A stretch of DNA of 64,000 nt from Octopus vulgaris (Eukaryota): NCBI GenBank assembly GCA_951406725.2, contig OX597820.1, positions 77,128,001-77,192,000 on the forward strand, given 5' to 3'. Both the position numbers and the translations under genes were made by a program. Shown here one piece after another: positions 1 to 64,000 of the stretch. The notes under the pieces were generated by a model. The model ran no database searches. It was given only the letters and a program-made list of their open reading frames with translations, and had not been told where the DNA came from. Positions within the stretch are counted from its first letter, which is position 1. Every line of letters starts with the position of its first letter.

Positions 1-700
1 ATACCATGTCGTAGTCTGAGAGGAGAGTTTTTTCAACTGAAATAATGTGAACGAAGCTAGAGTGATTGGTCAATACCAGATCCAAGATCGTTTTATTCTG
101 TCTCGTTGGTTCGAGCACTAGCTGAGTCAGGAAATATTCATCCATTAGATTAAAGAGCAGTTCTGCTGCTGCTCTATCTGATGTAGAGCATTTGCCTAAC
201 TTCAGAGTATTTGTGGGCCAGTTCACATGAGGGAGGTTAAAATCACCCATCACTAGTATGTTTCCGGAGTGGTACTTCCGAAGGATGGACTTGACTTTGC
301 TAAGGCTCTCTTCAAAGCACTATAGACGTGCTTGGGGAGGCCTGTAAAGACCATCAATGATTATGTCCTTGGCCTTGCTGAATAGGGATATCGATTCATA
401 GTAGCCATTGGAAAATATGTCCTTGGCATCAAGTGAAAAGGAGTCATGGATAAAGATGGCTGTCCCTCCCTTATTTCGGTCTGTGCGATCCGCACGAACA
501 ATGGTGAAATCTTTTATTTTCATCTCCGCGTCCATATGGGTGTTGTTCAGGTGAGTCTCGGTAAGGATAAAGAAAGGGAAGCAATGTGCCGTTTCGGCAA
601 GCCAACTCTCTATATATGGGATCTTCCATTTTGGGGCAATAATTGATGGGTTGATGCCACGTACATTTAACAGGAATGTCGAGGTAAGGGAAGTTTGATG
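1..700 (-). pseudogene. LINE ORF2 apurinic/apyrimidinic-type endonuclease domain with an in-frame stop at 320-322
   Basis: Reading through the TAG gives CFEESLSKVKSILRKYHSGNILVMGDFNLPHVNW...EPTRQNKTILDLVLTN...LLSDYDMV. Confidence 0.85.
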
Positions 701-952
701 TTTGCATTGTTCTAAGTTATGTTTTATGTTGTTCAGTGGTAACAATGTGGGTAGTTCTTGTATGGAGCTGTGTGTGTATGGTTTTCTTGTTGGTAGTGGG
801 TGTGTGGTCCTTGTGATTTGCATAGGTGGTTGTTGATAGCTCGTTGGATCTCCTGGCTTAGGTCGGCCTTCATATTTTCTAGGTAATTCAGTAAAAAAGA
901 GTTACCTCTTTGGTTTGTCACTTGGTCAGAGGATACATATTTCATGTTGGTG

Positions 953-1915
953 TTATTTGGTGTTATGGTTTTTTTCATGGTTCTGTCTACGTTGTTTGAT
1001 TGTAGGAGGGGAAACGTGGTTGTATTTTGTTCTTCTTGTTGTCGTAGATTTCTTCTGTTGCTGTTTATATTGATTTTGTGATCGTTTTGTGTCCTTCAGA
1101 TGGTGGTGGTTCCATTCTGGGTTCAGGCACATCCTGTGTGACATAGAAGTTTGGCCCAGTTTAGGATGGAAGAAGGTGCATCCATTGCCTTTTGTGCATC
1201 CATATTTGGGATCAGGACCATGGACTCTGTATTTAGGACAGTATTTGGGGTGGAGGTGAGGGCAGTTTTTTCCCGTTATACCATATGGACAGGTGCCCTT
1301 AACAAGTCTACGACATAAGGTAAGATGGGAAAAAGCACAGTGTCCATTGTTGTTGGTGCCGCTGGGGCCAAATCTACAGCTGCCTTGAGAATAGTAACGA
1401 CAGGGTGTTTTATGTAGGTGTAGTAGTGGTTTTTCTATTCTGGCTGTAGTAGCAGTAGCAGAGTGTTGTTGTTGTTGTTGTTGCTGTAGCAGCAGTGAAA
1501 CTTGACTTGGGTCGTTAGGTACTGGTTCCAATGTAGTGGCAGAAGCAGGCTGTTGTTTTTGTGGTAGTGGGTTCTGGCTTGCCAGAATGGGCGGAATTAG
1601 GTCAGATGTTTGTTGCTGGCTATCGGGTCGTTGAAGTGACCCCTGACCTGTTGGTGTTGGGTCATTTGGTGCACTGCATTCATTGGCAAGAATGGCTTCT
1701 AGTGTTGCCATGTGCGTGTGGGAAATAGGAAATATTCTTTTAATCTCTTTTATTTTATTTTCGATCTGTTTTACAGATCTTTGAAAGGATTGTTTCGCTA
1801 AGTTTTCAGCTATTTTACTGTAAACATTAGCTTCGTTGTGGTGAGTGAACCAAGCGTTTATCATTGCAGTAATTTCATTTTCAACCCAGTGGCATTTTTT
1901 AATATTATTGGCCAT
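953..1915 (-). pseudogene. LINE ORF1: N-terminal Myb/SANT-like (trihelix) domain, Q/P-rich linker, tandem CCCH-type zinc fingers; C-terminus continues by frameshift into 733-978
   Basis: Likely start MANNIKKCHW at 1915. The pattern W..NEI.AMINAW...VYSKIAENLAKQSFQRSVKQIENKIKEIKR fits Myb/SANT-like. Fingers are CRYYSQGSCRFG..CAFSH, CRRLVKGTCPYG..CPHLH and CPKYRVHG..CTKGNGCTFFH. A helical tail FLLNYLENMKADLSQEIQRAI lies in the other frame. Confidence 0.75.
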
Positions 1916-2015
1916 ATTCAGTGGGACAGTATTATACACTGTACGCCAGTTATTGATGTCTTGATGTAAAATAGTGAATACACCGTTGGAAAGTTTGTGT
2001 CGATATATTCGGAAA

Positions 2016-2068
<53 letters not shown>

Positions 2069-2409
2069 GTGCATTTAGTGACACGCATGGATATAGATGT
2101 GTATGTTTTATTTTCGGAATGCATTTATTACTTCCATATATTTCAGATGGATTCTATTTAGGAATAAAAATATATTTCAAGAAATATTTAAATTGCATTT
2201 ACTCCGCTTGCAAATTCAACAGGAAAACTAATGGTATTATGGCGTGCTCGAAAATAACCGCGAATATAATTTGAAATGTATAAGTTTTTATGCCAATAAT
2301 TATAAGCATGCTCATTTTCATCATTCATAATACTTATGTATATATATTCAGTTTAGATTTGTAACGTTAGATTAATCAATTACAATTTTCAGTGTCCATG
2401 TATTCATAC

Positions 2410-2503
<94 letters not shown>

Positions 2504-2889
2504 ACACACACACACAATTGTCAGAATCTCTTTGCATTGAGTTCAACAAAGTAAAATAGTACGTGGCCGACCACAGGAGACGTGGCGGAGAACAATAATA
2601 AAAGGAACATAAAATCAGAACGTTAACAATGAAACAAATTTTCAAGGATGCTTTAAGTGTTAGAGGTACAGACTTTTGTAGAGTTATACTGTAGAAGATA
2701 CTTCGTTTGGTAGACCCTAGTTTAGGTAATATACGCGAAGTAATAACAAGGGCAAATTCATAGTTTTCGCTGGTACGCCTCTAATTTAATTAAATAACAA
2801 AGAACTTAAAGTAAAGTCGTACCTGCAAAACGACGCGTTTTCCCTTGTTATTTACATCCATTTTCTTCTGGTATATATATATAAATCCT

Positions 2890-4060
2890 TAAAATCCTTA
2901 AAAGTGTTTTAGCCCGAAGGCCGCGGCAATGCTGGGGTACCACCGCTGAATGAGCTACACTAATATGTGAATCCACCTCTGATACGTGGCACTTGATCAA
3001 CAAGGGAGTTCGATGCCGCTGCCCGCATCTGTGTCTCCTGTCGTGAGGTAGGTTCATCTGGGACTCCCGACAAGAAGAGATCCAGTTTAGTTTTAAAGAA
3101 ACCCACATCCACACCATGTAAGTCTCTCAGTCATTTAGGGAGGATGTTAATGAGCTGTGGTCCTCTGAAACTCAAGCTGTGGCAGTATCTTGACCTGTAT
3201 TTTGATGGTGATGTTGGAATCTTTGGCACCATGCAGTGGCGCCCCGTTCTGCGGTTGGGGTAACTTTGAATGCCAAAGTTTGGGACAAGAACCTCTTGGA
3301 TTTTCCAGATGATACAATTTGAGTGTCACTCGCTGAGTTTGAATATAACAACAGGATCTGGGGCGTGAAGTCATATCGGATGTACATTGCAACTCCACCA
3401 TGGCTCCTCCCTTTTCTATCTGAGCGTAATACTGCATATTGCGGCATGTGTATTTCTGCATCCCCTATATCTGGTCCAAGATGCGTTTCTGTGAGTGCCA
3501 TGCATATAGCTTGATTGCATGTCACAAGGTCTCTCAGGAATCAGATTTTCCTTTTACAGTTGCCGCGCAGTAGCCCTCCTACGTTCAGTAGAAATATTTT
3601 TGTGGTGTGTGTGTTGGTGTCTGTGGTGGCCATCCTGCATCTGTTGGTGGTGGCCTTATGTGGTGGTAGTTCCAGCTTTGTCCTTGTAGCCAGGTCAGCT
3701 GCTGAACAATTTTTTGTGCCATGCACAAGATGGCTGTTCAGCTGCTGCCCTTCTCACATCTGGGTGAAGCTGGCCATTTGTTGGGTTACCGCGCACTACA
3801 TCCGCATATCGTCTTTCAGGAGTGGTCAGTGCGCTATTTTTCCTTCTTTATATTTTTCTTTTTCTTTATCTATTTGTTCTCCCCGAGGGAGAGATTTTTG
3901 TCTCGTGTCCATGCGGTGTTGGTAGGGCTTCTGATGTGCAAAGCGACAGTTTGCACCTTCGACGCCGTGCCAGCAGTCTCCCTTCAGGTAGAATTTGCAG
4001 ATGTTTCTGCCTTTGCTCTTATAGTTCTTAGTCATATATCTAACTGTACACCATACAAGA
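2890..4060 (-). mobile_element. Internally deleted CR1/L2-group LINE: CCCH ORF1, APE N-terminus fused to the ORF2 C-terminus, and 3' tail
   Basis: ORF1 has ICKFYLKGDCWHGVEGANCRFAH and RYADVVRG. APE motifs are IFLLNVGG, LTETHL and RSDRKGRSHGGVAMYI. At ~3310 the sequence jumps to IWKIQEVLVPNFGI...GPQLINILP...FKTKLDLFLSGVPDEP...AASNSL, then the tail GGTACCCCAGCATTGCCGCGGCCTTCGGGCTAAAAC. Confidence 0.8.
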
Positions 4061-4424
4061 TATACACATATATATATATATGCGTGAACACTCACACACA
4101 TACATATAGACATATTTATGTGTGGGTCTTTGTGCTTTGTTTTAGCCACACGCCACAGCTTGGCAGCCATTGTTCGTTTCATTACGTTTGCGTAACCTAG
4201 CATGGCGGCACAGCGTTCAACCATGTAAGCATGAAAGTATTTATGATCTAAACCCTTTTTTCTGTAGATACCTGATGCTACAACGATGCCAAATAGTGCC
4301 CCTTTTCATGACATGTCGCTACTAGTTATTAGTAAACTGACATCTGCCTGTTCCTCGAAGAGTAAGATGTCAATATGTCAAGAAAGAACCAATGCATTTA
4401 TTTATAAGAAGTGTGATTATTACT

Positions 4425-4635
4425 ACTTTCTGCTATAGGAACAAGGCCTGAAATTTGGGGGAGGATGTTAGTCGATTAGATCGACCCAAGGGTTTTGCTG
4501 GTACTTAATTTATCGACCCCAAAAGGATGAAAGCTGTGTCGACATCGGTGGAAATTCAACTCAGAACGTAGCGATGGGTGAAATATACTTAGCATTTCGT
4601 CCAGCGTGCTAACGATTCTGCCTGCTCGCCGTCTT
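4425..4635 (-). mobile_element. tRNA-derived SINE, family A (head AAGGCGGCGAGCTGGCAGAA...GAGTTCAAATTCC; central CTTTCATCCTTTCGGGGTCGATAAA domain)
   Basis: Matches more than 10 other copies in the window; A- and B-box-like motifs in the head. Confidence 0.8.
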
Positions 4636-6061
4636 AAGTGTAGTAATGCATGGACGATTTCACAACTCTAACGTCACATCTTCCTAGTGGGCCTATCAAG
4701 TTCTTCGGGTCAAATTTAAGGTATCATGGTTCAATATTATACTGTACTGTGGAATATATCCATCATATATTTTAGCCAGTATTATGTGTCTAATCAGATA
4801 TAACATCAATTTTCATATGCTGTAAATATTCTTTGGGTCAATATTCGTGATGACCGAAAAAGTTTCCATCCGTTAACTTAAATTTCTTAACACATTAGAG
4901 ATGATTATCTCTTTTACACACACTTTCCAGCAGCATGTCACTATGTCTGCATTTGTCTGAGCATAGAATGCGCATAGGAGATCTAGAAATCTAGAAATAT
5001 ATTTGTATTCAGAGTGCACACAGTCCTGTAATTGGTTGCGCACACTCGGCTCTAGTGCACTTATATATATAGAGTGATAGATATATATGTGTGTTTGTAT
5101 GTGATGTTTATATATGTGTATGTGTGTTGTTGGAAAGCCAGTCGTATGTGTGTGTATTTATATATCCACGCATATATGTGGATTTTATTGTCATCAGTCG
5201 TTGCGCGCATGAATGTCTATACCGGTCGGTGTGAATATTTCAACAAGCATGGTTATTTTAATGAACACTTCTCTACAAACTTACTCCTTTGTTAACCGAT
5301 TCTACGATATTTGTTAATCGAAAAGTCTACTTAGCGTCACTGATTGCAACTGTCTCTTGAAACACTAAATCAAACAAACAACTTGATTTAACACGACTTG
5401 TAATTTTTAAAAACATTTCCAACAATCCAAAGAGGAGTCAATATTTCTGTCTGCAAAGTAGGAGGTTATCTCCCACGAAGTCTAGTCTCTAAGCCTTGTA
5501 TTGAATCTAGTTGAAGTGAATTCACTTTACAAATGACTCTAATGTTGTTACGAAAAATCATTGGCTTTAACGTTCAATTTCCCCTTCTTTATCAAGACTA
5601 GTCTTTATTTCTACGTAAGGAGTCAATAAACGTGTCTGTTTGTCACCTTGTTTATGAACATTCATCCATTTATTCATTAAAATCCTGTACAAAACATTAA
5701 TACAATAATCATACACACTACGGCTGTCCACAACACATTAAATACGCAGTTTATTATTTTCAAAAGCTTTAAAAAAAATCAATTTTAGAGATATAAAGCA
5801 GAAAAAATAAAAGGTATAAAAATATTATTCAACAAAATATGGCAAATAACTCACTTCAACAGATTTCTAAAAGATATTTTTTTCAACTTTTACATTAGAT
5901 AAAAGGGAAATTAGTAGGAACGAGAGTAAACAATTTTAGATATGTGCGTTTAAATGTCCGTGTGTATGTGTACGATTGGGCATGTGTCCCGCTGTTCGCG
6001 AGAATAAGTGTCTAGACACACACACACATATTAGTAACTAAACACAGCCATTTATATCTAT

Positions 6062-6106
<45 letters not shown>

Positions 6107-6557
6107 AACATATGTGCTTGTGTATATATATATATATATGGATCTATGCATGTGTGAGCGCGTATTTGTGTTTGTGTATGAATATATTATGCATTATTTT
6201 GCATATAGATCTATATCTCAGCAGTTACAATGTTATTGGCGAAGTTAAGACTGGAAGTAAAATGGTAAAATAGTAACATTTTCCAAGAGATTAAATTCCC
6301 GGTGAATCTGTGTCTATAAGACTGGAAAATATTCATGCGCACAAATATTTAGAACTAAAACGCAATAAAATCAAGATATAAACCATACAACAACAAATAT
6401 TAAAGATGACACGAACACATATAGGTGTATATACACAGCCACATGAGAAAATATCTACATAACATTGCTTTGTAATAATACTTCGGATCACTGGAGTGTA
6501 GTCTTCAATGGTAATGTAGAGATAAGACTAAGGAATATTGTTCATGTTAATATAACG

Positions 6558-6937
6558 TCCTTCAGCTTTTGGTGGTAATCCGTCGGTGACGACGACGAGG
6601 GTTCCAGTTGATCCAATCAACAACCTGCTCGTGAAATTAACGTGCAAGTGGCTGAGCATCCCACAGAGACGTGTGCTCTTAACGTAGTTCTCAAGGAGAT
6701 TCAGTGTGATACAGAGTGTGACAAGACCGGCCCTTTGAAATACAGGTACAACAGAAACAGGAAGAAAGTGTGAAAGTTGTGGTGAAAGAGTACAGCAGTG
6801 TTCGCCACCCCCACCCCCTGTCGTAGCCACATAGAGCAGAGCTTTAGGCGTTTTCGATCAATAAACACACACAATGCCCGGTCTGGGAATCGAAACCGCG
6901 AGTCGACTGCCCTAACCATTGGGCCATTACGCCTCCA
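6558..6937 (-). mobile_element. tRNA-derived SINE, family C (head GGAGGCGCAATGGCCCAGTGGTTAGGG; central TTGCACGTTAATTTCACGAGCAGG)
   Basis: Colinear with a second copy at 32235-32600; B-box GGTTTCGATTCCC. Confidence 0.8.
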
Positions 6938-6952
6938 TATATACATATATAC

Positions 6953-7011
<59 letters not shown>

Positions 7012-7385
7012 TATGTATGTATATATATATACACACACACACACACACAGTTCTCAACTAATTCTCTAATATAATTATATCATGCAATCGCGTGAGTGAT
7101 AAGAGTATTGGACGTTGTTATATATGTCGCTGGTTACAATGTTCTTTGCATCGTTTAACTTTCGAATGATTCCGCATCGCTAGCTAGGTAAATAGGCCAG
7201 CATCGCGCGTAGTTGGAAGGCTACTCCATCACATGATTATCCATTGACAGCCGAGAGAACTGGGGCGACACCATGCTCGAAGGCAATTCGCAGCCCATCT
7301 GTGAATTTAAACCATAGTCTCATGCCTAATATCTGGGCCACGCTTTAACGGGTTTCCACAAAGTAAAGTATGGTTTTGGAGAAAT

Positions 7386-8113
7386 CCTTTCTATTCTAGG
7401 CACAAGGCCCGAAATTTTGAGGGAGGAGGCCAGTCGATTAGATCGACCCTAGTACGCAATGTCGACCTAGGAGGGGAATAAACTCAGATCACAAAGACAA
7501 ACGATATAACGCTAAGTATTTCGCCGACGTGCTAACGTTTCTGCCATCTCGCCTCCTTAATATGGTTTTCGAGAAATAAATAACCTTTTCTACTCTAGGC
7601 ACAGGGCCGAAAATTTTGGGGGAAGTGGGGGCCGTCAATTATATCAACGCCAGCACACAACTGGTAATCAATTTATCGACCCCGAAAGGATGAAGGGCAA
7701 AGTCGGCCTCGGAGGAATTTGAATTCAGAACATAAAGACAGACGATATACCGCAAAGCATTTCGTCCGGCGTGCTAACGTTTCTTATTTCTTTATTGCCC
7801 GCAAGGGGCTAAACATAGAGGTGACAAACAAGGACAGACAAAGGGATTAAGTCGCTTATATTGACCCCAGTGAGTGACAGGTACCTAATTTATCGTTCCC
7901 AAAAGGATGGAAGGCAAAGTCGACCTCGGCGGAATTAGAACTCAGAACGTAACGGCAGACGAAATACCTATTTCTTTACTACCCACAAGGTGCGAAACAC
8001 AGAAGGGACAAACAAGGACACACAAATGGATTAAGTCGATTACATCGACACCAGTGCGTAACTGGTACTTAATTCATCGACCCCGAAAGGATGAAAGGCC
8101 AGCTCGCCGCCTT
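7386..8113 (-). mobile_element. Cluster of four family-A SINE units, two in tandem and two nested, with repeated target-site duplications
   Basis: Units lie at ~7386-7558, 7584-7783, 7784-7968 and 7969-8098, with the head remnant at 8099-8113. The flank TATGGTTTT(G/C)GAGAAAT occurs at 7369, 7561 and 8116. Confidence 0.8.
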
Positions 8114-8352
8114 GGTATGGTTTTGGAGAAATAAATAACAGCACTAACATTATTCATGTGATGAGCATTGAGGATATATTTGCACTCCCTTAACTTTAGC
8201 CACAGCAAGTCTGTAATATTTCATGATTAAATTTTTCAAATGTGTGGAGATCAGTAATATCTTTGCTCTTGTCTGTGTAGTTTGTTTTTATTGATTGACG
8301 CTTTTAGAGACTATTGTGATCGTTTAAAAATTAACGATAAATCAGTAACATT

Positions 8353-8400
<48 letters not shown>

Positions 8401-8431
8401 TATATATGAATATAGAGTCTGATATTTCAAT

Positions 8432-8490
8432 CACCTGAAGATTGACTGTAACCATAACTCGGATTGAACAGCCATGATACGATCGTAGTG
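8432..8490 (+). ncRNA. Degenerate type I hammerhead ribozyme motif in a Penelope-like terminal repeat
   Basis: CAC CTGAAGA TTGACTGT..ACAGCCAT GATA CGATCG TA GTG. Stem I is CAC/GTG and stem III is the palindrome CGATCG, but the core GAAA is mutated to GATA. Confidence 0.5.
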
Positions 8491-8750
8491 TTTTACTCAT
8501 TATCTTTTATTAAACTTTTAATAATTTTGATATATATTTAAAATAATATAAATTAATTAATTTTATGTATTGGCTTAAGTTTTTCATTGTTTGATTTGCC
8601 TAATAGTGGTTTTATCTCTAATATAATATAATATATATATATATATATATTTAAATAATGAGGCAGATAAATTAATATTAATTTAAAACCAGTAGCCTAG
8701 CATACAAAAATCTGAAAAATCAGAGAAAATCCTAATACATGTGTATACTT

Positions 8751-9204
8751 AAAGGGCAAGACCGCTAGGTGGTCGGCCGTATGCTAGAAATAGATCACCA
8801 ACGATCAAACTAAAAAGAATGTTCTCTAGAGGAAAATTCAGCGAACACCAGAACAATTAGGCGGGCAAGCCTAGATAAAAATTATATAAAAAAAAACCAG
8901 AATTAATCACATACCGGCGGTTTCAACTATTAACAAAAGAATTACTTACATAATCCAAATGTCCGTAGTTTCGTCAGTGCGATCGTTTCGACAAATGTAA
9001 TTTGGAAAACTAACCCAAGCTTTCTGTGCCAAAACAGACACGTGTTTAATTTTACCGATTACATTAGGGATAATTTCAAATGTCTTAGTTCTGGCGCGCT
9101 AAAAATTCTGGAGGCAAATTTTCCTCTAGAGAACATTCTTTGTAGTTTGATCGTTGGTGATCTATTTCTAGCATACGGCCGACTACCTAGCGGTCTTGTC
9201 CTTT
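8751..9204. repeat. Fold-back element: ~88-bp inverted arms (8751-8838 / 9117-9204) around a hammerhead-containing spacer
   Basis: CAAGACCGCTAGGTGGTCGGCCGTATGCTAGAAATAGATCACCAACGATCAAACT versus its near-exact reverse complement; flanked by TA/CA microsatellites. Confidence 0.85.
8906..8983 (-). ncRNA. Type I hammerhead ribozyme motif with a long loop II
   Basis: Minus strand reads ATCGCA CTGACGA AACTA-(long loop)-TAGTT GAAA CCGCCGG TA TGTGAT. The core is intact, stems I and II pair, and the predicted cleavage triplet is GUA. Confidence 0.7.
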
Positions 9205-9230
9205 GAATATACACACACACACACACACAC

Positions 9231-9293
<63 letters not shown>

Positions 9294-9315
9294 GTTTGCA
9301 TGTATGTATGTATAC

Positions 9316-9373
<58 letters not shown>

Positions 9374-9388
9374 TTATATAAATATATA

Positions 9389-9768
9389 AGGCGCAGGAGT
9401 GGGTATGTGGTGTGTAGCTTGTTTACTAGCCACATGTTTCCAGGTTCTCTCCCACTATGTGGCATCTTGGACAAGTGTTTTCTACTATAGAATCGGACCG
9501 ACCAAAGCTTTGTAAGCGGATTTGTTAGACGGAAAGTGAAAGAAGTCTGTATTATATATGTGTGTGTTTGTATCTGTGCTTGTCCCCCACCAACGCTAGA
9601 CAAATCATGCTGGTGTGTTTACGTACCCGTAACTTACCGGTTCGGCAAAAGCGATAGATGTTATAAGTACTAGGCTTACAAAGAATAAGTCATGGGGTCG
9701 ATTTGTTTGACTACTGGCGGTAGTCCAGTATTGTCACAGTCAAGTGACTGAAAAAAGTAAAAGAATAT
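9389..9768 (+). mobile_element. Full-length tRNA-derived SINE, family B (GGCGCAGGAGTGGCTGTGTGGTAAG...; CORE-like CTTGGGCAAGTG; LINE-like 3' tail)
   Basis: Head, central part and tail GGCGGTAGTCCAGTATTGTCACAGTCAAGTGACTGAAA are present. Partial copies lie at ~14900-15085, 17480-17640, 41800-41955(-), 44428-44560, 51490-51570(-), 53445-53600(-), 54655-54840 and 62161-62318. Confidence 0.8.
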
Positions 9769-9783
9769 GAACTTATATATGTA

Positions 9784-9833
<50 letters not shown>

Positions 9834-9838
<5 letters not shown>

Positions 9839-10273
9839 GCATATATGCCATTTGAATATGGCTAACCCATAAGGGTGGATGCTACTGTAGTTTGTAGCCC
9901 CAGGAAGATATCTCCTCCAGCTGGCTATAGACATACTATCTGTGTCCTGTCAGTATTTGTGAAGTGGAGTCATCCTCCCCGTCTTCCACACATGATACAC
10001 ACGTACCCGAGTTTCAAGGTGTTTACCTTTCATCAGCGTGTGACAATCATGGTTGTCCATGAGAAGTCAGGTCCCTTCACAAATACATATACTTTTTCCA
10101 GTGTCGATTTGACACTGATATTGAAAAACTGAAATCAAACAATGATAAATCTCAGAGCGAGTTATAAACAGTAGCGGTAACACATCGTTATGCATATATG
10201 CCCATTTGAATATAGCTAACCCATAAGGGTGGATGCTACTGTAGTTTGTAGCCCCAGGAAGATATCTCCTCCA

Positions 10274-10275
<2 letters not shown>
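9834..10275 (-). mobile_element. Retrozyme-like non-coding element: ~354-bp unit plus an 85-86-bp terminal direct repeat, inserted in (TA)n
   Basis: 9837-9921 is repeated at 10190-10275. A canonical hammerhead lies inside, and (TA)n tracts flank both sides. Confidence 0.75.
9998..10042 (-). ncRNA. Canonical minimal type I hammerhead ribozyme
   Basis: Minus strand reads CACACG CTGATGA AAGGT AAAC ACCTT GAAA CTCGGG TA CGTGTG. It has a 6-bp stem I, a 5-bp stem II with tetraloop, all core nucleotides, a near-palindromic stem III and a GUA cleavage site. Confidence 0.85.
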
Positions 10276-10321
<46 letters not shown>

Positions 10322-10324
<3 letters not shown>

Positions 10325-11345
10325 CGGGGGGAATTCCAAAAGAAAACAAACAAAAGACAAAGACAGGTGATGTACAGAGCAAACAGATGTATTCGTTTAA
10401 CGCTGGAGAAGTGAAAAATCTTTCACGTTTCCAGCCTACGCTCTTCCACAGAAAGGAACACAGAAAGAAACAGGAAGAGAAAATAAATAATATGTAGTGG
10501 CTAGCGATCTATCATGGCGAATGCCGGACAGAGGGCTCACACAGGAGAGCTAGGATGTGGGGATGGGAAGTGGTCAGTGCTACTATGTACGTGGTGCTGT
10601 GACTTGAGGTGATGTGCTGTTATGTAGTATGGTGGTGTGTGGTATGGTGTGATGGTTTTGAGATATGGGGGAGGCAAGAATGGGAAAGCAAGGGTGGAGT
10701 GTTGGTTAGGCTGATTGTGGGGTTAGAAGTGGTAGTATGAAAGTAGGATGAGGGTGGGGTAGAAGTAGGGTATATGGCACTAAGGGTTGGGGTGAGGTGG
10801 GATAGAATGGATAGGAAAGGTGTGGTTGGATTGTGTGGGGATGGGGTTACGATGGAGGGGTGACGATGAAGGGAGAGTGGAAGGGAGAAGTTGGGTAAGA
10901 GTGAAGAGGAGAGAAAAGAAGAGTAGGAGTGAAGAGAAGTAAGATTCGGAGCAAGAGAGGAGAGGAGATGTAGGTGGGAGGAATTAGGTGTGAGAGGGAG
11001 AGAGGGGAGGAGGTTAGATGAAGAGGGTAAAGTTGAGCCCATGTGGCGCAAAAGAGCGAAGAGAGAAGATTAATCCCTGTTAACGACACAAACGGGATTC
11101 CGGATGGCCCCTGTGCAAGGACAATCCGAACACAGACAGGTGTTGTAAAGAGTGACTGGTAGAGTGGAAATGATGCGAGACCGGGGTGTCATTGCCGAGT
11201 CGAATGTCTCGGAGTTGTTCCGCGAAACGGTCAGTCAAGCGGCGTCCCGTTTACCCGATGTATAGAGAAGGTCAAAGAGAGCAGGAGATGGGGCACTTGA
11301 CATTGGTAGAAGTGCGGGTAAAGGAGTCGGTGATATGATAGGATA
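10322..11345 (-). mobile_element. Penelope-like element 3' part: GIY-YIG endonuclease remnant, pyrimidine-rich UTR and terminal repeat with a degenerate hammerhead
   Basis: 11014-11340 translates as SFTRTSTNVKCPISCSL*PSLYIG*TGRRLTDRFAEQLRDIR..PVSHHF..HLSVFGL..LIFSLRSFAPHGLN. A hammerhead-like CTTT CTGTGGA AGAGC GTAG GCTG GAAAC GTG AAAG lies at 10420-10455. Confidence 0.8.
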
Positions 11346-12536
11346 TATTAATATTATGACTTAAATGGAATATTATATATATATATATGTATATATAATT
11401 TTATTTCAAGAGTTTTAATTTTTCAAGAATTTATGTTACTCTTAAGTGACTTACGCTATTTTCTTCATAATTTTCTCGCTTTTTAGTCTGAGGAGAAGGT
11501 AAAACATTTGATCTTTTCGTTATTCTTTGAAAAACTTAATGTGCGCAGCAAAGAATAATCCAGTTGGTTGCATTTTGTATATATTGTGCAAGTTCTAGGG
11601 TATATTAGAAATGCGCACGAAACATAGAATAAAAAGAAATCTGTGGATAAATAAAAAAAAAGATTCACAATTGAAAACAGAAAATAGAAATATGTTTTAT
11701 AACATAAAAATTGTTTTCAGATATTGGCGTCCATAATAGTTATTTTCCTCTGCCTATCAGAAGAATGGGAATTGAATAGACTGCTTGTAATATTTATATT
11801 TGATCGTTGAAGCATTCAAACATTAATAGAGATGTATAGACGATAAAATCAATTCCATTGCGAGCAGGTAACAAATTTACAGCCCAACCTTAAATGAAAC
11901 CCGGTATGACTCAAAAATAGTAGAAACAATTCGATACTTGGAATTTAGTGCATTACTATAATGACTCAGCAACACTGGCGTATGTAGTAGACATTGTGGT
12001 TGTTACTGTTGTTTGTGTCGTTTAACTTCACATCTATCATAATTTACTAAACATACATCTGAGACACCTCTTCTCTTCTTTTTCGATTAATACATTTTTA
12101 ACGACTACAAAGTCCAATACGTTTCAGACTGCATGTTGTGATTTAAAATATTCTTTTTAGTTGTCATCAAGCCCGTTTGCACGTAGCGTCCTAGTATTGG
12201 CACCAGTAGCACGATTTTTTTCTCTTTTACTTCTTTCTTGTATGCATGTCTTCCTCAAGGGAAAAAACCCAAACCTGTGACAATGGGCAGATGGAAATTG
12301 AATGCTCCAAAATGAGGAGTAGATAGACAGCTGACAACAGATGAAGGGTCCTTTTTCTGTGTTAACTTATCCTTTTTTCCATTTTTACTCGTTGTTTGCG
12401 TATTTCACTCGTTCTTGTCCTGCACCCATATATATATATATATATATATTTACTTATTTCATCTAGTTTCAGCTCACGAGCTGTGGATATGCCGGGGCAT
12501 CGACACAAATATACATACACACACACACACAAATAT

Positions 12537-12581
<45 letters not shown>

Positions 12582-12779
12582 AAGTATGTTGGTTTTGATC
12601 ACAGGTGGTCTAAATGATTACATACACTAGAATTTCTAGGGCTCCAAGGCCAAGGTTATAGCCGAGACGGTGGTTAGGGAGCTATTGCAGATTTCCGATG
12701 CAGCTGATATATAATTGTTAAAGAGGACAACAAACACTAAGACAAGGAATAATCAAGTCGTATAAAATATTGTTAAAGG

Positions 12780-13860
12780 GAGAAATTCAAAATTTTACAG
12801 CCGTTTCTGGGATATCCCCGAGAATGGGATATTCTGTCATGAGAGACAAATAGGGGGAAATGGTATATATTAATGGGATGAATACATAGAGAAAGGGAGT
12901 TAAAGAATAAGGAAATGGAAAGAAAGAAGATGAGAAATCATAAAAGTTCATAGTTCAACATTCCGAAGTCATAGAACACAGAGCATGAATCCTTAGGTAC
13001 AATCAGGCGTAGATCCTTGAGCGTAAGTCGTCGGGTACAATCTTGCGTATATCCATGTGGATTAAAATCCTTATATAGTACACATTCCTAGAGAAAAGAC
13101 GCGAACATATCAACGTTGAATAACAGAATGGTAGCGGAGTCGGCTATTAAGTGGTAAAAGTAAAGAAACGAAACTAACGAGAAAGAGAGGTAGATAGAGT
13201 GAGGTGGTGGGATTTTAAGGATTGGCTATAGGATAAAGTAAGGTGCGTAGGTGGATTGCGTCTAAGAATTGTGTACGAGGTAGCCGAGAAGAGAGAGGAT
13301 GAGGAGTTAGGGGAAGATAGAGTAAAAAAATAGAGCAAGATGATAGGAATTTAGAGAGTGGAGTTAGTCTTAAAGTCTTAAGTTGTTGAATTTATGTTTT
13401 CTAGTTTTTTTCTAATGCAGATTGTGTTATGCCAGTTGTAATTAACAAAGCATCGTCCCTGTATAAACTCCTTTTGATATGGGGAATTGTGTGCGGAATT
13501 GTTGAAGGAGGTACAATTCGACTATATCCATCACCCGAGCGGAGTCGGATAAGCCCATCGTTATATCGACGAAGTTGCTTGTTAGTGTTGAGGTTAGTGC
13601 GGGATGAAAGCATATTATCGAAGGAAATGAGAGTCGGTCTGGCAGATAGAATAAACATCAGTTTCTAAGGAGGTTATGTTGGATAGGTTTTTAGCTAAGG
13701 TAAGGACGTTTTTAAGGTGTATACGTGATACATATGCGTAGTAATTACTGATGCCAATTTTTGGGGACGAGAATGTTTTTGTTGCTGATGCAAGTAGAAT
13801 CAGGTGATGACTTCGCTTGTGCAGGACCATAATTTTACATTTAGTTTCTCTCTAAAAGAG
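12780..13860 (-). mobile_element. Degenerate Penelope-like element with a reverse transcriptase fragment
   Basis: 13400-13750 gives, with frameshifts, LKNVLTLAKNLSNITSLETDV..DITMGLSDSARVMDIVELYLLQQ..LYRDDALLI, which fits the PLE-type GLYRDD region. A hammerhead-like CTCATGA..ATATCCC..GGGATAT..GAAACGGCTGTA lies at ~12795-12848. Confidence 0.65.
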
Positions 13861-13913
13861 GGTATGACTCCGCCTGGTATATTTTTGCTGATTCGTACTA
13901 AACCCGATTTAGT

Positions 13914-13951
<38 letters not shown>

Positions 13952-15321
13952 ACAATGAGGGTCTTTGCTAAGATCAGCGAAACAAGTACTCTATCTGGTA
14001 AGAAATATTATTTCATAACGCACACACACACACACACACATATGTAAGTATGTGTATATGTATATATGTATATATGTGGGGGATATTTGTGGGGTGTACT
14101 AAACTAATATGTAACTGAGTTACGACACACTTTTAGTTTTCTTTATGTCGGGGTATTACGATTGTAATCATATTGTAACGTTGAAGTTCAAAACATGGTT
14201 ATAAATTTGATATTTTTGAGACCTAGGAATGCCAAAATTCGAAAATTCGAAAACTTACATTATAAAATGATTAAACAACAGCCGCTGGTTAGTGTCTACA
14301 TCGACGTACTTTACCACCATCGTTTGTCTGCTTCTTGGTGTATACATACTTGTGGGGATATACATGTATAATGTTTACGTATATTTGTGAGTTTTTTGTG
14401 GCTGTATGAGTGTGCGTGTCTGTGTGTGTGCGTGTGTGTGTGTGTATGCGTGTAGATGTATGCATACGTGTTTATGTGTGAGAAAAGGAAGCTAGGATAC
14501 TGGAATAATAAACGAAATTTTATAACGATTTTAATATTAAATATAGAAGTGAAGGGGAAAAAGAGACTTCCATAAACATTTAGAGAATAATAAATAAAGA
14601 GAAGGTTTCGTAAATGCATGAAAGTATATGAGGCAAAGAGAAATAATCTCATATACTGATATGCAATGGTTGAAAAATTCGTAAGGAAAAGAAAAACATA
14701 AAATGATAAACAAGGAAAGTAGGAAAACAGAGGTGAAGAGAAATATAAATAGCAACATTATAAAGAAACAGTTAATGGTTGTTTAAATAAGAAATAAATA
14801 TCATAGGATATTCAATAGACAAAACAGCTTCACGCTTTTTCTCCAGTTATTGGAGAAAGTATACAGCAGTTTAGCAAATGTCGGAGGATTTCACATCACC
14901 GCGCTGGCATGACGGTGTGATTAAACTAAGTTGCTTCCAGCTTCGGGATTTCCAGTTCAGTATCAATGTGCGCCACTGTGCAAAAGCGTTTTCAACGATT
15001 GCCCTTAATCGCCCAATGCATTGGGATTGTGAGTGAAATTGGTTGATAGAAACAGTGTGGAAACCTGTAAGTGCGTGCATGTCTCTGTGATTGTGTTTGC
15101 CCCCTCCGACCACTTGACAGTTTGTATTGGATTAAGTCCTTTCACAGACCTGGGTATCATTCGCAAAATGCGTAGCATAAACTGGAAAGAGAGAGTAACG
15201 AAGTCTGCAGTACTAGAAAAGCCGAATATTAAAAAAAAGGATCGTCGAGAATCGGCTCCACGAAGGTCTATTTTGAAATTATAATACACTATGTTTCATT
15301 AAACATGGCCTTTCTGTCAAG

Positions 15322-16879
15322 TTAGTTAGTTAGTTAATTTGGCTCAAAAGCAAATAGCAAGGCCATGTAGGGGGACATGGAGTTAAGTACAGGGTGGTGT
15401 TCATGTAAAGAGTTCAGGCCACTTGAGGTCAAGGGAGGCTTTGAACAAAGCGGTCGTCGGCATCTTCACCATCTCGTCTGGCAGCTTGTTCCACAGATCC
15501 GCAACCCGGACGGAGAAAGCTCCTCTCCTTCGATTGAGATGAAATCGTCGCAGGTAGAGCTTTTCGGAATGACCCCGCAGCCGAAGCTCTGGAGCAGGAG
15601 TGAAGAACAGCTCGTTCGAGAGGTTACACTTTCCGCTTATGATGTTGTGGGCGAGAATGAGATCACCACGGCGGCGGCGTTTTTCAAGAGAATAAAGGTC
15701 GAGCGTCCTCAGCCTTTCTTCGTAGGACAAATTTTTGAGACCATGAATCATGCGGGTAGCCAGCTTCTGGACTCTTTCGAGATGCTGTATGTCTTTGAGG
15801 AGATAAGGAGAAGAGGCTTGAATCCCATACTCCAATATGGGTCTCACCAGCGTGACATAGAGTGGTAGGAATATGGCTGCTGTGAGCATTCCGAATGACC
15901 GTCGAATCAAGAACAGAATTCCGCGTGCTTTGTTGGCAGCATGGACGCACTGGGCCGAAGGCGAAAAGGAGGAATCCGATCAAGATACCTAGGTCCTTTA
16001 CCTGATCGGTCCTCTCCAGCAGCAGACGACCCGGCTCGAAATCAAGTTGAGTTGTAGGAGTAGAGCCGACAGGCAGATGACAGCACTTTGACACGTTCAG
16101 ACACAGGTCCCAATTGTTAGACCACTTCCAAATTTGGTGGAGGCATCGACGAAGATCCTCTATATTACCGCGAGGAGCGACCAGTTTGATATCGTCGGCA
16201 AATAGAAGGGTGTGTTGCGTGATGTCGTCGGGCAAGTCATTTATGAAGACTAAGAACAACAAGGGCCCAAGCACTGAACCTTGAGGCACGCCACTGCTCG
16301 CACTGGAGACGTCGGACCGCGAACCATTAACTTGGACTTGGAAGGAGCGATCTGAGAGGAAGGTACCAACCCATCGTACAATATCCGGATGGAAACTATA
16401 TGCTTGAAGCTTGACAAGCAATAGGCGGTGGTTTACCGAGTCAAAAGCTTTGGCAAAGTCCAGTAAAACGATGTCAACAGCATCACTATCATCGAGGATG
16501 CGCGTCACCAATTCTTCCATTACTAGTAGGTTGGTCAAGAATGATCTCTTCGGCACGAAGCCGTGTTGGGAATCAGAGATAGAGGCTGTGTTCAGGAGGT
16601 GGAGCATCATACTTTTCTTAAGGATGGTTTCGAACATCTTGCTGATAATTGAGGTAAGGGAAACCGGTCGGTAGTTAAGCGGGTCTTCGCGGCTCCCTTT
16701 CTTGAAAATTGGGCAGATTATCGCTGTTCTCCACTCTGCAGATATAACACCCGTCGCCAATGACATATTGAATAGTCGTGTTAAGGGCTCGCAGATGACC
16801 GGAGCCAACGCTTTGATAACCCGTGGGTGTATGCCGTCAGGGCCGTGACCTTTGTTGACATCGAGCACTGGAATAACAC
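15322..16879 (-). mobile_element. 5'-truncated CR1/L2-group LINE (RT and C-terminal part of ORF2), young copy with one frameshift near 15975
   Basis: Motifs GPDGIHPRV, NYRPVSLTS, QHGF, LDFAKAFDSV, GVPQGSVLGPLLF, LFADD, KDLG, VRPILEY and RRRRGDLI. The 3' tail is (TAAC)n, with a candidate TSD GTCAAG at 15316-15321 and 16880-16885. Confidence 0.93.
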
Positions 16880-17410
16880 GTCAAGAAGTGTGGAAGTGAA
16901 GAGAAAAAGGAACTCTCAAAAATGTTCGTAGTCTGACATCAAAGAATGGACTGGTCGGTTGTATAAGTGCAAAATAACAGAAACAAACGTAAAATTTTGA
17001 CAAAGCGACTCCTGAAAAATGATCATATCCTTGTCGACATATTTGTACCCAAGTGGACGATGGTTAACGTTGCCAATTTTAATTGACAAAAGGATTGTAT
17101 CATAGAAAGTTCAACTAACGGTTGATCAAAGCTCTGATAACGGATTTACAGTTTTAAGCAGTTAAATATTTAATGAAATGTCAGCAATATATATTACATG
17201 GCGCTGAAAGGGAAATGCATTTATATTGTAACAACATTTTAAGATAAATATGTAATTTTTAATGATATTTTTTATTCACAGATATACGGACATGCATATG
17301 CTTACATAGACACACACACACGCACACATATCCATGTCTATATAGATGTTTATGTATATATATACATATAGAAATACATAGAAGTGCACAGTGAAACATT
17401 TATTTCGTAT

Positions 17411-17454
<44 letters not shown>

Positions 17455-17911
17455 TGATATAGATACAGATATGTTTACATGGCGGCGCAGATGGAGCTGT
17501 GTGGTAAGAATACTGATTCCCAAACCCATGTTTCTGGATTGATGCCTATTTCGTTACACATCGGGCAGGTTTTTCCACTATAGCCACCCTGGAAAAACCG
17601 AAGCTTTGTGCGTAGATTGAATACAAAGAAGACCATCGGTTTTAACACATGGAATATTCAATCAGAATGTGTAGAGAGCACAGAAGAAAGGGAGAATATA
17701 AATGTAGCGGGAAATAAGGATTAAAAGATAGAAAAAATGAAAATCTAAAGAGAGTGAAAGGAATTAGCAATTTAAACAAAGTCATTTGAACGGTAGTATT
17801 CAATGGGTCTGTTTTGGTCGAATACTACCGGTCAAGTGGTCAAATGACCTTACTTGAATTGCTCATTCCTCTCATTGCTTCATATTTTTTCTTTCCCCTT
17901 TTTAAACTTAC

Positions 17912-18074
17912 TTAAATTTTCCTTCTTTTTCCTTCTTAAATATGACAGTTTTCGTCTGTTCAACGTGAAATCTGCAAAAATAACTACAGGGAGGTTTGCC
18001 CGTGTTGTAATTCTATGTACGTAGGAACTAAAGCTAGAAGATAGCCCCAATCCCCAGACTTTATACCGTGTGTC
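17912..18074 (-). other. Possible isolated exon (163 bp) of an unidentified transcript
   Basis: Acceptor tgtatgtttcag|G and donor AA|gtaagt; one frame is open; no recognisable protein. Confidence 0.25.
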
Positions 18075-18409
18075 CTGAAACATACATACAGAACAGACGA
18101 ATTAAGTTTTCACCAATTTTAAATTTGGGGTAAAGTTCAATAGTCTAATGTTTACTTTATTGACATTGAAAGAACGGAAGCGCTTCTGCTGCTTATAAAT
18201 ATATAAAACTGAATATAAATCAATGCAGCATTTAACGTGCCTGCTATTATTTATTACGTAATATTTTCGTAGAAACTAACAGTATATTACCAGCAAATTT
18301 CTAATTATTCAGGGAAATAGAAAATAAAAAAATTTAATTTATAATTACAAAAGAAAAATGTTTATATAAAGAGCTATTAAAGCTATAGCTATAAAGAGCT
18401 ATTACATTA

Positions 18410-18620
18410 AAGGTAGCGCTGTCGTTAGCAAGCCGGGCAAGATGCTTATCACCATTTCCCCCGACTAAGTTTCGAATTAAAATTCCGCCAACCGATGTCG
18501 ACCTTGCCTTTCAGACTTCCAGGTTCGATAAAATAAGCCCCGGTTATACAATGGGACGGTTGTAATGTACTAGACCCTTAGCCATAAACTTGGTGACCTT
18601 GAGCCAAAGGTTGAAACAAA
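18410..18620 (+). mobile_element. Degenerate family-A SINE
   Basis: CGTTAGCAAGCCGGGCAAGATGCTTA...GTCGACCTTGCCTTTCA...GATAAAATAAG. Confidence 0.65.
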
Positions 18621-19372
18621 TGGAGAGTAAGTATATTTCCTGTAACTTATTCATTTCAAGAAATAATACCAATGAGAAGGTATTTGAAGATATAGAATAT
18701 TTGTTTCGTAGTCTGTAATTTTCAAATTTAAATCAAATGATAAATCTATACTATAGTCTAAGGCTGGCTGTGTTTCAAATTTCACCGTAAAGATTGATAT
18801 CAATGTTTTCAATAAGAAAGACAAATGTGATTTATTTAGTTTAAAGTTTTAGAAAATATTGCAAATTATCTTTCGTGTTGTAATATATCGGTCCATTAAT
18901 AATTCATGTAAAATAGCATTTTGAATTTGCTAACTTTGAATTACTTACAGTATGAATGAAATTTAAGCGTCAATGTTGCTTTTGCCATGAAAAACTTGGT
19001 GGAAAGGAACGTGCAAAGTTAAAGTATGATATCTACCATTCAGGGTAATCGAACGCACTGCCCATTATGTGAACTTTTTTTCAGGTTCTTGTCGATGGGC
19101 AAAATTTAAAATTTCTTCGAATTCCCTATTTTCATAAAGGAAATTATGCCTATACACGTTTTACTTGAAAAAATAACGCTAATTTCATATAAGACAAACA
19201 TGCAGATATGATGCTGATTGCATGTAATGAAAATAAAAATTCAAACCTCCAACGACGAAGGGCGTTGCAATCAGTTAGCCAGCTGGAAATAAAACACGGT
19301 CTTTCTCTTATTAAACAAACCTTTCATAGGTTAGATAACAGAAAATTAGGGGGCCTGTTGCATGCATATGTA

Positions 19373-19428
<56 letters not shown>

Positions 19429-19861
19429 TGCGTATACACACACACATATGTATTTATGTATTTATGTATATATAAAGTCAATTCACATAAGCAAACAATT
19501 AAAAATACAGAAAAAAGAAATATAAAAATTTTAATTGAGGCCGTGCACTAGAAATAAGACTGAAGCAAAATAACCCCAAATATATAGTACGTGTTTTTTT
19601 TTTACTGGCTAAACTGGCAAAATGAAGATTCCTAAATACAACAATATATTTCTATAGTATATCTTTCTATTTTATATTTCTATAACTATATTCTGAATAT
19701 GTATTAATATATGGTTTAGACATTTCTTTTTATTAAATCCGTATATGTATACACCAGTCGTCGTCTGCCTGAGTTGAACATTTTCCTTGTACTTGTGTAG
19801 CATCTAGGGTTCGACTGGAGCACTTCCAGACTTTCTATGATTTTCTAAAGACAATTTATAA

Positions 19862-19917
<56 letters not shown>

Positions 19918-19921
<4 letters not shown>

Positions 19922-20215
19922 AAATATTAGGGAATAAATCCAAACTTACAGGGAAATATCAGATTTAGGATTGAATCAAATTCTATAGTAAAATATTATA
20001 TTATATTAAATTAGAGATATTAGGCAAATCATACAATGAAAAACTTAAGCCAATACATAAGATTAATTAATTAATATTATTTTAAATATATATCAAAATT
20101 ATTAAATTAATTATCTTTTTTTAATAATTTTGATATATATTTAAAATAATATAAATTAATTAATCTTATATATTGGCTTAAGTTTTTCATTGTATGATTT
20201 GCCTAATAGTGGTTT
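19918..20215. repeat. Fold-back (inverted) copy of the repeat family also present at ~8490-8620
   Basis: Arms 20018-20106 and 20120-20208. TATTGGCTTAAGTTTTTCATTGT(T/A)TGATTTGCCTAATAGTGGTTT is shared with ~8570-8612. Confidence 0.8.
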
Positions 20216-20805
20216 AGTATTTAGTATTATATATATCAAATAATGTCTTATAAAACTATTCCGAACATACAATAACAGCCATATCAATAATCCAGCACAA
20301 CTACATCATTAGCTGCCCCACGGATATCACTATGGTTTCGACACCAGAGTTGCTGTCTACCAGATTTACTTGCAAGGTTTTGGTCGGTTATTGGATATAT
20401 TAGAAGAAATTCTATCAAAGTGTCACGCAGTGGCAACAATGTGGTTGGAAAGCAGAATCTTTTAATACCCACACAGTCCATTCCTTGTTATTTATATATT
20501 TATATATTCTATAACGTATACTAAAAGCAAGAAAGAATTTTAGAGTCGACAATAGAATTTGGAGATGTTCGTAGAAAAAATATATTAATTATTTTCTCAT
20601 ACATTTCATTGCAATTCAAAACTCTAAACCTGAGTCTCTCATGCACGGATGCATTCCTATTTAGCTAGTGACCTAGGTGGCGAAGGCAGTCATTGAAAGT
20701 CGAAATTATCTTGGCTGAATTTCTATATACAGAAAGAATTGCGATGTAGGTAGATGTCGCACATTTCATAATTACACACAGCACACACTCACACATACAC
20801 ACACG

Positions 20806-20928
<123 letters not shown>

Positions 20929-21028
20929 CATACAAAAATATGTATAAATGCATGTATGCATATATATATATATATATATATATATCCATACATATATATC
21001 TATATGCACATATATATATATATTATAT

Positions 21029-21069
<41 letters not shown>

Positions 21070-21476
21070 GCATTTGTATATCTATTTATATATATGTTTA
21101 AAGGTTTATATGTATGTGTGCGTGTGTGTGCGAATGTACTGGTTGTAGTCAATGATGCGTCATTTAATGGCCTTCCTAGACATAATGTGTTCATGAAGTA
21201 GATATTGATTTTTATCATACCTAAATATATGAGTAATTTTATTGTAGACCGAAATAAAAATGTCCATGGCATTTCTGCCTTTTTGCAACGTTATGAGGGA
21301 CATACGATGAAATGTCTTGAATCATTTAAAAGCTGTTTGCAAAACTTGACCCTCAGTGTGTGCAGCCATTTCGAATTTTCACTAAATATTATGATATTAT
21401 AAAATACCACAATATTCAAACTAAATTCTAAGCCTAAATACATATAGATCAATATCTATGTATGCATGTATATATA

Positions 21477-21529
<53 letters not shown>

Positions 21530-21780
21530 TCCGTATATACACACGTTGTCCTTTTTTCATTGGATTATTTTGCACATCCCCAGACACATATGAAGGTATA
21601 TTCACCGTGAATTTCAGATTTTCTACACGTCAGGTATTCCTATTTTGCCTTGGATCCCGACAGTATTGATAGACTCGTACTCGGTTCGCATGCTTCCCTG
21701 GAATTAGCTCAACATCAAACCCAACCTGCCCATAGCCATTTTTACTCTCTTCCTCCATCTCTCTCTCTCTCTTTACATAT

Positions 21781-21829
<49 letters not shown>

Positions 21830-21904
21830 TATGCATGCATATATATATATGTATATATATATATACACACACATGTGTGTGTGTGTGTGTGAGTGTGCGT
21901 ATGC

Positions 21905-22938
21905 AGATGGTTGAAAAGTAACATAGGAGTTGATATGTATTAGGAAAATAATACAACGTACAAAATGATACGATCATTTTATCATGTAGGAAATTTTAGT
22001 ACCGGTTTCAGACTTTGCGACTTTTTCATCTTAAAGTAAAGTATGAAAAACAATTAAATTGTGAAAAAATTAAATAAAATTACTTTATAAAAATATTTCC
22101 ATAATTTTCAAATACTTGGGACATTTTCGTGTTTTTTCTCTCTCTCTCCTTCTCTCTCTCTCTTTCTCTTTCTCTCTTTCTCTCTCTCTCTCTCTATCTC
22201 TCTCTCTTTCTTTCTTTTGTGAAGAGTCGGTAGGTAGGAAGTAGCAGGTATGAAGAAATATTTAATATGAGGGCTGTGAGTTCTTCCTTTTCATTGTTTA
22301 AGCAGCAGTAGACGAGTAAGGGGACGCAGAAGAAGAAGAAGAAGAAGAAGAAGAAGAAAGGAGTAGTATAACAGTAACAGTAGTATAATCAGTATAACAG
22401 TAGTATAACAGTAACAGTAGTATAATCAGTGGAGTCTTCTTAAATGATCCTTCCTTACTTTACTACTACTGCTGTTTAGAATAACACCTACGCAAATATT
22501 ATAAACAATGCATTCAAAAGTGATGTCTTAAGAATTCAATCACTACTACCATACACAGCAAGTCACTTTCAGGGCACTTGACCATTTAACATCCTACTAC
22601 TATCCTGACATTCCCGCATTCTTCTCCTCTTCCTCCTCCTCCTCCTCCTCCTCCTTCTTCTTCTTCTTCTTCTTCTTCTCGAACCCACAAGAATAAACAA
22701 TGAGAGACAGAGACAGGCAGAAATAAATAAAATGTCCCTTGTATTTGAATACTATGCAAATATTCATTTAAAAAATATTTTTTTTAAATTTCCAAAATTT
22801 AATTATTTTCCATACTTACAGTTGAAAAAGTCGCAATGACTGAAACCGGTACCGAAATGTCTTTTTATAAAATTATTTTAGCATTTTCTACCTTGACTTT
22901 TTTCCATGTATATCAATTCATGTGTTCCTTTTCAACCT

Positions 22939-22942
<4 letters not shown>
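21905..22942. repeat. ~1-kb imperfect fold-back of Penelope-like terminal repeats with degenerate hammerhead motifs in both arms
   Basis: GTACCGGTTTCAGACTTTGCGACTTTTTCA (~22000) pairs with TGAAAAAGTCGCAATGACTGAAACCGGTAC (~22823-22852). GGTTGAAAAG at the left end pairs with CTTTTCAACC at the right end. Confidence 0.65.
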
Positions 22943-23002
<60 letters not shown>

Positions 23003-23379
23003 GTATTAATATGATATTCAAACGACTAACACATAATATCTATGACGTTAATTATTTCATAGATACAGATATGTAAATATTTGCATGTATCTACTGAAAA
23101 ATTGATACGTGCTGCATACAATGGTCTGAAATTTTGAAATCAGCATGAAAAATTAATCTAAAAAAGTTGGTTTGGATTCATGATTGGTATAAAAAATTGA
23201 ATTTTGTTGACGAGTGTTCTGTTTATAAAATTTGATGCGTGATGAAATAAAGGACCAGTTAAATGCTGCGGTGGCTGTAATCAATCATCTATTTCTCCTA
23301 AAAATGCAGGAAATGTGCCAATATTGGAAACCAATATAATGATTATTATTTTAGTTCGACTTGGCTCAGGATTGGTCTT

Positions 23380-23635
23380 ATTCCTGGTAGAATTCATATG
23401 ATTAGCGGTTTACTAATTGTAACATACACTATCTACACGATTTTAATAAAACTTCAAGTCCTGAAAAATCTGATGTCTCAAGCCTACTGTAAAAGCTCTA
23501 GAGGACATTCCATTACCTACTTCCTTCAACTTATTTTCCATGTAGTTACTAAACGTCCCTAATACTCCAATTATCACAGATGTCATATTCCAAATTCTTG
23601 CAACTTCATATTCAAAGGACTGCAATTTTTTTTAT
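23380..23635 (-). mobile_element. Degenerate 3' end of an R4/Dong-like element
   Basis: YEVARIWNMTSVIIGVLGT resembles EVTRMWNL..PIIVGALG of the 27.1-27.8 kb copy. Confidence 0.5.
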
Positions 23636-23884
23636 ATCTGAGTTCAATGCTAAGTTCTGAGTTCAAACCGAAGTAGTGAATACATACATTGGAATTTATG
23701 CGCCACGTAGCAGCCTCTTCTGATATTTCAAATTTTCTCAACATACATGAGAGTAAAAAGCAATTCATTGTCGTGGAAGCTACAGATAACAAGACGTCTG
23801 AAGAGTTCTAACTGAACTATATATGATATGTGGGTGTATCAGTATACGAATGTGTGAAGGAATGTGTGTATCCCCGTATAGATA

Positions 23885-24283
23885 TGTTTCTTTATTAGCC
23901 ACACAGGGCTGCACACAGATAGAACAAATTACAAGGTAGAGCTTTTCTTTTGAAGGTAAAAAAAAAGGGGGCGTGACGATATTAACGATAGACTCGGCTG
24001 ATAAACCGACACGTCCCACACGTGACAGCAGTCGTTCGTGTGGGACGTGTCGGTTTATCAGCCGAGTCTATCGTTAATATCGTCACGCCTCCTTCCTTCA
24101 AACGGGAAGGAAGAGCTATTTTTATCATACTTGTGGCTATGGCGAAAGAATGTACCTGGTGGACGCGCCTGAAAGGATTAGAGACAAACACTTTCCTCTC
24201 TGGTCAATCTCTCATCAACTTCTTCAAGTATCACTTGAGGAGGAAAGTGAGAGTAGAGAGGCAAGTTTTGTCTAGTGAATGTT
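23885..24283. mobile_element. Rearranged Tx1/L1-clade fragment: ORF2 C-terminus (+), inverted 3' end (-) and a perfect 53-bp inverted repeat
   Basis: Plus strand gives AIFIILVAMAKECTWWTRLKG..LINFFKYHLRRKVRVER. The minus strand ends GCAGCCCTGTGTGGCTAATAAAGAAA. Arms are 23970-24022 and 24037-24089. Confidence 0.7.
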
Positions 24284-24303
24284 ATAGATAGTTAGGTAGA
24301 TAG

Positions 24304-24373
<70 letters not shown>

Positions 24374-24473
24374 CAATAGGTAGGTAGGTACGTAGGTAGA
24401 TTGGTAGACAAATAGATAGATAGATATATTGATAGATATATATATATATATATAGATAGATAGATAGGCAGAC

Positions 24474-24549
<76 letters not shown>

Positions 24550-24560
24550 TGATAGATATA
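24284..24560. repeat. (GATA)n microsatellite; another at ~62319-62516
   Basis: Direct inspection. Confidence 0.95.
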
Positions 24561-25642
24561 GCATTCAAGATAACCCCCAGTGGATTACACTCCCTAGATA
24601 GCCATGTCTTTTCTTTTATTCTGTGCCAGTATAATATATCCACTAACTATATGAGTATATGAGTAATAATTTCATTCTTTGATTTATATAATCAACCTAA
24701 TGATTGTCTACCTAGGCTTTTATCTAATTAGTCTTCAATGTTTTATGTTGTGCGTCTACTAATAAATTTTAGGTCTTCATTTTCATCTTTACTTTCTGCA
24801 ACAATAACAACCATGCCTCATTATTACCTTTTTATGCAGCTATCTGTCGTAATCTATCATGCAAGGCCTTCTCTTGTCAGTCAAATAATCTTGCTTTTTT
24901 ACTTTTTTACTTGGATTCTGACATCATTTCGCTTTTTGGTTTCCCTAGGGACATTCTCGAAATCTGGCGACAACAATTCTTTTCATGTCTCACGAATTTT
25001 TAAGATTCTTTCAGAATACTGCATGAATATTGCATGACTCTTTCTTGCAGAATAATCCGTGAATTATCATTTAACATGATAGCCTTTGGCTCGTATACAC
25101 ACGTGTGTTCGGTTGCTTGATATACAAAATCATGGTTAATACCTACCATCTTATTTCTATCAATATTTCAAACTGCTGTCAAAATATTACCCTTGCTTGG
25201 AATGCGCCATGTGTTAATATGTCTAACTCTTTGACAGAGACTCAGCAGTCAGAAACAATATAATTTTTTCTTCCCCCACTGCACATTTATTAGTCTTCAA
25301 TCACCTATTGTATTTTAGTACAAATAGTAATGATTTCTAGAAACTGTTTTTGTGCTATTAAGATCTTTACATTTCAATTTCAAGCCACAGTGTTTAGCCC
25401 GTGGTACATTTGTTTTTCATAACTTTCAGCTTCATTAATTAATTTTTCTAGAATTTTGACCATCAAGTTTTGTCTTAGCAGATATCTCCATATTTCCATT
25501 GAGTTTACGTTTCCTTTTGCTCTTATTTTGCTTCGTTTTTGCCAGAAAAGAAATATGTCAGTATGTATCCGTTTTATATTTTTGCATGGTAGCAATTAAT
25601 ATTTCCATTATTGTTTCATGTATGCTTTCTGACTGACTGCAG

Positions 25643-25807
25643 GTACTCGTCATTAAAAGGACTCCAAAAACGCCAAACTGCGTCTGTCAACCTTGCTGGC
25701 CGTCGCTGCTGGTATTGATTTCGCCTCTCATATTTTTTGGCGCTTTTAACACTACGTCGATACGAGATTTTCTCTTTGGACGAATACTGCAGTAAGAGGC
25801 CTATCAA
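25643..25807 (+). other. Possible non-coding exon (165 bp)
   Basis: Acceptor ttctgactgactgcag|G and donor CAA|gtaagc; GC-richer unique sequence; stops in all three frames. Confidence 0.2.
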
Positions 25808-25889
25808 GTAAGCGCTTACATTACATATGATTCATAGATCACTATATAAATTTTCTAGTACTGTACTATATTTCTGAGATGAGGAAAGC

Positions 25890-26163
25890 TGTACATTATT
25901 TACATTATTTACATTGGATGTGTCCTCATCTTGTTTGTTGTTACCACAACATGTCGGCTGATTTAAACGCCAACCTTCATCAGGTGTCCTAGTAGAACTT
26001 TGAGCCCAAACCTGTGTTCTCATTCCTAGGGTATTTTTGTTGATGCTATTATTATTATCATTATCATTATTATTATTAATGCCTGTGGGCATATAGCGTA
26101 ATAGTTAAGTGCGCGGGCTACTAACCAAGATTGCGAGTTCAATTCCAGGCAGTGCCTAGAGTA

Positions 26164-26204
<41 letters not shown>

Positions 26205-26372
26205 TAACAATATTAATAACAGCAAAAACATACCTTATGAATAAGAAGCAAGGGTTGGGTTCAAAATCCTACAAGGACACCTGATAAATGTTAGAGAGTA
26301 AATCCGCCGAAACGTTGTGGTAACAACAAAAAAGATGAAAACACATATCAGTCCAAATTAAATAATGTAAAT
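25890..26372 (+). mobile_element. tRNA-headed SINE with an (AAT)n spacer and hammerhead-bearing tail, preceded by an inverted copy of the tail
   Basis: Head at 26087-26156 (A-box TAGCGTAATAG, B-box GAGTTCAATTCC). The tail 26220-26372 is an imperfect reverse complement of ~25895-26045. Hammerhead-like motifs lie at 25944-25987(-) and 26277-26320(+). Confidence 0.65.
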
Positions 26373-26780
26373 TTTCTGTTATTAGAAGTCATCTATGTCT
26401 CTGTAATGTGGTAAACCATACTTCTGTGATGTCGTTTGTGCTGTATATTCTAAATGCTGCCGTTATTAACCTTGTGTTTTATCTTCCTAATTGTCTGAGT
26501 GCCCAGTAAAGAATATTCCTAGAACACTTATTGATACCTATTACTTTATTGCTTTTCATTGATACGTATCTCACATATTAATCTAATGCGACTCGAACAT
26601 TCTTTGAAATTCTAATGCGTCTCCAACATTCTTTCAACTATTAGTTCACCAATGTTCTATGTAATTGGTTCTATATTTTATGTAATTCCAAAAGCTTTAT
26701 TTGTTTATCCTATATAACTTAAACGTATTTCATTAATTTTCTTTTGCTTAAACAAATTTCATGAATACTTCTATATACTA

Positions 26781-26830
<50 letters not shown>

Positions 26831-27830
26831 GGCATCTCAACCATTGCTGGGATTTTTCTCTGTCTATTTCTTTTGCATTTAGGTTAGCCCAGTATTTGCC
26901 ATGAAAGGGCTTTTCTTGCCTTGGTTTTATCATGGTCCGTTGCTGTTCTAGTTTTAGTTTGGATTTCATTTGTATTATAGCTTTTGTTGTTTCTTCTTCT
27001 TCTTCATATTTGTTAGGTAGAATGATTTCTTGTTTGTATTTGTCAGCTTCCTTAAATACTGAGAACAGTTTTTTTTTTGCTTTGCTCGTGTTTTGTGGCT
27101 ATTTGTGTTATTATTATTATTATTATTCAGTAGTTTTATTTTTATAGCGTGCTTTCACTTCACTACCAAGCGCAGCTCTGTGTGCCTTGGGTATGTGCTG
27201 TGATTTGTTGTGATGCTCTGATGGTTATTGTATGGAAAGTGTTCTGCGTAGGATGTGTGCAGTGCCTAGTAGTGCAATTTTCTGTATGTTATATGTGTTT
27301 GTAAGTCCTGGTGTTTTTGTTATGTATTTGTCTGAATATTTTTTTATCATGCCTAATGCACCTACTATGATAGGAATTGTTTCTGTTTTCAGGTTCCACA
27401 TTCTAGTTACCTCTATTTCCAGGTCTTTGTATTTTGAGGTTTCTCCATTTCTTTTAAAGACACGTTGTCATCTGCCGGTATTGATACATCAATTAGAAAG
27501 CATTTTTTTCTTCATGATCTCTGACAACTATATCTGGTCTGTTGGCCTTAATTTCTCTATCTGTACGTATCGGCATATCCCAGAGTATGGTTGCTTTCTC
27601 GTTTTCTGTGACCTTTTCTGGTGTGTGCCTATACCATATTTTTTCTGTTGTTATTCCATAATGTTGGCATAGCTTCCAATGTATGTAGGTTCCAACTCTG
27701 TCATGTCTGTGAATATATTCCTTCTTAGCCAGGACTGGGCAGCTAGAGATAATATGATTTATTGTTTGTTGTCCATCTCCACATATTCTGCAGTTACTTG
27801 TAATATTTCTTTTCATTACATGTTTTTGGT
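26831..27830 (-). mobile_element. Two R4/Dong-clade (restriction-like endonuclease) LINE fragments within (TAA)n tracts
   Basis: 27125-27830 gives CRICGDGQQTINHIISSC, RHDRV, ILWD, ANRPDIVV, IDVSIP, YKDLEIE, PIIVGALG and QKIALLGTAHILR. 26831-27105 gives EKPFHGKYW..IDREKSQQWLR. All are bounded by (ATT)n. Confidence 0.85.
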
Positions 27831-27831
27831 A

Positions 27832-27886
<55 letters not shown>

Positions 27887-27887
<1 letters not shown>

Positions 27888-28079
27888 GGCGACGACCTGG
27901 GTGAATCTTTAGCATGGTCGGCAAAATGCTTTGCGTTCTGAATTCAAACTCTGCCGGGATCGACTTTGCTTTTCCTCTTTTCGGAGTCGATGAAATTAGT
28001 ACCAGTTCAGGAATGAGGTCCATGTATTCAACTAGTTCCCTCCGCACAAATTTCAGGCCACGTCTCTATATTAGAAACG

Positions 28080-28080
<1 letters not shown>
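27887..28080 (+). mobile_element. Family-A SINE between two (ATT)n tracts
   Basis: AAGGCGACGACCTGG...GACTTTGCTTTTCCTCTTTTCGGAGTCGATGAAATTAGTACCAG...AAATTTCAGGCC, then an (ATT)n tail. Confidence 0.75.
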
Positions 28081-28136
<56 letters not shown>

Positions 28137-28159
28137 TATCATCATTATTATTATCATCA

Positions 28160-28223
<64 letters not shown>

Positions 28224-28224
<1 letters not shown>

Positions 28225-29290
28225 GGCGTTGCACAGATTCTAACGCTGGAGATGTACTACACCTCTTATTTTTCGAGGACCTTCCGGAGTATTCGAGCGT
28301 TTCCAAGGAGTGTTGTTTTCTGCAAGTGCTCCCCCCTTATTGCAGCCCCTATTTGTTCTACGTACGTGTCGAGATTTTCCCAAGAGTTCCAACAATTATT
28401 GGTACTACTGCTACCTTTTTCCCCGACCACAACTGCTTAACTTTCGAAGCTAACCTGTCATATCTCTCGACTTTTCTTTCTTCCTTATCGCATACCTTGT
28501 TGTCAGCTGGGCATACTATTTCTATGACCTAGCATAGTTTGTTTTCTTTCTCAATTAATACTAGGTCCGGCTTCCTATTCTCTATCTCATGATCGCATTG
28601 AATCCTAAAATCCCATAGGATCTTTGCATTTCTATTTTCGACGATGTCTTCAGGTTGGTTGTACCAATTATTTGCTCTGTCAAGTCCATACTTGTTGAAA
28701 TGTGTCCAATAGACAAGTCTGGCTATATTGTCATTGCGTCTTTTATATTCATTCTGAGCTAGTGGCGTACATTGGCTGGTAATATGCCATACAGTTTCAC
28801 CGTTTTTTCACAGACTCTGCACTAATCATTTTCTGCTGTGTTATCTATGCTGTATTTTATGTAGTTTGTTCTTAGTGCTTGCTCTTAAGCAGCACCTATT
28901 AGAGCTTCCGTTTCCGGTTTAAAATCAGTTTTAGTCATCGACAGCCATCTTATTTCCCTGTCTGTCTTAGCATTAACATCCCTGTATAATTGACCATTCA
29001 TTCCTTTCTGTACAGACCTATTTGCAGAGTCATTCATTTTCAATTTCTTGTATAGTTTGCAATCTTTCATTCTACACAAGCCTGGTCATCTTACTTCTTA
29101 TAATAGCGGTACTGTGGCATATTTTACATATCATGCTATATTGCCTTCTTCTGCACTAATGCTGTGTTTGCATTGAATAAGTCCGCTTCCTCCTCTTTTT
29201 CGTGGTACATACAGTCTGGCTGTGTCACTTTTTGTGTGGAGTGACCCATATCTAATTAGCAACTTCCTTGTCTTTCCGTCTAAGCTGTCT
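28224..29290 (-). mobile_element. Second, divergent R4/Dong-clade LINE 3' portion (pseudogenised)
   Basis: RLYVPRKRGGSGL, KPETEALIGAA*EQALRTN, CRVC..ETVWHITSQC, KILWDF, RKPDLV, VVPIIVGTLG and QKTTLLGNARILRKVL; ends in (TAA)n. Confidence 0.85.
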
Positions 29291-29949
29291 AATAAGAGCA
29301 GTAGAAAACAATACCGTTCTAACCTGTTTCACTATTGTAACCAGAGGCTATAATATTAAAACAAATTATATCTTCTACTGTGGTGTTAATAATCCGGTGA
29401 TTTTTATATAATTTGAGTAGAAGTCCAGGGATTACCTGTAGTAACACTGCTCTACTAAATACCTGAAGATATACTACAGTCCAATCCAGTTTGTTAATTC
29501 TAACAATGCGAGTAAGGAGTTTCGATGTTCACTATTATACTTTCAATCCTATCTTACTTTGTAAGCCGCGGGTTTGCCAACAGGCTAAAGATGCCACATG
29601 GTACGTAAACGTTTCAATTCGTCATTGGTTTCTAACTGCCTGTTTGCATTTATGTGACATTTTTGTCCAAGGGGCAAGTTGCTCTTTGTTGTAGTTTTAA
29701 TCAATTTTGTGTTTGTAACAGTCAGTTTCCATTTTTGTGAAGTTTTTGACAGAACAAGTCACCTTTAAGAGGAAAATTACTGCATTAAAAATTCATTTTA
29801 TTCGAATGAACGAAAGCGACATGCATTACGGGTTGACAGAAGTCAGCATCAGTAATGGAGGAAGGATTCCGATGCCATGCAATGGAAAATCAACATTTTT
29901 TCATCTAAATTTTTTTATATTCCCTATTCAATAGAGGAGCATATGTTAA

Positions 29950-30560
29950 TTACTCAAAATGCTTCTTAAATTAAGAATCCATATTATTCTTACATACTAT
30001 GATCATATTCATTTTGATAAGCCGAATATTTTTTTGAAAGTATTTACACCGGAGCAGAAAGTCTAATTAAGACCTAATTAACGATCTAATTAAAGATTTC
30101 TTACTGTCTTCCAATATCTGGGATGTTTCTTAATTTCTTCCTTCCATGTCAACAGGGTCAACTGGGTCTAAGACATGTTTCTATGTTGTATTCATCACGT
30201 AGCTTGAAAACAGTGTTTCTGTATATTTCTTCTTAATTAGTGTATAGGGATTAGTAGAAAATGCTTCTTAAGTTATAAATCCATACCTAAAATGGTTCTT
30301 AAGTGACATGAATAGATTCAGTTGGGTTTAGTGAACAATTCTGCGAAGACATTGACGTTGGGGCAGAAAGTCAAATTAATTCCTAATTAAGTGTCTAATT
30401 AAAACTTCTTAATTTGTTTTTCAATACCGGTTTTTTTCGATTATCTCATAAATAATTAATCCATACCTAAGCATACTTAAGCATCACGTTTCATGGTATT
30501 AGGGCCATTTGTACACATATTGTGCCTTGCCAGTATTTTGGAGCTTCAAGTCTAATCAAA
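29950..30560. repeat. Degenerate tandem duplication with ~300-bp period
   Basis: AAAATGCTTCTTAA..AATCCATA at ~29956 and ~30258. GCAGAAAGTC.AATTAA..CCTAATTAA...TCTAATTAAA at ~30054 and ~30363. Confidence 0.6.
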
Positions 30561-30869
30561 TCAGGACTGGCTCTCGGCCTATATCGTTTATTCTACTTTG
30601 ACCATTATTAAACAACAGAAGTCACTGCAGGCTTAATCCATTTTCGAAGAATGAAGTATAACTACATTTTCCAGTGTGCTTCGTATTTATTTAGCACCTC
30701 AAACCAGCTATCACCTTAGTTTTGCTAACACAAGGCCTTTGCAATTCGTTTGGCTACGTATGCGCGAGAAAGAGAAAAGGTGTTTTTGGCAATGTTTGCA
30801 AGTTTGATTTGGATGTTCCATAAAGATTGTTAATATGAAGTAAAATATTGCTGTCAAATTGTGACATTA

Positions 30870-31300
30870 GATCAGCAATTTCAGGGGGATAGCGTAATTA
30901 GATTTCATCATCTCTAGTGTTCAACTGGTACTTATCGACCACGAAAGGATGAAATGCAAAGTCGAGCTTGGCAGAATTTGAAATCAGTACATATAGACGG
31001 ACGAAACGCCGCTAAACATTTTGTGCTAAATATTTCTGGTAGCACCACGCTTGATATGAAGTGAAATATTAATAATAATATAAAATAGGCAGCGAACTGG
31101 CGGAACGTAAGCACATTGGGGAAAATGCTAAGCGACATTCGTCTGTCCTCGCATTTTCACTCGAAATTTTGCCGAGGTCGACTTTGTCTTTCACTTTCAT
31201 TCCTTCGCGATCGATAAAATAAGTACCAGTTAAGCATTGGTGTCGATGTAATCGATTTCTTCACACCCCCGAAACTGCTGGTCCTGTACCAATATTTTCA
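30870..31300. mobile_element. Head-to-head pair of family-A SINEs (- then +)
   Basis: A minus copy at ~30870-31052 and a plus copy at ~31086-31300, separated by a short AAT-rich spacer. Confidence 0.75.
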
Positions 31301-32234
31301 AGAAATATTAATTACAGTACTGTTTTGAAAACGTAAAGTAACCATTTTTTTTCTGGTGATTATTGTGATGCAAAAAAGGGAGTGAAATGCTTTTGAAAAA
31401 ATAAGATCTGTTATATTCCAAATTATATACACTTGCAAAGGCGTGATATAAGATACTTTGATTTATTTTAAGTTATATTATCAAGCCACATTATCAACTT
31501 CGAGTGTGATATTTTAAGTAATCTAACTTGAACTTTTAATCGTAAACTTAATAATACTGTTTATGACTAATTTTCTTTACCTCAAAGAAATTTTAGTCTT
31601 GTTTTGCCTTTGTGAACATATATAGTAATGAAATGTGTTTTTTTTTCAAACTTTGGTCACTATCATCACATAGTCAAACTAATCTGTTTTGTTTTGTTTC
31701 TTTACAGTGGAAACTGAAAATTTGATGAAGTAGCTCAATGCAGCCTCTTGTAGATTGATCAATGTTTACAATATCTTAATTTCCGTAGTAGCATATTTCA
31801 GTAAATTTCGTATACAATTCATCATTCGTTAGAACTACAATTGCAAACATAGTCTGCGGGCATAAATCCGATACAAATATAGTAACAGTAACGTGCACCA
31901 TAATATTTCCTGTGCAAGCGATACTCTAAAAGTTACAAATGGGTTGCAAACTAATGAATGTATTCCCATGTTTAATTATGCCTGGCTTCTTTACTGTATA
32001 CGCATACCAGTTGTTTCGAAAATCATAAGGAAAACAAACGAACGTTATATGTTGTAATGGTATCACAGCTGAAAACTGGAAAAACAATTTTTCATACGAT
32101 TGAAAAATATTTTTTTTTCTGACAAGTATTCCCAAGGACGAACGTATTTGTGTTTCTAATTATTGACGGAATACGTAATACAACGGATCTCTTGAGAGGT
32201 ATTGCGGAGTTAAGAGAAAAAGACATCATCTGTT

Positions 32235-32600
32235 TAAGACGACAAGGGTTCCAGTTGATCCGATCAACGGAACAGTCTGCTCATAACATTAACGTGCATG
32301 TGCCCGAGCATTTCACAGACACGTATACCCTAAACGAACTTCTCGGGGAGATTCAGCGTGACACAGGGTGTGACAGGGCTGGTTCCTTTGAAATACAGGT
32401 ACAAAAGAAACAGGAAGAAAATGTAAGAGAAAGAAGTGGTCAACGAATATAGCAGGGTTCGCTACCACCTCCTGCCGGAGCCTCGTGGAGCTTTAGGTGT
32501 TTTCGCTCAATAGACACCCACAACTGCCGATCTGGGAATCGAAACTGCGATCCTACGACCACGAGTCCGCTGTCTTAACCACTGGGCCATTGCGCCTCCA
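32235..32600 (-). mobile_element. Family-C SINE
   Basis: Colinear with 6558-6937. Confidence 0.8.
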
Positions 32601-33489
32601 CATGAACCAAAATATACTAAATTGGAAGTGTCAAAACTGTTTTAAATACCGTAAACCTTGTCAATCACACAATGCATGCAGAACAATTTTTTACGTCTTT
32701 TAACATTGTTTTTTTAAGAAATGCACGCGGAAAACACAGCTTTGGTGTTAACCTCTCTATTGGATGATTTCCAAACATTGTAACCAATTCTCATAGCTTA
32801 TCAGCTGTATATAGATGGGCTAATTAACATTTTTTGCTTTCTCAAACTAGATCATGACAATGGGTTTCATCGTTCTGGACATACATAGACAATTAATCGC
32901 TTCAGAAAAAGAATGATAACGTTATTATTTGTTACTCACAAGATTTAAGTATATCAGGATCCATTAACATTTTGGTAGAAAAAGTGACTTCTCTGATTTC
33001 AGAAAAAGACGTGTAAATAGTGAAATGTATTAAAGACTACAGAATCAACACACCAAATATCACAGATCATCTTTGACTTGTAACATATCAACTTGAAAAT
33101 TACTTTCCTGCAGTGGAATACAAATCATCAGATACAAAATGAGGTGTCTGAAATACATTCGATGCAGCTAACGTCAATCTAAATGTAGCTAAATTGAAAG
33201 GGCCGACCTTTGCAGTTAAAGAATAACCTGGGGTGGAATTAAAATTCTTGACATCAATTCTTAATTAAAATTTGTGTTTGATATTCATTAACGTAACCAA
33301 AATGAAGTAGCTACTATTTGAGGTTTTGAAAATTGTTTCTAATTCCCAATAAATACACCTGTATAGGGAAACCACTGCAATGACACGTATAAGACATAAC
33401 ATGCGGCATCGATTAAACGCGATAGCTACGCAGAGGAATATACATTGCGTTTGTTCTATCCGCAATTAGGTTAATTGATTTTAGTTTTT

Positions 33490-33640
33490 TGCACAAGGCC
33501 AGCAATTTTTTTGTGGGATAATTTGTCGATTATATTCACCTCAGTGCTCAGCTAGTATTTATTTTATCGACCACGAAACTACGAAATGTAAAGTGGATTC
33601 AGAACGTAAAAAGCCAAAAACAGTGACGCTATGCATTTTG
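33490..33640 (-). mobile_element. Degenerate family-A SINE
   Basis: GCACAAGGCCAGCAATTTT...TTTTATCGACCACGAAA...CAGAACGTAAA. Confidence 0.6.
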
Positions 33641-33757
33641 CACCTTCGGTACCCGTTTTCCCCGTTCCACAATTACATGACTTAATAAAAGACTTGCAAA
33701 CTTATGCGTTGCATTAAATAGCAAAATTTTGGTTTGACTGATATAAATGAAATAAAC

Positions 33758-33794
33758 AGGCGTAGGAGTCGCTGTGTGGTAAATAGCTTGCTAA
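33758..33794 (+). mobile_element. First ~37 nt of a family-B SINE head, interrupted by Tx1-like insertions
   Basis: AGGCGTAGGAGTCGCTGTGTGGTAAATAGCTTGCTAA aligns with AGGCGCAGGAGTGGGTATGTGGTGTGTAGCTTGTTTA at 9388. Confidence 0.75.
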
Positions 33795-35744
33795 TCTCTG
33801 ACGTGTTTTTTTGCTGCTCCAGTTGTCACGTGTTTCAACGTGAATTGTTGAACTTTTGACTCGACTGCAGGTAGGCGTTTTGTATTTTTAGGAGCTTAGT
33901 GAAGTTTATTGCTTGCATTTAATGTTTTTTAGCATTTAATAATTTTTAGCAGGTAATAGACTTCACTCTGCTCCGGATATTTTTCCTGCCTGTGGTCGAG
34001 TATAAAGACTCACTTTGTAGTGAGAATTGTGTTTTTTGAGGAGGCGTAGCCCCACCTCAAACACTAACGTGTGTAATTGCCTTTGTCTTCGGATTTACCA
34101 ACGGAGTACCAGGGATTATTTTCACAAGTGGATTACCAGTGGCCTGGAATACCTTTTTGGCCGGGAAAAAAGAAAAAAAAATTAATTCCTTTGCCTGGAT
34201 TTTGAACTCTCTTCTGTTAAAACTTTTTTGAACTGCTGTTTCGAATGTTGTTTCTTCCCTTCTGTTCTGTTTTTCATTCTCCTTTTTTTGTCTATTTTAT
34301 TTTATCACTTTGAACTGTTTTTTGAACTTTTGTTATGGCAAAGGAGTTCACCATATGGGAGTTGACACCTCCCAAAATATATCTGAAAGAGCTAGAGGAC
34401 AAGACCGTGGTGTTGAGGACATATTCAAAGTCGCTCAACACCATAGCTGTCTTTCCAAAGGCCACTATTGTTAACTAGCTGGCAGACTATATGCCAGCCG
34501 TTAAATACATCACACGGGGAGTCAAATACGCAACGGTTTGGTTGCTGTTTGACTCCCCTAAAGCAGCTTGCGACTTTGCAAGCAAGCCCATTGAGGGCAA
34601 GGAGATATTATTCCTCCCTAATTACAAGGGACAAAAATTGTTGAGAGCTTGGATCTGCGGCTTACCACCCGGCGTTGAACCCGAGTGAATAGAGGACTCT
34701 ATCCGCCGGGGTCTGGGTGGTAGCAGCGCCAAGCTCCTAAACGTAAGAGTACAGCCTGCGGCTGATTGGGAGGGGTCAAAAGCTACTTTGACCCTATGGA
34801 CCCAATCAGCCAAAAGTCTGGTTTTGCCGGACTTCCTGAGGATGGCCGGGTACAGGTATCCGGTGATGCTTGAGGGACGTCCCCCCAAGTGTCACCTGTG
34901 CCTGGAGACCGGCCATATTAAGAAAAACTGCCCCAGGGACCAAAGTAGGATCCTGGAGCAGTTGATATCGGAGCATCTCCCTGCCCCCCCCCCCCCAATG
35001 GAGGGAGAGAAACAGAACGAGGAAGCGACGACTTCCTCAAGGAGAAAGAGAAAAGTGGGGAGCAATGTTAATGTCTAAAGCTGCGGGAGAAGAAGAAAAC
35101 CCGGTGTGTGCAACACCGAAACCTCAACCTCCCGCGGCCCAAGGTAAAAAGAAGAAAAGGAAGAGGAGAAACGGGACGCCGCCGGCGGATTGTGATACGC
35201 AGACGGCGTCTCCCAAGTCTTCTCAAGCGGGTGTGCCGCCTGAGGAACAACTTGTGGAACAATTTGTGGTCCTCTTTTTTAAAGGTAGAACAGTGGAAGG
35301 TGAGATGAGTAAAACGAGAAAGCGGGGCCATTGGGAGGGACTTCGGTCCTGCACGGAGGACCCCGAGTGACCTTCGCAGGTGGCTGCGGAGGTCATAGGG
35401 AGGGGTAATCTGGGCAGGATCACGCATTCCTTCCCGATGGACTCATTCCAAATTATACCTCTAGACCACGACCTGACCAGCGATGATTGCCTCGTTGAGG
35501 CAAGAGCGCTGGTGGGCCGGGTAACATAGACTTATTGAACATTGTATTGTATTGAAAAAGAAAATTTGAAATTTTTGTGAAATTAAAAAAAAAAAAAAGG
35601 AACAATGTCTTAGAGAAGCGAGGGTCGGCGGGCGCTCTTGTCTTCTCCCATCACCATCTTCGTCCATCACCATCATTCATTAATGTTTTGTGTCCAGCTC
35701 GCAGCTACTCTATGTACTGCCATAGTGGCAAATCTTATGAAATA
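33795..35744 (+). mobile_element. Full-length ORF1-only (HAL-like) Tx1/L1-clade non-autonomous retrotransposon with a 14-bp TSD
   Basis: A ~540-nt 5' UTR, a single gag-like ORF and a ~215-nt 3' UTR ending ATGAAATA(AA). AAATAGCTTGCTAA occurs at 33781-33794 and 35745-35758. No EN or RT motifs are present. Confidence 0.8.
34335..35529 (+). pseudogene. Tx1-type ORF1 (RRM-like region, CCHC zinc knuckle, basic NLS-like tract) with several stops and a frameshift
   Basis: MAKEFTIWEL...TRGVKYATVWLLFDSP...AWICGLPPGV...YPVMLEGRPPKCHLCLETGHIKKNCP (CX2CX4HX4C)...KKKKRKRR...ARALVGRVT*. Confidence 0.8.
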
Positions 35745-35760
35745 AAATAGCTTGCTAACC

Positions 35761-36861
35761 TCACTGACTGAAGAGTTCGCTTTTTTCATGCAGCTTGAAA
35801 GTCACGTCTTGCGACATGAAAATTGAACATTTTTGAAGCACGACTGCAGGTAGGCGTTTGTTGTATTTTTTTGAGGGCTTAGTGGAGTTTGTTGCCCTGT
35901 ATTTAATAATGTTTGGTGAGTAATAGAATCCACTCTGCTCCAGACATTTGCCTGTCTGTGGCCCTCTATAAAGACTCACTTTGCAGTGAAAATTGTGTTT
36001 TTGAGGAGGTGTAACCCCTCCGCAAAAATTAATTTCCTTGCGAAAATTGTCTCGTGTCTGTGGATTACCAAGGAGTACCAAGGCAGCAAGGACTGTTTTT
36101 GCAAGATGGACGTGAGTGTGTTGGCTCTGTCCAATATTGAACTGAAAGAAAAAAGAACGACATCAGCATAAGACCGTAGAGGTAGGTGGATTTGTTTTCG
36201 GTTGAGCTGGGTGTAATTTGTTAAATAGAAATTGTTTGTGTGTTGATAAATTTCGCCCAGCTCCGTGGCAATTCTGCCTGCTGTCGGGGGCTGCTGTTTG
36301 TTGTTTTTTGTAGTGCCCGAACTTACTGGATTTTGCCATTGAAACTTGTTGAAGTTGGCCAGTAGTACCTGTTGGCCATCGATGTTTGCAGTGTGAACTG
36401 TTTTTCTTTTCTCTATCTTTCTGGATTTTTTTTCTTTTTGGAGCTGTTTTTGCGTTTCTTTTGAATTTTATTTTTATTCCTATTTTTTGAACTGACTTGT
36501 TTATTTCTTTTTGGACTTGGTAATTCATTTGGACTTTCCTTCTTCTTTTGAATTGACTTTTAACATGGTAAATGCAAAAAGCGCCTTAGAATGGGAGGTG
36601 GTCCTACCTAAGCAATGGACTGAAAGCCTTGAGAGAAGGACGTTGGTACTACGGACCTATTCTAGGCGCGTGACGCCATCGCTCTCTTCGACAAGGGTAT
36701 AATTAATAAAGAGCCGCCAAAATGTTTGCCAGCTAAAAATTATTGTGACAAGGGGTGTGAAATACGCCACGGTGTGGCTACTTTTCGACACTCCTAAGGA
36801 GGTTTGCACTGTGGCAGGCCAGCCCCTGGTAGGGGAGGAGATTTTGTTTCTTCCCACATAT
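35761..36861 (+). mobile_element. Second, diverged member of the same Tx1-like family: 5' UTR and ORF1 N-terminus, 3' part lost
   Basis: Starts TCACTGAC (first copy TCTCTGAC). Shares CGACTGCAGGTAGGCGTTT, CACTCTGCTCC and TATAAAGACTCACTTTG. ORF from 36565 reads MVNAKSALEWEV..VLRTYS..TRGVKYATVWLLFDTPK..ILFLPTY. Confidence 0.8.
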
Positions 36862-37309
36862 CGTTAAAATTTAGAAATTTTAACAACTTTACATCTCATA
36901 TCTAGCGTCAAGCTGTTAATGTCTAAATATTCATTATGGGATATTAAATGGTAATCTATTTATCTTCAAATTCGCAAAATGTTTCTGCTCGTGAATGTCA
37001 AAGAGAATTGTGTAATGATGCTGTCAAGGGATATCTTTCATAATTTAGGGTTTTCAAAATTATGCTTTCTTTGCAACAAATACTTATTTTCCTTGTGATT
37101 TTTAAAATACCTTTGGATATGTAATGAAATAATATCGCATACCTACAATTTGCACAATAATTGAAAAGCTTTTAATATAATAAATGTATTCCAGTAAATT
37201 TCTTCGTCATTAGCTTGTGAATTTCAGTTTACAACATAAAGTATCATTCATCATGTTATATAAAAAGCGCTATATAATAGAATACATTGTAGTAAACTTT
37301 AAATGATTA

Positions 37310-38200
37310 TATACAAGGTCTGAGCAAAAAGTATCAAAAACAGAACTACAACATTAACTTGGCATGGAATCTACTTTGAATTAGTTCCCTTCAGAAGTCA
37401 CACGCTTCATCCGGCGTCGATTTTATTGATAGAAGAATTCGTGGAGCAATTCTATTTCTTGGGGTGAGGGTTAACAAGTAGCTACCTCGTTGCACTCTCT
37501 GGGATATCCTCGACATCGTCAAATCCTGTTTCTGTAAGTATTATTTGATGTATGGAAAGAGGGAAATGCTGCAAAAATCGAAATCTGGAAAATATAGAAG
37601 TTGATGGACTGTTGCGAAAGGGGGTCCGAGGGAAACCCTAGGGGTCGGCGAGAAATTACAGGCAGCCGTTTATAGCCAAGGGATTGAATGGGGGTCGGCG
37701 TGCGGAAGACCAGCTCACCCATGTGAACTACTTCGAATACTTAGTCAGTGTCAGGCTCATCCTTCACATTGATGTTGTCAATTTCATCAAAAGAGATTCT
37801 AGCAATATGATGCATTTTTCAAATTTTCTAACCGTGAAAGCAAATTCATGAAAATTGAAAGTTTAATACTTCGATGGAATTTCTTAATTTGTCGTACACA
37901 TATATTTTAGCTAACATGGTTTAAAAAAGTTTGGCGACATCATGACTAGTGGAATGCTCTTCTTGGCCAAAAGTTTTGGCAGAAACTTGTCAGATACACG
38001 TTTTACACCTAAATATTCAGTGATAATGGGCTGAACTGAACTGTAACTAACGATCACATCCTTTGAAAACTCACTCACAGTGATTCAGTGGGATTTCTGA
38101 ACAGCTGCAAGCATATCAGATGTTTTCATGAGTTCTGCTGTTTGCTAGTTTCTCAGAACGTGTGCCACATCCAACATTTTGTCATATTCATCTAAAGTTC
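37310..38200 (-). mobile_element. Fragmented mariner-type transposase remnants
   Basis: C-terminal FDDVEDI...RRRMKRVTSEGN*F lies next to a TATACAAGGTCTG terminus at ~37310. N-terminal ITVSEFSKDVIVSYSSVQPIITEYLGVKRVSDKFLPKLL lies at ~37970-38090. Confidence 0.6.
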
Positions 38201-38839
38201 CCCAAAATTGCAATGCCTTAAAACAAGATATATATATATGCGTATGTAAGTGTGTGTGTGTGTGTGTGTGTGTAGGTAAGTAAGTTCTAGCGTTCATAGC
38301 TTAAATATAGTTTTCTCAACTTGACAGACACTTTCCTAAGAGGTATCAGTACTAAAGGATTTTCAAGAGAACTACGGTTGACCTATCTTATTTTAGCTCC
38401 ACCTCACCCCTAAAATAGGATTAAAAGGTTTTCTCGCATATAGCTCTGACAGATAGTTATGAGAATGACAAAAACGAGAGCAACAATGCAGTAGGGTCTC
38501 TATGAATACATATAATTTGTAATTTCCTGAAATCCTCGCTCTTCTCTTTCTGAGGCTTACTAAATATTACTTTGTTTGTGCTTGTAAGGAGTTATTACAA
38601 ATACTTTAAGATTGTTCTTGTCAGTCATTATGCAAATAAGTCCAGTTTGCAATGTAGATTGCTCAGGAACACGTATATGGGCGAACATACTAAAATCCTT
38701 ATGTTGCAATAATATCTGTGTTTTGTATGTTTATCTTAATTTATTTTGCTTTACTTGTATATGTTAACGCATGAAAGTAATACATACTTGGTGTATTTCA
38801 CACAATTCAAACGCTTAAACTTTTGTGTTTAATAATCAT

Positions 38840-39295
38840 TTTTACTGTAGGCACAAGGCCTGAAATTTGCGGGAAGGTAGACAGTCGATTATATTGACAC
38901 CAGTTGACAACTGGTACTTAATTTGTCGATCACGAAAGAAAGAAAGATAGAGTGGAACCTCGTCGGAATTTGAACTCTGAACATAGCGACGGGCGAAATA
39001 CGGCTAATGCATTTCGACCGGCGTGCTAACGGCTCTGCCAGCACGCCGCCTTTATTTTATTCATAATAATACTTTACACAGGGTATCAAGTTGGCAGAAT
39101 TGTTAGCACTCGGGGCAGAATGCTTACAGGCATGTCGTCCGACTGTACATACTGAGTTCAAATTCTACCGAGGTTGGTTATGACTTTCATTATGTCTGGG
39201 TCAATTAGATAAGTACCAACTGAGCTCTGGGGCCCATCTAACTGGCTCACCCATCCCCCGAAGTTGTTGATCTTGAGCCAAAATTTTCACCCAAT
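38840..39295. mobile_element. Head-to-head pair of family-A SINEs (- then +)
   Basis: A minus copy at ~38840-39052 and a plus copy at ~39083-39295, with a ~30-bp spacer. Confidence 0.75.
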
Positions 39296-40402
39296 GAATT
39301 GAAAAAAAAGGTAGCCCATATGCATACACAAACACATATTCATATATTTGTTTGGTGTGTGTGAGTGAGCGTATGTATGTGTATGTGCATATGTGTGAGT
39401 GTGTGCGTATAAAATATGTCTACATATGTCTGTTGGTTTTAAGTAACATATGCGTGTATGTACTTAGTAGCGTATGTAGGATTATGCAACTCCCAAATCA
39501 ACACGATGCTGCTTCTCGACTTCTCATAATTTTAATCAGTGTGACGCGAATAGGCTGATTGGTTGATTCATTATGTCTAAGTAAGTAGTTTGCGATATAT
39601 ATTAAATGAATTTAGTGCGTGATCCTGACATACTATCTGGAGCAAATATAACTTACTACCTTCTAACTTTTATAAAATAATACGTCTCATAGAGTCTTGG
39701 CTGCTCTTTTGCTGCTGCGTACATTTGTCTTCTCGTTACACGTGAGATTATTAATTATACGGCAAAGAAGTGAGAAGAACGTTCGCCATATTTATTCTCC
39801 GTCAGTTAAACACAGTGCATCTCAGGAAGAAAACCAGGAGACCCTGCTGTGAGAAATTTCATGAATCTCAGATTTTTTTGTCGCTTCTCACTGATATTTT
39901 CATATGATCATAACCCATCGCCTATAGCTAATGTAAGTGGTTATTAAACAGAAGTTGTTCGTTCTGCTTGCAATAGTTAGGTGTATTTCACTAGCAACTG
40001 TATTCACACCGAGGAAGGCAAGATTCAATAACACTGGTGTTCTTTTATATCCAAGCGCTTATAAACTGTCTGCAACACGGGTTTATTTAATAAATACCGT
40101 GTATTCGTGAATACATAAAACAGCCGTAACCTCAAGACCTCTAGCCTAGTGACAGTTTTCTTAGAATCTTATTAGATAATCGGATACATAGTATTAGGAT
40201 AAATCACATGAAATATAAATGATCTTACTTTTCTTTATCATTATACCACGGTGTCTTCGAATTAATAGTAGACAGTTGTGTTGTAAACAATATTTAATAT
40301 TTAGTATTTCTTCTTTTGAATTAGTGGCGTTCAACTTTCCTTTAAAAGTACTGTGATGTCCCTGACAGAAATAATGCGACGCAAGATAAATATTTTCATA
40401 TA

Positions 40403-40477
<75 letters not shown>

Positions 40478-40587
40478 ATATATATATATATGTATATATG
40501 TATGTATGTATATATATGTATGTATGTATATATATGTATGTATGTATGTATATGTATGTATATATATATATAAGTATGTATATAACT

Positions 40588-41215
40588 TAGAAAGGTTTTG
40601 GTCAGTATTGGCCCAGGCCATGTCTAACTTAATAGCACCACCTGGCGAAGTCTTTCAATTCAGGATTTGGGCACCGAGGCCCATTCGAGCAGGGAGTTAT
40701 TGTTTGCGGAGACATATCCGGGTGTGGGTGGTTTGTCCGGGACTGTTTGAAGGAATTTGTCCAAAGACTTCTTGAATTTTGTGTGATCAGTTTCTGTTTT
40801 GACGTGTCCTGGTGTAGTGTTGAAGAGAGCGGGTCCAATTGAGGTGAAATAATTGTGCTGTATTGTCGTCATGTGATGCGATTTAGATTTTTGTTGTGGA
40901 CGGATGGCACGTGGTCCAAGCCTTGGATGTATTTTGAAGGTGATGCCAACATCATTCGGACAGTGCTGATGGAATATTTTCCACATCATACAGATAATGT
41001 AGCGTTCACGGCGTCGTTGGAGTGAATACAGTTTCAGCTTCTCTAGTCTATCCCAGTAGTCAAGGTCTGACATGCCATCTATCTTTTTTGTGATTGACCT
41101 TTGGGGAGCTTTAATTCTCATAATATTTTGTTTTGTGTAGGGAAACCACAGTAGACAACGGTATTCAAGGTGGGGTCGGGCAAAAGTGGAGAAGAGAAGG
41201 ATAACAGTGTGGGAA
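40588..41215 (-). mobile_element. 3' end of a CR1/L2-group LINE ORF2, open throughout, inserted in TA-rich microsatellite; related copy at 61128-61440
   Basis: [36 protein letters not shown] and [25 protein letters not shown]. The 3' UTR CCAGGTGGTGCTATTAAGTTAG is shared with ~61160-61180. Confidence 0.88.
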
Positions 41216-41423
41216 TGTATATATATGTATATATATATATATATGTATATGTATATATATGTGTATATGTATATATATGTATATATATGTGTATATGTAT
41301 ATATATGTATATATATGTGTATATGTATATATATGTATATGTATGTATATATATATGTATATATGTATATATATGTATATATGTATATATATATGTATAT
41401 ATATATATATGTATGTATATATG

Positions 41424-41479
<56 letters not shown>

Positions 41480-44400
41480 TATATACATACGCCATAGACA
41501 CGCACACACAAACATATATATATGAGTGAGAGAGAGAAGAGTTACAGAATGGAATAGATAATATCCAGGCTACATTTGTTTCATAGGGAGTGGAACCTTG
41601 GAAGTGATAAATATCAAAACAAGGTGTATAGCATAGGCTAGTCTTCAGGCCAGAGGTATCGTGACTGAATGGAAGTTAACATTGTCGCAAGGAAGTACAT
41701 GTTAACACATAGAATATTCGACACACGCACACAGACACACATATATATATATATATATGCATATATGTGTATGTATGTATATATATGTATGTATATACAC
41801 GACATGCTTCTTTCAGTCTCCGTCTAATAAATGCACTAACAATGCGTTGGTCATCCCGGGGATTGAATAGAAGATGCCTCTCTACGTCTACGCAGTGAGT
41901 CTGGACCCCCGACCATGTGGTTAGGAAGAAAACGTCTTACCGCACAGCTATTCCTTACCAAGATATACATGTAAGGCATTGATTATCCACGGGATAGTAG
42001 TTAAACACAGAAGAATTCCATTACCATATTTACGATGATAAATTATTCCCCATCAAACTAAATACGCAGTTAATGGCTTTATCTGTGTTCTGAAAGAGTA
42101 ATATTGTTATGTAACTTTGTTTTTAATACCATTTCCTGGATGAAATCGATGAAGTGTCAGTGGTTTTACTAAGGAAAAGTGTTCAGCTCAAGTTTTAAAT
42201 GATAAAACCAATCAACTGAGAACCTGATCGTCACAGATTATTTTTTTGTGAATTCAGTATTTTTTTTTTTTGTTTTCATATATTGTAGTTTTCGTAGCAA
42301 ATTTTTTTAAAGTGAACATGGACAGAATGTTATCTTCTGTAATATCTGATTGCTGCTCTGAAAAAAACACACTACAGTTGAATAATCTAAACACTGGAAT
42401 ACTAAATCAAATAATCATGAAAAATTAACAACATTGCTGAAGCCATATTGTTTATATCAATTTTATCATAAACTGATAGAAACCCCACGTGTTTATCATT
42501 GTTAGCCTAGACGTTGTTCTTCTGCATAGTCGAAGTCTTATAAATGTGTTGTAAATCGCATAATTTCATTTCAAAAGAACAATATTAAAAAGAAATATAA
42601 TACGTCTGGCCAGTTACTGACCGCTTGTATATTGAAGTCCACATTAATAACCTAGCTGAAGAATGGTTTTTAACATTGGCGAATCAATATAGTGAGAAGG
42701 TTAATGGGTTGCCCGTGAAATGATAGAGTGCTGCTGTCAAATATGAATAGATATACGTCCATAAATGAAGTCTGCAATTAATAAAGAGAATCCAATATGA
42801 GAATCGATTTTTCTCTTTGCCTGACCGTCAATAACATTTATTGTATAGTGAAATAAAGCACTCATCTCTCTTTTTTTTTTTGCTTTGTTATTAGTTTCCT
42901 ATTAAGACTAGTGTTTAATGTATACAGCATATAGCACATGATGATCAGCTTTATCTTTGTAAATAATTAAAAATATTTTAGCAATAATCCAGAAATATAA
43001 TTGCAGAGAGGAAGGAAGTTTCTGGTTGGATTAATATATTTTATGTCCCATGCATTTGTAGATATTTAATATGAAAGAAATGACTGAGGGTTATAATTTG
43101 AAGACATGTTATTGTACTGATATATATTCTGATAACTGTCTTTGTTATACATTCAGTAAAAGAGTAATATATTCATATGCATATATTGGCAGAAATACTC
43201 ACACAGTTTTGGCTATATGCCAGAGATAAATTATCAGAAACATTTTAGTGTACTGATATTTACCCTTCTGATGAAGTCTTGTCAAAATAAGGCTACTTAT
43301 TCTTCTCCTTATAACTCTTCAAATAGGTTTACCTAAATTGTTGTGGGTGAGACTTCTTTAGGAGATATTTGGTCACCTGTCTTCTTTTTACTATCCTTTG
43401 CTGTATTGTGTGTATATCAAATACTATTCGATGTACTAAATATCCGGCAAAGCAGTTCAAATCTTTATTTTACTGTAATTTTTGTCGAAACACTTCATTT
43501 GCTGGGCGAGTGAACTGGCGATCTTTTGCTTATTTGGAAAAAAGTAGATATTTCATTTTCGTTCGCTTAAATGCATTTCTTCACCTAATACTGTAAAGCG
43601 TCTCGACATTTCCGTTTGTTATGTTGAGCTAGAATTATATTATAGTTAAAAGCAAAGTACATTACGTCGCTGCAAAGGATGAAACCGTCGTTTTCGTTAT
43701 ATGTCATTAGTAAAATAGCTACGAATTACCAAGATGGAATTATATGATATTTAACTGTAACTAACATTTAGAATATTTTCGTTAAATAGTTTTTATACTT
43801 GTAATTCATGAAGCAGTGTATATTCCTCAGGGCAGGACAATTAACGCTATACTCACTACAACACATCATGTAATAAAACGTTCTGTCCGCTTCAATAATT
43901 ATATTTTCCGATATGCCATTGTCATAGAGGCTCTTCTGCATGCATCCTCTATTTCAACCTTATGTTTCTTAATCCATCAATTTAAAACCGTAAAAAAACT
44001 GTCAATTATTTTAACTTGCTGAATTAGAATCAATTTTCGAGCATGCCTCTAGGCACGGAGGCACAGAAAAATTACAACACTGAAACAAAGCAATTCTGTT
44101 ACATAAAATTTCTGCGGTGGGCAATTATATACAACGCAATGGAGATATATGTTTACAATATTGTCAAACAGTTAGCCAGCAGAATAATTTCATTTCTACC
44201 CTGGCTCAAATCGCATATGCGACGAATCCTTATTCTGTCTGGAGTGAAAAGTAAGTTGATTTGCGTGTCAGCATTCAACATTCTAAGAATCTCAATTCTT
44301 AAATGGTAATTTAGGACAATTCTCCGTCACAAATGATTTTTTGAGGACGATAAAACATTGGTGTAGATATGTACCTATATATATATATATATATATAAAG

Positions 44401-44850
44401 AGAATGAGAGAGGGAGACAGAGAGAGGTGCAGGCGTGCCTGAGTGGTAATCAGCTTACTTCCCAACCACATGGTTCCGGGTTCTGTCCCAATGCGTGACA
44501 CCTTGAGTAATTGTGTACTACTATAACTTCGGGCCGACCAGAGCCTTGTGAGTGGGTTTAGCTACTGAGCACCAGGTTTGCTAGAAATAAGATTCGAAAC
44601 AAGTCAAAATAAGATTCAAAACATCAGAGAGCTATTCTAACAACAGGAAAGGGAGACAATCTCCCTACAGCAAGCGAGAGTAACCCATTACTCCATCACC
44701 GAGGATTTAAAACTTAACTCACCTTGTTAGTCTTATAGAGAACACCACAGGAAATATTGACTAATTCTGAAAATTGTGAAGTGAGTATCATAAATTTTTA
44801 AGGTGGCTATTCACAATTGACAACTGAAAGGCAGAAGTATAGTCATCAGT

Positions 44851-45330
44851 AAAGTGACGGAGGGTACTAGTAAGTCCCAATGTTACTAGAAATATGTGTG
44901 AAAGCAACTTTTAGCCACGTGAGAGTGGTTTTCTTATGACTGACAAGGGAGACACGCACCCTTCGGCAATCAAAATGGAGTTATCTCAGTGATGATTTCA
45001 GATTTGATTAATCTTCATCAGTGACCGATGGGTTAAAAGCTTACATCACTTCAACATATGTTTCATATGTTGTTCTCTATAAGACTGACAGAGTGAGTTA
45101 AATTTTTAACTCTCGGTAAAATATAAATGGGGCACTACTGGAAATTAATCAAATCTGAAATCATAGATGTTATGACTCCATCACGATTGCCGTAGAGAGA
45201 TTGTCTCCCTTGTCAGTCATTCAAAAACCACTCTCACGTGGCTAAGAGTTGTTTTGACTCTTATTTCTAGCAATATTGGTGCTGATTATACTTGTGCCTT
45301 CCGGATGTAACTTACACCGTCAGTCACTTT
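44851..45330. repeat. Imperfect fold-back element, ~175-200-bp arms and ~105-bp spacer
   Basis: Paired blocks TAGCCACGTGAGAGTGGTTTT / AAAACCACTCTCACGTGGCTA, ATGACTGACAAGGGAGACA / TGTCTCCCTTGTCAGTCAT and ATGATTTCAGATTTGATTAAT / ATTAATCAAATCTGAAATCAT. Confidence 0.85.
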
Positions 45331-45332
45331 AG

Positions 45333-45424
<92 letters not shown>

Positions 45425-45556
45425 CTTAAATGTTGAAGTGAATCGAACGGCTTTTGTGTGTTTCTTAAATGGCTTACAAACACCTTCCACGCTGCAATTG
45501 TTTTCGTTTCAGCACACGATCTCAGATCAAATTACTTGCTATGCGAGTACATCTCC

Positions 45557-45615
<59 letters not shown>

Positions 45616-48129
45616 CGCACCAACACACACACACACGCACACAGTTGAATTACCCCTTTAGTTTATATAACAGTTAGCGACAATGAACATTCTAATTTTT
45701 TTGTCTGATTGTGCTACTTTAGTGATGGTTCAATTTACAGTATTTTAGAATGTATTGTATGCTATAACGAAAGCTACTACTAAAGCGCCATTTTAAATTT
45801 TACGATCTATTCTCAACCCGCACATTTGATGAGGGTGTAAGTTCGTTGCGTTTCTAACCGATCATTCGTGATTTACTTTCCATTATTCTATTCTAAATTA
45901 CAGTAATTTCGGTGGTACTTTTGAAACTAGACGGGGTTAGCGAGTAGCATAAAATTCTAAACGTATACCTCAATGATGTGCAGCAGAAACATCTTGGGAT
46001 GATGGGACCATAACTGTAGCAGACGTGTGTGTGTGTGTGTGTGCGCGCGTGCGTGTGTGTGTGCGCGTGTGTGTGTGAGCGTGTGTGTGCGTCTGCGCCC
46101 GAGCCGTTGAGGATTTCTTTTCAATCTCTGAGCCTCCTCTCTTCTCCGACGAGGAGCTTTGCTCCACGCGTCGATTTTATACATTTCTTGTCCACGTCTT
46201 CACGTTTGTTTTGTTTGTTTGTTTGTTTTTTCTTTTCGTATCGCCATTCGTTTATTTGAACTGACTGTGCATATATATGAATATATGCGCACACATAAGC
46301 ACGTGTGTGCGTGCGTGCTCATGTATGTGTTTCTATGCCTTATCTATCGATGTATAGTTCCGGATTTTAGAATCTATGTATAATTCAATCCAGTATTTCT
46401 GGATTACAGGAGATGATCGTCTTCAATTGACCGTTTGCACCACTGGAACTAAACTACATTTTTTTCCCTTTCAAATGCGCAGAAATTTTAAGCAAATTTT
46501 TTTTTTATTATCTCCAAGCCAGTCGAATCCTAAAATATTGTCCAACATTGTAACAATTCACCTTAGACTATCACATCATGATGTATAAGCGTATCGTCCA
46601 AAAAACTTCATTGTAAGGGGGGAAATGCCTGACATCTAAGAACACCGGTTCTTCGAACTGAAATGAAGATACTGATCAGCATTTATGATGCAGAGATAGA
46701 GGGTGAAGAATTAAAGGATAAAACAAGATCTTCTGGCATGCGAGACTGTTTGAATTAAACAACATCGGGTATACTGACAATCAATTAAAACAGATTTGGG
46801 GCAAAGAATAACTAGAGGGTTCCGAATGGGGCATTATTAGGATAACTGGAAGACTACAAAATACATGAAATTAGATGGAAGGTCAGGCATTTTCCTTCAT
46901 CTCTCAAGAATTATTCGTACAAATATTTTTAGAATTCATAAAGTTTGTTGCGAAGCACATATGCACCAGATTTTGTCTGAGCTTGATTTGGTGTTGATGC
47001 GTAATTCTCATGTGATTTTCCTCTCCTATGAAACTCGGATTTCCTGTAACAGATATAGTTTTCCATGTCCGGTGATTTTCTTTCAATGTGTTCAAAGATT
47101 TCTTTAGATTTTTCTATTTGACCTGAAATATAATAAACTTATTCTAATTTTCTGAAGTATTGCGACTCCATTTTGTCTGAACCACTTTACTTCAATTGCC
47201 TCTTATAGAATTGTCGATTATTTGGAGAGGGACGCAAATGCACTTATCAACCATTTTACTTCTGCACATTCCGGTGATCTATTATAAATTCTCATTGATA
47301 AGCTGTTTAAATAAATCACTGTAAATAGCTCTTCTAATACACTATTCTATTCCATTGGGTGCTGTCGTTTTAATCGATAACACGTCTACATAAGTCTTGC
47401 TAATATTCCCACTTATTTGAAACAATGCCCAAACTAATCTTGGCTTCAGGAATGTTCCACCCATGTGATATAGATTATTTACCATGTGTTGGAATTGGAG
47501 ACTTATTGTTTACTCTTCTAAATGTACTGTTTAATCTGCTATTTTGATGTTCTAGGCAGCAAACATGACCTAGAGTCATTAGCCATTTCTCATAATAATC
47601 ATAAAGAGTCAATATTGGTCTTAAGATCGAAGAGCACTTGAATGAATATATCAGACGATTCAGCTGAGAGATTTTAAGTTCAATTCTATTAAGATGTTAT
47701 TGTACTTGCTTGGACTCACACATGATTATCAGTTCAACCAAATGTATCAAGATATTCTGTAGAAACTGTGGCATCCAGCAGGCTACACAGATGTTATAGA
47801 TTTGTCCTTATGATATACGAGCAAAGTACTGTTTCGGGAGTTAATACTTCTGCTGATAGCTATATAGTAAGCATTGTAAACAAAAATTATTGTTTTTAAA
47901 TAAGCTATATTATGTATACACACAGGGCAATAAATGCCACTTAGTCTTATATATTACTGTTCTAACACAATAAATCAGATAACAGGTGATAGATACTTTT
48001 TCAATAGGAAATTGGCATCACAAGTTTGACCGCTTGCAGGTCGTAAAGGGAAATGATACTGAATTTATTTCGCTTCACTCCTTCGCTAGTCAAGCGACAT
48101 CTCAATTTCATATTCACTTGTTTTTCTCC

Positions 48130-48130
48130 G

Positions 48131-48176
<46 letters not shown>

Positions 48177-48177
48177 C

Positions 48178-48208
<31 letters not shown>

Positions 48209-48237
48209 CATATATATATATATGTGTGTGTGTGTGC

Positions 48238-48268
<31 letters not shown>

Positions 48269-48269
48269 C

Positions 48270-48349
<80 letters not shown>

Positions 48350-48393
48350 GTGTGTGTGTGTGCATATATATATATATATGTGTGTGTGTGTGC

Positions 48394-48428
<35 letters not shown>

Positions 48429-48429
48429 C

Positions 48430-48462
<33 letters not shown>

Positions 48463-48463
48463 C

Positions 48464-48496
<33 letters not shown>

Positions 48497-48497
48497 C

Positions 48498-48528
<31 letters not shown>

Positions 48529-48543
48529 CATATATATATATAT
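48130..48543. repeat. Higher-order compound microsatellite [(TA)n(TG)m(CA)] repeated with ~30-bp period
   Basis: Direct inspection; source of the spurious YICV/HTHI ORFs. Confidence 0.9.
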
Positions 48544-49119
48544 AAGAAGACATATAGAACTATATGCGTGTATATAAATATTTGTTTATATACGTATATG
48601 CCAACATATTCATATATGTAAGTGTAAAGGTGCGTGTGTGTTTTGTATCGTTATTTGCTAGATTGATTTACACACACGTTGATGTTCTTTGTCATTAATA
48701 CTTGGCGATTTATGCACAGGAAAAATGCATGCGATAAGCGTCTTGAATGACGGACTTGTCTATTCCGGAAAATAAAGATGTTGAATCCATTCTTTCTATC
48801 ACAGGTCGCATCACAGGCAGCGATATTTACAAGGTAGTGTACTAATAGAAGTAGTGAGGAGGAAGTCACACTATATGCATAAAGAAGAAAATATAGCGCT
48901 TATCTTATTACAACGTCAAAGTTTATAGAGTAACATCAATTGAAATATATTACTTTGTATCTAAGCAGAACTATGTTTTGCGGTGGAATCTACAAATAAT
49001 TCCTGAGTCCTGTTTAATATACAAGAGAAATTTGTTACCTGAACATGACTGGGTCCTGTTAGAAGCCTGCGATTCTCTAAATGGCATGAGGACGAATCAA
49101 ACAATAATAATATAACTCC

Positions 49120-49300
49120 TAATGCGGCGAACTGGTAAAATTGTTAGCAATTTGGGCAAAATAGTTAGTGGTATTTCGTCTATTTTTATGTTCTGAGTTC
49201 AAGTTCCACTGAGGTCTCTACTTTGCCTTCATCCTTTTAAGGTTGATAAAATAATTACCAGATGAACATTGGCATCACTGTAATCAACTTAACTACTCCT
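49120..49300 (+). mobile_element. Family-A SINE (degenerate)
   Basis: GCGGCGAACTGG...GTTCTGAGTTCAAGTTCC...CTTTGCCTTCATCCTTT. Confidence 0.7.
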
Positions 49301-49579
49301 AGGTATGAGTATAAACAACTATATCCCTCTGCCAAGCCATTTTGAGGTAGAGTGTTAAAGTAGGTTCATAAAGCCATTCACTAGAGGAGAGAATATGCTG
49401 AGGTGCCCGAAACGCTCTGGCCTAAACATGGGCAACCCAATCTAAGAATGTAGTACATATATTTATATATTATTTTATATATATAGATATATTTTTTATT
49501 TACTTTTATACGCTTCAGCCCTTACTCTACAGCCGTAATCACTGTAATCACCTTTTCAATGGCTAATCTTATGTGATTG

Positions 49580-50880
49580 GCTCTTTGTAAAGGAGGGCGT
49601 TCGACACTGCTGCCCTCTTTTGAGTTTCCTTCTTCAATACAGGTTCATTGGATAACAAGAGATCAAGTTGTTTCTTGAAAATATCTACGCTAATCCATGA
49701 AGATCACCCAGATCCTTTCGCAAAGCATTAAATAGCTGTGGGTATCGGAGTTCCAAGCCATTCAAGTACGTGTCCGTCACTCCAAATGGGATAGCTCGGT
49801 GCTTTGGAACAGTGCAAACACGCCCATTTTATGAAGCTGGTACGGATTTCGATACGAAGGTTTGGGATTGCGGCCCCAGGATCTTCCATACGTATATCAT
49901 TGCCTACCTCTCTCGTTTTCATTCCAAGGAGTAGATTCGTAGTGCTTTGAGTTTTTTCTAGTAGCTCAGCTATGGCCTCAAGTTATGCTATCCATTTGTC
50001 AATGAAGGGTAACCACAGTTGAGAGCAATAATTTAGACGTAGGTATACAAATATGTCCTGCATAGAACCAGCATAGTTTTCTGGTTCCTTTCTCTGATAT
50101 GTCTCACAATTCATCCGGCGATTTGCCTGTCCATTTCCACCATCTTGCCGTACATGAAACGAGGTATCATTGCTCATATCAATCCCCAGGCCACGCATTG
50201 TGCATTACTCTGTGATTGTCACACCTTATGGTCCAAAGTACCGTAATTGTGACTTGTGAACACTAATTAACTGTAGAATTTACCTGCATTAAATTACATG
50301 TTGTTTTCTTCAGCCCATTTATATACGGTATTTAGATCTATTTGTAGAATATTAGCATCAGAAGGTTCCTTGGCAGCTTGCACTGCGTATGTGTGGTCGG
50401 CATCGCTGGTGAGTGTGGTTGTCTGTGTAACTGATGGCATGTATCAAAGAGCCACCACGAACGGTAGCGAGCCCAATACAGTTCCCTGATCACTACAGTC
50501 GCTATTAATGTTTGTCTCCTTAGGGAGGCCCCCATTGGCTGCTACGGCCTGGCTTCTGTCATTTAAGGAGTCATGCAACCAGTCTCCCAGATTCCCGACG
50601 ATGCCGAGTCTCCGTAGCTTGTGACATATCAACTCGTGACCAATCTCCTCAAAGGCCTTTACGAAATCGAGATGTATCACATCCACATTTGAGCAATTCA
50701 TTGTTTCAGCACCCGATCATAATACTTCTTGAGCGGAAGCCATGCTGTGTGTCAGGGAGAAAGTTTTTAAATTCATGGAACGCAATCACTTTCCACCTAA
50801 CAATGCCTTCCATCATTTTGCTTACGTGTTAATTTAAAGAATTTTAACATCTGCTCTGCTACCTCCCTTGTGGATAGAAC
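49580..50880 (-). mobile_element. Old, degraded CR1/L2-group LINE RT and C-terminus, related to the 2.9-3.3 kb element
   Basis: QHGF, VDVIHLDFVKAF, QGTVLGSLPF, RGLGI and LNYCSQLW, plus FKKQLDLLL..KKETQKRAAVSN near the 3' end. Confidence 0.75.
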
Positions 50881-53670
50881 ATATTTTACTTCTCGTTAGC
50901 ATACATACGTGCAGCTATTGGGAATTAATTTCAAATTCTCATTACTTAAAACGTTGGATCTCTCATCGATAGATGTCTTCTTGTAACTCTTTCATTCTCA
51001 GAGGATAGATGCGAAATTGCTATCAAATGCTTCTTAACATTTATCCGTAGCAAACAGAGTTCAATAAATCAGGAATTTAATTCTCGTGCTATTTAATATA
51101 CGGGGAATCATCGCCTTTCAGTTCGAAAATGTTGGACGCTGTGTTAGAAATCTCTGCTCATTTCTTTGATAATAATATTCCAATTAGAAAAAATATAGTA
51201 GGTTCTCAAAATTTCTCAATTTATGAAAACGGCTATGAAAGCCTATTGAAGCTTTCACTGAAGAGCATTTTCTTCACGAGGAATTGCTCATTCTATATAT
51301 AAAATTAAAACTAAGTCGTTTCACGAAAATTAGAAATTTCCACTCGTAGTTATTGATATGATACATTTCTAATTACGCGTTCGTATAATCACACATACAC
51401 ACACATATATGAATATATATATATATATATATATATATAAAGCATATACGCATGATTATACATATGCATGTATATACATATTCTTTTCTTCTTTTAGTTG
51501 TTTTAATCATTTGAATGCGGCCATGCTGGAGCACCGCCTTTAGACGAGCAAATCTACCCCAGGACTTATTCTATCGGTCTATACATTTTACCCTTCCAAC
51601 TGTATTAGATATTTTCCCACGGTAAATAGTGGTCTCCTCAAGTCCTGGGATCGTTTACATCGTCCCCAGGACTTAACTGAGAATTATTTAATCGATCCAA
51701 CTCCACCCCAAATGATAAAATGCAAAGCCGACCCTGCTGGATTTTTAATTCAGAACGGTCGAACCGTGCCTACTTCAACTCGCTATTACTATACCGAGAG
51801 TGCTTCGCAAAACCTGTAGACATTTGAAAAAAGTCCTCTCGTATGTAACTACAATTTGTTTGTTACAGAATCCATATTCTATTTTGTTCAATTTTGTCTT
51901 ACACTCTTCAAAAATCTCTAAAAACTGTATTGATGAAACAATGTAGCAGATTTGTACGACTCTATTTTCCTTCATAATAATGGCTTTAATGACATTCTCA
52001 TGTGTACCTTTATCTTCTCCATGCAAATGCTGACGCAAAATATAGCACAGTTATATATTATAATCGATTTAACGAAATTTTCTCTCCCTCCAAATTTCTC
52101 GTCACGTGATACATATTAAAAAAATAGTATTACTTGTTTAATTGTCATAGTTGTAAATTACGTCAGACAGATACTCTGAGATGCGTCGCCAGTGAAGTTC
52201 CTGAGAATTTACGTGCTTTCGGGCCTTTGGTATCAGTTTCTCGCTGAGTTGACTCAACTTCGATTGATAAAGTCGCAACTAGCATCCCAATGACGACAGA
52301 CCTCAGACATAGTAAGCTTCTCAAATTTCATCAAACGGGTGACCGCATGGAAACTGGCAATACACAGAAGGTACACACTGAGGAAACTCATGAGAGTAAA
52401 CTAGTTAGATACCATTGCACCAGGTGAGCTGGCAGTCACATTGACGGAGACAATTTAAGTGCATTTTGTGTGTCAAAGTTCTGACTCTGCTTAGAGTTCT
52501 AGTGCAACAAAAAGAAGAGTACTAAATTCCACCATTTAAGCTGCTGATAAGGCCGCATACTGATTTATTATCGAAATTCAGATAACAGCATATAAATTCA
52601 TATATTACAGAAAATCTCTTCTATCTTGTGTTGAGTAAGTCATTTGACATCTAATGGAAAATTAACACCTGATTCTGCATTAGATTAATGACTATTTTAA
52701 ATTCTTTGTCTTTAGCATTGATATTTAAACACGTTTATGTGTATAGAAAATCATGTGCCTCTTTTGATGTATGCGTATATGTATGTACGCATGCCATTAG
52801 TTGTGTGCGCGAGTGTTAATGTAATGTAGATGTGTGAGGTTTTGCTTGTCTCTGTATCATTTCACACGAATAAGATACTGCTCGTTGATTGTATCCACAT
52901 ACTATAAACTTGAAACAGATTACATCGGAAATAGTTTTCCAGTTTGCGTTTGTTTGGGAAACAATTCTGTGTATTTTGAATATGATTCTAATTAGAATTT
53001 CGTGTTTATCTTCTGTTTTATCGATTTACAATGAATAAAAATGACAAGTACAAATGATGAGAAAAAACAAATCGCAGTATGAATAAATAGATAATGAAAA
53101 GCGGCGAATAAAATTGTTATCTCTGCGAAGTTGTTTAGGACGTGACGTATAAACAAAAGATTTTGAAACTGATAAGGATGATCCGTGATTATTTACCTCT
53201 TCTTTGCTCAAAATAAATAAAATAAAGAAAAAAAGAAAAACAGAAAAGTAAAGAAAGAAGAAACAATAAACAAATAACCGAGATGAAGAGACGCTATACG
53301 TGTGCTTATGAGTGATTTTTCCATGATGTTCAGAGAAAATTAAAGAGAGTGTCGGCTCGTGTGAGTGTTGTAGACATATGAATGCAGGCAATTCACTCCA
53401 AAACCACAAACACACGCATACACGTTAATATTCTTTTATTTTATGGCTTGTTCTAGTCATTGGATTGCGGCCATCTTGGGGCATCGCCTTAGGAAGAAAT
53501 CGATATCAGTACATTTTATTATGTAGCTTATACTACCGACATCTTTTGACAAAGGACTAATTTACGGGGGCATTAACAGGCAAACGCCGTTTCTGAAGGG
53601 AGCAATTAATACCAACAGAAATATATACTCTAACACAAAGGTTCACACAATCAGAAATCCGAACCCTTAC

Positions 53671-53761
<91 letters not shown>

Positions 53762-53830
53762 CTATATATGTATGTATATATGTATGTATCTATATATGTA
53801 TATATATATGTATGTATCTATATATGTATA

Positions 53831-53968
<138 letters not shown>

Positions 53969-54197
53969 TAAATGTCTTACAGCTTCTTCCGAGATATTTT
54001 ATACCCTTTTGTTATCTCTGTATGTACCCAATGCATTCAAATCAAATCAAAGTTCAAGTAATACTCTGAGATGCCAGGAGTGTCGACATGTCAATTTTGG
54101 GGATTGAAACAATGCAACATTGACAATGATTCCGTATGACGTCTCAATACACGAATAATAAAAGTGAAACCTTCGACGGTGTAACAGATATAAACAG

Positions 54198-54305
54198 TCT
54201 CACTTTTAATAGCTTCACTTTTAATCGTTTCGCTTTTACTACATTTACTTATAATAGTTTCACTTTTAATAGTTTCAATTTTATTTTCAGTTTTAATGCT
54301 TTCAC
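54198..54305. repeat. 15-bp minisatellite (TCACTTTTAATAGTT-like)
   Basis: About 6-7 degenerate units, giving the SETIK repeats in ORF 54091-54312. Confidence 0.7.
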
Positions 54306-54359
54306 TATACATGTATGTGTGTGTGTGTATGTATATATAGCTATATATATATGTGTGTG

Positions 54360-54395
<36 letters not shown>

Positions 54396-54556
54396 CATGT
54401 ATGTATATATGTGTATATATATTTATTTATATATATATATATGTATATGTAAATGTGTATCTATGTCTATATATGTACATATATAATATATGTATATAAT
54501 CAATAAATATCTACATATCTATATACATATATATATATGTGTGTGTATATACATAT

Positions 54557-54635
<79 letters not shown>

Positions 54636-54638
54636 TAC

Positions 54639-54674
<36 letters not shown>

Positions 54675-54927
54675 CAGTGCGTTTGATAATTAATGGCCCT
54701 GTGTTTATGATTTCGTTCCCAGCGATGCGGAAAAAGACATGGATAGAATAAGTACTAGGCTTACAAAGAATGAATCCTGGAGTCGACTAAAGGCGGTGCT
54801 CCAGCATGACCGCATTTATGACTGAAAGAATTTAAACAATAAAAATCTATCCCATGTAAATCCCAAGCAAAACTGGATATCGGTTACTACAATAATAAAA
54901 TTGAATCATTCGACGGTGCAGCATATA

Positions 54928-54974
<47 letters not shown>

Positions 54975-55989
54975 CTGCACAACGTGAGAAAGCATACACT
55001 GGAGACTTTCAGATATTGAATATTTAATTCTAATTACATAGATATTCATATTAATAGATCCAACTTATACAGACTGCAAGTGACAGGGAAATTTAAATGG
55101 ATGATAGATAGGTATTATATGTCCAGCCACTGAGATCCATCATAATGTTAAATGTAGTTCAAAACCATATGTCGTTGTAATGGAAGCATTTGACATGAGA
55201 TACGACGAGCCTCCGTTATTAGGGTAGAAAAGATCTAAAATTTCAGATGTTAATGCAAAAAAGCTCCATCTTTGAAACACCAATTGAGATTTAATTCTTA
55301 GTTCCTTAGTTAAATTTTATTTGAGTTACACTGACGACAAATTTTTTTTTTAAATGTGTCCCTGGAAACCATTCGTTTCTTCAAGCCTAAAACCTAACTG
55401 AAAGTGCAAATTAAAATATATTTCAGCTTTTAAACACTCCGAGTGGCGCCGAGCTTTCAGTAACATTTGATTGCAAAATTACAAACAGGCTATAAATCTG
55501 ATCTTGTCAAGGAAGTCATTAAATGCCTACAAAACTAATTGCACTGTGTGATTCTGAAAGAAAAAAACTAACATTTTTAATTACAATCGAAGCATAATTA
55601 AATTTACCCAAAAGAATCTGCTGAAATACATCCACCCATCCGTACATACATGAACATACATAAATACACACATACCCACACAGATACATACATACATACA
55701 TATGCGTTTGTGTGTGTGTGTTTGTGTGCACACATACCTCTGTGCGCCTGTATGTGTGTGTATGTGTAAGCATGTGTGTGTATATTTGTAAATATACATA
55801 CACACGCACACATACACACACACGAATATATTTTCTAAGCAACTGAAGCAGAAATGAACGAAATATACACCTGTGTACATTGCTTAATCTATATACATAG
55901 TACGTCTTTAGAAATCCTATATATATACATATGTACGCATGCATGTATGTGTGTATATGTATGTGTGTGTATATATATATATATATACA

Positions 55990-56367
55990 CACCCCGGCAG
56001 AAACTAAGGCTGCAATTTAAGGACTGTTTCAAGTTCACACTAACGGCCTGTGGTACGCAGGAGACCGATTCGTACAGCAATGCCTCTCATCGCTACATAT
56101 GGATGACACAGGTTAAGGAGGGGTCAACAACTTTGAGAGAGCATGTATTCTGCATGATCTATCTAAGCGTGCTGCTCGAAAGCGCACTAATTTCATAGTG
56201 AATCGGGAAATCTTGGTTTGCAATGTTTGCGGTCGTGTATGCTTGCCAAGAGCAGGGCTCATTAGCCACCAACGGAGGCGCAACTGCAAAGTTTAAGTTA
56301 GTCCTAGAGCGCACTATGTTCCTTAAAATTAGCAATACTTTTCCTCCGTCACGAGTGGAAAGCCATC

Positions 56368-56368
<1 letters not shown>
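55990..56368 (+). mobile_element. 3' end of an RTE-clade LINE with a terminal C2H2-type zinc finger
   Basis: QKLRLQFKDCFK..ASHRYIW..VKEG, a frameshift, then KRAARKR..LVCNVCGRVCLPRAGLISHQR. Confidence 0.75.
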
Positions 56369-56459
<91 letters not shown>

Positions 56460-56849
56460 GTTAGTTGAGAGGTACGTATTGTCTGGGCGGATACTGTGGT
56501 AGTTCCCAGGTGTGTTTCAAGATACGGCTAACCGTTTCGATTAGTATTTAACGTCTATGAATTAAGGGTCCTTGAAACTGTAAACTCTTCCGATGAGTAA
56601 TACCGTGTTCGCGTCCCTGGTGTGTATATGACCACTAATTATTACAAAACTAAATATAGAGACTGGTAGATACTTTACATTTTCATACATTATATTTTAT
56701 TGATACAGAAATATATTGCATAAAATTATAATGTAAACGGAAATATATAGTGTCTTGCAGATAAACTGAGACAGTATTTACTATGCATAAAGCTGTTTAT
56801 GAATACTAAAATAATGGTAGTAGACAGATATAATTTTAATATAACATTT

Positions 56850-57890
56850 AGTACAAATAAAATATTTATGACGCAATATGGCGACCCATTTAGGCAATTA
56901 TCGTCTCCACACAAGAACGAAAATTTTTACAGGAGCCGCAACCTTTGTTCTCTTGATTTTGCATGTTGTCTGTATGATGCAGGTCTTCAAACTGTTGATA
57001 CGTGGGTGTGGGTGTGTGCAGCATTTCTTGGTGTACGCCCCGCAAAATGTAATCAAGAAGGTTGAGATCTGGGCAATTACTGGGCCAGAGGTTGCCCTTA
57101 CCAAAAATGGCACCTTCTCACTAAATAACGCTTGTATTGCTTTTGGCCCATGGCATGTTGAAGAATCCTGGATAAGCACCACATTGTCAAGCCCAAGCTT
57201 ATGTTCCATCCAAGGTAACAGAGAGTTATTCAGGATGTCCAGATACTCCTTGGTGCCGATCATCAAGCCAGACTAAATGAAGTGTGGGTCCATGACACTT
57301 TCATTACTCGTCATAGCTCCAAATACAAGCACAGAAGCAGGACTCTGAGTCTCAAACACATAGAGGATATCAGAGAGGTTGTATGGTATCACTCGAGAAT
57401 TTCTGCGGATCATCTCCGCATCCACAGTGAAATTCTTCTCGTCAACAAAAACAAGAGTTGATGAATGATAAAAGCTTTGGGCATTTCTCGGCTCTTATGC
57501 CTATAAGGAGGTGATGGTATGGTCGATGATTATAAGGATGGCTATAAGGATGGTGTGGACGAACATAGCAAGTCATACTAAGGTTCCTGTTCAAATCTCT
57601 GAACACTGTGGCAAGGGGCATATTGCGTTTCGTTGCAAGAGTTGTCATGGATGTGAAGGGGTTGGCTTCAATCAAGCGTTTGAAGCCAACGGAAATCTTT
57701 GGATTGCCTTGTGTTCTTTTCTATCATTCTCACCGTTGTCTTTAATATTTTAATACTCACTAATACTTTTGGAAGTATCCTCAACTTAAAAATTTTACTG
57801 GCAGTGTGCCCGGTGCGCGCCAAAAGAACGATGGCGTCACGATCCTGTTGTCCATGATTTTTTTGTTGTCGAATCAGTTCGCTATTTACC
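56850..57890 (-). mobile_element. Tc1/mariner-superfamily transposase pseudogene, DD37D (maT-like) type
   Basis: FVDEKNFTVD..RRNSR, VLVFGAM, EYLDIL..LLPW and LIQDSSTCH, then LWPSNCPDLNLLDY after a frameshift. Correcting one base gives 37 residues between the 2nd and 3rd Asp. Confidence 0.75.
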
Positions 57891-57943
57891 TGAAAAATAA
57901 AGATTAGATTTTCAAGCAAGCAATATTTTGTCGAAACATGTTT

Positions 57944-58031
<88 letters not shown>

Positions 58032-60106
58032 CACATATATATGTAAAGATAGATAGATAAGTAGATAGATAAAAAATGTATACTCATACATACATACTAA
58101 ACTGTTGAGAAATCTCAGTTACTCTATCCAGATTACAAGTTCACCAGGTTTATACTTGAGATATGTAATACACTGCCTACATACTAATCTTGAGATATTA
58201 GGCTTCTTAGAACGAGAATGAAGAAAGTTAATTCGGCGACTACAAATCCAATACATCACTGTAAATATTAAAATCTGTTAAAATTTCCAGAAGTTTATCA
58301 ATTAAATATATATGAGCCTGATTAGATATGCCACTATATGAAGGAGAATACATACATAAAACAAAACATGCAAATCTGCACATATACATACATACAAGCA
58401 TAAATAGACTGATGCTGACGTTGAAATTCCATTGAAGGAGACTTTGATCTGGGTTAGAAACAGGCACTTTCTGTATTGGCAAGAAATCTTAAAAAAAAAA
58501 AATGAACAACGACATACAACCTACATACATATATAGACATATATACATACATGCTTTCATACATACATATAAAAAAAAAAGAAAGTATTCCTAACACGGT
58601 TAAAAATATCGAAAACTTTTGAAAATACACAAAACTACACTGAGCTAGGAAGACGGGGTACTATGCTGCAAGTGTCTTGCCTCTGTTTCCCCTCGGATGT
58701 AAGTCACTTGCGGCATAGCTCCAGGTTTTTCTATCTCACTTTATTTTGAATGGAAAGTATGTGAAACCAATTGAGCCTTTGGAAATAAACCGTCTAAAAT
58801 AATCGCATTGCATTTTCAGTTTCTGTTTTTCTATTCATATGGCTACACCCCCCACACCCACACACGCACACACACATATATATATATATATATATTGGCG
58901 TGAGTGTGTGGGCGTATTTATATATATACACATATAGACATTCAAATAAATATATATATATATACCCCTGTATGTCCAGAATGTGAACATTGGAAACAAG
59001 AGGTATGTACAATATTTTATGTACTACATACTTGAATGTTTCTCGCTGAGATTCAGTATATTAGCTGGACTTATAATGAAACCAATGGTCTACTAGAAGC
59101 TTTCTACGATATTTGCAGTTATGTTTATCCATATCTGTAATAGAAAGGAGTAATTTCATAATGCCAATGTTTACACACCATTATTTGCTGGAAGCACAAA
59201 TATTTACAAGTTGGATGAACGACGGAGAAAATATATATTGAATTCTTCTAAAGTCAACAAAAGTTTCACATGAAAACTTACAATGTTTATCAAAAGTACT
59301 ATTCCTTCCTTGGCTCATAAAATATAATATACCTTCCTTGGCCTTGACAATAGAATTCCAAAATCAGATGATTTAGTAGTCTTGACGCAAATAGCAGGTG
59401 ATTTGCTCCCTCTAGCGATACAAACACGTGTGCTCATATGTACCACAAGTCCATTTGAGAGGTTCTCTTAAAGCAGTAGTTTGTCTTCTAATACAACCAA
59501 TTTTAAGGGGGGATAAATATTAATTTCTGACATTAATAATGCTTCTGTAACTATTAATTATGTGTGTGTGTAAATGAATATATATGTATGTAGATATATA
59601 TACATATATAGTAAATAAATATTCGTCTATATATTTATACACTCAAAAACACACGCATAAATATCATAGGCACACATTTCCAGTAATTAGCAGCAACCAG
59701 ACAGACTATTAAATAAACGTATATTCAGGAATATTAGAGCTGTCAAGTAGATGGTAATCTGAAATACAATTTTATTCAAGAAACCTTACACATATACATC
59801 TATGTTTGAAGCTGGAGTTGATTATTCAAAAAAGAAATTAAATTTTGGTGTTTCAGATATAGAAAGCTATGAAATACATTACCTATAACAAAATATTGGC
59901 GCTTTCAATACCGTTGCAGACTTAATAATATAATGCTACTTAAAGATGTTAAATATTAAAATATTGACGAAGTCATAAATGGCATTTATCATCAGCAATG
60001 TATAAGACACCCATATATACGTGCGTCGTTTGTTTGGAAGTGTATTTTTCTTTGTGTATATAAATACAGACATACATAGATAAATACATACATGCACACA
60101 CACATA

Positions 60107-60186
<80 letters not shown>

Positions 60187-61127
60187 GATTCACTCACGCA
60201 CATACATAGACACCTATTGGTCGACCGTGACATCAAATCATGACATCTCAGGAAATTATTGGCCTATTGAATTACACATGTCCGCACATTATGTTTGGAA
60301 CTACTTAACGCTGAACGAATTGCATAACACTTCTGACATAGAATAAAGATATTCTACATTCCTAGTTAAATTACCTTTATATATATACACACACACACAC
60401 ACTCACTTATAAATGAATAAAGGTGAAGAAAGGACAATAATATAATATATATATATATATATATATTTGATTCCATCACAATTTTAGTAACTTTCGAAAG
60501 AACTTGATAATTTTGTTTTTATATAGTATGTCTCGAAGCACACACACATAATACTATAATTACTAATATATAAATTATTGGGTTGGAAAATACTTTCTGA
60601 CTTAAAGAATAATCGGGTTGTTCTCAATCGAAAATAGTATTTATATATTGGTGCTTGAACGTTGACACATACTACTCCAAGAAACACACACACACACACA
60701 TGAGTACACATTGACGCACATGTACATCTATGAGTGTGTGTATGTGTGTATACTGGCTTTCCGTTTTGTCACACACCTAAGACATACGAAATCACAAACC
60801 ACCGTGTGTTAATCCCATTATCAACACAAAGAAAAAAACTTCAGCTTTCAGCCTATAAAACTATTTAAAATCCCAGCTCAGTATTTCTTTGGGTTCAATG
60901 TATTTTTTGTAGAACTTCCGGAAGTATTTCGACTCCCGCGTCTATAAAATTTCATGAGTTATATTTTAAATGATTGTCAAATAGTCTGCGTGTACATTAT
61001 TTGTGAATGTCCCCGTTTGCAGCCGGACCAGTGACGACCAATTCCATAAATTTAAATAAGTTTTTCTTTTTGATAAGTGACATTAAACTTGTATATGAGT
61101 ACATGCATGCGAATACATAAACTCAGA

Positions 61128-61440
61128 TACGTTTTGGTTACATTGGCCCTGGTCATAGCTAACTTAATAGCACCACCTGGAAAAGACATTTAGTAATGTA
61201 TTTTTATTGTTATTTCTAGGCACCATTGCCCATTCGATTAAAAAGTTGTTGTTTGCAGCAGTATATCCGGGTGTAGGTGGATTATCTGGAATTTGTTGCA
61301 GATATTCATCCCTGAACTTTTTGAAGGTTAAGAAATCTTTTTCCTCCTTTATATGTTTTAGAATAATATTAAAAAGAGTAGGTCCAGTTGAGAAGAGGTA
61401 GTTCATTCTTAATGTTGTGATGTGCTGAGAGTACGAACAA
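61128..61440 (-). mobile_element. Short 3' end of the LINE family seen at 40588-41215
   Basis: GPTLFNII..FKKFRDEYLQQIPDNPPTPGYTAANNN.LIEWA and the shared 3' UTR. Confidence 0.85.
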
Positions 61441-62318
61441 TCTTACATACGGTGTTCTGAAATCTTATGTACATTGTTTCTAGGCTAAATAACTTTTTAC
61501 ATTTCCAGATGTTAATGGTAAATAATTTTTTTTTTTAATCGAATACTCTATTCTATTACATTTTGTGCTTCGCTTTACAAAGATTTGAAAGCTAGCCTTG
61601 TATCCAGCCTTATATTTGCTTAGATTTTGCAGGGTGTGTAATTCAAGATGTTTCACAAAGAAATTCCCTTGGATTTCCCAGGGAATTGTGTTTTGATATT
61701 TAGCCTAAAATTTGTCCTAGCATTAATATATGGCGTGCAATGCACCATATGATATTTCAGGATTCTATAAACTTCTAAGCGTATCACTCAGAATGGAAGA
61801 CTCCATATCAAGACAGTAACCCATCGTTGGAATGCATTGGATTATATAGCATACGACTCTGGATATATCTAACCCAACTACTTTTTCATGTATGCATGAA
61901 ATTGTAACTAACGATATAAACGCTACTGCTGAACAATGAAATGTATACCTCTTCATAGTGATTGCTTACAACTAAAACGATTGTTCATTCAAATTTGTTT
62001 CGTTACGATCAATAAACAACATTAAGTAGTTAAATGAAAGTTAGTAATTAAGCAAACAATTTGTGTTTAAGTGCTAATTTTATATTTGAATGTAGTCTAT
62101 TATACAGATAGTGTTTCCGTAAAAAAATACTAATGTACATTAAAATTGTAAACTTAAAAAGGTGCAGCTGTATGGTAAGCTGTTTTCTTACCAATCATAT
62201 GGTTCCGGGTTCAGCCCCTCTGCGTGGTACAATGGGTAAGTGCCTTCTACAATAGTCTCGGGACGAGGAAAACCTTGTGAGTGGATTTGGCAGTCGGAAA
62301 CTGAAAAAAGCTCGCCGT

Positions 62319-62383
<65 letters not shown>

Positions 62384-62437
62384 CGGATGGATGAATTGAT
62401 AGATAGACGGATGGATGAATTGATAGATAGCTGGATT

Positions 62438-62480
<43 letters not shown>

Positions 62481-64000
62481 GGATAGATGGGTAGATAGAT
62501 AGATAGATAGATAGATCTACGTACTTAACGTTTCAGAAGGCTGAATTGTCCCGCTGTTGCTGAAAATCTTTTACCGCTGAGTGAAGTAGAGCAAAGTAAA
62601 ATGAAATATACAGCTCAAGAAATAACCACACTGCCCAGCTCCGGAACCGAAACAACGCTGTATATATCGTGAGTTTAACACCGTAACCACTCATCCACGC
62701 GCATTCGCAAGCACACACACACGCACACAAACAAACAAACACACACGCATATCTAATTCCAAAATCGTTACATAGAATTATGATTTAGTTTGGTGTAATT
62801 CCTATATATAAACAAGATCATTTGAACATCCTTAACTGGTGTTTAAGTTTTTATTTTATACCTATATTCATGATTTGAAAGTATTAAAATTATCACGGCT
62901 GCAAGATTCTGTATTACAGATATGAAAATGTCACCTGATAAAATGTTTCCTTTTAACTTAATTGCCTAAAATTTACTCCCTTGCAAATGTCAAATGCAAC
63001 AATTTGGTTAGATTTCAGCGCAAATTAATATTTTAAACATGGCATACCTTTCTGATAATAGTGAAATTATTTCTCGATAGGAAAAATAAAAACTTAAAAA
63101 TACCTGCGCTGCGTAATTTCTTATGCTTGACGTATGGCAGACTTATAAAGATGTTCGTAATATTTACTTACATACAGTTATTTTAATATTTTTTGCATTT
63201 CAATAACATGAATTTGACAGTTAATTGGTTATTTATCTGTTTATAACGAGCTAAACTTGAGTTTACCTGCATATCTGACGGTAAGATTATCAAGGGAGTG
63301 TCTATTGAACTTACGCATAATAAATATCACTACATATCTTTGGACGAATATGCTGCATAATTTTATTTTAATGCTATGACGTGAGACGGAATATATCAAG
63401 GGATTTTGCCAAACACGCTATGTCTAGTCAGTTAAATAGTAAAGTGGTAAATACAATGTAGAATACTAGAAAATAAGTTAAAGAAGAATGGAGATTGAGA
63501 GTGGTGTATATAAAATACTGAAAATCACTGAAAAACACAATAGTCATAACGAAAAGAAATTCTACAGCTGGTGTACTGTTTTGAAAGAAAGGTTAATATT
63601 TCAAAATTTTAAGTGATAGTCTTAAATGGAATAAAATGATAAGAAATAAGTATTCATATTGATAAAATGGAAGATAAAATGGAAAATAAGAAAAGTGAAA
63701 GAAATTGGTAGTATTGAGGGCATACGAATAACATCTTAGGAATCATGAAAGGGAACGCAATATGATGGCTTACCCATGGGGTACATGAGAATGTAAAGGT
63801 ATTGAAAAAGATAATAAAGATTATGAAAGAAAGCATGAACTATGGAAACATGTGGGAATTTGCATTAGTTACACTTAAGGGCTCCACGTCACGATACACT
63901 CTAAAATTAATGCGCATTTAAATTATTCTTGACTCAAAATAAGTTATCGTAGTATAACTGCGAATATCTGGCTTTAAGAAAAGAGGAGAAGTCCAGTTTC

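Follow-up and report, generated by a model that had tools for sequence, protein, structure and literature searches.

Judging from their junction sequences, a group of retrotransposons in the Octopus vulgaris genome inserts sequence-specifically at a single base of an abundant tRNA-derived SINE. Two of them lie stacked in the 64,000-nucleotide stretch of DNA analyzed here (the window). In all likelihood these are independent ORF1-only elements at one SINE base, probably copied in trans by the enzymes of a partner LINE.

In the window, on the + strand throughout, a SINE head is followed by a 16-nt repeat and then by element 1 (1.95 kb); a second copy of the repeat leads into element 2, which has lost its 3' part. 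The 5' part of the target SINE (33759..33780), the head of which aligns best with tRNA-Lys(TTT) (z 6.8), includes the A-box-like TCGCTGTGTGG at 33769-33779, and the insertion point follows 33780. Next comes the 5' junction repeat AAATAGCTTGCTAATC (33781..33796), which comprises duplicated target and a distal part that is likely element-borne. Element 1 (33797..35744) is a complete ORF1-only non-autonomous retrotransposon without poly(A), its closest relative being 94% identical. Its ORF1 (34335..35529) is predicted to encode two RRM domains and a CCHC knuckle starting at 34890. Farther down are the tail motif CAGCTACTC (35702..35710), a partial complement of the target AAGTAGCTT, and a terminal GCC-N5-GGC hairpin with a TGAAATA end (35718..35744), which is common to the autonomous partner; the AAATA end and the target's AA together form AATAAA. 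The junction repeat AAATAGCTTGCTAACC (35745..35760) then separates element 1 from element 2 (35761..36864), a member of a second ORF1-only subfamily whose closest relatives are 90-92% identical. Comparison of the two repeat copies shows that they differ at one position (…CTAATC vs …CTAACC) and that a rare G>A at nt 3 is present in both the 5' and the 3' copy. The 14-nt repeat described earlier, AAATAGCTTGCTAA, is indeed exact at both 33781-33794 and 35745-35758, but it is probably not all target, its distal part being likely element-borne. With two mismatches allowed, two matches to this 14-mer per 64 kb occur in 29 of 100 shuffles, which is not above chance although both copies here are exact, and the case for targeting therefore depends on junctions genome-wide. 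A repeat search of the whole window was dominated by microsatellites.

Is element 2 simply a tandem duplicate of element 1? The two share one orientation and begin in the same register (TCTGAC / TCACTGAC), but identity in the 5' UTR (~300 nt) is only 74% and in ORF1 (108 nt) 72%, and they belong to separate families, which rules duplication out. Thus, the earlier note was right that two diverged elements with a common 5' start are stacked in one orientation at one SINE site, as the window alignment and the genome-wide junctions both attest, and that they inserted independently. Its offset of 2 nt between them did not hold up, the simplest account being a C>T at the 5' junction of element 1 (compare its relatives L006, L017, and L030). 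Weak indications suggest that element 2 probably inserted first and element 1 later, upstream of it.

Neither window element contains ORF2, and no endonuclease is encoded. The ORF1 of element 1 is interrupted by a pair of in-frame stops and shifts frame near 35070; relatives with an intact ORF1 exist in the genome. Element 2 has an intact 5' end, the first 16 nt of which match the start of the autonomous partner, a decayed ORF1 (from 36565), and a deleted 3' half, ending at ~36864. This 3' half, the tail, and the remainder of its target SINE were looked for throughout the window and not found. A SINE at ~44426 was considered as the missing remainder and rejected, being a separate intact copy. 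In general, these passengers are ~2 kb long and consist of ORF1 and then a tail, without poly(A). Among 145 loci carrying passenger ORF1, none has ORF2 3' of it; five also contain ORF2, in a neighboring stacked element or upstream. Passenger ORF1 is maintained by purifying selection: 15 pairwise comparisons among 6 intact ORFs, made over the first 205 codons, give dN/dS of 0.12-0.24. The closest structural matches to its predicted model (pLDDT 80.7) are tandem-RRM proteins, at E ~1e-4 but with a TM of only ~0.29.

Where do other copies lie? The DNA searches each scored the best 40 matches, which favors young copies. With the 5' UTR as query, all 30 loci fetched of the 40 scored (the window locus among them) are directly preceded by either a SINE head (26 loci) or the tail of a different element (4 loci). 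With the 3' end as query, the SINE body resumes in 20 of 30 loci, another element follows in 8, and just the first target bases are present in 2. The element-2 family is at the site in 25 of 25 cases, after a head (22) or a tail (3), four of them being one segmental duplicate. Exact tail-SINE junctions number 476, against 0 in the reversed control. Of 1455 generic tails, however, only 976 have AAGTAG or AAGAAG next to them. Of the first 30 generic tails, 23 are at the SINE site, 1 belongs to an ORF1-only copy at a look-alike site, and 6 are elsewhere. Five of these six are copies of another short element, which has a similar tail and lies in AT-rich sites, so proteins that recognize this tail are not always site-specific. 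The flanks are nevertheless homogeneous, with GTGGT/AAGTAGC or a stack there at 30 of 30 5' ends and 28 of 30 3' ends, which upholds the proposal that insertion takes place at one site just 3' of the SINE A-box.

The target appears from its sequence to be a tRNA-derived SINE (SINE2) whose tRNA-like head carries an A-box and a B-box, both read by eye; an intact copy is at 9390 in the window. When the head was aligned locally to the tRNAs of the genome, Ala(TGC) (z 6.4 vs shuffles) came so close to Lys(TTT) that the parent tRNA is uncertain, and Rfam, searched with one SINE copy to an E of 5, did not return a tRNA. Insertion is directly 3' of the D-loop GGT, 1 nt past the A-box-like motif. There are ~120,000 exact head sites in the 2.8-Gb genome, from which the chance per insertion of landing at the site works out at ~2e-5. 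The AAGAAG type, an older SINE variant than AAGTAG, makes up 14% of heads. Could the SINE itself be a passenger of the partner LINE? This is not supported, as its 3' end, CAGTCA-AA-TGACTG-AAACAAG(TAAAAGAG)n, is unlike the LINE tail and the best SINE-LINE match is an internal 11-mer (E 0.93). Single SINE chimeras with a LINE tail occur at L097 and L259.

Since the window elements are non-autonomous and encode ORF1 only, the endonuclease must belong to a partner. The earlier note had expected a sequence-specific apurinic endonuclease (APE) in this lineage and an autonomous ORF2 partner; the window elements have no such enzyme, but a young 5.4-kb LINE with an intact APE-RT was found at the same SINE base in 30 of 30 loci. 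With a query devoid of target sequence, 27 of 30 lie in a SINE body and 3 of 30 ahead of another element, which exceeds the >20% of same-type flanks used to define target specificity in PMC4494074. Copies are ~98-99% identical, yet the SINE bodies around them are diverged, of different subfamilies, and carry private mutations, so the insertions are independent. Both ORFs are intact in L174 and L180. ORF2 (1133 amino acids) has an APE endonuclease at its N terminus (Exo_endo_phos, 1.4e-11), an RT (RVT_1, 9.8e-14), and a zinc finger at its C terminus (zf-RVT, 3.6e-9) and aligns with the catalytic motifs of L1-EN, and ORF1 has a zf-CCHC (2e-5). The best solved structure for the RT/EN is human L1 ORF2p (E 8e-67, vs 6e-20 for R2), L1 and R2 being the only full-length reference proteins compared. 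Among named proteins, one of Argonauta hians comes nearest (65% across the RT region), and named Tx1 references were absent from the matches of the protein searches, cluster look-up, and atlas. A type I ORF1 (RRM plus CCHC knuckle) is consistent with Tx1 (PMC5203782). Judged by its domains, ORF1 type, and L1-like best match, the partner is consistent with an L1/Tx1-group LINE. Its ORF1 is homologous to that of the passengers (E 1e-20) but only 27% identical, and at the DNA level the two match just in the final 38 nt (E 0.015) and in a 5'-terminal stretch of 16 nt, so the real helper may be another autonomous family that went undetected.

The junctions themselves are variable in length, with 0 to 17 nt of repeat shared across copies (the automatic pairing contains a few false pairs, namely, L017, L212, and L253). 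In full-length copies, 8-12 nt of the repeat derive from the target, and the remainder is a mimic of the target, 5-8 nt long (e.g., CTAACC), at the element's own 5' end (10 of 10 informative cases). In the window, L051, L056, L245, and L247, target variants private to the locus occur in duplicate, once on each flank. A fixed duplication of 8-10 nt was considered and rejected, since 14-16 nt are shared in truncated copies that carry private variants.

How might insertion proceed? The APE endonuclease of the partner, presumably specific for this site, would nick the bottom strand at GTGGT/AAGTAGC; Tx1L-EN is reported to nick its own target almost exclusively (PMC1950540). Given that no poly(A) is encoded and that AATAAA is made with the AA of the target, the transcript is proposed to read 10-30 nt into the SINE, and annealing of this read-through to the nicked primer would fix the 3' junction to one base. 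In R1Bm, downstream target sequence is required, and R2 RNA retains upstream target sequence (PMC7265360, PMC6895275). The ORF2 protein may recognize the AGCTAC motif together with the terminal hairpin that partner and passengers have in common, by which the passengers would be mobilized. Cleavage of the top strand would then follow at no fixed position, as far as ~14-16 nt downstream, and in full-length copies the cDNA end with its mimic would anneal, overwriting nt 11-16. A usable site would remain after each insertion, which could account for the head-to-tail stacking.

Does the protein choose the site, or does the RNA? An unlikely but serious alternative is that the element RNA sets specificity, with the tail motif AAGCUACUU pairing with the displaced top strand or a read-through copy and the endonuclease being loosely specific. 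The partner tail has a perfect 9-nt complement, AAGCTACTT, at -80, and the passengers have a 7-8-nt complement at ~-43, without the stretch that separates motif and hairpin in the partner. Tails with AGCTTC are at AAGAAG sites in 11 of 11 cases, and 0 of 85 tails at AAGTAG have AGCTTC (one tail has both motifs and 26 have neither), although nine AGCTAC tails, seven from one clade, are also at AAGAAG. The AGCTTC state occurs in two passenger lineages of the tail tree, and L262, with the partner-type tail AAAGCTTCTT, is at AAGAAG; even so, these amount to only about three independent concordant changes and one discordant clade, and the Fisher p of 7e-10 disregards kinship and age. Young partner copies are at AAGAAG in 0 of 27 direct SINE insertions vs 14% of heads (p = 0.017), but discrimination at nt 4 could be protein-based. 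In folding, the motif pairs with the read-through at -10.1 to -16.3 kcal/mol, but the tail of element 1 does not fold onto its own, and the motif is absent from the scanned stretch of some tails (L015, L236, L260). Slightly more doubtful still is the fuller scheme of an APE LINE with target choice partly in its own RNA, in which the 9-nt tail motif holds the displaced strand of the landing site by base pairing, the 5' mimic seals the other end, and LINE and passengers tracked the SINE as its head changed from AAGAAG to AAGTAG. If this were true, altering the tail motif would retarget insertion.

Ty3 and the Dictyostelium TRE elements choose sites via RNA polymerase III factors. Such tethering at the SINE promoter, combined with a nick preference no stricter than the L1-like T/AA, would fit a site 1 nt past the A-box-like motif, and GT/AAG resembles the L1 consensus TTTT/AA (PMC1950540). 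We consider it improbable, however, because all samples show a single base and a single orientation, stacking occurs with A-box and B-box already kilobases apart, and no ORF1-bearing copy among the 30 generic-tail loci is in another SINE family. Thirty tRNA gene loci also show no tail nearby, a weak point because intact genes are selected. Finally, might head, element, and body spread as a composite unit, or the SINE-like head be the element's own 5' end? The 5-8 nt of target-like sequence at the 5' ends of full-length copies leans that way, but the SINE resumes past the elements' 3' ends, which with the homogeneous flanks marks the head as foreign. Near-identical partner copies in SINEs of different subfamilies, the duplicated private variants, 5'-truncated copies at the site joined straight to the head (L062, L083, L089, L118, L123, L125, L127), and stacked copies that follow another element's tail without a head all refute the composite, leaving it the least credible reading.

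If the preferred reading, insertion by a site-specific partner endonuclease, is right, the usual relation in which a SINE exploits a LINE is reversed, one mobile element becoming the landing pad, and possibly a safe harbor, for a group of others. Of course, each insertion splits the A-box from the B-box and would silence that SINE copy. Being young, with copies in which both ORFs are intact and a one-base target, the partner offers a ready system for studies of APE specificity. It is also suited to second-strand cleavage and 5' joining in APE LINEs, steps described as unresolved in PMC6895275. Because the target occurs naturally in two variants, with tail variants to match, a role for RNA-target pairing is directly testable. 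Why does a non-autonomous element retain ORF1? The long-lived, selected passengers raise this question.

Drosophila HeT-A resembles the window passengers in encoding only ORF1/Gag, relying on a partner's reverse transcriptase, and forming head-to-tail arrays, but it belongs to the Jockey group and is added at chromosome ends instead of entering nicked internal sequence. Mammalian-type L1 elements have a type II ORF1 and a poly(A) tail. HAL1 (half-L1) comprises ORF1-only non-autonomous L1 derivatives and shares with the passengers ORF1 as the sole coding region, purifying selection, and several subfamilies (PMC5753468). Unlike HAL1, the window elements have a type I (RRM plus CCHC) ORF1 that is only 27% identical to that of the present partner, lack poly(A), and are strictly site-specific. 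They work like HAL1 but are not HAL1, and a mammalian-type L1 origin fails on both the type of ORF1 and the missing tail.

Dewa targets tRNA arrays. Keno, which targets U2 snRNA (PMC4494074), and the Dada DNA transposons, which insert at the tRNA A-box (PMC8869645), likewise use a fixed site in multicopy small-RNA-derived sequence, Dada too in the A-box region; the target here is instead a selfish SINE of >100,000 copies and no host gene, and Dada is a DNA transposon. In R1Bm, SART1Bm, and R2Bm, target-like RNA also pairs with target DNA, 3' with the nicked bottom strand and 5' with upstream DNA. The internal tail motif here differs in being of opposite sense, complementary to the top strand or read-through RNA, and we found no such motif described in the available parts of PMC7265360 and PMC6895275.

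Tx1 families with other transposons as their targets have already been published, and the SINE extends the range of sites known for sequence-specific LINEs. Xenopus Tx1L resides in Tx1D (piggyBac), Tx1-9_AMi in Harbinger, crocodilian Tx1-Mar in Mariner-N4_AMi, with SINEU passengers, and Tx1-8_Crp and Tx1-4_AMi in LTR elements (PMC4494074). A SINE target for Tx1 was not found in the papers searched, and the full PMC4494074 survey may list further targets. The octopus system shares with these LINEs an L1/Tx1-group APE-RT, a mobile-element target, target-sharing non-autonomous passengers, and tandem insertions. It departs from them in having a tRNA-derived SINE as target, with one base and one orientation, where Tx1-Mar uses two Mariner regions, in its protein-coding ORF1-only passengers, and in carrying both a target-complementary tail motif and a 5' target mimic.

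How general is the insertion site at which elements 1 and 2 are stacked? The 2.8-Gb genome (G000) was searched with element queries free of target sequence, those for elements 1 and 2 beginning within the last junction bases or 3' of them. The element 1 5' UTR gave 401 candidates, of which the best 40 were scored and 30 fetched (one being the window); all 30 are joined via AAGTAGC-like junctions, 26 after a SINE head and 4 after another element's tail. At the 3' end (1472 candidates, 30 fetched), 20 lead back into the SINE body, 8 into another element, and 2 retain the first target bases only. For the element-2 family (25 fetched of the best 40 scored), 22 loci lie at a SINE head and 3 at a tail, 4 of the 25 being a single segmental duplicate: L299-L302 (G000:C28:22.49-22.62 Mb) hold one insertion in four copies with identical flank. 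There are 476 exact matches to a 30-nt tail-SINE junction and none to its reversed control; uninterrupted exact target sites number 53,949, and shorter head patterns find 103,373 AAGTAG and 16,756 AAGAAG sites, the latter being the older variant. Targeting of the SINE site is precise, genome-wide, and real; the 5' and 3' flanks of relatives are homogeneous, which bears out the earlier note's proposal of fixed-site insertion into an abundant SINE. The SINE head aligns to the genome's tRNA-Lys(TTT) (z 6.8), placing the site where the A-box ends on its 3' side, directly past the GGT of the D-loop.

A generic tail pattern has 1455 matches, 771 of them with AAGTAG next and 205 with AAGAAG. In the first 30, the SINE site holds 23, and a look-alike site holds one ORF1-only copy; 5 more belong to another short element, whose tail is similar and which lies in AT-rich DNA, and one is unassigned. 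Given these placements, site specificity holds for the ORF1-bearing families but not for all tail-sharing sequences. The short element (L208, L211, L213, L218, and L224, around position 1500) has the same hairpin-GAAATA tail and adjoins ATT/AT-rich sequence outside the target SINE; it is likely a SINE using the LINE-group tail without site specificity.

The autonomous partner that the earlier note had called for does exist. An ORF2 end lies upstream in several of 30 junction loci, and longer fetched stretches give an element of 5.43 kb at the same SINE site, with a zf-CCHC ORF1 and an ORF2 containing Exo_endo_phos, RVT_1, and zf-RVT. Both ORFs are intact in two copies (L174 and L180), ORF2 being 1133 aa. 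Among solved structures, human L1 ORF2p is the best match (E 8e-67; R2, 6e-20), and the endonuclease catalytic motifs align with it; the nearest named relative of ORF2 is from Argonauta hians (65%). Strict Tx1 membership is suggested by architecture; no named Tx1 reference was among the matches from protein, cluster, and atlas look-ups. The partner 3'-end query (425 candidates, 30 fetched) leads into the SINE body in 27 loci and into another element in 3. Could SINE and element have spread as a unit? Full-length copies are ~98-99% identical to one of their number, L091, while the SINE bodies around such near-identical copies belong to different subfamilies with private changes, so composite spread is excluded. 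One locus, L169 (G000:C9:2669600-2679500), holds at least three head-to-tail young autonomous copies with identical junctions, which may have arisen by successive insertion, read-through, or tandem duplication. The window itself contains a related L1/Tx1-group ORF2 C-terminus fragment (23789-24285, 55% to the partner), part of it repeated inverted around about 24040; other LINE ORF2 fragments (16233-16889, 50447-50680, and about 40660-41000, minus strand) are unrelated to the finding.

The passengers carry intact ORF1s of 395-416 aa in several subfamilies (49-53% identical), with a dN/dS of 0.12-0.24; no ORF2 follows ORF1 in any of 145 loci. Because the N-terminal model (pLDDT 80.7) is similar to tandem-RRM proteins, though only weakly so in TM-score, and a CCHC knuckle is present, scoring below the Pfam cut-off, the protein is predicted to be a type I ORF1, which has been described as consistent with Tx1 (PMC5203782). 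Passenger and partner ORF1s share only 27% identity, and the DNA of the elements is alike only in the last 38 nt and, for element 2, the first 16 nt; the passengers are enduring ORF1-only lineages rather than recent deletion products of today's partner. A second ORF1-only-looking family (L015:360-1136, L264, and L265) occupies the same site with a partner-like tail, its ORF1 23% identical to the window type.

In the window, the SINE head (33759-33780) is followed by the junction repeat AAATAGCTTGCTAATC (33781-33796), element 1 (33797-35744), the repeat AAATAGCTTGCTAACC (35745-35760), and element 2 (35761 to about 36864). Identity between the elements is 74% along ~300 nt of 5' UTR and 72% in a short part of ORF1. 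The ORF1 of element 1 encodes a CCHC knuckle and is broken by two stops and one frame change; there is no ORF2, and the 3' UTR, which ends in TGAAATA, comes directly after ORF1. Element 2 lacks its 3' half, and the remainder of the target SINE is missing with it. A single C>T change is the simplest account of the 2-nt target offset once claimed between the elements, since relatives of element 1 read …GCTAACC|TCTGAC. The same uncommon G>A change stands at nt 3 of both repeats (counting from the insertion point), a sign that element 1 truly duplicated the target. Closest relatives are 94% identical for element 1 and 90-92% for element 2, weakly suggesting that element 2 inserted earlier.

Does the repeat come wholly from the target? 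Both junctions were paired in 68 cases, a few false pairs included. In 10 young partner copies (L091, L092, L162, L163, L170, and L173-L177), the recipient differs from CTAACC at nt 11-16, yet the 5' side has TAACC before TCACTGAC in 10/10, in many cases with T or TG added around nt 9-11. Since, in addition, passenger subfamilies have fixed variants of their own (CTCACC-GAACGG and CTTACC-AGACAG), full-length elements bring a short target mimic at their own 5' end. The shared junction stretch of 5'-truncated copies is 0 to 17 nt; four with private variants (L051, L056, L245, and L247) share 14-16 nt, possible microhomology included, so top-strand cleavage can occur ~14-16 nt downstream, the distal part then being lost to overwriting or trimming.

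These features are very probably best explained by target-primed reverse transcription, with the partner ORF2p acting both in cis and in trans. The 3' junction does not vary and lacks poly(A), and the target completes AATAAA, suggesting that a transcript reading through into the SINE would prime at the target, as in R1Bm (PMC7265360).

Might the RNA also help choose the site? At -80, the partner tail carries AAGCTACTT, which complements AAGTAGCTT exactly; in passenger tails, a form of 7-8 nt lies near -43. Of 132 distinct tails, AGCTA(C/A) accompanies AAGTAG in 85 and AAGAAG in 9, AGCTTC accompanies AAGAAG in 11 and, alone, AAGTAG in none; 26 have neither motif and one has both. One partner-type tail carrying AAAGCTTCTT (L262) is located at AAGAAG. 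In a tree of 76 passenger tails, with the varying base left out, AGCTTC falls in two lineages and 7 of the 9 discordant copies form one clade. The covariation thus amounts to about three concordant changes, set against a single discordant clade and two isolated copies, and it is confounded by age. Young partner direct insertions avoid AAGAAG in 27/27 (p 0.017). On folding, motif and read-through sequence pair in L034 and the partner, but not in element 1; the pairing partner may be read-through RNA or the top DNA strand, the sequence fitting either. That the tail motif helps set the site seems, on balance, rather unlikely.

Fusions of such tails to SINE or tRNA-like sequence are also seen. L261 (around 6600-6670) joins tRNA-like sequence to the terminal 30 nt of a partner tail at an AAGAAG site, and in L097:7620-7950 and L259 (around 1400-1530), a target-SINE head and partial body are joined to a LINE/passenger tail and lie within another SINE copy, at its target site. 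The targeted SINE terminates in a tail unlike the LINE tail. Its body and the partner 3' UTR (L034 and L180) have TGTTTGTCCCC in common after a T/G-rich stretch (E 0.93, not significant alone), which could mark an old shared SINE-LINE segment.

How does this system compare with those described? No SINE-targeting LINE was found in the literature searched, which took in neither Repbase nor Dfam, so that an existing database entry is possible. In the portions seen, two cephalopod repeat papers (PMC13282606 and PMC8967140) name L1-Tx1 as a class only, one calling it recently active. A "parasite of a parasite" has published precedents in Tx1 families that target piggyBac, Mariner, Harbinger, and LTR elements and have SINEU passengers (PMC4494074). 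ORF1-only elements are known, too, as HAL1 (PMC5753468). The 5' mimic of partner and passengers recalls R2Bm RNA, which keeps upstream target sequence (PMC6895275). The Tx1L endonuclease is sequence-specific by itself, its hairpin loop contributing (PMC1950540), and the loop tip, GDGK in the partner versus RDGH in Tx1L, is a faint hint at most. With ORF1-only passengers, a target mimic that the elements bring at their 5' ends, and a tail motif that partly covaries with the target, the octopus system is a variant of sequence-specific Tx1-like retrotransposition.
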